Source: Isurus oxyrinchus (Eukaryota). From it: a stretch of 64,000 nucleotides of DNA. The stretch lies in NCBI GenBank assembly GCA_026770705.1, contig JANJGN010000011.1, positions 111,414,001 through 111,478,000 of the forward strand, in the 5' to 3' direction. The position numbers were made by a program, and so were the translations under genes. The notes beneath the pieces are model-generated. The model searched no databases. It worked only from the letters and a program-made list of their open reading frames with translations, and was not told the DNA's origin. Below, piece after piece: positions 1-64,000 of the stretch (positions are counted from its first letter, which is position 1; every line of letters begins with the position of its first letter).

Positions 1-210
1 AACATCTGGGAGAATTCCTGCAGCAAGACCTGCAGCCACATGAATTTGGTAGTGACCCTGTGCTTGTAGCTGCTGGCTGCAAAGTGGCTGTGGCCCTCAA
101 ATTTTTCAGCACCGACTGCTTCCTGGGGTCCACGGGTGATATGTAGCATTTCACAGGCTGCTTCACACAGGTGCATCAAAGAGGTGACCAATGCCCTCTT
201 CCATCATGCC
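1..210 (+). pseudogene. PIF/Harbinger transposase fragment (element E, runs off the window start)
   Basis: Translates as KVAVALKFFSTDCFLGSTGD / ICSISQAASHRCIKEVTNALF, collinear with the HTH region of the transposase at 27950-28085; frameshifted. Confidence 0.8.
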
Positions 211-585
211 ACTGCAAACGTAACTTCATTCTTTAAAAAGGGAGGGAGACAGAAAGCAGAAAACTTCAGGCCGGTTAGCTTAACATCAATCATTTGGAAA
301 ATGTTGGAAGTTATATTATGACAGGGCACTTGGAAAAATTTAAGATAATCAGGCATTTCCAACATGGTTTTGTGCAAGGGAAATCATGTTTAACCAATTT
401 ATTGGAGTTCTTTGAAAGAGTCACATGTGCTGTAGATAGAGGGGAAGCGGTGGATGTACTGTACTTAGATTTCCAGAAGGCATTTGATAAGGTGCCACAT
501 CAAATGTCATTGCAGAAAATACAAGCTAATGGTATAGGGGGTAACATATTAGCATGGATAGAAGATTGGCTAGCTAACAAACTAT
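211..585 (+). mobile_element. CR1 LINE ORF2 (RT N-terminal) fragment
   Basis: Motifs NFRPVSLTS, QHGFVQGKSCLTNLLEFF, YLDFQKAFDKVPH, WIEDWL; frameshifted. Confidence 0.9.
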
Positions 586-599
586 TAGCATGCTAAAAA

Positions 600-1300
600 T
601 GCACTTCTGCTGCTTTGACAGGTCCGGAGGGATTCTGCAGCACCATAATGGTTGGATCCATTCTCACTTTGTTGCCTTGCCACTCCAGACTCACCATTAG
701 CTACAGATCAGCTTCCATGTTCCCTAGCAATCTGAAAAGCGTATTCCACAGCAGGGGTGAGGACTTTGGGATTGAGCACCCCTCTGCCTGAGTTTGACCT
801 TTCTTCTGGTTATGGGTCTACTTGACCTGCAGGAGAAAGTGGAGAGTTAGTGACTTGACAAATGTCAACTGATACCCTTATTTGCACGGATCCCCATCAC
901 ACGTACTGGCCCGTCAATGTGTTCACTTCGATCCAACAATTGACTCAAGGCAAACTGTGACACACTTTGAATTCAAGTGCCATACGGTCCTGAGGCTGAT
1001 CAAGCATTCACCCACCTAGCCCTGCTGCACAGTGGTGGACAAATACATATCCTGATGCCCATGAGAGAAAATCCCATACTGCCATGTCAATAATCAGACA
1101 GATCGCAGGAGGTAATTGACGCTTTACCTACACTGCCCCGATGTTCTTAGGTGAATCCCACATTTGCTCATTTCCTCTGCAATCTTCGTCGAGGCTGCCT
1201 TGGTCAGGCAAGGGGGTGTCCTGTAGCCATCACTGAGGAAGACCACCTCCCATCTGACAGCCTGGAGCAGAACCTGCAGGGAGGCATCGCTGACCATGGG
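600..1300 (-). pseudogene. Harbinger Myb/SANT-like accessory gene remnant (element E)
   Basis: Minus strand reads SDASLQVLLQAVRWEVVFLSDGYRTPPCLTKAASTKIAEEMSKCGIHLRTSGQCR*SVNYLLRS. Exon-2 acceptor ctttctcctgcag|G at 826 matches the other copies. Confidence 0.75.
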
Positions 1301-1305
1301 ATCAG

Positions 1306-1531
1306 TGTAGTAATTATAGATTCGCTAAACGTTAGGACTGTAACTTTAAGAATAATCCTGTGCTGTAAAATCACATGATCCGTGTAAACCAATGAGCTAA
1401 CAGCACGGGGAACCTCTACAAGAGAGTTCTTCTTTAGTTATGGAGTTTGATGCAAATGTGCTGCTGCTGTCTTGTAAATAAAGTTAAATGTTTCCACTAA
1501 GAAAAGTTGTCTGAAGATTAACTCTATAACA
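1306..1531 (+). repeat. 5' LTR of Gypsy element 1
   Basis: TGTAGT...ATAACA termini, AATAAA at ~1478, followed directly by a PBS. The 5' edge is inferred from the TG start because there is no partner LTR. Confidence 0.7.
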
Positions 1532-1534
1532 AAC

Positions 1535-1547
1535 TGGCAATGAGGAT
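1535..1547 (+). other. Primer-binding site (tRNA-Ser type)
   Basis: TGGCAATGAGGAT equals TGGCGACGAGGAT (complement of the tRNA-Ser(GCT) 3' end) with two CpG-decay changes. Confidence 0.75.
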
Positions 1548-2712
1548 AAATCAGATTCGGTGCTGTACCTCGCCCAGTGATTGTGAGTATCTAAGTTTGT
1601 TAAAATAGAAGAAGATATCCTCATCCAAAATGCCACAGTTTGGCAGAACTTATCCCTTTAAGCCAGCCACACACAATTGATCTCAATATATGAAATGTCT
1701 TGCCTTCTTCTTTCAAGCAAAAGAAGTCAAAGAGGAGGTAAAGAGGAGAGCGATTCTCCTGAGTATTTGCTGGAGCAAGACCTACAATTTAATTAGAAGC
1801 TTGACAGCCCCCAGATTTGAAGACTTTCAGTGTATTAGCAGACCTTATTAAGGGACATTTTCAACCCAAACCCTCAGTCACAATGCAGAGGTTCAGGTTC
1901 AATTCATGGAATAGAGCCCGAGGGATGACAATTGCTAACTACGTGGTAAAATTAAAACAACTAACAAATATTGTGATTTTGGTGAAACTCTGAATAACAT
2001 GCTCAGAGATCGTTTAGTAAGTAATATGCAGGAAGACACTATTCAGTAAAGATTGCTGGCTGAAGTGAATCTTGATTTTAAGAAAGCATTAGAAATAGCA
2101 CTGGTGATGGAAAGCACCGTAATGGATTCACAAGCAATTCAAGGAGCACAAGAGGTGGGAACAGTTAGTCGAAAGTGGCGCAAAAAGCTGGGACTCTGCT
2201 GCAAAGTGGGAAAGATAAAAATGAGAGGAAACAGCTTAGCAACTAAATTGAAAAATAACTTGCATGGACATAGAAACAATCAGTCTTCTAGCGATTGGCA
2301 ATTTAAAAAAGTAGAATGTTACTTTTCTCACAAAAGTAGACACATAATGAGACTGTGCAAAGCAAGATTTAAACAGGCCTCCAAACAACAAACAAAGTCC
2401 AATGAAGTCTATGGTGTAGAAGACCCAGAAACAACCAATCCTAACATTTATTCATTATTCAACATGAAAGTTGGGAAGACAGAGCCAATGTTTGTTACAG
2501 TGCAAGTGAACGGGAAACCATTAAAAATGGAAGTAGACATAGGTGCTTCGACAACTGTAATAGGAGAACACATTTTCAGATATTGAAACAAAGTGGATTA
2601 ACACAAATTTGGAATAAACATCTGCCAATTTGAAAGTGTACATAGGCGAAGAAATCCAAGTAAAAGGTATCACCAGAGCAAAGGTTAATTTTAGACAACA
2701 ATTGACGCAGCT

Positions 2713-4943
2713 TTTTAAAAATTTATTCACGAGATGTAGGCTTCGCTGGCTGGGCCAGTATGTACTGCCCATTCCTAGTTGCCCTTGACAATGTGGTGGT
2801 GCGCTGCCTTCTTGAACAGCTATAGTCCATGTGGTGTAGGCACACCCACAGTGCTATTAGGAAGGGAGTTCCAGGATTTTGACCCAGCGACAATGAAGGA
2901 ACGGTGATATAATTCCAAGTCAGGATGTTGAGTGACTCGGCGGGGAACTTCCAGCTGGTAGTGTTTTCATCTACCTGTTGTTCTTGTCCTTCTAGATGGT
3001 AGTGCTCATGGGTTTGGAACGAGCTGTCGAAGGAGCCTTGGTGAATTCCTGCAGCACATCTTGTAGATGGTACACACTGCAGCTATTGAGCATCGGTGGT
3101 GAAGGGAGGGAATGTTTGTGGATGTGGTGCCAATCAAGCGGGTTCCTTTGTCCTGGATGGTGTCAAGCTTCTTGTTGTGAGAGTTGCACTCATCCAGGCA
3201 AGTGGGGAGCATTCCATCACACTCCTGACTTGTGCCTTGTAGATGGTGGACAAGCTTTGGGAGCCATGGTGTGAGCTACTCATTGCAGGATTCCCAGCCA
3301 CTGTCCTCACAGACCTCTGTAGCCACAGTATTTATATGGCTAACCCAGTTCGGTTTCTGCTCAATGGTAACCCCCAGGATGTTGATAGCAGGGTATTCAG
3401 TGACGCAATGGTTAGATTCTCTCTTGTTGGAGATGGTCATAGTCTGGCATTGGTGTGGAACGAATGTTACTTGCCGCTTGTCAGCCCAAGCCTGGATATT
3501 GTCCAGGTCTTGCTACATTTGGACACTGCTTCAGTATCTGAGGAGTCGTGAATGGTGCTGAACATTGTGCAATCATCAGCAAACGTCCCCACTTCTGACC
3601 TTATGATGGAAGGAAGATCATTGATGAAGCAGCTGAAGATGGTTGGGCCCAGGACCCTACCCTGAGGAATTCCTGCAGTGATGTCCTGGAGCTGAGATGA
3701 CTGACCTCCAACAACCACAGCCATCTTCCTTTGTGCTAGGTATGATTCCAACCAGTGGAGAGTTTTCCCCTGATTCCCATTGACTCCAGTTTTGCTCAGG
3801 CTTCTTGATGCCACATTCGGTCAAGTATGGCCTTGATGTCAAGGGCAGTCACTCTCACCTCACCTCGGGAGTTCAGCTCTTTTGTCCATGTTTGAACCAA
3901 GGCTGTTATGAGGTCAGGAGTTGACTGGCCCTGGCTGAACCCAAAATGGGCAACAGTCAGCAGGTTATTGCTAAGCAAGTGCTGCTTGATCACTGTTGTT
4001 TACCTCTTCCATTACTTTACTGTTGATCGGGAGTAAACTAATGGGGCGGTAATTAGCTGGGTTGGATTTGTCCTGTTTTTTGAGTACAGGACGTATCTGG
4101 TCAATTTTCCACACAGCCGGGTGGATGTCAGTGTTGTAGCTGTACTGAAGTAGCTTGGCTAGAGCTGCAGCAAGATCTGGAGCACAAGTCTTCCATGCAA
4201 TTGCTGGAATATTGCAGGGCCCATAGGCTTTGCAGGATCCATTGCCTTCAGCCATTTATTGATATCACATGGAGTGAATTGAATTGGCTGGAGACGGGCA
4301 TCTGCGATGCTGGGGACCTCCGGAGGAGACCGAGATGGATCATCTAATCGGCACTTCAGGCTGAAGATTGTAGCAAATGTTTCAACCTTATATTTTGCGC
4401 TGATGTGCTGGGCTTCCTCATCATTGAGACTGGGGATATTTGTGGAGACTTCTCCTCCAGTGAGTTGCTTAATTGTCCGCCACCATTCATGGCTGGATGT
4501 GGCAGGACTGCAGAGCTTCGATCAGATCCATTAGTTGTGGGATCACTTATCTCTGTCTATCACTTGCTGCTTTTGCTGTTTTTCACACAAATAGTCTTGT
4601 GTTATAGCTTCACCAGATTGACACCTCATGTTTAGGTATGCCTGGTGCTGCTCCTGGCATGCCCTCCTGCATTCTTCATCGAACCAGGGTTGATCCCCTG
4701 GCTTGATGGTAATGGTAGAGTGGGGGATATGCCTGGCCATGAGGTTAAAGATTATGCTTGAGCACAATTCTGCTGCTGCTGATGGATACCCAGTCTTGAT
4801 TTGCTAGATCTGTTTGAAATCTATCCCATTTAGCAAGGCGATAGTGCCACACAACATGATGGAGGGTATCCTCAATGTGAAGGCGGGACCTCGTCTCCAC
4901 AATAACTGTTCAGTGGTCACTCCTACCATTAGTGTCATGGACT
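2713..4943 (-). mobile_element. 5'-truncated CR1/L2-group LINE ('family B') inserted in the Gypsy protease region
   Basis: Minus-strand ORF pieces KQDKSNPANYRPISLL, ALDIKAILDRMWH, GIPQGRVLGP, FADD, SLHHR, FKKAAHHH, with the A-rich tail at ~2713. The Gypsy frame (QL|PVMVVEG) resumes at ~4944. Confidence 0.9.
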
Positions 4944-6900
4944 ACCAGTGATGGTGGTAGAAGGTGAAGGGCTAAGCCTTCCAGGTGTTGATTGTTTGAA
5001 GGAGATTAAATTAAACTAGCCTGAAGTCTTCCAGTTGTGAGCAGGTGGACTACCAGAGCTGCTAAAAAAAATGACACTGTTGTCAAGGATGAACTGGGAA
5101 AAATCCAAGGCCTACAGGCCAAAACTTACATGGATCCAGAAGCAACCCCTCGCTTCTTGAAAGCAAGCCATACGCCCTGAGAGAGAAGGTTGACACTGAG
5201 CTGAACTGGCTAGGAGGCTGGGTGTCATAAAAGCGGCTCAGTTCTCAGAGTGGGCAGCACCCATAGCCCCTGCCCTTAAACCACACCAGACCATCCGGAT
5301 CTGTGTGGACTATAACCTAATGGTCAGCAGAGCCTCTAAACTGCTCATGTACCTATTCCCAAGATTGAAGACCTATATGCCAAACTAGCAGGAGGGACAA
5401 CATATACAAAGCTTGAAATGATTCATGCAAGTCAGCAACTGGAGCTGGATGACACCTCCCGGGAATTCAAAGCCATAAACACCCACAAAGGGCTATACCA
5501 ATATAACCCCTGCCCTTCGATGTTTCCTCAGCCTGTGCCATTTTTCAGTGGACAATGGAGAGCTTACTACTGGAACTACCTCAGGTTGTGGCCTATCTGG
5601 ATGATGTACTGATAGCTGGATTCACAGAAAAGAGACACTTGGCTAACCTAGGGGAAGTCCTGAAATGATTTTTAGAAGCAGGAGTGCACCTAAAGACAGA
5701 AAATTGTATTTTTCAAGCAAATAAAGTCATTTATTTGGGCCACTGGGTAGATGCCTAAGGGTTACACACAGTTGAAGAGAAGGTTAAAGCAGTAGGAGAG
5801 GCACCCAAGAACACTTCTGAACTTAAATCATTCTTAGGGATGATAAATTATTATGGACAATTTCTACTAAATTTATCCACCTTTCTAGCCCCTCTGCATT
5901 CACTGCTAACAAAAAACCAATGTTGGATTTGGGAGACACCCCAAAAAGAATCCTTTATGAAAATAAAACAACTATTACACCCTTCAAATTTGTTACTGCA
6001 CTATGACCAGGCGAAGGAATTGGTGCTAACATGAGGTGCTTACCTCTATGGAATGGGAGCGGTACTATCTTACAAAATGGACGACAGCACAAAGAGGTTA
6101 CTAGGCTAATTATCCATGACACAACACAGCTCAAAACAGATATTCTCATGTCGAGAAGGAAGGTCTGTCGATTATTTTTGGTGTAAAAAGATTCCTCCAA
6201 TATATGCATGGGTGACATTTCATGATAATGTCAGACCACGAACTGCTTTGGGTTTGCTTAACGAGGAAAAGGCTATATCTCCCATAGCCCCTGCAAGAAT
6301 ACAAAGAAGAGCCCCAATTTTAGCAGCATATGAATACACCATTGTACAGAGGCCAGGGATTTACATAGCAAATGCCGATGCCCTAAGTTACCTTCCTTTG
6401 CAAGAGAATGTGCCAGACAGAAAAGAAACTGGACGAATCGTGATCCAGTCCTGTCTCGAGTGAGAGGTTAAGTGTAACATGGTTGGTCCCAAGAACCAAT
6501 CTCTGATGAATTGAAGCCGTCTTTCAACCAAAGACACAGGATTAGCAGTCAGGATGGTATTCTATTATGGGGTGCATGGGTAGTAGTTCCTGTACAAGGA
6601 AGGGAACCACTTTTAGTAGAGTTACACAGTGCCCATCTAGGGATCTTTCAAATGAAGATGATAGTGCAGTTGTCTTTGGTAGCTGGGGGACGGACAATGA
6701 TATTGAAAATGTGGTAAAACACTGTTCAATGTCAACAGCTGCAAAAGTTGCCGTGGCAGCCCCATTGCCCCCATGGGGGTGGCCTGGTAGACCCTGGGTG
6801 CGATTTGCACATTGACTATGTTGGCCCTTTCCTTGGAACCATGTTTATACTGATTATAGATGTTCATTCCAAGTGGTTAGACAGTTATGAGGTAAAGTCC

Positions 6901-9900
6901 TAACATCAGTAGTGGGGAAAATGCTAGATTCTATTATAAAAGAGGTGGTAAGAGAGCACTTGGAAATGGGATTAGACAAAGTCAGCATGGGCTTATGAAG
7001 GGGAAATCATGCTTAACTAATTTACTGGGAGAACCAGTGGATGTGGTGTATTTGGATTTCAAGAAGGCTTTTGATAAGGTCACACATAAGAGGCTAGTGT
7101 GCAAAATTAAAGCACATGGGATCGGGGGTAATATATTGGCATGGATTGAGAAAGGATATACTTGCCATAGAGGGAACACAGCAAAGATTCACTAGGCTGA
7201 TAGAGGGAATGGCAGGACTGTCGTATGAGGAGAGATTGGTTCTACTGGGCCCGTATTCACTAGAGTTTAGAAGAATGAGAGGGGATCTGATTGAAATGTA
7301 TAAAATTCTAACAGGGCCAGACAGACTAGATGTAGGGAGGATATTTCCCCTGGTGGGGGAGTCTAGAATCAAGGCAGAGGGAGCACAGCTGCATTAAGTT
7401 TCAAGGGAGTAAGGCAAGGTTGGATGGCCTCTACTTTAATACTTTAACGGATGAGTTAAGGGTGAGGATTGACACGTGGAATTGTGATATCGTAGCCATC
7501 ACTGAGACGTTGTTGAGGGAGGGGCAGGGTTGGCAGCTCAACATTCCAGGATATAGAATCCTCAGGAGAGACAGGGGAGGGGATAAAAGAGGAGGAGGCA
7601 TTGCATTATTAGTTAAGGAGTCAGTTACTGCAGTAAGAAGAGAAGATATCTTGGAGGGGGCATCGAATGAAGCTTTGTGAGTAGAGCTTAGGAATTTTAA
7701 AAAAGGGGCAGCCATATTGTTAGGTATTTATTATAGACCCCCAGATAGTCAGCGGGAAATTGAGCAGCAAATATGTGCCCAATTTGCGGAGGTGTGTAAA
7801 AACAATAACAATAGGGTAATTATATTAGGTGATTTCAACTTTCCCAACATTAATTGGGATAGACATAGTATTAAGGGCTTGGATGGAGTAGATTCCTTGA
7901 AATGTGTACAGGAGAACTTTTTAGGTCAATATGTAGAGGGTCCAACAAGGGACAGCGCAGTGCTGGACCTAATTCTGGGGAATGAAGCCGAACAGGTGGC
8001 TGAGGTGGTGGTGGGCGAACATTTTAGTGATAGTGACCACAACATGGTACAATTTAAGTTTGTTATGGACAAAGAAATAGACAAGTTGCAAAAAAATGTT
8101 TTGGATTGTTGGGGAGTGGATTTTAGTAAAATAAGGCAAGATCTGGCCCAGGTAGACTGGGAACAGCTACTTGTGGGGAAATCTACAGAGGAGCAGTGGG
8201 GGGCGTTCAAAAAGGAAATGGGGAGGGTACAGATGCAACATGTTCCCTCTAGGGTGATAGGAAGGAGTAACAAGCCCAAAGAACCATGGATGATCAGAGA
8301 TATTCAGGTTACGATGAGAAGGAAAAGAGGGGCTTTTAACAGGTACAAGGGAAGCAAATCAGCGGAGGCATTAGTGGAGTACAGAAAGTGCAGGGTGGAT
8401 CTTCCGAAAGCAATTAGGAGAGCAAAGAGGGGATATGAGAAAGCTGTGGCTGGTAAAAATAGGGAAAATCCCAAGATATTCTATAAGTATATCAATGGCA
8501 AGAGGATAACCAGGGAAAGAGTAGGGCCTATAACGGACCAAGGGGGCAATCTATGGGTGGAGCCAGAGGACATCGCTAGCGTGTTGAATGAATACTTCAC
8601 ATCCGTCTTCACCCAAGAGAATGAGGATGAAGTATTGAACTCGGGTAGAGAGACTGCGAGATTCTTAAGCAAATTGATATAGAGAGTGACAAGGTATTGG
8701 AAGAATTGGCAGGCTTAAAAGTGGACAAATCTCCAGGACCGAGTCATTAGTGTCCCAGACTGCTGAGGGAGGCAAGGGAGGAGATCGCAGGGACTTTGAC
8801 CCAAATTTTTAATTCCTCTCTGGCCATGGGGGAGGTGCCAGATGACTGGAGAACAGCTAATGTGGTTCCGCTATTTAAGAAGGGTTGTAGAGAGAAGCCA
8901 GGGAACAACAGGCCAGTGAATCTCACATCAGTGGTAGGGAAACTATTGGAGAAAATTCTGAAGGAGAGAATCTATCTCCACTTGGAGAGGCAAGGTTTGA
9001 TCAGTGATAGTCAGCATGGCTTTGTCAGAGGGAGGTCATGCCTAACAAATTTGAATGAATTTTTTGAGTAGGTGACCAGGTGTGTATATGAGGGTAATGC
9101 AGTTGATGTAGTTTATATGGATTTCAGCAGAGCCTTTGACAAGTTCCCACATGGGAGACTTATAAAGAAGGCAAATGCACATGGAATACAGGGTCATTTG
9201 ATAAGGTAGATTCAAAATTGGCTTAGTTGTAGGAGGCAGAGGGTGATGACAGGAGGATGCTTTAGTGACTGGAAGCCAATGTCCAGTGGCGTACCACAGG
9301 GATCTGCGCTCAGTCCCCTATTATTTGTCATTTATGTAAACAACATAGGTGACTATGTGGGGGGTAGGAATAGTAAGTTTGCAGATGACACAAAGATTGG
9401 CCAGGTGGTTAATAGTGAGGTTGAGTGTCTTGGGCTACAGGAAGATATAGACGGGATGGTCAAATGGGCAGATAAGTGGCAGATGGAATTTAACCCTGAA
9501 AAGTGTGAGCTGATGCCCTTTGGAAGGAGTAATTTGACAAGGAAATATTCAATTAACGACATGACACTAAGAAGTTCTGAGGAACAAAGGGACCTTGGCG
9601 TGTCCATAGATCTCTGAAGGCAGAGGGGCATGTTAGTGGGGTGGTGAAAAAGGAATATGGGACACTTGCCTTTATCAATCGAGGCATAGATTACAAAAAT
9701 AGGGAGGTCATGTTGGAGTTGTATAGAACCTTGGTGAGGCCACAGCTGGAGTATTGTGTGCAGTTCTGGTCATCACATTATAGCAAGGATGTGATTGCAC
9801 TGGAGAGGGTGTAGAGGTGATTCACCAGGATGTTGCCTGTAATTAAACATTTGATTTATGAAGAGAAGTTAGATAGACTTGGGTTGTTTTTGCTGGAGCA

Positions 9901-10610
9901 GAGAAAACTGAGGGGTGACCTGATCGAGGTATACAAGATTATGAGGGGCATGGACAGGGTGGGTAGGAAGCAGCTGCTCCCCTTAGTTGAAGGGACAGTT
10001 ACAAGGGGACATAAATTCAAGGCGAGGGGCAGGAGGTTTAGGGGGGATGTGAGGTAAACCTTTTTTTACCCAGAGGGTGGTGACGGTCTGGAATGCACTG
10101 CCTGGGAGGGTGGTGGAGGTGGGTTGCCTCACATCCTTTAAAAAGTACCTGGATGAGCACTTGGCACGTCAAAACATTCAAGGCTATGGGCTAAGTGCTG
10201 GTAAATGGGATTAGGTAGGTAGGTCAGGCATTTCTCACATGCTGGTGCAGACTCGATGGGCCAAAGGGCCTCTTCAGCACTCTGTGATTCTGTGATTCTG
10301 TGATCCAGTGATTCAGTGGCCACAGTCTCAGGAAACTGGGAAGGCCATTTAGGACTGAGATGAGGATAAATTTCTTCACTCAGAGAGTGGTCAACCTATG
10401 GAATTCTCTTCCACAGATGGCAGTGGAGGACAGGTCACTGGGATATTCAAGAAAGAAATTGATACGTTTTGGATATTAGGGGCATCAAAGGGTATAGAGA
10501 GAAAGTGAGAATATAGCGTTGAGATAGAGGATCAGCCATGATCATATTGAATGGTGGAGCAGACTCAAAGGGCCAAATGGCCTACTCCTACTCCTAGTTT
10601 CTATGTTTCT
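6901..10610 (+). mobile_element. Outer CR1 LINE (internally deleted; pieces 6901-7369 and 10314-10610)
   Basis: RT motifs GKSCLTNLL, YLDFKKAFDKV and RRMRGDLIE. Sequence gagtctagaatc resumes as cagtggccacagtctcag after the inner insertion; tail tttctatgtttct; aagtc present at both flanks. Confidence 0.85.
7370..10313 (+). mobile_element. Inner CR1 LINE with near-complete decayed ORF2 (APE endonuclease + RT)
   Basis: DIVAITET, GIYYRPP, GDFNFPNINW, SDH (APE); NNRPVNLTS, GVPQGS, FADD (RT); tail (TGATTCTG)n at 10282-10313. Several stops. Confidence 0.95.
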
Positions 10611-11319
10611 AAGTCGCAAACATCAGGTTCTATGTGACATGTGACATGTAAGGGGCGTGGATGTGATGGGGGAGTGGAGAGTCCAGGACAATAATGACTA
10701 ATGAGGTGGGGGGTTGGGAAGTGATGGTGAGGGAACAAGCTTCAGGGGACTGAGAGGGATGAAGGGGATAAAAAAGTGGCTCAGCCTTCTGACAAAAAGA
10801 TGCTTAACAAGAAAATTGGAGCCTTGATGCAAAGCCACCCTACTTGTACAGACGGCTCTTTTTTAGTCTGTTTGGACCTGCTGAATTGTCACCTGATGGC
10901 TGGATCCTCGAGAGGAAAATCACCCTTGCCACACAATACACCACACACTATTCTTGTGTCTGCCATCAACCCTTTAAATTTTCATATGAATCGGATGGGC
11001 TCTGGCTCCCAGCATGAAAATGGAAGTGACACCCACTTCCAGTTCCACCATTGGGAACTGATTAAATTCCAATGAGCATACTCATTAGAAAAGTTATATC
11101 ATAATGTGGAAGGTACTAGTGGGATCATTAGTGACCACTAGTTTATTTTTTGACATGGGTGAAGAGAATGGAAGATGGAATTTTTGAAGAATATTTACAC
11201 CAGAAGCAGCCATACCGACAGACCCAGCAGATATAGCTGGGAAGGTCCAGAATATGCTTGAATTGCACCATTTGCAGACTACACTTGCCAAATGTCTGGA
11301 CAGATTAATAGTATGTTGT

Positions 11320-11515
11320 AGAACCTCCTCCAAGTCACATATTTTGACAAATAGTACTGATCCTTCATTGTCTCTGTGTCAAAATCCTGCAACTCCCGAC
11401 TTCTCACCATTGTGGGAGTGAGTTCACGATATGGATTGTTAACGTCCACTTTCTGAAGGATAACTAGGGATGGTCACTAAGTTCTGGCCTTACTAGCAAT
11501 CCCAAATCAACTTTT
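11320..11515 (+). mobile_element. LINE family B 3' tail remnant
   Basis: Similar to the reverse complement of 2713-2950 (ccttcattgtc...caaaatcctg...tagggatgg). Confidence 0.65.
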
Positions 11516-11564
11516 TAAAATGTCCTCTGGAATATTTGAAATCACATATGCCCCACAACCTGCC

Positions 11565-11680
11565 ATAGGAGGGCAAAGATGGCACTGTCTGACAGAATAG
11601 CACTCTCTTGGTAAGCATTGCACTGTAACACCAGTCTAGATTATTTGCCCAAGCCTCTTGATTTCATGGCCTTCTGAAGG
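11565..11680 (-). mobile_element. Deu-domain SINE fragment
   Basis: aaagatggcac...tctgacag...cagtctagatt...caagcctct, similar to 39290-39400. Confidence 0.55.
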
Positions 11681-13515
11681 TGAAAATACAAGCCCTCATT
11701 TGTTGTCGATTTTTGGTTTCATCCATCCTCACTCCGTCTATGCTTTCATCAAAAATAATCTTCACAGCTGCCTCCTCAAGGACACTCCAGGACTAAAATT
11801 GAAGGCCTACTTATTATGACCTTCCATTCCCTTCTGTCACATGCTAACTTGTTGTGCAAGAAGAAAAATCTTGAAAGACTCAGGAGCATTTGCAGTGGCA
11901 TGCAAATGAGACTATTGCACACCTGTCTTGTGTGAGTAAATGAGCAGACATCAGGCAGCCAAGTTGTGTTGGGAGGATTTATTCAGGACACGTCTTATTG
12001 ATGTCTGTGAAACAAGATTTCCAGTAATAATTAGTGTGTTCTGCTCTAGTATGGGCCTGAATGCTAAACAATGGAAGAGCTGTACACTTTGCATGCAGCT
12101 GCAGTAAATCTGCAATGTGTTGAGAGGAAATTCTTTGTAATACACATACATTACCCATCTAATTATAGGGATATTATGGCATAGGGAAACATTAGCCTTA
12201 ACCTTGCAAAGTTTTTTTTTGGTGCCGGAGACTTCTTGCATATCTGCATTTATGTGGGCTACACATCAGTGCTCGTACATTTCTGATAGCTATTACCTGT
12301 TCTCAAATACTCTTCCCCTCTAGGTAGGTTGTTCTGGAGTGCAGTTGCTCCAGTTCAGAATCTGCTATCCATGTAGTTTTCTGTGATTAGATTCCATCAC
12401 AACTTTCCTTTAAAACTTACATCCTGTGTCTCCTTTAAATGTATAAATAAATCCCCTTTAAATGCAAGGCAAAGCCCTTTAAATTGATACAACTCTGTAG
12501 GAAATCTCATTTCACTGTGCCATCAACTATGCAAGTTCCTAGTGGTAAGTTCAAATCACTTTCAGGATTCACACAGAATATATAACACACCCCAAACTGA
12601 AAGCTTAGAATCTTGGGGTATCACCAGTTGAGATAGGCACAAGTCATATATCAGACAGTTCCTCCAGCCTCAGTAACTGTGGTGGAAATTCTATTCCTGT
12701 GAAGTTTCATTTAAACATCCTAACACCTTCATTAAAATACAAAGCAGAAGAAATTTTTACAAACACATCAGAATGTCATTTATTAAGATCACATAGCATG
12801 ATTTCAAATCCTATATATATTTTCCAGCACAGCACTATGGGCTCTCAGTTGTCCCTTTACAAGTACATTGGTTTAGTTCTCAGAAAGATCAGCTAAAAAC
12901 ATAATGAATTATAGAGTAAGAGAAGGTCATTTGACCCATTAGACTTGCTTCTCCTGACACATAACATAAAAAGTGCACCGTGTGCACTTTCTCTAATTCT
13001 AGCTTCTAAAAATATATTTTCCAAAATGCCTTCTGAACAATCAGATGCAATTGAGCAAAAACTCTACTGTATTCTTTTAACATTGCAATCTGTCTTCCTC
13101 CACCCTGACTGATTGCATTGCACAGATGATTGCAAAAGAAGATGGACAACATTGTACAGTAATGATGTGTACAAGGAGTTCAATTTGGGTTAGGTTATTC
13201 ATCAAACTTGTTCCACATTGAACACTTTTTGGAACAAGCTCTCTTTAAAATGCCTGAAGTAAAGTGTAGTAGTTCAGCCAAAGGAGAAGTAAAGTCTGTG
13301 TGGAATATTTTTTATTCAGCAGGCTCCCTCAGCTTGAGTCTCCCGTCTGCTAAACCATTCCATGATGCCACTGACAGGCGGTATCTGCAAATGTGTTAGA
13401 GTTGGTTCATTAAAAACAATTCAAAGCATAACTTTGTGCCAACCTGGAAGCCCTGGAAAATGTTTAACCCTAAAAAGCTATCCTAATTGATGCTGAGACA
13501 GGGTGCACCAATGTA

Positions 13516-13621
13516 AAACAAAAACAGAATTACCTGGAAAAACTCAGCAGGTCTGGCAGCAACGGCGGAGAAGAAAAGAGTTGACGTTTCGAGTCCTCAT
13601 GACCCTTCGACAGAACTTGAT
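13516..13621 (-). mobile_element. Young 106-bp Penelope-like pLTR 3'-end insertion
   Basis: Reverse complement of 37101-37204 with one mismatch by eye; TSD CAATGTA at 13509-13515 and 13622-13628. Confidence 0.9.
13579..13617 (-). ncRNA. Minimal type-I hammerhead ribozyme-like motif (CUGUCGA core variant)
   Basis: AGUU-CUGUCGA-A-GGGUC(augag)GACUC-GAAAC-GUC-AACU: helix I AGUU/AACU, 5-bp helix II, palindromic ACGU helix III. Confidence 0.65.
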
Positions 13622-13886
13622 CAATGTAGTACTGTTTCCCAAGGTTCCCAGTACTGAAGTGAATCTCATACAGTCTGATGAATTTAAATTAAATTCCTCA
13701 CACAGGCCATTACTGCACAGCATTCTGATGACCCTGTTGTCTCCGTTCAAGCCATTCAGACACACGTTTCTCTCGGTTGATGGTACTACATAGCTTAACA
13801 GAGAGAAAAAAATTCTCAGAAATATCCATGGAAATATCGAAATACTGACATCTGTTAAAAAATAATAAAGTCATATTCTTCTAATT

Positions 13887-14350
13887 GCGGGGTTGCAGTG
13901 GCATAGTGGCATTGCCACTGGACTAGTAATCCAGAGACCCAGGGACCTGGGTTCGAATCCCATGACAGCAGATGGTAGAATTTGAATTCAATCAATAAAA
14001 ATCTGGAATTAAAAGTCTAAAGATGACTATGAAACCAATTGTCGTAAAAACTCATCTGGCTCACTAATGTCCTTTAAGGGAGGAAATCTGCAGTCCTTAT
14101 GTGGTCTGGCCCACATGTGACTCTAGATCCACAGCAATGTAGTTGACTCAAATGCCCTTTAAAATGGCCTATCAAGCCACTCAGTTGTATCAAGCTGCTG
14201 GAAGGTCAATAAGGATAGTGCACCTACACCACATGGATTGTAGCAGTTCAAGAAGGCAGCTCACCACCACCTTCTCAAGGGCAATTAGGGATAGGCAATA
14301 CATGTTGGCCTAGTCAGCAATGCCCATTTCCCATGAGGAATAAAAAAAAA
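13887..14350 (+). mobile_element. tRNA-derived SINE with LINE family B tail
   Basis: Box A TGGCATAGTGG (13899), box B GGTTCGAATCC (13950), body shared with 18332-18702, 3' ~125 nt matching the LINE B end, poly-A. Confidence 0.85.
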
Positions 14351-14556
14351 TTCTGTACCTCACTTCTCTTCATAAAAGAAAGTTCTTAAAATGAAAGGAC
14401 ATTACTGCAATTCAATCCTGATTTCCAAATGAAATATTGTTTTTCTTATGGAGGGAACAATTTATCTCTAGTACTATAAAAAATTGTGCCAAAACATATT
14501 TAGCATTTTCAAAACTCCACACCAGATTGATTGTAAACCACATGTAGAGAGAAGCT

Positions 14557-14852
14557 TGTGGTCATCTGAGATGCAATACATCTTTAAGAGAATGTGAGCA
14601 GATTGACCATGTAACTGTATTACCCAATTGCTGTGTAGCGTGGGCTACAATGTTAAACAGTAGTTTAGAATAAGGTCTGGTTGAAGAAGCACACATTGTG
14701 TTACTGCTCTGTTACTTGTGTACATAAACAGCATGTGCTTCAGTTTGTATTTGTCCCTGCGTCTGCAGTATATTGTTTGCCAATGCACCCACCAGTAGAT
14801 AGGCGTGTAACTGTGTTCGCGAGCAAAGCCACCCGACAGAAGGAACATAACA
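14557..14852 (+). repeat. 5' LTR of Gypsy element 2
   Basis: Direct repeat of 17253-17548; about 46/296 mismatches by hand count, no indels. Confidence 0.95.
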
Positions 14853-14992
14853 ACTGGCAACAGGACAAAACATGACCAGTCAATGACATCAAAGAAAGCA
14901 GCAAAGATTCCACTGAAGTGAATCAGCCGTACCTTGCAGACCGATTGTATATACAACCCTCACCATAGTCATCGAAGGTATCTCCCTCCAGT

Positions 14993-17179
14993 AATGCTAC
15001 AGTTTGGCTGTATCAAACCGTTTGATCAGACCACCGATGACTGCTCACATTATATTGAACAATAAATTTGAATGTACATTGAACCATATATTGAATATAT
15101 AGTTATTGAACATATTGAATATATATTGAACTATATATTGAATGTATGTTCTTATTTTAGGCCATCGATATATCGTGGGAGGAAACAGGGCGGGCGGGTG
15201 TTCCCCTTATTGACATGTGGCAGTAAAATATACTGCCTAGTTTGTAGTCTAACGGCACCCAACGCCCCAGATTCCAAGAGCTTTGATGAGTTGGTAATTC
15301 TTGTGAAAAGCCACTTTCAGCTGAAATCCTCAGTAACAACACAGCTTTTAAAATTTAATTTGAGGTGTCAGGCTCCTGGAGAGACAGTCGCTTACTATGT
15401 AGCAGCCTTAAAACAACTGACAGAACGCTGTGAGTTCAGGACGTCGATTAACGACATGTTAAGAGACTGATTAGTGTGTGGGATTAATGAAGACGCCATT
15501 CAAAAAAGGTTTTGTCAGAAACGAATTTAGACTTCAGCAAGGCACTGGAGTTGGTGCTCACAATGGAGAGCGTGTTCAGGGATTCAGAAGAAATCAAGGG
15601 AGCACAAAATGGGAGGAAAGCATTGATTAGAAATGGCATGGACGCGCAGGACTCAGCGGAAAGGCAGGAAACAGCCACTATTAACAGACCAGCAAAAAGC
15701 AATGGTTTAACAGAGAAAACCCACGTTCATAATGATAGACATGGAATCAGACAGCCTGCAAATGAAAGACAATTTAAACGAATCGAGTGTTTCTACTGCT
15801 ATCGCAATGGGCACATTATGCAATATTGTAAAGACAGATTGAGACAAAATTTTAAACAAAAAGTTAGAATTCGTGAAATCCACATAATAGAGGAACCAGA
15901 AGAAACAGAGTCAGATATTTACTCACTACACAACTTAAAAATGGTTAAAACAGGGCCAATCTACATAGCAGTGCAAGTCAATGGAAAACCCATCCGCTGG
16001 ATACAGGGGCACCCACGATAGTTCTCGGGCAATATACATTTAAATATCTAAATGGAGGAGACCATCCATTAAATCTGGAACATTCAGATGCTAAACTAAA
16101 GACGTACACTGGTAAGAGGTATATGCAAAGTTCCAGTACAGTATGAAAATCAGTCTGTTAATCTACCCCTAATAGTGATAGCAAGCAGAGGACTGAGTCT
16201 CCTCGGAAGAAACTGGTTAAGAGAGATTAATCTTGAGAGACTACTGAGATCTCAATTAGAAAGAGGAAATGTTACTATTTGGAAAAAGGAGCATGTAAAA
16301 ACTCAACCAAAGGTACTCGTAGAGGTGATGCCTCAGGACAGAGTTCGAGTTGAAGGCAGTAGCCTTCAAAAAGATAAAGAAAACCTGCTGAAGGACTTTC
16401 GGCTATTTCAAGATTCCCTCAAATCCCAATTTATACCACTAAAAAGATATGAGGAAGAACAGAAAGAATTCAACATATCCTGGAACGAGATGAAGAGTAA
16501 ATTAGCCGAGAAAATGCAACAGTGCTTAATTCCCAAGGGAACTAACAAATATAAATAAGAAATGGAAGCGTTGAACAATCAGCTATGTAAAAACCAAGAA
16601 GCTTTAAAGATAGAGACCCCTGAGTTTTCGAAGGAGCTGATAGTTGAGGAAATTCTGGGAGACTCAATCACTGAGTTTACTCAAGTTGAGCTTACACCTG
16701 AACCTAATCTGGCCAATAGGGAAATTGAAAAGAAGGCTGAGATCAAAGTCAGCGCTGCCAAGAAGAAGACCCATCAAAAGAAGACACCTAAGAAGAAAAA
16801 GAAGAATCTTTTTACACAACAGGAAGCTGATCATACAATGTTAAATTTAGCTTTGCCCACATCTTGATTTTGAGAACTTTCCTGACAGTTGAACTTGGAG
16901 GGGAGGGGCAGCAGGAGTGCATGCGATGGGACCCAAAAGATGGTGAAAGCATTCCTGCTGGAGTCTACACCACACAAAGAAGGAACTTTCCTTAGTTTGG
17001 AAGCACCTGTAGGATCTGTTGTACCTGAGAGGGTCGAAGAGACAAAATTACAGGTTCCTACTGGAGAGCCTAGTGGACAGATAACTCCTGAGAGGGAGGC
17101 CTCGGATAAGCCATCCGAAGTCAGAGAACTACAACGTTCAACATAGTTGAAGAAGCCTTCAGCGAGACTGAATTTGTAA
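14993..17179 (+). pseudogene. gag-protease-coiled coil-Lys-rich-integrase tail fusion ORF, decayed
   Basis: ORFs 16175-16558, 16562-16867 and 16889-17146 share one frame, running from protease LLGRNWL to the typical Gypsy IN C-terminus (QRST*LKKPSARLNL*). Confidence 0.8.
15051..15143 (+). repeat. Degenerate tandem repeat (TATATTGAA)n inside gag
   Basis: About 8 imperfect copies of tatattgaa. Confidence 0.8.
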
Positions 17180-17252
17180 ATAGTTTATTTATGTAAACAG
17201 TTGATATATTGTAAAAATTGTAAAATTGTACTTTCGAGTAAAGGGGGAGGGA

Positions 17253-17548
17253 TGTGGTCATCTGAGGTGCAATATACCTTTAAAAGAATGTGGGCCGATT
17301 GGCCATTTGACTGTATTACCCAATTGCTGTGTAGCGCAAGTTACAATGTTAATCAGTAGTTTAGAATAGTGTCTGGTTGGAGAAGCACACATTGTGTTAC
17401 TGTTCTATTACTTGTGTAAATAACCAGCATGTGCTTCATCTTATATTGGTCTCTGTGTCTGTGGTATATCCTTTGCCAACTCACCCTCAGGTAGATAGTC
17501 GTGCAAATGTGTTCACAAACAAAGCAACCTGGCAGAAGGAACATAGCA
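17253..17548 (+). repeat. 3' LTR of Gypsy element 2
   Basis: Preceded by the PPT and followed by TSD AAGCT (17549-17553). Confidence 0.95.
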
Positions 17549-17659
17549 AAGCTCAATTTATAAATTGATCTAGAGGATAGCTCTTTCAACTTAATTTAAT
17601 TAATATTAGGACAACAGTACCCAGGACAAACTAACTGCTTGATTAACATGTCATCCATG

Positions 17660-18025
17660 GGCTTAAACAGCCAATCCCTCCAACACCACATCCCATGATT
17701 GCACAATCAACAGGATGAACTGTGGCAACTTGCCAAGGAAGCACTGCCCAAACCAATGATGATCTAGAAAGTCAAGGGGAACAAGTACATAGAAACCACC
17801 ACCTCCAAGTTTATCTCCAATAATCTCCAAGTCACAGACTATCCTCACTTGAACATTTATCAAGATTCCTCATTGTTACTGGGACAAAATGCTGGTATTT
17901 CCTACATTGGCATATTGTATGAACACATGGACTGCAGCGATTCAAGAAGGTTCACCACCACTTTCTCAAGAACACCTTGGGATGATCAATAAATGCCAGT
18001 GATTCCCATATCCTGAATAAATATT
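17660..18025 (+). mobile_element. LINE family B 3' fragment
   Basis: ccctccaacacca...ttcaagaaggttcaccaccactttctcaag...aataaatg, same as the LINE B end. Confidence 0.8.
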
Positions 18026-18331
18026 TTAAAAACTCTGCTCTTGCATGCTTTTTCAGTCTCACTTTTTATTTAAATTATTTGAATGGTGGATTTTGTGCTA
18101 TAGAATGTTAATGTTCTGATGATGTGTACCATGAAGACACATAGCACAGAGAGTGAAGGTTAAATCAATGGATGAGTTAGTTTGCTTCTTCTCACTGACT
18201 TCAACACACTTGATATTGATAAATGTATTACTCATTCTTCTATGATGATTTGCACGAGATGACATGATTGCATAAGCTTCCCTGTTGAGGCTTCGGAAGT
18301 CAGTAGGATTTTACAACTGCTTATTTATGTG

Positions 18332-18702
18332 TAGGAGGAGGCAATGATGTATTGGTGGTGTCATTGGATGAGTAATCCAGAGGCCCAGGCTAATGCTCTG
18401 GGAACACAGGTTCAAATTCCACCATGTCTGAATTCAATTAATTAAATCTGGAATTGAAAGCTAGTCTCAGTAATTGAGACCATGAAACCATTGTTGATTG
18501 TTGTAAAAACCCATATGGTTCATTAATGTCCGTTAGGGAAGGAAATCTACTGTATTCTGGCCTACATGTGACTCCAGACCTCCAGTAATGTTGTTGACTC
18601 TTAAATGCCTCTGAAATGGCCTAGCAAGCCATTCAGTTTAAGGGCAATTAGGGATGGACAACAAATGGCCTTGCCATCGATACTCACATCCCATGAAAGA
18701 AT
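18332..18702 (+). mobile_element. tRNA-derived SINE (same family as 13887, shorter tail)
   Basis: Degenerate box A/B (ggttcaaattcc), shared body gtaaaaaccca...aatgtcc.ttagggaaggaaatct...gtgactccaga, tail aagggcaattagggatgg. Confidence 0.85.
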
Positions 18703-18704
18703 AA

Positions 18705-19030
18705 ACAAGGAATAGAGGAAAAGCAGCAGTCCAAGGACATTCTGCCATTCACTTAGATCACGGGTGATCCGTGTCTTAACTCCATCTACCTGCAGTGGCC
18801 CTGTAGCCATTAATGCCCTTGTCTGACAAAAATATATCAAATTCACTTTTGAAAATTTTAATTGGCCTAGCTTCAACAGCTTTTGAAGAGTATGTTTCAG
18901 ATTTCCACTATTCTTTGCACAAAGAAGGTTATCCCCTTGTTCTGGATTCTCTCTAGGGGATTTTTTTCCTCTCCATCTACCCTATCAAATCCTTTCAACA
19001 CCTTAAATACCTTAGTTAAGTCATCCCTTT
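18705..19030 (-). mobile_element. CR1 3' fragment (deleted)
   Basis: Reverse complement resembles CR1 3' ORF2/UTR (ccatctaccctatcaaatcctttcaacaccttaaatac). Confidence 0.6.
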
Positions 19031-19414
19031 ATCACAGAAAAGTTGGATTGAAAATACATTCGAGTGGATTGTATCTTGAGTTACTGTTTTTTTGGGCTGC
19101 AGATACAATTTAAAGGTCTTGGCAGTCATCTTACATAAACTGAATCACTTAGGGAGACTGGTGCAACCATTGGTTGATGTGACCCAAAGCTCAATGTACC
19201 ACTAATGAATACTGAATACAACAGCAGCCTGGAGTTTCCATTAACTTGTGATTTTTTTTTCTTTCTGTGCAAAGGTTCATGGAGTTTCAAGCACAGATTC
19301 TGGCCAGCCTAAGTCAAGTTTCTGTGATATTTTGCGCCCGTTTAAAAAACATTGTGCTAGAAGCCAACCCATGTCACAAAACTGGTAACACCTCCAGATT
19401 GAATGAATTCCAAA

Positions 19415-22230
19415 GGGAGGACCCAACATCTGTGGTTAAATAAAAAAGTTAATTACAGTATCAAACAGAAAAAATATATAACCGTACAAAGAAGGGTGGT
19501 AGGGCAGAAGATTGGAGAGAATATAAATAATATCAAAGAATGACCAAAGGGTTAATAAGGATGGAAATATTAGAGTACAAAAGAAAGATAGCGAGAAATA
19601 TGAAAACAGATAGTAAGAGTTTCTATAGCTATAGATATTTAAAACAGAGGACTTAACAAAGTGAGCACTGGTCCTATAGAAAGTGTGTTTGGGGAACTGA
19701 TAATGGAAAGTAAGGAGATAGGGAGAAGGGGGAATGAATTGAACAGATATTTTGCATTGGTCTCCACTTTAGAGGGTGCAAGTAACATCCCAGAAATAGC
19801 TGTAAATTAGGAAATGGAAGGGAGGGAGGAACTCAGAAAAAGTGCAATCACCAGAGAAATAGTATTAAGCATATTGTTGGGACTGCGGGCTGATAAATCC
19901 CCAGGTCTGAATGGACTTCACCCTTTGGTCCTAAAATAAGAGGCTAGTGAGATAGTTGATGCATTGGTTTTAACTTTGGACCTCCCTGCTCACTGTGGAT
20001 GGATGGGCACGGAGCTGGGAAACCTGGTGCTCAGACCATCTTCCACAATGGCAGTGACCAGCTGAGGTCAATGCTGAGGTAAGAGCTTGCTCGTCAGAGC
20101 ACATCCCCAGGAAGCCCTGATGGGTCTCCTGGAGGAGCCTCTCCACGAGAGTTGCCACTCTCTCCATCGAGGTTGCATGGCGCTCAACCAAGAGGCTCAT
20201 TGCTTTGGTGATAGTCAGTGTAGACTCCTCCACCATGGACACCAAGCCAGCATAGCCTCACGTATCTCCCCCAGGTGCTCCCACACACTTGGCTGCATTT
20301 CCTGCACCTGCTGCATCGCGGACAACTCCAGAGACACATCATCAGGCACCGACTGAGCATGTGCCTGGTCCCCTGCAGGTCCTCCGACTGCTGGCACCAT
20401 AGGCACTCTCTGTCCTTGCCAGCTCCTCCAGCAACTGTGAAGTGCCTTCACCACTGTGCCCCAGGATATTAGCCGATGCTGTAATTCCCTGGCGCCTGCC
20501 TGGCAGAGATGGTGTGACACTGGAACAGCAGAGGCCCTCAGGTGTGAGAGGGGGCCTCTGCTGTTCCTTCTCCTGACCCTGTTGATGCTGAAAGGAAGAA
20601 CAAGGACATTGGATCAGTTAATGTGTAGACAATGACAAAGTCTATCCCTGTCTCCCGGATAATTATGCGCTCATCCTTCCATAACCAATGGTCATGCCAT
20701 GTTGCAAACTTCAATTACTGAACATTCAGCACTGCCTTAGCTGTTGGGAGAATAATGGTAACTTCAATGCATATCTGCCTGTGGCACCACAGCCTCATTG
20801 ACATCGGTGGACCTGGGTGCATGGCGCCTCTCCAAATCTAGGGCCTCCTGCTCGAAGTGGCTGAGAATCACCATCTGTGCTGGCCCTCCGTCAGTCCTCA
20901 CCCTCTCGGCTGCATTATGTGCATTCTTCTCCTGAAGAGGAGAGAAGAGCATTGATTAATGCTACTTGTATCTGGACTCTCCTCGGGGATGGCCACACCC
21001 CAACCAGAGTGGGACATTGCAGAGCTCCAGTGCCTTCTCATCCCACTGCTGCTGAACACTCACACAAAGATGCTGGGCCTGTTCCGCGCCCCCACTCCAC
21101 CCTCACCCCAACTCCTTGGTCAAACGTTGCCTACATCACATTTGGCACCACATGATCTAACCTTCCATAGCAAGGAGACACAAGCACGTAGAGCACAGAG
21201 GGCAGCAGATCGATCAGTGCCACGCCATTTTGAAGCTCCCCTCCCCACATGTCATCACCCTGACTTGGACATGTCCTGTAGTTCCAGTACTGCGCCTAGG
21301 AGCAGCTCCTCCAGGTTGTCCCCAAAACAGTCATGTAGGTCTCAGTGTATCACATGCTGCGGCGCAGAGCCCATCTCTTCATCACTCTCTCGGGCTGACC
21401 TCAGCAGGGGGAATATCTGCTGGCCCACCCAGCAAAGGACACATTCTGTCAATGATTCAACACAGTCACTACACTTAGACTTGTTTGGCGGGGTGGGGGG
21501 GGACCAGGGGCAAAAGTCTACCTGCTGGGTTAAGTGACTAATGTCAGCATGGCACTCACAAACCCTGAGCTCAATAGGTCTTTGAAGCGCTTACAGCACT
21601 GGATCCAGGTGGGCCGCACCACATCAATGGAGCTCACCACCTCCACCGCCTCCTCCCAGGCACGTTTGGTCATTTGGTCCTTCTCCTGTCCTGGGGAACC
21701 AGCACCTCCTGCCGTGCTGCCACCTGCTTGGGGAGGGCAGCAAGGCAATCATTGGAAAAACAAAGGGCACAGTGCCCCCTTGCCCTACCCTCCTGCCTGG
21801 CCTGCTCACCAGCAGTGCTCTGGGGAGCAATTCCACTGGCCATGATTCACAGCCTTTGAAAGGCTGAAGCAGCTTTTTAAAACAGGCCGCCGGAGTCACC
21901 ATTGGACCCAACAGTCATTGCAGTCCCACCGCTACCCGTCCACTCCCCCTGTCCTCGGGAGCGCGATTCACGCTGGGTAGGCGTTAATTGATCTGCCCAT
22001 GTAAAATAGTGGGGTGGACCTGACCGCGGGCGGCGATCGGGTCCAAGCCCGCCCACGTCTGCACCCACTCCCACCCCCCCCCCCAACCCCCACCACCAGC
22101 CAGAAAATTCTGCCCCGGGGTAGACAGGAATGTGGGGTGAGTGTAGAATCAGGTCAGGCCTGATCTTATTGAATGGTGGAGCAGGCTCGGAATGGCCCAC
22201 TCCTGCTCCTAAATCATTTGTTTGTGTGCT
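19415..22230 (+). mobile_element. CR1 LINE split by Harbinger B (pieces 19415-19973 and 22116-22230)
   Basis: EN-RT linker (KSFY, LNRYFALV, DKSPGLNGLHP) on the left; CR1 3' UTR ttgaatggtggagcaggctc...cctgctcctaa on the right. Confidence 0.85.
19974..22115 (-). mobile_element. Harbinger element B: right half with three-exon Myb/SANT gene, transposase half missing
   Basis: TIR gaaaattctgccc 22103-22115. Exon 1 to 21560 (TKRAWEEAVEVVSSIDVVRPTWIQCCKRFKDLL|gtgagt), exon 2 20931-20775, exon 3 from 20587. Closely similar to 29450-30356. Confidence 0.9.
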
Positions 22231-22709
22231 CATTGCGAGTTTCTGCTAATTGCGCCAGTTTGGAGGCTGAGGAGGCACTTAAAATGAAGCATGTTCAGGC
22301 ACAAGCACACTAATATGTATGTATCAAAGCTTTTGAACATATATTTTTTTCATTTTGTTAAACTCATTTTCAACTGTGTTAATCTAACTACATCAAGCTA
22401 CCTCTTAGGTATATCAAGGCACATTATTTAAAGCAAAGATTGTTTTTAAATTACACTCAAATTCTGGTTCATGGTAGATTTTACATTTGTTGATTATTTA
22501 AATTAGCTTGAGTGTATGTTGAAGAAGAAAACTTCTCATAATTAGCACAATTCTGGGTATAACTTGAGCCCCTACATCTATAACACTATAGCTTTCACTT
22601 TTAGTAAAAGTAATTGAGATTTAAGTTAGTTGACAGAATCAGAATCAATAAATACTACCTTACTAGCTAGGTTTAATCTAACATTAGCATTGAGATTCAG
22701 TTTTTCTAA

Positions 22710-23299
22710 GGGCAGAGCTTTACGTGCCGTGGGCGGGCATGCGCCTGACCCAATCAGGCAGAAAATTGCGACAGATGACGCCAGGTGAGCACCCTGATGT
22801 CATCGCCAATATTTTGCTCAGCGGGCGCACATGGCAGTCGAAAGCGAGCCTGCTGACAATTAAGCAGGCAATTCAGCCCATTAATGGCGCAATTGAACAT
22901 GATTTTTCGTGGCCCGTCTAGCCTGATGGTTGTCGGATGCTACACGGACATTTTTCTCAGCTTTTTTTATGTTTTATTTTATTAGTTGCAGGTCTGCAGC
23001 TCCCTGAGGCAGCCGTCTGCCTTCAGGGAGCTCACTCGCAGTGCTAACCCGTGCCCATGGTGACATCATCGCCAGCACTATTCCCGCCACCCCCCCCCCA
23101 CCCCCACCCCCTCCCCACCCCCCCGTCCCCCACCCCGGAAGCCCTGAGCTTTTCAGCGCATGTTTCACGCTGGCTGGCCTTTAATTGGCCAGCCAGCGTG
23201 AAATCACAGTCAGGAGTCAATCGCAGTCAGGGGCCTGTTTCCCGACCACTCCTGGGCCTGCCGATTGCGCGCGCCTGATGAGGGGAAAACTTCAGGCCC
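22710..23299. mobile_element. Harbinger-derived MITE
   Basis: taa|gggcagagcttt ... aaaacttcaggccc; subterminal motifs shared with element A and 38016-38530. Confidence 0.8.
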
Positions 23300-24164
23300 A
23301 TGTATTTTAGAGTTTAGTTTGCAAGGACTAATATGCTTTTAGGTTAAGTCTCTGACTTGGATTTTTAAATGCAGAGACTACAGCCTCTTTCATGTAATAG
23401 GAGCTTATTTTATTTCATGAGCAGTTCAGTTGGTTTTTGATGATATATGAATTCAGGTTTATCAAATCCTGCTTACCAAATATGTTTCCTTATTCATTGC
23501 AAAACCTTCCAAAAATCTACTTCTTATACTCTACCAAAAACACCCCAAATGTCTTCTCAATGTACAAGCTTAGGCGACTGCAATTGAATATCACTTCAGC
23601 AGCAACTGAACCCAGTATAAACATATTTTAATCAAGTATTTTGAAAGAAGTTATTCAGCTGGAAAAGACATGAAGCTAAAGGGTCCCAAAATAATTAGTA
23701 TATCATAACTTTACTGATTATTTTATTTTGTTTGGAGGGATCAGTACACCGAGTTAACAACGACAAGACAGGAAGAATAATGAGTTAGGAAAATATATCA
23801 TAAATTGGATGTATTAATTTCATTTTATTGATATAAACTTTAATTCAAATAGTCACAAACCTAATTGAATAATTTCATGTTTTTCATTAAGCTAGACATA
23901 ATGTCCTGAGAAACTCAGACATTATATTCACCCAAGTGAAAGGTAACAAGTATCTATGGACTTTCAGTTTCAATTGGATTTTCCTGATGTGCCAACCTGT
24001 GCATTGCCATATTTATTACAAGTTTACCTCGTGCCAACAGAAATGGAAAAAAATACAACCAGTGTAGCTGATTCACACTTCAGGATGGTGGATGTTCCTT
24101 TGCTCACTCCAGTCCCTGCATGGGAATAAACTGAAGAGTAGGAAATACATTTTTAAAAATAAGA

Positions 24165-24420
24165 TAAAAGCAAAATACTGCAGATGCTGGAACTCTGAAA
24201 CAAAAAATAGAAAATGATAGAAATGCTCAGCAGGTCTGACAGCCTCTGTGGAGAGAGAAACAAAGTTAACATTTCGAGTCCATATGACCCTTCTTCAGAG
24301 AATGGCTTCATCTACAGGCTCTGAAGAAGAGTCATACAGACTCGAAACATTAACTCTGTTTCTCTCTCCACAGATGCTGCCAGACCTGCTGAGCTTTTCC
24401 AGCATTTTCTGTTTTCATTA
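24165..24420. mobile_element. Palindromic Penelope-derived mini-element (two inverted pLTR ends)
   Basis: Arms ~24200-24300 and 24319-24419 are reverse complements around an ~18-nt spacer; each has a CTGAAGA..GAAA hammerhead motif. Confidence 0.85.
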
Positions 24421-24503
24421 AAAAAAAAGACCCTGCAGATATTTTATGCTCACTTATATATTTTTAATTTGGCTTCAAAGCTTCTTTACCATACTTAGCG
24501 TAA

Positions 24504-26982
24504 ATCTGGAATGATTCCGCTCTTTGACTAAGTGCAGTAGCAGGTGGGTAAAACGAAGTTTTAGCTACAGGCCGTGATAGTGGGTTTTCACGTTGGATTG
24601 TCCCAAACCTGCCACATTATTTATGTACTCCTGGGAAACGTGGTGTTTCAATGATGGGCAGGCACTCATTCGCCTGCCCGCCATCACCTCACCGGTTCAT
24701 CAGGCCAGGCATCATATTTAAAGTCCAGTCACAAGCACACCTCTCAGTGTTTCCAGACCACAACTGCTGCACGGAAGACAGGATGGCCCCGAAAGGCAAA
24801 AAGACTGCAGCCACCCCGCTTCAATGATGCATCCCTCGAGTACCTTTTGGATGCAGTGGAGTCCCACTGGGATGTCCTATACCCCCTGCCCTGGCCACAG
24901 GATAGGCAGTGGTGTCACCAGTCAAGCTAGGGAGGTGGTCGCAGCAGTGGTCAACGCCAATGCCCTGCAAAAGAGGACAGCCACCCAGTGCTGCAAGAGG
25001 ATAAATGATCACCTTCATTCCACAAGGGTAAGTCACTCTGCTCATCACTCTCAACTCACACTCACAAACCCATCTCACATCCACAGGGTCCTCACTCACT
25101 GTCAGTTCAAGGGACATCACCATTCACTCTCTCACACACACCTTCATTGTCCTCATTCCATCCATGGGGCCACTCACCACCTACACATGCCTAGCATACA
25201 TATCATCTGGCCTAGCAGGCATCCTGCTTACATTCTATTCACGCAGAACAAGCTGACACACAATAACAGAGAGAGGTCACAGACCAGTGGAGAAATGCCT
25301 GAGATCAAGGTCCTCACAGACTTTGAATAAAGAGTCATCCAGCTGGCCGGTGAAGATCTGGACCATTCCTTGCTGATGCTGAGGTCAGCGGTGTCCTACT
25401 AAGTGAGGATCCAGCAGTGCAACATACATCAGACAACCATGCTGTGAGTGATGTGCCCTGTTTCACAGGCCACTGCCATACAATAATTATCTCCCTTTGC
25501 TTCCGCAGGCACATCTGGGAAACAGCTGAGAGTGTCCATGACCCAGGGCTTCCAGTCAGGACCCGAAGAAACCTCTGGAGAGAAATCTGAAGGCACCCTC
25601 CTTGAAGTCCTGTCACAGCGCTCACCCACACCCTCCACCAGCTCGGTGGGATCTAGCTTTAGAATAGCCTCGGGATCACAATTTGGTGAGCACATCGCAC
25701 TGCCTGATCCACAACAGGCAGCAGCAGGGACTTCCATGGTCCCCGGCACTTGGAGGGCTGCTGGAGGCCAGAAATTTGCTGAGTCCGAGTCAGATGATGA
25801 GCATCTCGACTAGGTCATGTCACAGTTGCTGGAGCTGCTAGGAATCATCAGGAAGGGATGTCTGCTGCTCAGATTGCAAGGCACAATGTCGGAGTCTGTC
25901 CACCTTCAGACTGAGGTGATAGCGCTAGCCTGCCAACGCATCGAGGTCAGCACTGGTAGAATGGCATCCATCATGGAGACATTGACGGAGGACGTCGTTC
26001 CAGCACTCCTGCGTGGGCTGAACAGCATTGCTGAGAGGGGTGTGGGGCAGCTCAGTCTCACTCCAGCTACACCTTCTCCTCAAGGAGGCCGCCCGGGGCC
26101 TTTAGACACCCATGGGTAGGAGGATCAGCAGGTGCACACTCTGGGCCCATCCACCCAGGTGACTCTGAGATTGTCCAGCCCATTTGAATCCTCTCTTCCT
26201 ATGACCTCAGCAGCTCCAGCTCCACAGACAGAGGAGGGTGCCACTGCCACAGAACAGGACTCCGAACGCAGGCTGGGACCCACCAAGTCTCGGCCCTCCA
26301 GGGGACTCCTGCCAAGGTCATCACAGACAGGGCATCACAGTCAGCAGTCTGCATCTACCTCCACTGTGGATGTCTGGGGAGCAGCAAGACATAGCGGCAG
26401 GGTCAGGAAAATTAAGAAGAATTAGTTGCACAGCCTCGGCACAGGTGTTAATCACTTGTACATACTGTTCACCAACGTCAACGAACTTTGATACCTCTGC
26501 ATTGCTTGAGTGGGCAGATAAGCTAGAAGCCTGACTCCAATCATATCAATGGCTGCACCTGAATTCTCTGAGTTGCAGAGTATGGTCACTTTATACAGAT
26601 TTCCCTATTGCGTAGCCACTTCCCTTGCCCACCTTACCCACCACCCCGAATTCTTGTGCGCTATATTTAACAGCAGGACCATGTACGTGTTACTCACCTC
26701 CAATTTCCCCTCAAAGTGCAGCGCGCCAAGTGCATGTCACTCATGTGCTGTTGTGAAACACATTGGCGAGGGAGGGCAATTATGGTGGGCAGGCCTAATA
26801 ATGATACGCTGATGTATCATAGTGAGGTTCCTGATGTCCAATGGCAGGATACGCAGCCTGTCATCGGAGGTCTGAGCAGAAGATCGGGAACTGGTTTCCC
26901 ACCATCATAAAGATGATCGCGCTATAATGTCCACTCATGCATCCGATCATACCCGTCGCCAGCGGCACATAAAATTCTGCCC
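24504..26982 (+). mobile_element. Harbinger deletion derivative D retaining only the Myb/SANT gene
   Basis: 3' TIR aaaattctgccc 26971-26982; 5' end degenerate and approximate; no DDE motifs recognisable. Confidence 0.8.
24783..26425 (+). pseudogene. Three-exon Myb/SANT-like DNA-binding gene of element D
   Basis: Exon 1 24783-25027 (MAPKGKK..PRFNDASLEYLLDAV...KRTATQCCKRINDHLHSTR|gtaagt), exon 2 25247-25402 (cag|NKLTHNNRERSQT..|gtgag), exon 3 25509-26425 ending RVRKIKKN*. Contains stops and frameshifts. Confidence 0.85.
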
Positions 26983-27607
26983 AAAGACTTTCATTGTAGG
27001 AAGAATGACAGATTTCGAATTTTTTGACTTGTTTAATATTGTCCTGCCTTTTCTACCGTTTATACCTTGGGCTATTTCAGCTCTCGCATCTTATATCACT
27101 CTCATGGATTAAAGGCAGAATTTTCCCTTTGGCGTGCTGGGGCGGGCCCCGCATGCATGGGCATAAAATGATGCACAGCGATGTTGGGCGAGCGTCCCGA
27201 CATCACCGCGCACCATCGCAATATTTTGTTGGGCGGGTGCGCGATGATCTCTGATGCCCGCCTGCCATTAATTAAAGGGCCACCTAAGGCCCTTGAGGTG
27301 CCAATTAACTGTGATTTTTCGGCGCCTGTGCAACCTTAGGGTCTGCGCACGGGTGCAATAGGCAGGCAGGTAGGACACATTTACATAAACTTCATCCAAG
27401 GGCAGGATAAGAGGGCTCACTGGGTTGCGAGTGTGTTCTGTCAAATATTGATTTTTCAATGTTTCTGATACTTGCCTGTATGATCTGCAATACTTCAAAA
27501 CATATACCAGCTGCTTGGTCTGGACTAACAACCTTCAGGTCAGCACTCTGCAGTGAGGAATCTTTTCTGGGCCTGCAGGTTTCAGGAAGCCTTCCCATAG
27601 CCTGGGA

Positions 27608-28837
27608 ATGGGAGCTGAACTCCCCAGTGGAGACACCTCCCCTGAGAAGGAAGGGGGGCCTGGGAGGGGGAGGAGGCCAGGAATGTACATTCAGCCTCCA
27701 GGGGAGCCACCTTTGGGAGCTCAGGCATGGTTGCAAGGGGTGCAGGGCCAAGAGGTAGTCCAAGGCGGAAGGAGCTGCAGACGACGGCACTATCCTGCTG
27801 CCAGGGTATACAGGCGGCGAAGCAGTTACCTCAATATGTCTGAGGTGCAGTGCCGAAGGAGGCTCCATCTCTCAAGGGAGACAGTCAACTATATCTGTCA
27901 GATGATAGGGCCTGAGATCTCCGTGAACTGTGTGGGTGGACACCCCATACCAGTGGCTCTAAAGGTCACAGCTGCCCTCAACGTCTATGCCTCTGGCTCC
28001 TTCCAGGGGTCGGTGGGTGATCTTTGTAGTGTTTCCCAATCAGCTGTCCACACATATGTCAAGCAGGTCACAGACGCTCTGTTCAGATGGGCATTCACCT
28101 TCATCCTCTACCATTCGGACCAGGCAAGCGAGATACAGCGAGCCAGAGGCTTCGCAGCCATTGCTGGCTTTCCCCATGTCCAGGGTGCAATAGACTGCAC
28201 ACATGTGGCTGTCAAAGCGCTAGCAGGTGAGCCCGGCGCCTTTGTCAACAGGAAGGGCTTCCACTCTATGAACGTGCAGATAGTGTGTGATCACAGGATG
28301 CTGATTCTACAAGTCTGTGCAAGGTACCCAGGCAGCTCCCACGACACCTACATTCTCAGATTACTTCCAGGTGCCGGGACTCTTCAGTGCTTCAGCCCAG
28401 CTGGATGGATGGTTGCTGGGTGACAAGGGCTATCCCCTCAGAAGGTGGCTCATGATGCCTCTCCACCATCCAAGAACAGAAGCTGAGCAGCGCTGCAATA
28501 GGAGCCACACCTCCACAAGGGTTGTGGTGGAGAGAACCATTGGCCTTCTCAAGATGACTCTCCGATGCCTGGACCACACAGGGGTGCACTCCAGTACCCC
28601 CCAGATCATGTATTGGTGATAATGGTTGCATGCTGCACTCTGCACAATCTTGTGCTGGAAAGGGGGAACGCAGTGGACGATGAAGATGTAGACGCAGTGG
28701 TTGCTGCTGCACACGATGAATCCAGCAGTGAGTCATAGGATAAACAGGGAAATGCTGAGGGGGTAGATGCTGACTTGGGCAAACTCCAGGGATGCAGAGA
28801 CACCCGGGAGGTTTTAATCCAATGAACCTTCAGCTAG
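27608..28837 (+). pseudogene. Harbinger DDE transposase (HARBI1-like family), frameshifted
   Basis: [55 protein letters not shown]; frameshifts near 28360 and 28585; AATAAA at 28942. Confidence 0.95.
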
Positions 28838-29153
28838 CACACCACATATGGACCTCCAGGACAAGCCTGGGCTGTATGCTCCATATTCAAGGCCTAAGTA
28901 CAAAATCTTCCTGGTTAGGAACATTAACTAAGGGCCTTGTTAATAAAGTTGAATATTCCACAAAACACTCATTCCATTATTGGAAACCATTCACCTTCAG
29001 AACAAAAGAGGCACCCGCAGCCATGGTGACATGTCTGAATTTAATATTGCAACCAAAGAAACTTAATGAAACAAAATGAAATAAGTGTTAAAAATCACAC
29101 CAACTCATAAAGCGGGCCAACACAAAAGCACCAGTAATAAACCTGTGATGTGC

Positions 29154-30100
29154 CTAAGGTACCTTATGTTTACATTTCCGGGTGCTACGTCTTGGTGCTG
29201 ATCCCTCCCTGGGAGTAGCGTCTGAGACAACTGCTGACTCTGGACCTTGGCAGTTGTCCTCTGGCTCTTGGAGCCAGTGCTGGGCCCACCTGGGAGGGAG
29301 CTGCCAGTTCTACAGCTGGCATCTCCCCAGTCTTTGCAGCCTTACTGGATACAACAATCACTGGCAGAGGGGCGGAGGATCTGCCGTCCTCATCTGGATC
29401 ACCCTGAAAGGAGCCGCAGAGATCACATGCAGCTGCTGTACCAACGTGAGTTTGCTTTGGACCTCCCTGCTCACCGTGGATGGATGGGCAGCAAGCTGGG
29501 AACCTTGGTGCCCAGACCATCTCCCACACTGGCACTGATCAGCATGTCATCACCCTGATTTTGACATGTCCTGGAGTTCCAGCATTGTGCCTAGGTTTCG
29601 CTCCTCCAGGTTGCTCCCAAAATGGTCTTGTGGGTCTCAGTGTACCACATTCTGCAGGGGCAGAACCCATCTGTTCACCACCCTCTCAGGGTGAACTCGG
29701 CTTAGGTAATATTTGCTGGCCTACCCAGTGAAGGGTAAATGCCTTCAATGATTCAATGCAGTCACTTCACTCCGACTTGGGGGTGGGTGGGCAGCAGGGC
29801 AAAAAGCCAACCTGCTGGGTTGTGATCAACACCAACATTGTCCTCACCCTTCCTGAGCACAACAAGTCGTTGAAGCGCTTTCAAAACTGAATCCAGGTGC
29901 GTCACACCACGTCGCAGGAGCTGGGGAGATGGGGGAGATGGGGGGGGGCCTCCTCCTCCCATCCTGGGGAACCAGCATCTCCCACCGTGCTGCCACCTCC
30001 TCAAGGAGGGCAGCAAGGCAGTCATCAGAAAAACAGGGGGCACCCTGGCCCCCCCGCCCTACCCTCTGGCCTGGCCTGCTCACCAGAAGCGCTCTGGGGA
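29154..30100 (-). pseudogene. Myb/SANT gene of element A, internally deleted
   Basis: APCFSDDCLAALLEEVAARWEMLVP, donor AGG|gtgag at 29848; exon 2 and the start of exon 3 are missing (junction 29543/29544). Confidence 0.85.
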
Positions 30101-30522
30101 GCCCTTCTGATGGCCATAATTCGCAGCCTTTGAAAGGCTGCAGCAACTTTTTAAAACAAGCTGCCAGGTCACCATTGAACCCGGTGGGCATTGCATTCCT
30201 CGGGCACCGCGATTCATGCTGGGCAGGCCTTAACTGGCCCACCTGTGTAAAATGGCGGCACAGACCCGATGGCGGGTGGTGATCGGGTCCATGCCTGCCT
30301 GTACCTGCCGTGCCTGTTCCTGCTCCGCCGTCCCCACCAGCCAGAAAATTCTGCCCTAAGTTTTAATTCTCCATGCCTTCATGGGTATCTACTCTTGTCT
30401 TGAGACTGAGGTAAGCTTTTCATAATGTACCCAGGGAACTAACAACAAAGCTGGTAATTGTGTTAAATACTGGATTTATCTTATGCCTCCATAAGATTAC
30501 AGTGTAGTTTTCAAAAGTAGCA

Positions 30523-30625
30523 GAGCATAGGAACATAGGAATAGGATTAGTCTAATTTGACCCTTTAATCTGTTTCGCCATTCAGTGAGATCATGGCTGA
30601 TTTGTGACCTAACTCCATATACCCC
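30523..30625 (-). mobile_element. CR1 3' tail fragment
   Basis: cataggaacataggaa octamer tail and ccattcagtgagatcatggctgat. Confidence 0.7.
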
Positions 30626-33087
30626 AGGAGGGCAGCTCAATGTTAGAGGGGTTACTGGCTTGGTTAGGCAGTGACACTCCAATACCTTCAGGTGTTGCCA
30701 CTTACAGTAAGAGGTTTGATGGCCTGGGATTTAAAACAATGCCAGTTAGAAAAGCATCAGATGTTGGTGCACACATTGCAAGCCACATCAGGCAGTGTGC
30801 TGTAGCTACAGCTCAGTCCACCTGTTCAACATTCAACATGTTAAAAGATTATTTAATAGCACTGAAGCCCCCCAGAAGGAACATTTCTAGGAATATTTGT
30901 AGTGGAGGCTGCCAAAACAGTGACCCATAATCCATGGTCAGACTGCTGCTACAGAGGTTTTGGGTAGGATGTTAGAAAGTGCTGCCTTTGCCAGTTTGGG
31001 CAGGTTGAGTAATGGGTATGGACAAACATTACATGAGGTTTTACCATAACTTTTCTGATGATGAGCAGTGGAACTGGGTGACTAGTGATGGTAACAAGAT
31101 ACAGAGATTATGTTTCTGTCTCTCAGAGGAGCAATATCATTTCACCAACCCATCTGATACCTCTATCTGCATAAAAAAACCATGGTCAGGCTGCCCAAGT
31201 AACAGCACAAAAACTGCTGCCTGTAGGGGATGCAAGAACTTTCTGCTCACTGCAGCTGTCTCAGCCCAAAGAGGCTCCTTCTAACACACACCAGCCAGCT
31301 ATTTAGCATTCAACTACTTCATGTACTGCTAAAAGGAAGCACAAGATTAGATTTAACAGTTCAGTCATCATGATGGTGCCACCATTGCTGTTTATACAGA
31401 CATTGCTGTCATGTCTGGTTCTTTTCTGTGTCCAGTATTGGGTTTTTAAAGTTGTTGTCAGTCCTGAAATCTGGTTCCCAATTTTGCCATCAGCTTTGTT
31501 TTCATCCCACAACCTGACATTACCAGGCTCAAGAGATTGGGAAAATCTAGCCACACACGCACTTAAACACACAAACGCTTCAATCACTAGCTTTGATCTC
31601 CCATGGAGCATGTATGACTGCCACAGCAAACTCATGCAATTACTTTATTGAAGACAATGTATTTGTCACACAGGCCTCTTCATGAGGGGTAGTTTGTGCT
31701 TTTACAAACAGTATTATTTATGTTCCCATTTTTAATTCTTAGTGGCTTTGATAGCAATGATTTGAAGTGCTACTGATATTCGCTTCCTGCATAATAAGGT
31801 TCCTCAATACAATTTGATCTTGTTATTCTCAGCAAAAAAATACTTAGCACTGATAATGCTTATTTTGGGCAAGTCAGCTAGTTAAAAAGCCACTTAACTA
31901 ATTAGCAGGTTAATTTGACTGGGAAGAGTAGAGAGCTACGTAAATTTGAAAAATTGCTATGTGTTTAAACATATTTTGATATATTTACATCTCTACAACT
32001 AATGGCGTAACAAATGTAGTTTAATACTGCTTTTGGTCCCTCAAAATCATCTTGCTTGCTGCCAGACCATCAGCTGCCTTCACCACCATCCACCCAAACA
32101 TACCCCGCTGGTTGACGGGATCACTTGGCCATTGCTAATAAAAAAAAACTAGTGGCTTCGCTCCACGGCCAAGTCACTGCATTTCTCACACCCAGACTCA
32201 CAATTAGTGAGCTAGATGCCTGTCGGGGGCTGTAAAAATGCTTTGGGCCTCTGGTAAAGCTCAGCTGGCAAAGAGCTAGCTTCATCTACTATGCCCACAC
32301 TCAATATGATCACTCAAAACAAAAATCGACCAAAAATTTGGGAAGGGACATTGCTTTTGAAACATTAGATTTGAAACAGAAATGTGCATTCCTATCAACT
32401 GTTACTGTCAGCTACTATTCTGCCTCACTTAGAACAATGTAAGAATCATTTTCTCTTTTCAAATGAATCCTAGATTCAATATGTGCTCGTCTCAGGTAAT
32501 AGGACTGAAATCCTTCCAAGTTGACTATTTCATAACCTTTGAGCAACGAAGTAGGAGGCTCTTTTTATATTAAGCAGGAACTAGAATCAGTTATGGAATC
32601 TCTTTTCTTTCTACCTCCTCCTGCAGCAATCACTGTTCAGAGCATCCACAGCCTCTCAGTGGACGAGCGCAAACTCAATTGGTGACAATTGACAATGGCA
32701 ATTTTTCTGAAGACACGAGGAAAACAGCAAAGGATTCCCCTACTAGGTAGATGCAGATCATAATAAATCTTGATTTCTTCAAATATATCTCAAATTTTAC
32801 AGTTTTTTTTCCCAAATGCAGAAAACTAGAAACAGTGCTGGTAGTTTATGCTGTTCATATTGTATGATTACTGAGGCAAAGTTTGAAGAATTGGCAATGC
32901 TAAGATCAAAGTGCAGATCAGACAATTGGAGAAAGTGGACAGGGTGTCATTAGCTTTAATGACCTCAAAATTAGGAACCTCTGTGGACAATTCTTTTCTG
33001 TGTGTCCATTGAGTGAAATTCCATTCAAGGAGGGAAATCTCATAACATTTACTTTCAAATTTATTCAGAACAGCAAATTAAAAAAAT

Positions 33088-33185
33088 GTTTGATGGAAGG
33101 TCATACAACTGAAATGTTGGCCCTGTTTCTTTGTTAATTCACAGATGGTGTCTGACCTGTTGAGTGTTTCCAGCATCTTCTGTTA
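33088..33185 (+). mobile_element. Old Penelope pLTR 3'-end fragment
   Basis: ttgatggaaggtca...tgaaatgtt...cacagatg...gacctgttgagtgtttccagcat, similar to 24319-24419. Confidence 0.7.
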
Positions 33186-33660
33186 TGACAACAACTGTCA
33201 ATTTAGCAACTGTATCTATCCTATGACTCTCACAAGAAATATTATTAAGGTATATTGCTGATGTACCATATTTCAACCTTTAACTACAAAGTAATGTAAA
33301 TGAACAAAGAATGAACAAGAACACATTACAGTAGTATAATCTATAAATGAATATTAAAATTTGACATAAACCTTGTCCTTGTTGACATAATAATTGATGA
33401 GTTTTGACCAACATTCACCATTGAAAATTGCTACATTGATAGTTCCCATTCAGCTTTGCTATGTCAACTGTGACAATGCAGTTACAGGCTCTGACCCACA
33501 GATATCTGTATTATAGGTTTTTGACATCTTACTCCCAAATCCAACTCCATTGCCATCTTCTATGGAAAAAATCCTTACATTCATCAATTCACCATGGGCA
33601 GAGACACAGCCAATGCACCATCACCAGCACCAACAAGAGCATCTTGCATTTATGTAGAAG

Positions 33661-35090
33661 GAAAAAATACTGTGAATGCTGGAAATCTGGAATAAAAGCA
33701 GAAAATTCTTGAAATACTCTGCAGGTCACGCAGCATCTGAGAGAAAACAGAGTTAGCATTTCAACTCAATGACTTTTCATCAAAACTGGGTAAAGTGAGA
33801 AATGTAACAGGTTTAAAGGAAGTGAAAATGGGCTGGTGAGAACGCGAACAAAAGGGAAGGTCTGTGATAGAGTGGAAGACAGGATAGATTAAATGACAAA
33901 AGGGTTGGTAGTGCTAGGCCAAGGGGACTGATAATGGAACAAGAAAATAAACAAAAGGCGTGTCCAGAGGAGGAGTATATGACGGACTGATGACAGCTGC
34001 CATCCAAAAGCAAAAACAAGAGCAAAACAAGAATTAAAACAAAAACTGAAAAGAAAAATAAAACAAAATGGGAGAAGAGGTTACCATTTGAAATTTTTGA
34101 ACTTATTGTTGAGTCCAGGATGCTGTAAAATGCTTCATTAAAAGATGAGGTACTGTTCCTCAAGCTTACTTTAAGGTTCCTTAGAACACTGTAGGAGGCC
34201 CAGGACAGGAAGGCCAGCATGAGTGCAAGGTGGGCAATTAAAACGACATGGCCTTTGTTCTCCTGCATGATTCCACCACCAAAGAAATCATCCCCTCCCC
34301 TCCCAGCATTCTAAAAGGGACCTTCCCCCTCTGTGGCATCCTGAGCCACTCCTCAATCACACCCAACACCCATTCCTTCCCACCTTTCCATGCAGGATTG
34401 TAACAGCTGCCCTTTTAACATATATCTCCATGTCATACAAAGGTCCTAAACACTCATTCCAAGTGAAGCAGTGATTTATTTGTGCATCTTTCAATTTAGT
34501 ACATTGCATTTGCTGCTCACAATGTGGTTGCATCTGCACTGGGGAAACCAGACACAGATAAGTGGTCGCTTTGAAGAACACCTCAGTTCAGTCTGCAAGC
34601 ATGACACTGAGTTTCAGGTGGCTTGCCATGTTAATCCCCCACCTGGCTTTCACACTGGGCCTGGGTCGATAGCCTACTGCAATGTTCCAGTGAAGCTCAA
34701 ACCAAGCTCAAGGCACAGCACCTAATTTGGTTAGACATTTTAAAGCCTTCTGGACTCAACATGAGTTTCAAAAATGTCGGAGTGTAATCCCTGCCCCCAT
34801 TTTGTTTCATTTTCTTTGCATATTTCGGTCTTATTCTTATTTTTCTCCTTCTTGCTTTTGGACAGAAGTTGTTCTTAATTCTGCCATGCACACCTTCCCT
34901 AAACCCATCTTTTGTTTCTTTATGTGTCATTATAACTTCCTTTGACTCTGACCTGCCCTATTTTATGTGCCTCCGCCCCCACACTCCTCCAAAAACATGC
35001 AGAGTGGGGGCACATGAAATCCAGTCCGTTAAGTCTGTAACTCTCTCCACATAAGCTGTCAGACCTGCTGTTTCCAGCATTTCCTCTTAT
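33661..35090 (+). mobile_element. Old Penelope-like element with long inverted 5' pLTR
   Basis: 33661-~34250 is an antisense copy of the GIY-YIG end plus 3' UTR. 34262-35090 is a decayed sense copy (GPKHSFQVKQ, CICCSQCG) collinear with 36180-37200. Confidence 0.85.
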
Positions 35091-35409
35091 TTAAGGCAAA
35101 GGGACAATGAGGTGCACGGAATAAATTCCAGAGCATCAAGTGCAGCCATATATTTATTTTTACATTTATGCTTAAACATATCCATTTACACTGGACATTC
35201 CTCCAGCATCTTAAATGAAAATAATAATTTCAATATATGTGCTAAACTGTTGTAGTCAGACTTTATATACGCAATATTTTTCTCTCATTCTTTCTAACAG
35301 GAGGTATTTGGCTTAACAATTTTTTATTTCCCACTCCAATCAATTATTTGAACAATTTCAGCTTCTAAGTATTCTTCAAACTGTCTTGAATTTAAATAAC
35401 TACCAGTTA

Positions 35410-35660
35410 AATGTCAGCCTCTCATCTCGGACTCAGAAGGTCATCAGTTTAAGTCCTACCCAAGAGATTTGACACATAATAGCACCATGGAATTGTATAT
35501 GTCCAATTGAAATGACAGACCGGGCCTTGGATTAATGTCTCATCTGAAAGGTGGCACCTCTGACTGCAGAAATACCTCAGCCCTGTACTAATGTGCCCAC
35601 CTAGATGCTGTGCTCAAGTCTCTGATATGGTACTTGAACCCACAGCCTTCTTTTACTCAG
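35410..35660 (-). mobile_element. Deu-domain SINE fragments (inverted heads)
   Basis: gtctcatctgaaaggtggcacctctgac...gtgctcaagtctctg...cttgaacccacagccttct on minus; a short plus-strand head at 35410-35480. Confidence 0.7.
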
Positions 35661-35776
35661 TAAGTCACTTATGTTTTTGATTGAAAGTGGATTGGTTCTT
35701 CCTGTAGGTTTTCTATAGCTTTGAAGCTAGCTGATGAACATTGCTGGTACAAAGATAAAAACAAAAAAAACTGCGG

Positions 35777-36727
35777 ATGCTGGAAATCCAAAACAAAAAC
35801 AGAATTACCTGGAAAAACTCAGCAGGTCTGGCAAAACTCAGCAGGTCGACTCCCACAGCTACCTCGACTACAGCTCCTCACACCCCGTTTACCTGTAAGG
35901 ACTCCATCCCATTCTCCCAGTTCCTTCGCCTTCGTCGCATCTGTTCCGATGATGCTACCTTCAAAAACGGTTCCTCTGACATGTCCTCCTTCTTCCTTAA
36001 CCGAGGTTTTCCACGCACGGTCGTTGACAGGGCCCTCAACCGTGTCCGGCCAATCTCCCGCGCATCCGCCCTCACGCCTTCTCCTCCCTCCCAGAAACAT
36101 GATAGGGTCCCCCTTGTCCTCACTTATCACCCCACCAGCCTCCGCATTCAAAGGATCATCCTCCGCTATTTCCGCCAACTCCAGCATGATGCCACCACCA
36201 AACACATCTTCCCTTCACCCCCCTTATCGGCATTCCGTAGGGATCGCTCCCTCCGGGACACCCTGGTCCACTCCTCCATCACACCCTACTCCTCAACCCC
36301 CTCCTATGGCACCACCCCATGCCCACGCAAAAGATGTAACACCTGCCCCTTCACTTCCTCTCTCCTCACCGTCCAAGGGCCCAAACACTCCTTTCAAGTG
36401 AAGCAGCATTTCACTTGCATTTCCCCCAACTTAGTCTACTGCATTCGTTGCTCCCAATGTGGTCTCCTCTACATTGGAGAGACCAAACGTAAACTGGGCG
36501 ACCACTTTGCAGAACACCTGCGGTCTGTCCGCAAGAATGACCCAAACCTCCCTGTCGCTTGCCATTTTAACACTCCACCCTGCTCTCTTGCCCACATGTC
36601 TGTCCTTGGCTTGCTGCATTGTTCCAGTGAAGCCCAACGCAAACTGGAGGAACAACACCTCATCTTCCGACTAGGCACCTTACAGCCTTCCGGTCTGAAT
36701 ATTGAATTCAACAACTTTAGGTCGTGA
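35777..36727 (+). CDS. 316-aa ORF: PLE RT thumb, Cys-rich linker and GIY-YIG endonuclease (no RT core)
   Basis: SIPFSQFLRLRRICS, CPRKRCNTC, LVYCIRCSQCGLLYIGET, EQHLIFRLGTLQPSGLN. The ATG comes from the inverted pLTR; expression unknown. Confidence 0.6.
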   Translation: MLEIQNKNRITWKNSAGLAKLSRSTPTATSTTAPHTPFTCKDSIPFSQFLRLRRICSDDATFKNGSSDMSSFFLNRGFPRTVVDRALNRVRPISRASALTPSPPSQKHDRVPLVLTYHPTSLRIQRIILRYFRQLQHDATTKHIFPSPPLSAFRRDRSLRDTLVHSSITPYSSTPSYGTTPCPRKRCNTCPFTSSLLTVQGPKHSFQVKQHFTCISPNLVYCIRCSQCGLLYIGETKRKLGDHFAEHLRSVRKNDPNLPVACHFNTPPCSLAHMSVLGLLHCSSEAQRKLEEQHLIFRLGTLQPSGLNIEFNNFRS

Positions 36728-37104
36728 GCTCCCTCCCCCATCCCCACCCCCTTTCTGTTTCCCCCTTTTTTTTCCCTATAAATTTTATAGATTTTTCTTT
36801 TCCCACCTATTTCCATTATTTTTAAATATTTTAAAATCTTTTATGCTCCCCCCACCCCCACTAGAGCTGTACCTTGAGTGCCCTACCATCCATTCTTAAT
36901 TAGCACATTCGTTTAGATAATATCACCAACTTTAACTTTAACACCTATGTGTTCTATTGTACCATTGTCGCTGACATCTTTTGTTTGTTTGTCCAAACTG
37001 CTTGTTTGTCTACACAACCACCTCTCTCTCTCTCTATCTCTCCGCCCCCCACACACACACCTTAAACCAGCTTATATTTCAACTCTTTCTTGGACTCAAA
37101 ATCA

Positions 37105-37143
37105 AGTTCTGTCGAAGGGTCATGAGGACTCGAAACGTCAACT
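37105..37143 (+). ncRNA. Minimal type-I hammerhead ribozyme-like motif in the pLTR
   Basis: AGTT CTGTCGA A GGGTC atgag GACTC GAAAC GTC AACT; predicted cleavage after C37139. Confidence 0.65.
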
Positions 37144-37944
37144 CTTTTCTTCTCCGCCGATGCTGCCAGACCTGCTGAGTTTTTCCAGGTAATTCTGTTT
37201 TTGTATTGCTGGTACAAATCTGACTGCAGCTATTTTTAAAATCTCTTAGGCAGGATTGACAAGAGTGACATACTTGCATGGCGTTTGTGGTGTTGGGGAG
37301 TTCTGAATCCACCTGCACGCCAGAGCAGGACAAATACTATAAATAATTTTGGCAGTATTTTCTGGGCAAATTTCTATTTCTGTCAGGGAATGTGTGGCAA
37401 GGGGTGGGGAATGATACAACTTTGCTGCTGCAGGTTGTGGGTGTCTGCAATCACACAGTCATGCTGACTGACAGCTGAACAGAGAAATATTTTTAAAAAT
37501 AAATTAAATTTCAAAGTCAGAGGAATATAATTGATTATTCCACAATTGATTACACTTCCTTTAGGGGAAATTACATTTTAAACTTCCTCCTCCATCCATC
37601 AGCATAACACTGGATACCATCCTGATATTCCTTGTGTCCAGCATTGTTATGAACCTAATGGCAGGAACTATGCCATAAGGTGTTTTCCCATGGTTAACTG
37701 CATGAATACCTTGCCCATATTTGCTTGGGTGCATTTAATGGTAGCTATCGCTTCTGGCTGAAATATCTTAGAATTGGGAGGAACTAGTATGGTGCAAGTG
37801 GAAGAATGGATCCATTAATATTTTTCCACTACCATTTGACACTAACCCGGGCTGACAAGGAGGGGACGGTCATTCCTTTTAGTTCTTGTAATTGATTTAA
37901 AGGGGCCACAACAAAGCCAAGATAAGGCAATAGTCCTCAATGTC

Positions 37945-38755
37945 TGCCACAGTCATCTGCAAATGTGCTTTTTTGCTTCTGTGTCAGAAGATTGTGGGTT
38001 TCAATCCCACCCAAGGAGCAGAATTTTGTTATCGGTGTGTGGGGGCAGGCCCGACACGCCGACGCGTAAAATGACACGCGATGACAGCCTATTAAAAAGT
38101 AATTAAACTTGTTAAGAATGCTGCCCGTCCAACCTTAAGGCTGCCGGGCAGGCTAAAAGCCCAAGCAGCCTTTGCATTTTTCAGGAAACCTCATCCACGG
38201 GTGAGATGAGGTTTCCTGAAAGTTTTATAAAATAATTTAATACATTTTCCAAACTTCACAAACATGTCCCAGCTCATGTGATACTGTCACATGAGGGGAC
38301 ATGTTTAAATAAATTTGCTTTATTTATTGAAAACTTCTATAATCCATTCAATCTCCCTGAGGCATCTACTGGCTGCACGTTACGCTGGCCAGGCCTTAAT
38401 TGGCTGGCCTGCGTAAAATGGCAGTGCGCAGCCGATCGCGGGTGGCGATCGGCTCCACGCCCAGCAATCGGCTCCGCGCTCGCCCCTGTCTGCTCCCGCC
38501 CAGCCTTCCTGCCATGGGAAAAATTCTCCCCACAATCTAGGCTGAGACTAAATGCAGCTAAATTCTTCCTCTTGGGGGAGATTTAAAAAGTAGAATGGTA
38601 CTACTTGTAGAAAAGCAGGAAGTTCTCCTGCTAACCTAGCCAACATAAAACCCTCAACCCAAACAGTGGCCAATCAACTCATTACTTTCTGTCAGATCCT
38701 GCTTTGCACAAATTAAATGTTACATTTTCTTACTTAACAATGGTGAGGCACTGCA
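37945..38755 (+). mobile_element. Deu-domain SINE split by a MITE
   Basis: Head gtcagaagattgtgggtttcaatcccac (to 38015), continuing as acaatctaggctgagac at 38532, then agcaggaagttctcc...ccctcaacc. Confidence 0.65.
38016..38530. mobile_element. Harbinger-derived MITE
   Basis: gagcagaatttt ... aaaattctccc; both subtermini resemble element A ends. Confidence 0.85.
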
Positions 38756-38765
38756 CAAAGACAAT

Positions 38766-38893
38766 GGGCAGGATTTTCTGGCCCCACCTGCCACTGGAAT
38801 CATCTGGTCCTGCTGAAACTTAATGGACTTTTGGCTGGGCTGCCGAATCTCCCGCGGTGGGTACCATTACAGTGAAGCCAGAAAATCCTGGCC
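38766..38893. mobile_element. 128-bp Harbinger-type MITE
   Basis: TIRs gggcaggattttctggc / gccagaaaatcctggcc (16/17 match). Confidence 0.85.
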
Positions 38894-38971
38894 AGTGTCA
38901 GTGTTTTTCTCTTCTGTTACTCACTATATATTTGAGGTTTTTCAAATCATTAAGTAACAATGAAGTTGAAA

Positions 38972-39432
38972 GAAATAACTTATATTAATATGGCATATTT
39001 AATGACCTCTAGACCTCCCATGTTTCACAGTCAATTAAGTACTTTTGAAATGTAGTTATTGTTGTAATGTAGGAAGTATTAAACCCGCACATAACCAGAC
39101 CATTCAAACATCAATCAGCTAAATGATCAGATTGGATTGAATGTGATAGTATTTTTACTGGTGTTCATTCAAAGATTAGTTTTGGCCAGGACACCAGAAG
39201 AACTTCCCTGCTCTCTTTTGAATACTACCATGAGACTTTTTTCTGTCTAATTGAGAGGGTAGATGGGGCCTCAGTTTAACATTTCATCTAAAAGAGAGCA
39301 CCTCTAACTGTGCCATGTTCCCTTGGTATTGCATTCAAGTGTCAGCCCAGATTATCTAGTCAAGTTTCTGGAATAGGTCTTGAAACCCCAATCTTCTGCC
39401 TTGAAGGCATGAGTGCTACTGCTGAGCTAAGC
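38972..39432 (-). mobile_element. Near full-length Deu-domain SINE (SacSINE1-like)
   Basis: tRNA-like head at ~39360-39432, Deu-like core (ggccaggacacc...ggggcctcagtttaacatttcatc...gcacctct), L2-like tail at ~38972. Confidence 0.8.
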
Positions 39433-39815
39433 ACAACTTCAAGTAATGCGCATCTGTAAAAGATCTCAATTTCCAATGTTTTCTGCATACATATAACAAA
39501 AAGGAAATGATTACTATTTTCCTGATTTCAAGATTGCAATGTAAGGACTCCTACAGAATAGAAATACAATTAAAACACGATAAAACCAGTTACCTACTGC
39601 CCAATTTAAGTGTCACAGGAACAATAGTCTCAGACTCTATCCCGTAATCAGCCACAGAACACTTGCTCAGTAATAGCCGGAAGATACTGAGCTGCTGGCA
39701 CACCCTGCCAAGTAGGTTGGCTCAGCAAATAGCTTTTAGAACATATCTGTCTGAAGAACTTGTCTGGTCCTTTCTGTAATTAACTGAACTCCCTCAGGTG
39801 AAATTGAGCCACTAA

Positions 39816-40530
39816 GGGCTGAATTTTCCCAGTATGCTCACGTTCCTGAAATAGGCCTCAATTCCAGGTGGGGAACTCAGAAGTTGCCATGGCAGGATGC
39901 TGGTCACCATGTTCCAAGAGGTGGCCAAATAAAAAGTCACCTCTGGGAGCCACATCCAATTAAGGATGGTAAGCAAACCAGGGAACATGAAAGATCAATC
40001 AGAAGGCCTGCAGCAATGTCCACCAGGAGAGGTGGACACTGCCAATGTAGAGAAGAGAATACAAGGGTGCCTCAAGATGAAGGCGCCCTCTGAAGAGTTA
40101 TAAAATTGTAAAAACATGAGCATGGCCACTATTGCCAGGCCATCAATCCGCAGGGGGAAACTGCTCCACAGGATGACCTGTGGCCTCAGCTGTAGACCTC
40201 TCATACCCACAACTCCAGGAACGGGGAGATTGAAAGAAGGCAACGATGGCTCCTTGGCCTGCTGCAGGGAGGACGCCTGCAGGCAAGTGCCGGACCTTGG
40301 CCTCAGTGGGTGGGGGGCCGATCTGCCATTGGGAAGATCCTGTTGGCTTCACCAATTTTCCCCTATGTGGGCATTTAATTAACCACCTACCAGTGCTGGT
40401 TAGACTGCACCTCCGGCAAGAAGGCTTGCAGGTGGATTTGCACTGGGAGCTGTCCCCATGTGAGATTCTCTAATTTTTCTCCCAGTCCCAGCTCTAAGCC
40501 TGACTCCACACAACTTGGAAAATTCAGCCC
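39816..40530. mobile_element. 715-bp Harbinger-type MITE
   Basis: Perfect 14-bp TIR gggctgaattttcc / ggaaaattcagccc with TAA on both sides. Confidence 0.92.
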
Positions 40531-41438
40531 TAAATGATTTTGTTGGGCTTCATCCAGACTTAATTAGTAAAGAAAAGCTGATCAGAATTGAGTCTGGATT
40601 TGATCATTGAGATGTCACTATTGTTGGAATGTTATCTCAATCTAAGCCATTCTATTATTACTTGGGTGCCAAATTTACAATAAAAAAATTCTACAGGAAA
40701 TTATATGTCACAGGTTTAAAGCACAGATTTGTTATTTGCCATATTTCAGGAAGGGAGAAACATAAGCCTGAGTTTTCACTCCTGAGGCAGGTGCGCAGAG
40801 TTGGGAAATTTCCCAGCTTGTCCACACCATCCTCAGCAAAAGTTCCTGAAGTAATTGGATCGTTGTTCTGTGGCAGGAATTGGCGTTGGGGGACGGGGGT
40901 TGGTGGAGGTGTGGGAGGGTTAGGCTAGCCCTCACACCTCACTCCCTCCAACTCTCTATGACCCATCAATGCCAACATTTGCCCCACCCATCTCCATAAC
41001 CTCTCATGCCCTCCAGCCATCATATGTCCCTCTACACATGCACCAAAGTTTCTTATAGCCCTATGCAAACTTGGTGTCAACTCAAGAAACCCCACTCAAA
41101 CATTTGCCCTTACACCTTCCATGCCAACTCACCCAGTATCCACCATAGGTAAACCTCAGAAGTCATGCTGAGATGAAAAAACAATCTCTAAGGGCAGAAT
41201 TTTACCCTTGGCGGGGAGCTCAGGGGCAGGTGGAGGTAGTCAGAAAGCTGACCACGATTGGCATCACACCATGATTTTACGTGGGCAGGCCAATTAAGGT
41301 GCAGCCTGTGAATATGCATACAAAGAGGTAGACGGGGGCTTAATGTCCGCCGGGTCCAAAGGCGACCAAGCGGCGTATTCAAATGTGGCCTCGGCAGCCC
41401 CTGGAAGGCTGCCACCGAAAGACGCGGAAGCCCTGTGC

Positions 41439-43266
41439 ATGGAGACCATAGTGGGTGGATACGGCAGGCGGGAGGGCAGGTCGGTGGAGCAGCTGGCTTC
41501 ACATTTCTCATATGATTACCTTGCTGCCTTCCTGGAGGAAGTGGCAGTGAGGGGAGAAACACTTGCTTCCAAGGGCGGGAGGAGGAGGCCCCCCCACCCC
41601 CGCCTCACCAAAAAGGCCTGGGAGGAGATGGCCTTCCAGGGTCAGTAGCCACGACATGGTGAGGCACACATGGGCCCAGTGCCGGAAGCGCTTTCACGAT
41701 CTCCTGCAATCGGGAAGGGTGAGTACCGTGTGGGCATGGCGCACCGCACAATAGGTAAGAGCTGCCCATCCCCCCCATGGACCTCAGAGGTGATAGAGCA
41801 TGAGTGGCAAATGTCAATGAGGCAGGAACTGGCCAAGGGGGTGAGACCTGGCTGCTTGGACTGAGTGCCTTGTGGCTCCAGGGTCACGAATGTGCTGAGA
41901 TTCAGGTGGGGTTGGCCAGGCTGAAATGGCACTGCAGGTAGAGGGTACAATGCTCCTCTATCCTTCCAGGAGAAAACACCCCATTACAATGCAGAGAGAT
42001 CGCGGACTGGTGGGGGGCCCCATACCTAATCCTCAGTTGATACAAGCAGGAGGCCCTGGAGCTGCAGACACACCATGCACCTCGGTCAAGTGGCCACGGT
42101 GAGGTTGGGCTGCTCAAGGGAGGTAAGGTTACAGTGCACTGAGGTAAGAATGTGGATTTTTGCAACTATTCCAGTGTAGTCTCTTTATTGATGTGAGCGT
42201 CAAACCTGGAATGCCCATTGATAATGGAAAGCCAAGGACACTATGATGCAGATCTGTCTCATCAGGGTGCCAGGCATGCAAACTGACAGATTAATGACAT
42301 GTCCTTCTTCTCCCTTTTAGGCTTACCAGCGCATTCTGAGGAGCCTGAAGGCCCACTCCTGACCTGAGGACCAGCATGCTGAGCAAACACCAGTGTCACA
42401 CCCTCTGTCAAGCAGGCACCAGCATAGATACCAGCACCTCGGTGGGCATAAGATCGGCGTCGAGCATCTTGGTGCACATTGTCAAAGGAAATTCACGCTC
42501 ACTTGAGGTGCAGGTGGAGGCAGAGAGTGCCCAGGACACTGGCAGTCAGAGAACTGCTGGAGACCAGGAAAATGCTCAATCGATGGCTAAAGATGGACGT
42601 CTGGAGTCGCCCATAAGGCAGCAGATGCTGGATGTCCAGCAGGGTGTGTGGAAGGATCTGGCAGAGATACATGAGGGTATGTGTGCCATAGAATCCATTG
42701 TGGAGTCGTCCATGTGGAACATAAGCAATGTGCTGACCCTCATGGCCGAGTGCACAGCTTCCTCCATGGAGAGAGTGGCAACTCTCATGGAGAGGCACCT
42801 CCAGAAACTCAATCAGGGAATCTTGGGAACGCGCTCGGACCTGCCAATCCTCACACCGGCAATGACCTCAGCTGGTCAGTGTCAGAGTGGAAGATTGATT
42901 GGGCACCCAGTATCTCAGCTTGGTGCCAGTCCATCAATAGTGAGCAGAGAGGTCCAGAAGGACCTCACGTTGGTGCACAAGCTGCCTGTCATCTCTGTGG
43001 GCTGCTCTGGATGATGGCAGCAGTTCCCTCGTCCCTGTCCCAGTGACTGTGGCATCTGATGATGCTGTGGTGACTGGGAGATGCCAGCCATGGCACCAGC
43101 TGCTCCCTCCCAGGCGGGGCTAGCACAGGCTCCACAATCCAGAGCCCGCCAAAGTCAACAAGGCCAACAGGACAGCAGAGTGAACAGGATGTCTCCAATG
43201 CCGGTGCCAGCGAGGGGGAAACACCTAGGCAGAGCACTCGCAAGCAAAAACTTAAAAGCACTTTAA
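41439..43266 (+). pseudogene. Three-exon Myb/SANT-like gene of element C
   Basis: Exon 1 41439-41718 (FSYDYLAAFLEEV..LTKKAWEEMA..RHTWAQCRKRFHDLLQSGR|gtgagt), exon 2 41970-42122 (cag|EKTPHYNAERSRTGGG..|gtaagg), exon 3 42321-43266 (coiled-coil-like, basic end). Disabled. Confidence 0.9.
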
Positions 43267-43600
43267 GCATAACACAGCCTGATCATGGGTGACATTTGTT
43301 TCCCCCATTTTTCTGTTTTTTTAAATGGTGTGACGTAAAACACTGGTCAATGTTGATTTCTGCTATGCTTGTCAGTCAGCAGTAAATGAGATTTTTTTTT
43401 TGCAACTGACCTCTGGATGCTTCATTTGCTCTGTTGATGCAGAATAGGCCATGATGTTATAATGGATGCATGACTCCTTAAAGTTTATTGCAATGGCACA
43501 TAGTGTGTGTTGTATGTTATTGACCAAAGAACTGGTCCTGTCATGGATCGATCATGGAGCCTGCAGCCGTGGCATGTGATGGAGGTTCTTATTTGGCTGG

Positions 43601-44825
43601 CTAGCTGAAGGAGCATTGGATAAAAGCGTCCCAGGTGTCCCTGCCTCCCTGGAGGTTGCGCAGGTCAGTGTCTATGCCTTCAATATCCTCCTGAGCATGC
43701 TCGTCTTTGGACTCACTATTGGAATCATCGTCTATTGCCTGTGCAGCTGCGTCAAGATCTTCTTCCTCCACTGCATCCCCCCTTTCCAGTGCCAGTTTGT
43801 GGAGAGTGCAGCATGCAACCACTATCAACGACACATGATCTGGGGGGTACTGGACTGTGCCCCCTGAATGGTCCAGGCATTGAAAGTGCATCTTGAGAAT
43901 ACTGATGGTTCTCTCTTCCATTGTCCTTGTGTTTGCATGGCTCCTGTTGTACCACTGCTCAGCCTCTGTTCTTGGATGGCGGAGAGGCATCATGAGCCAC
44001 CTTCTGAGGGGATAGCCCTTGTCACCCAGCAGCCACCCATCCAGCTGGGCTGGAGCACTGAGGAGCCTCAGGACTTGGGATTGTCTCAGGATGTAGGCAT
44101 CATGGGAGCTGCCTGGTTACCTTGCATAGACTTGCAAAATCTGCATCCTGTGATCACACACTATCTGCACCTTCATGGAATGGAATCCCTTCCTATTAAC
44201 AAAGGCAGTGGGCTCATCCACTGGGGCCTTGATGGCCACATGTGTACAGTCGATTGCACCCTAGATGCTGGGGAACCTAGCAATCGCTGTAAAGCCTCTG
44301 GCTCACTCTGTCTGGCCTCACTGATACATTAATGAATGAAAATCAATGGACGCCTGAAGAAAACATCTGTCATCAGCTTGACGCAACTGTGGACAGCTGA
44401 TTGGGAGACTCCACACAGATTGCCCACCAATCCTGGAAAGAGCCCGAGGCAAAGAAATTTAGGGCCCCTGTGACCTTCAGCGCCACTGACATGGGTTGTC
44501 CACCCGCACAGTCAGAACTGATCTCAGGGCTGATCCTCTGACAGATGGAGGTCACTGTCTCCCTTGAGAAATGGAGCCTCCTTCTTCATTGCACCTCAGG
44601 CATATTGAGGCAACTGCTTCGCCACCTGTAAACCCTGGCAGTAGGATAATGGCATTGTCTGTGGCCTCATCCTTCCTATTGGCCCAGCGCCCCTTGTGCC
44701 TGTACTTCTCTTCCCACAGGTTGCTCGACTGGAACTTGAATAGGGACACCTTACATCCTCCCCTTTCTGGCCTTCTCTTCCTCTTTAGAGGTGCCTCCAG
44801 CAGAGACCACAATCCCCATTTCCAT
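43601..44825 (-). pseudogene. Harbinger DDE transposase of element C, frameshifted
   Basis: [54 protein letters not shown]; AATAAA on minus at ~43484. Confidence 0.92.
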
Positions 44826-46074
44826 GGTAAAGGAAGGCTGTCTAATACCTGGAAGGCCCCACACGATGTGAATTCTCCAGGGGCCTGGAGGACAACACTA
44901 AGTCCTGGGTTAAAGCCTCCAAATGCTCTGAATGCAGCTCTGAAGTGAAATGATGCTGTCCTGTTCACAGAAGCAAGCAGCAGCAAGTGATATCCAAAAC
45001 TACTCACTAATCGCTTAGTCAAGTCCACTGACCCCTCTTATCCTGCCCGTGGATGAGATTTTGCAAATTGTGGCCTGCCCGCCTGCCTGTTTTGTCCATG
45101 CGATGGCCTGAATATTCCATGGGCTACATAAAGTCGGAGATAATTGGTCTCTCAAGGGTGTTAATTGGCCATTTAATTAATGGCAGGTGCGCCTCTGTCT
45201 TCATCATGCAACTGCCTAGCAAAATAATGTGAGAGTGTGCGTTGTCATGGGTGCGCTTGGCCTATATCAACGTGCTTTATCTCACGCTCAGGTGTGTCGG
45301 GCGCACGCCTGCATGCCAAGGGTAAAATTCTGCTTTAAGTATCTAATACAGACTTCACGATATATAAAGAAAAACACTCTAATTGATAAAACTCCTCCAT
45401 TCAATACACTGAAATCTCCTCAAGTATTTAATTCTCTATAAAATGAACAGTTGTATTCATAGCCCCAGAGCTAATTCCATAATTATCTCTTGGGGCTGTC
45501 AATCAAGTTGTCAACCTACAGCCCCCCACTATGATAATGAAAGGAGATGGAGGCAGTCAGGCAGCAGTAATACTATAATGATAACCCTGAAGGTGATGTC
45601 AATAAAACCTATTGAAACTGCAAGCACTATTTTTCCTTCAACTCAGACACAGCAGGCTGTTTTTATTTCCCCAGCATTTAAAGGGCAGGGGATTTAAATA
45701 ACTTGCCAGTTCCAAGGAACTTATCCACCTTTCATGAGAATTCACATCTACCCTTAAAAATCATTAGCCACACATTGCAGGAAACTGACCTCACTCCAAT
45801 GAGTTCAAACGGCTCTTCCAGGTTCGAGTTTTCCCCCATGTCTGAGCCACATCCTGCCTCCTTTTCCCTACTGGCAAAAATAGGATCTGTCACTAAAGGT
45901 TGTGGGGCTTCCGGATCTGGAGTCCCATTGCCATTTTGGACAAGGCATGGAGTCTCCACGAATCTGCAAAATTACGGGCAATAATCTATAGAACTTAACT
46001 AGCTTTTTCTCTTTTCTGCAATTTTCACAGAGCAGAGGTGCAAACCTAGCTTCATAGCTTCTGGGGAAAGTATG

Positions 46075-46690
46075 CACCTGAATAGTTATGATATAGCAGT
46101 GATGAGGGATTACAGTTAAGTGCAGGGAATAGAGAAGATAAATGTTCTCCTTAGAGCAAAAACATTTGAGGGGAGATTTAATAAAGGTCTTCAAAATGAT
46201 GAGGGGCTGTGACAGAGTAAATAAGGAGAAATTGTTTATGCTGGTAGGAGGGTGCATAACCTAAGGATACAGATATAACATAATTTGTAATAGAACCAGA
46301 GGAGAGATAAGGATAAATATTTTACACAGTGAGCTGTAATGATCTGTAATGAACTGCCTGAAAGGGTGGAGGAAACAGATTCAATAACAACAAGAATTTA
46401 TATTTATATTGTGACTTTAATGTCATAAAATGTCCCAAGGCATTTCAAAGGAAACATAAAACGAAGTATGACAGCCATATAAGGAGATATTAGGTTAAAT
46501 GACAAAATCTTGGTGGGCTTAATAATAATTTTATTAATGGGAACTGGATACATTCTTGAAAAGGAGAAATTTGTAAGTTTTTGGGGAAAGAGCAGGGGAG
46601 TGGAACTAATTGAATAGCTCTTCAAAAGTAGCCAGACAGGCACAATGGTCCTAATGGCCTCTGTCTATGCTATAAAATTCTATCATAATA
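46075..46690 (+). mobile_element. CR1 3' fragment containing an antisense L2 tail (46392-46525)
   Basis: LRGDLIKVFKMMRG motif and CR1 3' UTR; the insert atttatatt...aaaatgtcccaagg...ataaggagatattagg resembles a reversed L2 end. Confidence 0.75.
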
Positions 46691-47976
46691 GGATTTACTT
46701 TGCAAAACCTTACGCTAAGATGAAACCTCATGGTTCAAAAAAAATTGAAGGTAATTTAGCAATCCTTTAATAAGGTAGGCATAATTTTAGTTTGAAAATT
46801 CTTAAAGGGGGATGTATCCCTCCAATTATTTTCAATTGCAGTTGATTTTGCTCATGCCACGTGGTGTCTAAATCACTTTTTTCGAGTCGAGCACATCCTA
46901 CTTCCATTGGCAGGCTAGGATTGGGTTCTGTAATCCAGGTCCTTTTAAAGAGAATTCAAGTGTGACTAGGATGGGCCTGTACTTAAAATTGTGGGCCCTT
47001 TCTCTCCATAGTTCCATATCTGCTATAAGTCCACCTGGTAGTTACTACGTGCTACATGTTGTGTACGTGTATTACAGAATGTGTGGTTGTGTACAAATGT
47101 GGTTTCTGAGTTGATTTTGTAGGAGAGGCAGAAATGGGAGGAAGAGAGGATAAAACCAGGACAAGGGACAGCAAATTAAGTTACTAATATCCCTTTAATC
47201 CCTATTATCTTCTGCATGAATCAGCAGAGACAGGGCTATCTGTGCCACAGGTAAATTTTGCTTAGTCTTATCAATTTGGCATTGCAGTAGATCAGTACTG
47301 AGGTTATAGGGTTAGGGATTTGATCTAGCCTCAGAACATCTGTAGTAACCTGGAATAATGTTATTTGTTTTATATCAGCATAAGCACTTTGAGAACTTAA
47401 ATTTCTCTACGGAAATGAGACAAATAGAAAAAAGATGTTTCTGCTTCAATGCACACGTATCAAAGTAAACATACAAAGATCTATTGCATTTGAAATGATG
47501 GATTAGAATTCTGGGGCGATATAAGCTTATATTTCAGCAATGAAGCTTACAGATGTCTTGCTATTCAAAAGAATTTAAAATAAAGACTAAACATTGTGGT
47601 TTTTGTATGTTCCATATTTCCAAGAAAGAACAAACACACTGTTTGGGTAGTCTATACCTGGAAACTAAACACTGCATTTAAGTTCTTTCTGCCATGATTA
47701 CAATTCATTTATAACTCCAAAGTCTGGAGTACTTGTGGAAGAATTTCTGTAAGCTTGTCTCACTTTTCTTTGAATTCTGGTGTGTATAGACTATACACAT
47801 TAAATGAAACTTGTTTTGTGAATAGCAAAATCTATGAACAATTTGACAGCACTGTCAAATTAAGGTTGTCATGGTTTGAGAAAAGGAACCAGTATCAGTT
47901 TGCATCTCTTTTATCCTGTGCTTTTGGAAAGGAGGGTTGATTGATCAAACAATCATTCTTTACAGCCTGATTTAAA

Positions 47977-48164
47977 GGGATAATTATAACCCAGCCAGCC
48001 TGGTGAAACAGATAGAATCAAATAATGCCAGTTTCATACCCTGCCCAATTATTACCCTCTACTAACTTGAATGGAGAGTAAAATCAGGTGATATGTAAAT
48101 TCAGCATTGTAGCTAATCCCTTCAGTTTCCTGACCAATTGGAGGGTTAGGTTAAAATTGCCTCC
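47977..48164. mobile_element. Degenerate short MITE
   Basis: gggataattataaccc ... ggttaaaattgcctcc imperfect TIRs. Confidence 0.45.
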
Positions 48165-48367
48165 AATTATTTCTTTGTCTCTGCCGTCCCTCACTCCTGA
48201 CGTGTAATTGGGTAGACAGAAAAATATCCAATGTCAAAACTTGAAAAAAGAACTCAAGAGTTTTCCCCAATGACAAATAGTTATCCTGCAAACAACACCA
48301 ACAAACAAATTACCTAATTGACTCATATTGTTTATGGAAAGGCTGCGGGAGCTGCTGTGAAAACAGT

Positions 48368-49605
48368 GGCCTGGATTTTCAGTCCCCAGGTGGGTGCATA
48401 GAAATTGGGAAATTTTCTGACTTGCTAACCCACCTCAGGAGAAACGATCCTGAATGGCTGGATTTTCATAGCAGGGATAGGTGGGTGCATGCTGGAGTTG
48501 GGGCCCCACTACTCCTAGAAATGGTTTGGAGACAGCTGCAGGGGCTGCTGAGTGCTGAGGCGGGCAGGTTAAAATGCCTGCCTCAGTGCTCACGGACTTC
48601 ATCCCATCTGAAATTAAAATAGGTTGGCCCTCCAGCCTTCACTCCCATTCAACTCCCCCACCCACTCCCCATGCCCCATCCATGCCAAACCATGTCCCCA
48701 CCCAACCCAATGGATGTCTGGGCTCTCAGTCAAGCCTTATTTTGTTGAAACACTTGCACACCAGAGAAAATATATCTTGATTCACAGTTCAGGCTCTCTG
48801 ATCTCTGCTGTCAATTTCACAATGTTAACTGGACAACTTCTAGTGGTTTTAAGGGTTTGTGGTTTTTGTTATGGATACTTTAAAGGGTGTGGATGGTTGA
48901 CATGTTTATGGCTTGTAGTGAAATAACTTTTTTCAACTTAATAGAAAGCTATGAATGCATTATTTTATTCAAAGCTTTTTATAGAAAACGCATTCTACTG
49001 TCACTCTCTGGTTCATTAGTTCTACACAGTGTATAGGGGTCAATGGGCATGGAAGTGCCAAAGCTTGGCATGGGAGCCACAAGGGGCCGGGGGTGGAAGG
49101 GCAGAGCTTGGCATAGGAGACATGAGGGGGTATTGGGTTTGGTGGAACAGCAGGGCTTGGCATAGTGGGCATAAGGGGCCATGGAGAGTGACTGGTGGGG
49201 GCATGCCTTGGCATGGTGGCATGAAAAGGATCTTTTGAACTCATGCTTTAAAATGTCCCTTCATGCAGATTAGGGTTCATGACTCCTCTGATGGGCCGTG
49301 AACCACGCCACTTCAAAAACCTGGCCTGACTCCATGAAAATTGCAGAGGAGTAGGACATGTCTACCCCTGCAATGGGACCAGCCAGGTCAGGAGTGCCGA
49401 ATGTGGGCTTTTGACAAGAAGCAGTCCATACCCTTTAATGACAATCCCGAGAATCAGACAGCCTGGGAATGGGGTCAGGAATCCTGGAATAGGGGCAAGC
49501 CTACTATTTCTTGGATGGAAGTGTCACTGGCTTCCCACATCATACAGGAGGCGTAATCCACACAGCCAAGCTGCCCTGCCATGACTTACCTTTAAATTAC
49601 CCCCT
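48368..49605. mobile_element. Old non-autonomous Harbinger-type element
   Basis: Starts ggcctggattttc; contains ccatgcc/ggcatgg-rich blocks like those at 40930-41160 and 63040-63120; right end uncertain. Confidence 0.5.
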
Positions 49606-50179
49606 TTATTTTTACTTCCTTTGGCTGAAAGAATATTAAATATATACTATAGACTTTACTTCTTATACTTTAAAGTAAAAATTGGCCTTTAGTTTAGATT
49701 TAGTAGTGTTTAAAGATTGGACAGTAGAAATATTCACCACGTCCTAATTACCAAGGTTGCCATGGCTCCTGATCCCACTCAATGAACTTATGTTTCCCCT
49801 GTGATGTCAATCTTAGATGTTTTCAAAAATCACCTCTCTCGTGCAGCTTTTCAACTCCTGGACGCGAAAAAAGATAGAAAAAAATAAAGAAAAGAACACC
49901 TACCTCACTGAACCCCCCTTCTCATCAAGCTCACAACAGTTCCACTCTGCAACAGCGCACTCTGTGACAGAGCACTTAACCTCTCTTATTTAAATTACTG
50001 AGATTCAGAGGAATCTCCTACCTGGCAGCTACAGAACCACATTAGGCCAGCTAGTAAATTTGCTGACCTCACCTGCTCTCCAGTAGAGGGCTTGATTTGC
50101 TTGATTAGACCTGCCTCCAAGCCTCTAAGAGACTTAAAACTTAAAACAGTAAATTTAAGTAAAATGCTAAATTGCAAGC

Positions 50180-50785
50180 AAGCAGTACTAGGCTTTATTA
50201 ATATGGGCACTGAGTACAAGAGTAAGGAGATCATGTTGAACTTGTTTAAGACACTAGTTAGGTTTCATCTGGAGTACTGACTGCAGTTCTGGGTGCATAC
50301 TTGAGGAAGGATGTAGAGGCATTGGATAGAGTACAAAGGAGATTCACAGGAAAGATTACCAGGGTGAAGAACTGTAACTATGGGACTGTTTTCCTTGGAG
50401 AAAGGAAGGCTGAGAGGAGACTTGATAGAGGTACTCAAGATCCTGAGAGGTATGGACAGGGTAAATAGTGAGAAACTGCTTCCACTCAAGAGAACATCAA
50501 GAACTAGAGGGCACAGATTCAAAATAATTGCCAAAGCAGTAAATGTGATGAGGATTTTTTTTTCACCCAGGGGATGGTTGGAGTCTGGAACAAATTTCCT
50601 GAAAGGGTGGTAGAGGTAGGTTCGATCAAAGTATTCAAAAGGGAATTGGATTGCTACCTGAAAAGAGAGAATGTGTAAGATTACAGGGATAAGGCAGGGG
50701 AGTGGGACTAGGTGGAATGCTCATTCAGAGAGCCAGTGCGGACTTGATGGGCCTCATGGCCTCCTTCTGCACTGTAATGATTTTC
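50180..50785 (+). mobile_element. CR1 3' fragment
   Basis: EYKSKEIMLNLFKTLVRFHLEY, LFSLEKGRLRGDLIE, RTRGH; tail ctgcactgtaatgatttt. Confidence 0.9.
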
Positions 50786-50869
50786 TGAGATTTTACAAAA
50801 GATTAATCTTTAAAATTTAAACTTTCACTCCCTTCTCACCAAACTCTCCGTGATTTCATTCTGTAACAG

Positions 50870-51530
50870 TGCACTCCCTATGTATGCCAAGATGTTGGAT
50901 GTATTAGTTGGCCTGAAAGGCAACCTCCTGTCACTGTCAAAGAGCATGGAGGAATCCAGCACCATCTTGGCACAGGGCATTATACAGAGCTTGCCCTTTC
51001 TGCAGCCCCTGTTTAATCTGGCAATCTTGTTGCAGACCCAGAGGCAATGCAACTGCAGCCCTCAAACCTGCTGCAGTCTTTTCATGGATAAGCCATCAAG
51101 TCCTCTGACTTCTCCAAGAGGGAGCAGCATCTCTCCTTGCCGAATCCAGGAACTCACCACAACATCTCCAAAAATGTCCCCCAATATTTCCAAAAACTTA
51201 GCAATGACATATGTTATCCTATATTACTTTACTTGCAAGCTGAGTTCCTGGTCCTTTAAATAATGTTGGTGCTGCGCCCCTCTTGCAGCTGAACACATGT
51301 TCTATGGTGAGTGTCAAGTGATTACATTGAATGGACATATGTGATCCAAATTTGCAAATAGAGCATCAGATCAGCTGATGGCGTTAAGTGATATCAAGAC
51401 TGCATCATTTCAGCAGCTTCCAGTGCACACAGGATGCCAGTGTGAGCACCATTCTCAGCATTAAGCACTATGCAGGCCACACTAGAAGCAGCTGGAGGCA
51501 CAGAACACCTCAATCACAGAGCCTCCAACT
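50870..51530 (+). mobile_element. Probable Harbinger remnant (Myb-gene exon 3-like)
   Basis: KMLDVLVGLKGNLLSLSKSMEESSTILAQG resembles QMLDVQQG...VESSM / MVEESTLTI in elements C and B. Confidence 0.45.
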
Positions 51531-52434
51531 TCTATATTGTTGTACCCACTGACATTGTGGATCCAAATTGCAAGTATAAAGGTTTTACTGTAAAATACTG
51601 TCCAGCATAAGAGAACAACACAGATTACCAAAACCCCTAGATGTATGTGTAATGTAATTATAATTAAGTATTGGCATATCAGTCAACAGCTTTTCTTCTC
51701 ATTTTATCTAAATGTAGACAAAAGAATGAATTAAAAAGAATTCTGTGACCCAAATGACATGGTCGTCAAGGAAACCGATAAAATGATCTGCATATGGTAG
51801 GCCTGTGTCGCAGAAAAACCACCTGCTCCTTTTGAAAGAATGTTTTAATTATTTTCTGAATATGAAAAATAGGGAGGAGTTAAATGGGCCATAACAAGTA
51901 TTACATCAAATAAACACACAATTTAATATCAATGCTTGTTAAAGATGCCATTACTCTTGATGTTCCATGGGTGATTACGCTTCACACTTGATTCAGATTA
52001 AACAGAGAGCTTTAGTTAATTTCTTAAATCAGCCTTGATACTTCAGCTTTGAAAATTCAAACATGTTTAAAAATGCCCTCAACCTGAATTCAAATTTGGC
52101 TGTGCAACACGGAAGTGAAAACATTACCCAAAGGAGCTCCTCACTCAACATTATGCCAAAATTTTGGTTGTTTAGGGATGTTGTCGCACACACACATTTC
52201 AGATTGGTAATTGTACAGAACAATGCAGGATGCAGGTAAGAGTTATATTGGCAGCTTTGTTTTGTCCTTTTTACAGTGAAAATGTTCTTGTGTGCATGTG
52301 CCGTGCTTATCAACATCTGAATATTAATTTAATTTTATGCCTATAGTGTCAACATTAGGATATTTCAAAAGGTAAGTTTGAAAACTTACTAGATGGTTGC
52401 TAGATGGTTTCTCATTGTGTCCCTCAACATAATC

Positions 52435-52820
52435 TTAACTTGCATTTGCTTAGTACTTCTTATATAAAAGAGCTTTGAACCCTGAGGAGGTCGCTGAGCA
52501 AGGAACTGAGGTGGGGAGTACAGGTTGGGAGATGGAAAATGATGAGACATAGATTTTGAAGAGACTTTTGCATGCAAGGAGAGCATTAGCAAGGCAAAAC
52601 ATTTTGTGGGGGTAATTGCGAAAGCTAAGTCCTACATGATGAGCCATTTGAAACAAAAATAAACAATAATCCTGAAACAAAGGAGCTGAGGAAAATGGCT
52701 GGAGAGTTGCTCAGCTGAGGGGCAGAAAGATCATGGAAGTATTTGTGAACATGGTTGGGGATTTTGAAATCAATTTGCTGGGGCATTGGAAGCCAATTAA
52801 GTTTATTGACAATGGAGACA
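52435..52820 (-). mobile_element. L2 LINE 3' fragment
   Basis: gattttgaaatc...gaagccaatt (reverse of the L2 LHWLP..RIDFK region) and tail aacttgcatttg. Confidence 0.55.
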
Positions 52821-53030
52821 AAAAAGGAAAGTTTTGGAAACTCCCAGCAGCTTATTTAGCAGCTATGGGGAGAACAGACAAAACAATTTGAGTGTGGACT
52901 GTCTTAGGGTCTTTTTAGTGCTGTTTATCTGTATTAGCTGTATACAACAAATAAGTTCCATACCCAAAACATCTTGTCTGCTCTCTCCATAGATGCTGCT
53001 TGACCCACTGAGTGTTTTTCTCTAATTTTT
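52821..53030. mobile_element. Very old palindromic Penelope mini-element
   Basis: ggaaactcccagcag...ggggagaacaga and tctctccatagatgctgcttgacccactgag are inverted remnants. Confidence 0.5.
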
Positions 53031-53299
53031 AGCATTAGAGGATCTAATTTGTTCATATTATGGATGGAGTTTGGTGATGGAGAAGATAAGCTTTTCAAAG
53101 TTCTGGGTTAAAAGCAGAGGCAGGGATGCTGGCAAGGAGATTGCTGGCAATGCCAATCTTGAAGGTGATGAAAGCATTGCTAGACTAACAAGAGGAAGTG
53201 CAAATCGTTCTGTGAATGGACACAAAGCAATTTCTGGGATGGACCAGACATTATATAAGAAGTTCATTTTAGGTTTAAAACTACAATTCCCAAACCTAT

Positions 53300-53590
53300 A
53301 CTTCTACCACCTAGAAGGATAAGGGCAGCAGATGCATGAGAACACCACCACCTGCAAATTCCTCTCCAAGTCGCACACCATCCTGATTTGGAGCTATATT
53401 GTCATTGCTTCATGGTTGCTGGGTCAAACTCCTGGAATTCTCTCTCTAAAAGCACTATGGGGAGTACCTTCACCATGTGGACTACAGCAATTCAAGGGGT
53501 CAGCTCATCATCGCTTTCTCAAGGGCAATTAGAAATGGACAATAAATGCGGCCTTATCAGTGATGCCATATCCCATGAATGAATACTAAA
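53300..53590 (+). mobile_element. LINE family B 3' fragment
   Basis: acaccaccacctgcaaattcc...gggtcaaactcctggaa...ctcaagggcaattag...ccatgaatgaat. Confidence 0.85.
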
Positions 53591-54952
53591 AGAAAATAAA
53601 TGTCAAGGCTGTTTATCTCTGAATCAATATCAGCAAGAAGCAAGGAGAATATTTTTAGTTTTATTTAAGTGGTGAAGAGTATTACTCATCCAAGGCTGAT
53701 GGACAAACTGATGTAAAATCTGGCAACAACCTTGGAGTTGAGTTCAATGTCATGGGTTCATAGAGGTGATGTCGTGGCTATGTTCAGATAGATGTGAATA
53801 GAACCAGGAGAGAGCATTGCCCATGGAGATAAGCTATGGATGATAGGTGGTGGAGGGGAATAGTTTGAGGGTTATACTGAGATTAAAAAAAATAACAAAG
53901 GCAGTCAAGCAACTGAACAATGGTGCAAATTGGGGCAAATCACAAGTACAAGTAGCTGTTTAAGCAGCCAGAATCTCTCAATGTTCATGTCTACGCAATC
54001 TTTAGTGGCAGGTGGACTTTGTTTTAACCACGTTATTTATAGTAATTTATTGCTTTGAACTTATGATTTAACAAACTCCATATTCCAACAACAGCAGTGG
54101 GCTAAAATTAATTCATAATTAAAGTGCCCAGCAAAGTAAAATTGGGATGCAGCCAAATGCATGTGAAATACTAGTTAAACATAAATTAAATAAGCTTTGC
54201 CTGAAAATTGATTTATAAAAGTTCCATTTCAACGCTATTACTTATCTAAGACTCTACAACACAAAATAAAGAACAGACACTATGACAGTCAAAACCAAAA
54301 ACATATATGTAAGCATAGAAAGCCTATCAGAAACTGACCAGCAACTTTTGAAAATCTGACAAGGCCCACAAAAAGCTTAGAAAAATAGATCTGAATGAAT
54401 GCTTATGGATATGTGTAAATAAGTAATTATATTGAAAGTACAGTGGGACATCGACTTGTACACTCAGCATTGCTTCACTCATGTTGTAATAGTACATGGA
54501 AACTTGGAAGTAAGGAAGGCATAAAATGTATTTCTCTGATCTGAAGGAAACCCATCTACCATAATATGTTAGTTTTGCCCAAACATTTGGTTCACCTTCT
54601 AGTATTTTGAAAAAGAGGCAAAACATGTTTTCATCTTAGAAAGGAGTTGCCAATTTGTTTAATTTTACTGAAAGTTATCTTCTACCATTAGGGAAGAATT
54701 ATTGTTCATTACATTTTAAAAGTTCAATTGCCCAGTAACAGCAAATAACCAACGACAGCTGGAAAAGTATTGTTCAGGAGCCTGCCAGCAGCCATCTCAT
54801 TATTAATCCATCACTGTTACAATAAGCAGCAACTGACAACCATTTCTTAAGTTTCACTTACATCACAATCAGCATGTGCTTTAATTTCACTTCTAGACAT
54901 CTAGACATTAACCTGAAGTCTTGTCTTCTCATGGAAAATGAATATAAAATGT

Positions 54953-54980
54953 TGAGAGAGAGAGAGAGCAAGAGAGAGAG
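54953..54980. repeat. (GA)n microsatellite
   Basis: gagagagagagagagcaagagagag. Confidence 0.8.
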
Positions 54981-55049
54981 CACCCTTCCCTAGGATACAC
55001 TTTAAAGTATCAGACTTTTTACAATTCCATAGTAATATGAGAAAAACAT

Positions 55050-55430
55050 TTTTAAATTATTTCACAGAATGTGGGTGTCACTGGTAAGTCCAGCATTTGT
55101 TGCCCATCCCTAATTGCCCTTGTAAAGTGGTGGTGAGCTGCCTTCTTGAACTGCCACAGTCCATCTGGTGCAGGTACAACCGCAGTGATGTTATGAAGGG
55201 ATTTCCAAGATTTTGATACAGCAGCAGTGAAGGAGTGGTGCCATAGTTCCAAGTCAGGATGTGTTGCGCTTTGAAAGGGTGGCGGTGCTCCCATGCCGGT
55301 CCTTCTTAGGTTGTAGAAGTCAAGGGTTTGGAAGACGCTGTCACAGGACGCTTGGTGATTTGCTGTAGTGCATGTTGTAAATGTTACTATTGTGCTTTAG
55401 TGGTGGAGGGAATTAATATCTATGTTAGTG
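55050..55430 (-). mobile_element. LINE family B 3' fragment
   Basis: Encodes FKKAAHHHF on minus; same orientation and sequence as 2720-3110. Confidence 0.85.
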
Positions 55431-55794
55431 TAAGGGGTGATATTTATCACTGACTATTTTAAATTTCTAATTATCTTTCAGTCTTCAAATGTCCCTCACC
55501 TAACAATGAAACACAATAGCTTCAATCTTCAGTCAACAATTGTATTTTTTTTAAACATACATAGTTGCATGTTACCAGCATGATAACACATTCTACATTA
55601 GAGATTACAGCACTTCTCTCCTTAGAAATATCGAAATAGCTACCAGCTCGCCATGAACATTGTCATGGTAGATCTCCTAGACATAATTAAGAACTGTAAT
55701 TACTACCATACTAATCCAGGCCAGCAGGAGGCATGGGTAAGTTCAATAACAATAGCTATGTTCAATATATCCATTGCATGAGATAAAACACCTT

Positions 55795-55947
55795 GGGGTA
55801 GATTTTGACTTTGTGCAATAGTGTAAATGGATCATAGTGAGTCATCAACCCAAGTTGAAGACAAATAGAAATAAACAAAGAGATGGAAAACAGGCTTCCA
55901 ATTCACAATATCTCATTCCACATTATTGCAGAGTCAAAATCGACCCC
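55795..55947. mobile_element. 153-bp MITE
   Basis: TIRs ggggtagattttgact / agtcaaaatcgacccc (15/16), with further internal symmetry. Confidence 0.8.
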
Positions 55948-57789
55948 TTTGTTTCTTAAAAGATGCTGCTTCTAGTGCCTGAAATGAGAACTTAATAGAC
56001 TCACTCAAGTGAGGCCTGCAAATTTAAATGGCACACAGCCCTTGGACTCAAAATCATGATCTGGTTAGAAGTCAATTTTAATTATTATAGGATTCTTTGG
56101 GACAGTATTAATTTTGAGTTTGCTGACACCACTGACTGATCTTCTAACTTCAATTGAAAAGTGAATTCATACATGCTTCAGTTTAAAGTTGATAATCTTA
56201 AACATTTGCTGCTTAATAAACCTTCTAATAATATAAAGTAATTCTTCTTTACAAGTGATCCAGAATTCATTTTCCATGTCAGTTAAAAAGGATTGATTGA
56301 TTCATAATCTCCTTTTCTTGTTCTTAATGACCCTTTTCACTCCAGTAATAAATGAAGTGTAAAAGTCTTTGAAGTTTTAGTCTTCATCAAGGAACTATGA
56401 GGATAGATTAATTAGTTACTAAGAGATTAATGATCCTGATTCATCAAATAATATATCTGCAAATGTACCATCCCTAGCATTTAAATGGGAACCGGAAAGC
56501 TTACTCTGTGTGAATGGACTATACCAAAGAATGAAATGGAGTAGAACACACCAAAATACTTATGATGTAGCATTTTCTTATCAGAATATCCTGTATTTAA
56601 TAATTTCTCCAAAGTGAAAAAGGAGGAACTATTTTTAAAATTGTATAAGCCAAGCAAAAATAAGAATGTTGTGAGTTGGGCGAAGGATAAGTCAAACTGT
56701 GTTAGTAGAAAAAGGCATTTTTTGAGCAAATTCAATATAGGAAAACCTTGGCCTGTTTTGAATACAACTCTGTCTGTATCTAATGGAGTCTTGCTATCAC
56801 CTGAGCAATAATTCAGTGTGGGAACTTGTCCCTAATGTTCTGCTTAATGGTGTAGTTCTTATAACTCTCTGGTGAGATATGGGTAACATAGTGTTTTCTT
56901 TTGTACTGTTCCATTCAAAAACCTAAAGATGAAGATGGAATTTGAAAGCAAATGGAAAGGCAGTGCAATGAGAAAATAGATGTGAGTGGGATCAATCCTT
57001 CTCAGAGTACTTCAGCAGTTTCTTCAAAATAAAAATGTAGAATAATTATTTTTGAAAGATAAAAGACATTACCATGAAAAATCAAAGCTGGTGCATTTAA
57101 AGTATCTGCAAAGACAGAGTGAGGGTTTTAGCTAGAGAATCTTTTATCTTTGAAGTGGCAGTGTGGTTGAATGCATGCTACTAAAATGCACTTTCAATCT
57201 TTTTAACCCGCTACATCTACTTTGAATCCTATCATTCTGCTGCCATTAAATGAAAGCTAGTTTCTCAAAACTGCTGCTTGTTAAAAGCATCCAAGGAATG
57301 GATGATTATAGTGAAGAGCAAGCAATGTGATTCAGGTATATGACAGCAAGTACAGTAAAATAACAGGGCAAGGACGAAAGGCATGATGTCCTACATTGGA
57401 TTCAACATTGAATGAAATTTATTTTGCTGGACTTTGAAGAACATGAAAAAGGGATGTCATCCACATTGAAAGAGGCCCCAATTCTGATACACTAGAACAT
57501 AATAACTTTACAGTTCCAAATGAGATCTGGCTCAGGAAAGATCAGTAAAAACAATTACCTTTCATTAGAGTGGGTGTTAACACCATGTATGTACAATAAG
57601 ATGTGACTACATAGTGCGTGTTAAATGTATTATTATTATTATAGTATATGTCAAATGTACTGGGCTACTTTTGAAGCTGGTTCCAAAAGGTGAATTCTGT
57701 GCTCTATACAGAAGCCACATATTGGAATATGTACCTGTGTAACAGGTTTGTTTGTTTCTGAATGATATGCCATGAATGTATACTGCCAG

Positions 57790-57950
57790 ATTGCCTTAAT
57801 TCACACCCACACTGTGGGTGTACCAACACCACATGGACTGTAGCGGTTCACAAAGGTAGCTCACCACCACCTTCTCAAGGGCAACTAGGGATGGGCAATA
57901 AATGCTGGCCCAGCCAGCGAAGCCCACACCCCATGAATGAATGAAAAAGA
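57790..57950 (+). mobile_element. LINE family B tail
   Basis: caccacatggactgtagcggttc...caccaccaccttctcaagggcaactagggatgggcaataaatgctggc. Confidence 0.85.
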
Positions 57951-58169
57951 AGAGAAAATGTCTAATTTAATAATGCCATCTCAGAGCAGAAGAAAGTCAA
58001 AGTCACGTTCTGTGTCAATCAAGTTGAAATCCAGGCCAACATAAAGTGCCTAAAATAGTTTCCAGTATGCACTTTACCTGACTACACAAATTTTCTAGAA
58101 CAAATTCTAATCTCAATGGCACATGAAAGAAAGAACTTGCATATATACAGCACATTTCATAACCACATG

Positions 58170-59930
58170 GTCATCCTGTAACTCCCCTAGTCAAGAAAGG
58201 AGGGAGGTAGAAAGCAGGAAATTGCCAGTTAGCCTACCGTCTGTCATAGGGAAGATGCTGGAATCTATTATTAAGGACATTATGGCAGGGCACTTAGAAA
58301 ACCTTAATGTAATCAGGCAGAGTCAACATGGTTTTGTGAAAGGGAAATCATGTTTGATTTATTTATTAAAGTTATTCGAGGGAGTAACACACAATGTGGA
58401 TAAGGAGGGACCTGTATATTTGATGTACTTGGATTTCCAAAAGGCATTTGACAAGGTGTCACATCAAGGTCATTTCACAAAATAAGAGCTCATGATAGAG
58501 GCGTAACGTGTTAGAATGGATGAAGGATAGGTAAGCTAACAGGAAACAGAGAGTAGGCATAAATGGGTCATTTTCAGGCTGGCGAGATGTAATGAGCGGA
58601 GTGCCACAGGGATCAGTGCTGGGACCTCAACTATTTATAATCTATATCAATGGCTTGGATGAAGGGGCTGAATGTATGGTTGCTAAGTTTACTGATGAAA
58701 CAAAGATATATAGGAGACTGAGTTGTGAAGAGGACATAAGGATATAGATAGGTTAAATGAGTAGACAATAATTTGGCAGTTGGACTGTAATGTGGGAAAA
58801 TGTGAACTTGTCCACTTTGGCAGGAAGAATAGAAAAACATAATATTATTTAAATGTAGTGAGAGTGTAGAATGCTGTGGTATAAAGGGATCTAGCTGTCC
58901 TTGTACGTGAACAACAAAATGTTAGTATGCAGATACAGCAAGTAATTAGGAATTAGGCAAATGGAATGTTGTTCTGTATTGCAAGGGGAATGAAATATCA
59001 AAGTAGGCAAGTTTTGCTACAGTTGTATAGGTCATTGGTGAGATCACATTAGTGTACTGTGTGCAATTTTAGTTTCCATACTTAAGGAAGGATATAATTG
59101 CAACAGGAGCAGTGCAGAGAACATTCACATGATTGAGACCTGGGATGAAAGTGTTATCTTATAAGGAAAGGCTGGACAGGTTTGGCCTATATTCATTGGA
59201 ATATACAAGAATGAGGGGTGATCTTATTAAAACATATAAGACCCTGAGCGGACTTGACAGAGTGGATGCTGAAAGGATGCTTGCCCTTGTGGGAGAGACT
59301 AGAGCTAGGGGGCACAGTTTAAAAACATGGGGCCTCCCACTTAAGATGGAGATCAGTTTTTTTTCCTCTCAGACTCCGCTCATTACATTTTGCGAGCCTG
59401 AAAATGACCCATGGGATTCTCTTCCCCAGTGAGCAGTGGAGGCAGGGTCATTGAATATTTTTAAGACTGTGTGGATAGATTCTTAACTGACAAGGAAATC
59501 AAAGGCTATGGGTGTTTTAGGGTGCTGGTAGCAGTTTGATAGGTTTGAAGAAGTCTTCATAGTCATATATTAGGTTAATGGTAAGTCTTTTTGACTCTTG
59601 GAACTACTTACAAATATACAGCAAAGGGTACAAGCTAGGAACTGTCTCCATGCTTGCCGGAACAATCGCCTCTATCCAACACTCAACTGATCCTGGGTTC
59701 AGGTCTTATGCTCTCTTATATCACTTGTGGGTGGTATTGTACTCAGTCCCATATCAACCCTATATGTGCCAGACCCTTATACTACAATAAGGGATAGATA
59801 AGAAAGTAGAGGCCACAATCAGATCAGCCTTGATCTTATCTAATGGCAGACCAGGCTCGAGAGGTCAAATGGCCCACTTCTGCTCCTAATTCATGTGTTT
59901 GTATATTTGTTTGTTTGTATGTTTGTATGT
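58170..59930 (+). mobile_element. 5'-truncated CR1 LINE (RT to tail)
   Basis: QHGFVKGKSCL, YLDFQKAFDKV, GVPQGSVLGP, FTDE, MRGDLIK; tail (TTTGTATG)n. Confidence 0.92.
59513..59786 (-). mobile_element. Probable solo LTR inserted in the CR1 3' UTR
   Basis: 274-bp interruption of CR1; minus strand TGTAGT...AAAACA; TATAAG inside; flanks atggg/ataag only a partial TSD. Confidence 0.65.
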
Positions 59931-60220
59931 AAACCAAAACACTCTGCAGTCAATGAAATACTTTTGAAATTTAGTCAAATTCCTGACAGTAATATTCCAC
60001 AAACAGCAATTCTATAAATGACCAGTTAATCTGTGTGCCTGTAGACTAAAGGAAAACGTTGGCCAGGATTTCAGGAGAAAGACCCTGGTCTTCTTCAAAA
60101 TAGTCTGGCTGAATCACTTGCATCGACTTGAGAGGGCATATAGGCTCTTAGTTGAAACGTCTCCCCTAAAAGACAACATATCTGGTATTGTAGCATTCCC
60201 TCAGTACTGCATTCAAGTGT

Positions 60221-60930
60221 GAAACAAATCTGGTGCATCGTACCCAGGAAGTACCTCAGAAGATGTGCTGAGGAAACCTGCCAACCCCGCCCCCCCTCCC
60301 CACTGCATGGAAAAATTCTGATGGGCAATTGCCTTGCACTAACCATCCGATACTCCAGTTTAAATCGAAGCCTTCAGGTAGTTCCGACTGTCTTATCAGA
60401 ATAGTTACCCAAGAAAAGTTAGAAGGATTAAAATTATTTCTAACTCCTGGGTAACTATACTACTGACCCCCTCAACCCTGCACTGGACTACCCTCCCAAC
60501 CCACCGGCAATCCTCCCAACCGCTCGACTACTCCCGCACCACCCCCCAGACCGCCCCTCTGACTCCCCCTGAACTACCCCCACTCCCTCTGACTACACCC
60601 TGACCCCCTGATTACCCTCCCCACTCCCTGACCACTGTCCCCAGCCCCCAACTATTCCTGCAACCCACCAGCGGCCCCCCACTCCCCCTCGACCGCCGAC
60701 TTCTCTTCCCACTCCTCGACTGCCCTCCAAACCTCCAACTACTCTTGCCAATCCTGACTATCCCCAACTCTCTCCGCCTACACCTCTGACATCCCGACTA
60801 CCCTCCCCACCCCACCTTCCCCCCGACTCTACTGCCCTATGTGGAAGGAGTCTGGAGTTGCTGGACTGCACATTTCTTACCAGGCCCAGGTAATTAAAAA
60901 GTGATTGCCACTCCATGGAAGTCCTGGCCC
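60221..60930. mobile_element. Harbinger-type non-autonomous element with C-rich minisatellite (60475-60835)
   Basis: Interrupts the SINE; right end gaagtcctggccc; many cccc(t/c)gactac units. Confidence 0.6.
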
Positions 60931-61071
60931 TTTATGTGGTCAAACTTTCAGCAGTGAGTCTATGAACTCATTGACCTCTATCTTACAAGCAAATGCACTA
61001 CCACTGAGCTAAGGCTGGCATCATGAATTTAGATTATCTAACATGTTTCCATAAAGGATGAGACTGAGACA

Positions 61072-61250
61072 GGAGCAATATAAAGAGAGCAGCCCAGAAT
61101 GGAGCGATATAAAGAGAGAGGCTCAGACCAGTGTGGTGTAAAGAGAGAGGCCAAGAGTGGAGCAGTATAAAGAGAGAGGCCCAGAGCAGAGAGGTCAGAG
61201 AGGGCGATGCCCAGAGTGAAGCAGTCAGGGAGAGCGAGGCCAAGAGTGGA
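61072..61250 (+). repeat. Six 29-30 bp tandem units, three with TATAAA
   Basis: Unit ~ggagcagtataaagagagaggcccagagt, starting at 61072, 61101, 61130, 61159, 61188, 61218. Confidence 0.85.
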
Positions 61251-61819
61251 CAGTGCCTCTGGGAATCTATGAATGACACAAAGGGAAAAAAAAAGCCACA
61301 GAGCTGTCACAACACAAGATGTGTCTGGGTAAGTCTACAAGCATTTAACTTAATCCACCAAGAACATAAGTTGGGTGAAATTAATTAGCATAAAAACTAA
61401 GTCAATTTGACAAAAGCCATAAATGTTAATTTATCATAATTAACCAATGTATATCATACAGTTTATCATATAATTATGATCAGTGTTTAATTAATTAATC
61501 AGATCTAAGGGGTTAAAGATAATATTACATAAAAAAACCTAATAACATTAAAGGGAAAGGGTTCTGAATATTGTATTAAATTAAAATTAAAGAGAAACTG
61601 ATAAATACAATTTAAGTAAATCATTTAAGTTAACTTACCTATAAAATAAAGTGACTTCAGCTCAAGGGAAGGAGCTGATTTTTGAGTAGCTTCTGAGTGT
61701 TTAAGTCTCAAGTTTATTAAGTCTTAACGCAGTAAAGTGGGACCAGGCATATAGAGCAGGGGTCCCCTGAGTGCATCTCACTCTCTTAACTGATATTCAC
61801 TTCTGAATACTGATGAGAG

Positions 61820-62725
61820 TGATGGTTATTCTAGAAGTGCAGGCAGAGGTCCTGTTCTGGGGGTAGTGCAGGTGTGGGATTTTGAGGAGGTGGGCAGTGG
61901 TGTAAGATTGGGAAAACAATAATGGCAAAGATTTATACAGTCAGGGGAACAGACAGTTGATTCTGTGGCCATAGATGCAATTCCAGGATGGTACAAAGCC
62001 TCCCTGATTCCAGGGTAGAGGATGTTCCTGAGCAACTGTAGAACATCCTGAGGGAAGAGGATGAACTGCCAGAGGACATGATCCATATCAGTATCAAAGA
62101 TATAGGTAAAAAGAAGGATGAGGTTCTCCAGGTGGATTTTAGGGTGCTTGAAAAGAGATTAATAAGAAAGACTTCAAAGGTAGTAATCCTGGTGCCACAT
62201 GCTTGTGAATATAGTTGCAGAAGGATAGAGAAATGAATATGTGACTGCAGAGATGGTGCAGGAGGAAAGACCTCTGTGTCATTGGGACTGATTCTGGGGG
62301 AGGTGGGAATTGTACAGATCAAACGGATTGCATTTCAATGGAGCCAAGACAAATCTTCTCATGGCACAGTTTGCTAGTGCTAGAGGAGCAGGTTAAAACT
62401 AATTTGGAAGTGGATGGGATCCAGGACCTAGCATTAGAAAAGGGAAGCAAGATGCACAAAGGATTGGTAGAGACGGATAGCACTACAATAAGAAATATTA
62501 ACATATGAGTTGAGAACAGAATAAAAGGGAATGCAGTAAGGGAATTCAGGTTTATGGTACATGGATGGAAACACACAAATACACAGAAAGTAAAGTTGGT
62601 GAGCCATACTGGAATATGATATTCTGGAAATAACGGAGACCTAGCTCAAAAACTAGCAGAACTGAGTAAATAGTCCTGAATACAAGGTCTCAAGAATAAT
62701 ACAGAAAGAAAGAAGGAGAGCATTA
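61820..62725 (+). mobile_element. CR1 5' part: ORF1 SGNH-esterase-like region and start of ORF2
   Basis: VRGTDS*FCGH..SRMVQSLPDSRVEDV..IHISIKDIGKKKDEVL..KTSKVVI; then EYDILEITET. Confidence 0.85.
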
Positions 62726-62732
62726 TGGAAAG

Positions 62733-62764
62733 ATTCTGATGAAAGACCATTGACCTGAAACATT
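62733..62764 (+). other. Hammerhead-motif remnant of a Penelope pLTR
   Basis: tt CTGATGA aagacc att gacct GAAAC att, cut off by the following MITE. Confidence 0.5.
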
Positions 62765-63780
62765 GGGCCGGATTTTGGCATTGGGGCAGCTAGCTCGAGT
62801 CTAATTTTCCAACTCAGTACAGACTGCCCCAAAACACATGATTTGTGCTGGGTGGGGGGTGGGGGGGGTGCACGAAGAGGGGGGTGGGCAGGTGGTGGAT
62901 GTAGGATGGAATAGCCCCTGGGGTTTTTGCTTAGGCAACCACGGAGGAGGGGCAAGCGCCAAGGCCAGCTGTTTCGAAGGTCAGTTCTCTGGAACATTGT
63001 CTTGGTTGTTTTGAAATTTTTGGTCCCCGATACCTCACCACTCACACCCCCTCACCCACCCCTCATTCCCTCCATGCCACCTTCATAGCCACTTACCTTG
63101 TATCCGCCATGGGCAGATCTCAGCCATGTGGGGATGAAAAAAAAATACACTAACAATCTAATACAGCTTTCACTCATACATACTTGATAGTGAAAAAAAC
63201 TCATTCATAAAACCCATGCAAGTCTTTTAAATCACCTCAACAAACTTCTATTCAGACGCCACATTAAACACAGCTAATCCTTTAATAATCACTTTAAGCG
63301 GTCAATCAAACTGTGAACTCAGAACCCTTGCTGAGGTAAGTATAGTTTTTGAAACTAAGCCAATCATTCATAATGACCTAATGATAGCTCATAGAAAATG
63401 TCAACAAACAGCTCCATTGAAACTGCACAAGCAGATGCCATTCTTTTTTTAAACTTCTACTGTCAATCAAAAGAGTCCATCAGAGTTTCTGTTTATATTC
63501 TCACTGACAATTGCAACCTGTTTAAAGTTCGAAGAGTGGGACATTTTAAAACTTTGTATTGTGACAATTATACAGGTCTTCAACAGCTTTTATATCTACT
63601 GTGTCAATTTATGATGCCCAAATGGTGATTTAAGTCCTTGCAAATGCCAAAATGGAATCTGTTTCAACCAATTTTAAATAGGCCACCCCATTTGTGATTT
63701 CTGTCTGTATGAATCATGTCCCACCTCCTTTCACCTACCAGTGAAATGGTTTCAGCTGGAAATCTGGGTTGGACTTCCAA
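62765..63780. mobile_element. Non-autonomous Harbinger-type element (related to 40766-45979)
   Basis: Starts gggccggatttt; body similar to 40930-41188 and 45339-45700; interrupted by CR1. Confidence 0.65.
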
Positions 63781-64000
63781 ACCCTGTATAGTTTTAGCAA
63801 GACTTCCCTATTTTTATACTCCATTCTCTTTGAAATAAAGGCCAACATTCCATTTGCCTTCCCTATTACCTGCTGAACTTGTATGCTAGTTTTTTTGGGA
63901 TTCATACCCGAGGATTCCCAAATCCTTCTATGTTGCAGATTTCTGCAGTCTTTCTCCATTTAAATGATATTCAGCTCCTCTATTCTTCCTGCCAAAGTGC
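63781..64000 (-). mobile_element. CR1 ORF2 fragment (runs off the window end)
   Basis: QVQQVIGKANGMLAFISKRMEYKNREVLLKLYRV. Confidence 0.9.

What the first reader, a model, noticed from the sequence alone, without database searches (positions are those of the whole stretch)
16230..16867. LTR retroelement whose pol core is replaced in frame by a host-like coiled coil (UACA/ankycorbin-like)
Seen: the element has both LTRs, TSD, PBS, PPT, gag and protease but no RT/RNaseH/IN core. After LLGRNWL the same frame continues about 210 codons with a single stop (TAA 16556, plausibly from CAA): ..LQKDKENLLKDFRLFQDSLKSQFIPLKRYEEEQKEFNISWNEMKSKLAEKMQQC..K*EMEALNNQLCKNQEALK. From memory, this matches the repeated Q-x-x-[LI]K-x-x-[FY]-x-P-x-x-x-[YFH]EE motif in the coiled coils of UACA/RAI14/ANKRD24 proteins. 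Inference: a host mRNA segment was transduced into a non-autonomous Gypsy family that still transposed, since the TSD is intact, and it encoded a Gag-PR-coiled-coil chimera.
Basis: partly seen in the sequence, partly recalled or inferred. Interest (0 to 1): 0.82.

Follow-up and report, generated by a model that had tools for sequence, protein, structure and literature searches.

The report
Shark retrotransposons carrying captured UACA coil
This is a dead copy of an old shark retrotransposon family, hundreds of copies strong, whose copying enzymes are replaced in frame by a piece of the host UACA gene; the piece stayed protein-coding under selection while it likely moved between helper lineages, so a mobile element likely put a stolen host protein rod to its own use.

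Summary
Confirmed and extended. The 2,992-bp Gypsy element (14557-17548) has LTRs, a 5-bp TSD, PBS, PPT, gag and protease, no RT/RH/IN, and an in-frame stretch homologous to UACA (ray UACA, E 1e-10; 66% nucleotide identity to this genome's single UACA exon; older relatives 72-88%). Capped searches list more than 330 places carrying the cargo, in at least five subfamilies sharing one 450-nt in-frame deletion junction, so one capture. The cargo tree is a ladder from the host to this subfamily, but the gag-protease tree interleaves cargo-bearers with RT-bearing elements (one clade rejected, p 5e-7): the cargo was likely re-mounted on successive helper backbones. It evolved under purifying selection (this subfamily's branch OR 0.23, p 1.5e-5; shifted frames show none), and six shared deletions are all in frame. 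This copy is dead: several frameshifts and stops; the stop at 16556 is private. Function is inferred: most likely a dimerising rod standing in for RT-IN. RNA-mediated capture is untested (one exon). The scan noted a similar CLIP1-coil capture in another shark genome (unchecked). New variant of LTR gene capture.

The parts
14552..14556 (.). 5' target-site duplication AAGCT
14557..14852 (+). 5' LTR (296 bp)
14855..14865 (+). primer-binding site (tRNA-Ser type is recalled, not tested)
   Evidence: same position and motif in most copies with an LTR pair
14994..15945 (+). gag with CCHC knuckle at about 15788-15829; broken in this copy (frameshifts near 15198 and 15511, stops at 15158 and 15468); 3' limit approximate
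   Evidence: ATG column shared by 17 of 20 copies
15946..16219 (+). aspartic protease, DTG at 16000-16008, ending in LLGRNWL; frameshifted in this copy near 15995 and 16111
   Evidence: catalytic Asp in 20 of 20 readable copies
16220..16285 (+). linker, likely a shortened remnant of the RT start; DNA similarity to the RT-bearing partner stops at 16183-16252
   Evidence: remnant reading is by eye
16286..16578 (+). UACA-derived piece 1 (host exon L047 up to 7048; firm from about 16345, internally deleted and by eye before that); private stop at 16556
16579..16680 (+). UACA-derived piece 2 (host L047 7499-7600), joined to piece 1 across a 450-nt in-frame deletion with 9-nt microhomology
   Evidence: diverged in this subfamily, bridged through subfamilies B, C, D
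16681..16810 (+). helical extension of unknown source (shared with subfamily B) plus Lys-rich tail; family frame ends near 16808
16947..17239 (+). 3' pol tail shared with the RT-bearing partner, outside the family frame
   Evidence: 81% to L167
17240..17252 (+). polypurine tract
17253..17548 (+). 3' LTR (296 bp)
17549..17553 (.). 3' target-site duplication AAGCT

Best explanation
The element is a decayed copy of a helper-dependent Gypsy family in which a piece of the host UACA coiled-coil exon sits in frame where RT-RNaseH-integrase would be, and the piece likely served as a dimerising rod at the end of a Gag-protease polyprotein. Shown: UACA origin, one shared deletion junction, hundreds of copies, a family-level frame of about 600 codons from gag through the coil, purifying selection on the coil, conflict between the coil tree and the gag-protease tree. 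Inferred: (1) one capture in the shark lineage by template switching onto co-packaged UACA RNA, first into a backbone with only a Gag fragment (subfamily B); (2) transfer of a shortened cassette behind gag-protease, then repeated crossovers with the helper of the day that replaced gag-protease, tail and LTRs but kept the coil; (3) the element's RNA made its own Gag-PR-coil, co-assembled with helper Gag-Pol and borrowed RT and integrase; (4) the coil replaced the oligomerising role of RT-IN, helping protease activation or particle assembly. Origin and history about 0.9; step 4 about 0.5.
For: UACA hit E 1.1e-10 among 1.84 billion proteins. Uncaptured part of the exon is single-copy (1 match), captured part gives 150 of 150 scored matches twice. 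Junction 7048/7490 in B, C, D, exactly 450 nt in 16 of 19 B copies. In 21 subfamily-A copies the cargo phase has 2 interior columns with a stop as commonest codon between 14994 and 16808, both under half of copies and CpG-type, against dozens in each other phase. Fixed versus copy-private changes in the cargo: A branch N/S 19.5/27.5 versus 140/46, OR 0.23, p 1.5e-5; summed ladder OR 0.47, p 8e-5; gag-PR A versus D OR 0.39 as positive control; +1 and +2 frames OR 0.75-1.77, none significant. Six of six shared length changes are multiples of three (450, 102, 426, 282, 3, 111 nt) against 29 of 165 copy-level indels. AU test rejects one clade of cargo-bearing gag-PR, p 5.4e-7; starred branches force at least 4 changes. 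Subfamily A shares LTR, gag-PR and tail with an RT-bearing family lacking UACA. Catalytic Asp in 20 of 20 copies. Cargo predicted helical. [quoted passage not shown]
Against: No direct evidence for dimerisation or any function. Fixed amino-acid changes are not more conservative than private ones (BLOSUM, p 0.74). The earlier steps alone are not significant (B2-C p 0.10, C-D p 0.09), and NG86 net values there (0.38, 0.41) are close to the within-family neutral baseline of 0.41-0.58; the signal rests mainly on the long branch to A. Split by mutation type, third-position excess is significant for transversions (p 0.012) but not transitions (p 0.09). Subfamily B showed no protease match, so protease activation cannot be the original use. 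Coiled-coil repeats favour in-frame microhomology, which weakens the deletion count. The cargo shrank from about 900 to about 370 nt, so much of it was dispensable. The direction B before C rests on the host-rooted tree; no RT-bearing partner of B was found.
Confidence: 0.5

Rival explanations
1. Benign-spacer selection: same history, but the coil was kept only as an open, soluble extension (no premature stop, suitable RNA length), with no specific binding role.
For: All shared deletions in frame and progressive shortening; amino-acid changes not biased to conservative ones; subfamily A keeps only 55 of 105 host residues.
Against: Stop avoidance alone would not cut nonsynonymous change about fourfold on the A branch while synonymous sites approach saturation; the cargo survived several backbone swaps although plain Gag-PR elements without cargo are viable in wheat (PMC9744471 passages).
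Confidence: 0.28
2. Host-interaction role: the released coil plus basic tail binds host UACA or its partners, or carries particles to the nucleus, aiding transposition in the germ line.
For: Protein-level selection; a Lys/Arg-rich tail ends the frame in A, C, D and E; another shark family reportedly carries a CLIP1 coil, also cytoskeletal (e1-8020819, untested here).
Against: Identity to the host falls steadily along the ladder (77 of 100, 71 of 103, 62 of 103, 55 of 105 residues), not what tracking a host surface predicts. UACA's partners are recalled, not checked.
Confidence: 0.13
3. Neutral passenger: a host piece hitchhiked and the codon pattern comes from mutation bias.
For: Early steps individually not significant; transition-only test p 0.09.
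Against: A-branch p 1.5e-5, shifted frames show no signal, commonest-codon stops in 0, 0, 1 and 0 of 108 cargo columns for A, D, C, B2, all shared deletions in frame.
Confidence: 0.06
4. RNA decoy: the host sequence shields the element from small-RNA silencing, as for nxf2, piwi and aub pieces in Drosophila telomeric elements.
For: Precedent (PMC13534243, section 8 part 1).
Against: Nucleotide identity to the host fell to about 62% in A, below the 79-82% at which that paper saw targeting lost; selection is on amino acids; UACA is not a known silencing gene (recalled).
Confidence: 0.03

Closest known systems
LTR-mediated retrocopies in animals (Tan et al. 2016, PMC5131818; passages read)
   Same: Host coding sequence between LTR-element pieces, reported in fly, mosquito, zebrafish, chicken, mouse, human; secondary retroposition; two cases with low Ka/Ks.
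   Different: The passages describe recent retrocopies; here one capture founded at least five subfamilies and hundreds of copies, fused in frame to Gag-PR, under selection between subfamilies, on several helper backbones.
Maize Bs1 (as described in PMC5131818 and PMC13317346 passages)
   Same: LTR element whose interior is a chimeric frame made of host gene pieces; copies share switch points.
   Different: Bs1 has 1-5 copies and three donors; this has hundreds of copies, one identified donor, a kept protease and backbone swaps.
Semi-autonomous Gag-Pro Gypsy families Sabrina and WHAM of wheat (PMC9744471 passages)
   Same: Gag plus protease, no RT or integrase, high copy, co-evolving with an autonomous partner.
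   Different: No host-derived domain fused behind the protease in the passages read.
Acutely transforming retroviruses with gag-onc fusions (recalled)
   Same: Defective, helper-dependent, host coding piece in frame in place of pol.
   Different: No env match seen or sought beyond Pfam, no evidence of infectivity or transformation; propagated in the germ line over a long span.
CLIP1-carrying shark LTR family (scan note e1-8020819, unchecked)
   Same: Old shark Gypsy family whose pol is replaced by a host coiled coil.
   Different: Different donor, said to be spliced, another genome; no sequence look-alike found.

Membership tests
Ty3/Gypsy LTR retrotransposon (K02A2.6-like) | Two TG...CA LTRs, short TSD, PBS, PPT | tested here: met
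Ty3/Gypsy LTR retrotransposon (K02A2.6-like) | gag and aspartic protease | tested here: met
Ty3/Gypsy LTR retrotransposon (K02A2.6-like) | RT, RNase H, integrase in that order (autonomous member) | tested here: not met
   absent in the element; present in that order in partner L167, so this is a non-autonomous derivative
Semi-autonomous Gag-Pro LTR element | Family-level open gag-protease frame without RT/IN | tested here: met
   broken in this copy
Semi-autonomous Gag-Pro LTR element | Autonomous partner sharing LTRs | tested here: met
   18 of 20 partner loci match the LTR at 71-88%
LTR-mediated retrocopy (gene capture) | Host exon sequence inside LTR-element sequence | tested here: met
LTR-mediated retrocopy (gene capture) | Intron loss showing an RNA donor | tested here: inconclusive
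   all pieces lie in one 911-codon open stretch of the host gene
LTR-mediated retrocopy (gene capture) | Microsimilarity at the host-element switch points | not tested
   no pre-capture partner of subfamily B found; only the internal deletion shows 9-nt microhomology
Acutely transforming gag-onc retrovirus | env-dependent infectious spread and cell transformation | not testable with these tools
   no env family in the Pfam scans; works like one only in layout
UACA gene family | N-terminal ankyrin repeats plus full coiled coil | tested here: not met
   only coil fragments are present; it is a derived fragment, not a paralog

The most novel reading that the evidence does not exclude
Shark Gypsy elements repeatedly domesticate host coiled coils (UACA here, CLIP1 in another scan note) as a functional replacement for RT-integrase: a heritable host-derived domain that outlives its carriers by hopping between helper lineages under protein-level selection, the reverse of host domestication of gag.
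Probability: 0.35. Interest if true: 0.87.

Novelty: new variant of a known kind. Interest (0 to 1): 0.7.

Why it matters
Gene capture by LTR elements is known, mostly as recent or low-copy events. Here a vertebrate retrotransposon lineage kept a host protein domain coding through at least five subfamilies and several changes of helper, with selection about as strong as on its own gag-protease. That gives a dated, many-copy natural series for asking what a captured host domain does for a selfish element, and why pol-less elements keep Gag-PR. Practically, the decayed copies produce false gene models (two basking-shark 'uncharacterized proteins' match them at 90-96%).

Tried and rejected
Pfam, PDB and the protein atlas did not identify the insert. 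Word-indexed protein search for longer relatives found none; the full HMMER scan did. Near-length search found only the two basking-shark proteins, so range across sharks is not established. First-look candidate counts (1,295; 12,037; 12,477) were rejected as copy numbers because the single-copy control gave 1,884 candidates and 1 match. NG86 alone was rejected as a test since its neutral baseline here is about 0.5. Source of the helical stretch after host 7601 not found: atlas gave only unnamed clusters, own-genome hits checked were 8 of 8 B-type copies, no match in 20 kb of the UACA locus or in about 33 kb next to the CLIP1 3' exon, a partial look only. No RNA holder listed; run X21 is only guessed to be RNA and says nothing on expression. 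AlphaFold model is low confidence overall (pLDDT 57.5), so no fold search was run. No complex prediction was run. Automatic TSD check in other copies was noisy (6 of 11 at 4 or more of 5). LTR medians include one false pair (L061) and one duplicate (L066) in A and at least one false pair (L059) in B. Literature searches for UACA with retrotransposon/shark (0 papers) and UACA with transposable element/capture (2 unrelated by title and abstract start) and searches found no description; Repbase/Dfam and subscription journals were not searchable. No supplements were read.

Full report
Observation. The window lies in a 4.98-Gb genome, a shark by its closest proteins (lamniform is my inference from 90-96% identity to basking-shark gene models). 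The element spans 14557-17548: two 296-bp LTRs, 84.5% identical, TSD AAGCT on both sides, PBS and PPT. Gag and protease are decayed but recognisable. After LLGRNWL the frame runs 216 codons to 16867 with one stop at 16556. No RT, RNase H or integrase core is present.

Identity of the insert. Pfam, PDB and the atlas gave nothing useful. A full HMMER scan of 1.84 billion proteins with the naturally open frame of sister copy L020 gave 3 hits: two basking-shark uncharacterized proteins and a 1,404-aa ankyrin plus coil protein named UACA in a ray, E 1.1e-10. An uncaptured part of that protein found one place in this genome, a 911-codon open stretch on C25, 63% identical to the ray protein and followed by the next exons. 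The window matches it over 218 nt at 66%; the protein score is 198 against at most 78 in 300 shuffles. Older relatives match the same exon at 72-88%, which settles the donor as UACA; RAI14 and ANKRD24/35 were not compared directly.

A family of families. The insert DNA gave 40 of 40 scored matches at 84-100%; all 29 other loci fetched have the same backbone at 77-82%, L002 and L003 being duplicates. One exact 20-mer occurs 80 times (control 0) and in 14 of the 28 best-matching other copies, so subfamily A has at least about 160 copies. The two basking-shark proteins each gave 150 of 150 scored matches; with about 8 places shared (counted by eye) the three capped lists hold more than 330 places. 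They fall into subfamilies: B, with its own LTRs, no protease match (a Gag N-terminal fragment is my reading by eye) and three host pieces, 6051-6276, 6364-7048 and 7490-7601; C, D and E with gag-protease and host pieces from about 6700; and A, the window's, shortest and most diverged. The 7048/7490 join is a 450-nt deletion at a 9-nt microhomology seen in B, C and D and aligned through in A, so there was one capture. The host-rooted cargo tree is a ladder host, B1, B2, C, D, E, A. In five B copies residues shared with shark UACA but not ray outnumber the reverse 28-50 to 8-14, consistent with capture within sharks.

Helpers and backbone swaps. RT-bearing relatives exist. One family shares the window's gag-protease at 74-79% and, in 18 of 20 loci, its LTR at 71-88%; L167 has PR, RT, RH and IN in order and shares the 3' tail. 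None of 10 RT-bearing loci carries UACA. Similarity to the partner stops at 16183-16252 and resumes at 16947. In the gag-protease tree (46 of 76 rows, subsampled for speed, three distant RT rows and several long branches left out) cargo-bearers are interleaved with RT-bearers: A is sister to its own helper; one cargo clade is rejected, p-AU 5.4e-7, and starred branches force at least 4 changes. Since the cargo has one origin, and the linker behind the protease is inherited along the cargo line and looks like a decayed RT start (by eye), the simplest reading is repeated recombination with the current helper. This is inferred; the grouping was named from cargo presence, not from the tree.

Was it coding? 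In 21 subfamily-A copies (5 of 26 candidates dropped: 4 truncated or off-length plus one more lacking its 5' part, and the duplicate L066 left out beforehand), the cargo phase runs from an ATG column at 14994 (17 of 20) to a stop column at 16808 (15 of 19), about 600 codons, with two interior columns where a stop is commonest but under half (9 of 20, 8 of 21), both CpG-type; the other phases have dozens. The catalytic Asp is present in 20 of 20. The window copy itself is dead: frameshifts near 15198, 15511, 15995 and 16111, stops at 15158, 15468 and 16556 (the last in 1 of 21 copies), and a deletion at 16808 that removes the family stop.

Selection. Differences fixed between subfamilies were compared with changes private to single copies. 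On 108 well-aligned cargo codons the branch to A has N/S 19.5/27.5 against 140/46 (OR 0.23, p 1.5e-5), the summed ladder OR 0.47 (p 8e-5); gag-protease A versus D gives 0.39. Shifted frames give 0.75-1.77, none significant. Six shared length changes are all in frame against 29 of 165 copy-level indels. Against: B2-C and C-D alone are not significant (p 0.10, 0.09), transitions alone p 0.09, amino-acid changes are not more conservative than random (p 0.74), C and B1 rest on 7 and 2 copies, and coil repeats favour in-frame deletions.

Age. LTR divergence medians are 0.14 (A, 22 pairs of 26 loci), 0.125 (D, 11 of 15), 0.17 (C, 5 of 6), 0.19 (B, 7 of 11), 0.177 for this copy, with a few false or duplicate pairs included. 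Contigs from two runs of a second species label span both ends of this very insertion with about 1% difference. So the insertion is many times older than that split; no rate was measured and no absolute date is claimed.

Mechanism. Likely capture by template switching onto co-packaged RNA, as proposed for animal LTR retrocopies (PMC5131818, passages), untested here because only one exon is involved. The element likely made Gag-PR-coil from its own RNA and borrowed RT and integrase, like wheat Gag-Pro families (PMC9744471, passages). The cargo is predicted helical. I commit to a dimerising rod that stands in for RT-IN in protease activation or particle assembly (analogy: PMC5899837, abstract start only) at about 0.5, a benign open spacer at 0.28, host binding or nuclear targeting at 0.13, neutral passenger 0.06, RNA decoy 0.03 (PMC13534243, outline and section 8 part 1).

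Novelty. LTR gene capture is known (Tan 2016; Bs1 with 1-5 copies). My searches found no report of a UACA-carrying element; repeat databases could not be searched. What differs is scale, in-frame fusion behind a kept protease, selection between subfamilies, and survival of the cargo through helper changes. An unchecked scan note describes a CLIP1 coil replacing pol in another shark family; my partial look for CLIP1 in the unexplained tail found nothing. Verdict: real, new variant of a known kind, interest 0.70.

Noticed in passing
window 1630-6879: Another decayed Gypsy element with gag and RT/RH similarity to the K02A2.6-like polyprotein.
   Followed up: no
window 13892-13970: ARAGORN tRNA-Thr call inside a very high-depth repeat, probably the tRNA-derived head of a SINE.
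   Followed up: no
window 15062-15141: About 80 bp of short repeats private to this copy inside gag.
   Followed up: partly
L168 (G000:C3:122373400-122374200): The 3' part of a window-type element is nested in the protease of an RT-bearing element related to subfamily C, consistent with A being active after C-type helpers.
   Followed up: partly
L031 and L032 (G000:C3:164.84-164.88 Mb): Two B copies 33 kb apart with flanks 91-93% alike, a segmental duplication; L031 is 90% identical to a basking-shark gene model with two isoforms.
   Followed up: partly
L080 (G000:C1:29545689): 96% (122 of 127) identical to basking-shark XP_078401457, probably an orthologous insertion annotated as a gene; flanks untested.
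   Followed up: partly
L054 1605-3110: A 502-codon open frame resembling Penelope-type RT plus GIY-YIG (by eye, recalled), apparently intact, beside a B copy.
   Followed up: no
window 27767-29543 and 42871-44672: Long inverted pair of related repeats, 72-85% alike.
   Followed up: no
G000:C13:35233985: Single CLIP1 zinc-knuckle match, the likely host CLIP1 3' end.
   Followed up: partly
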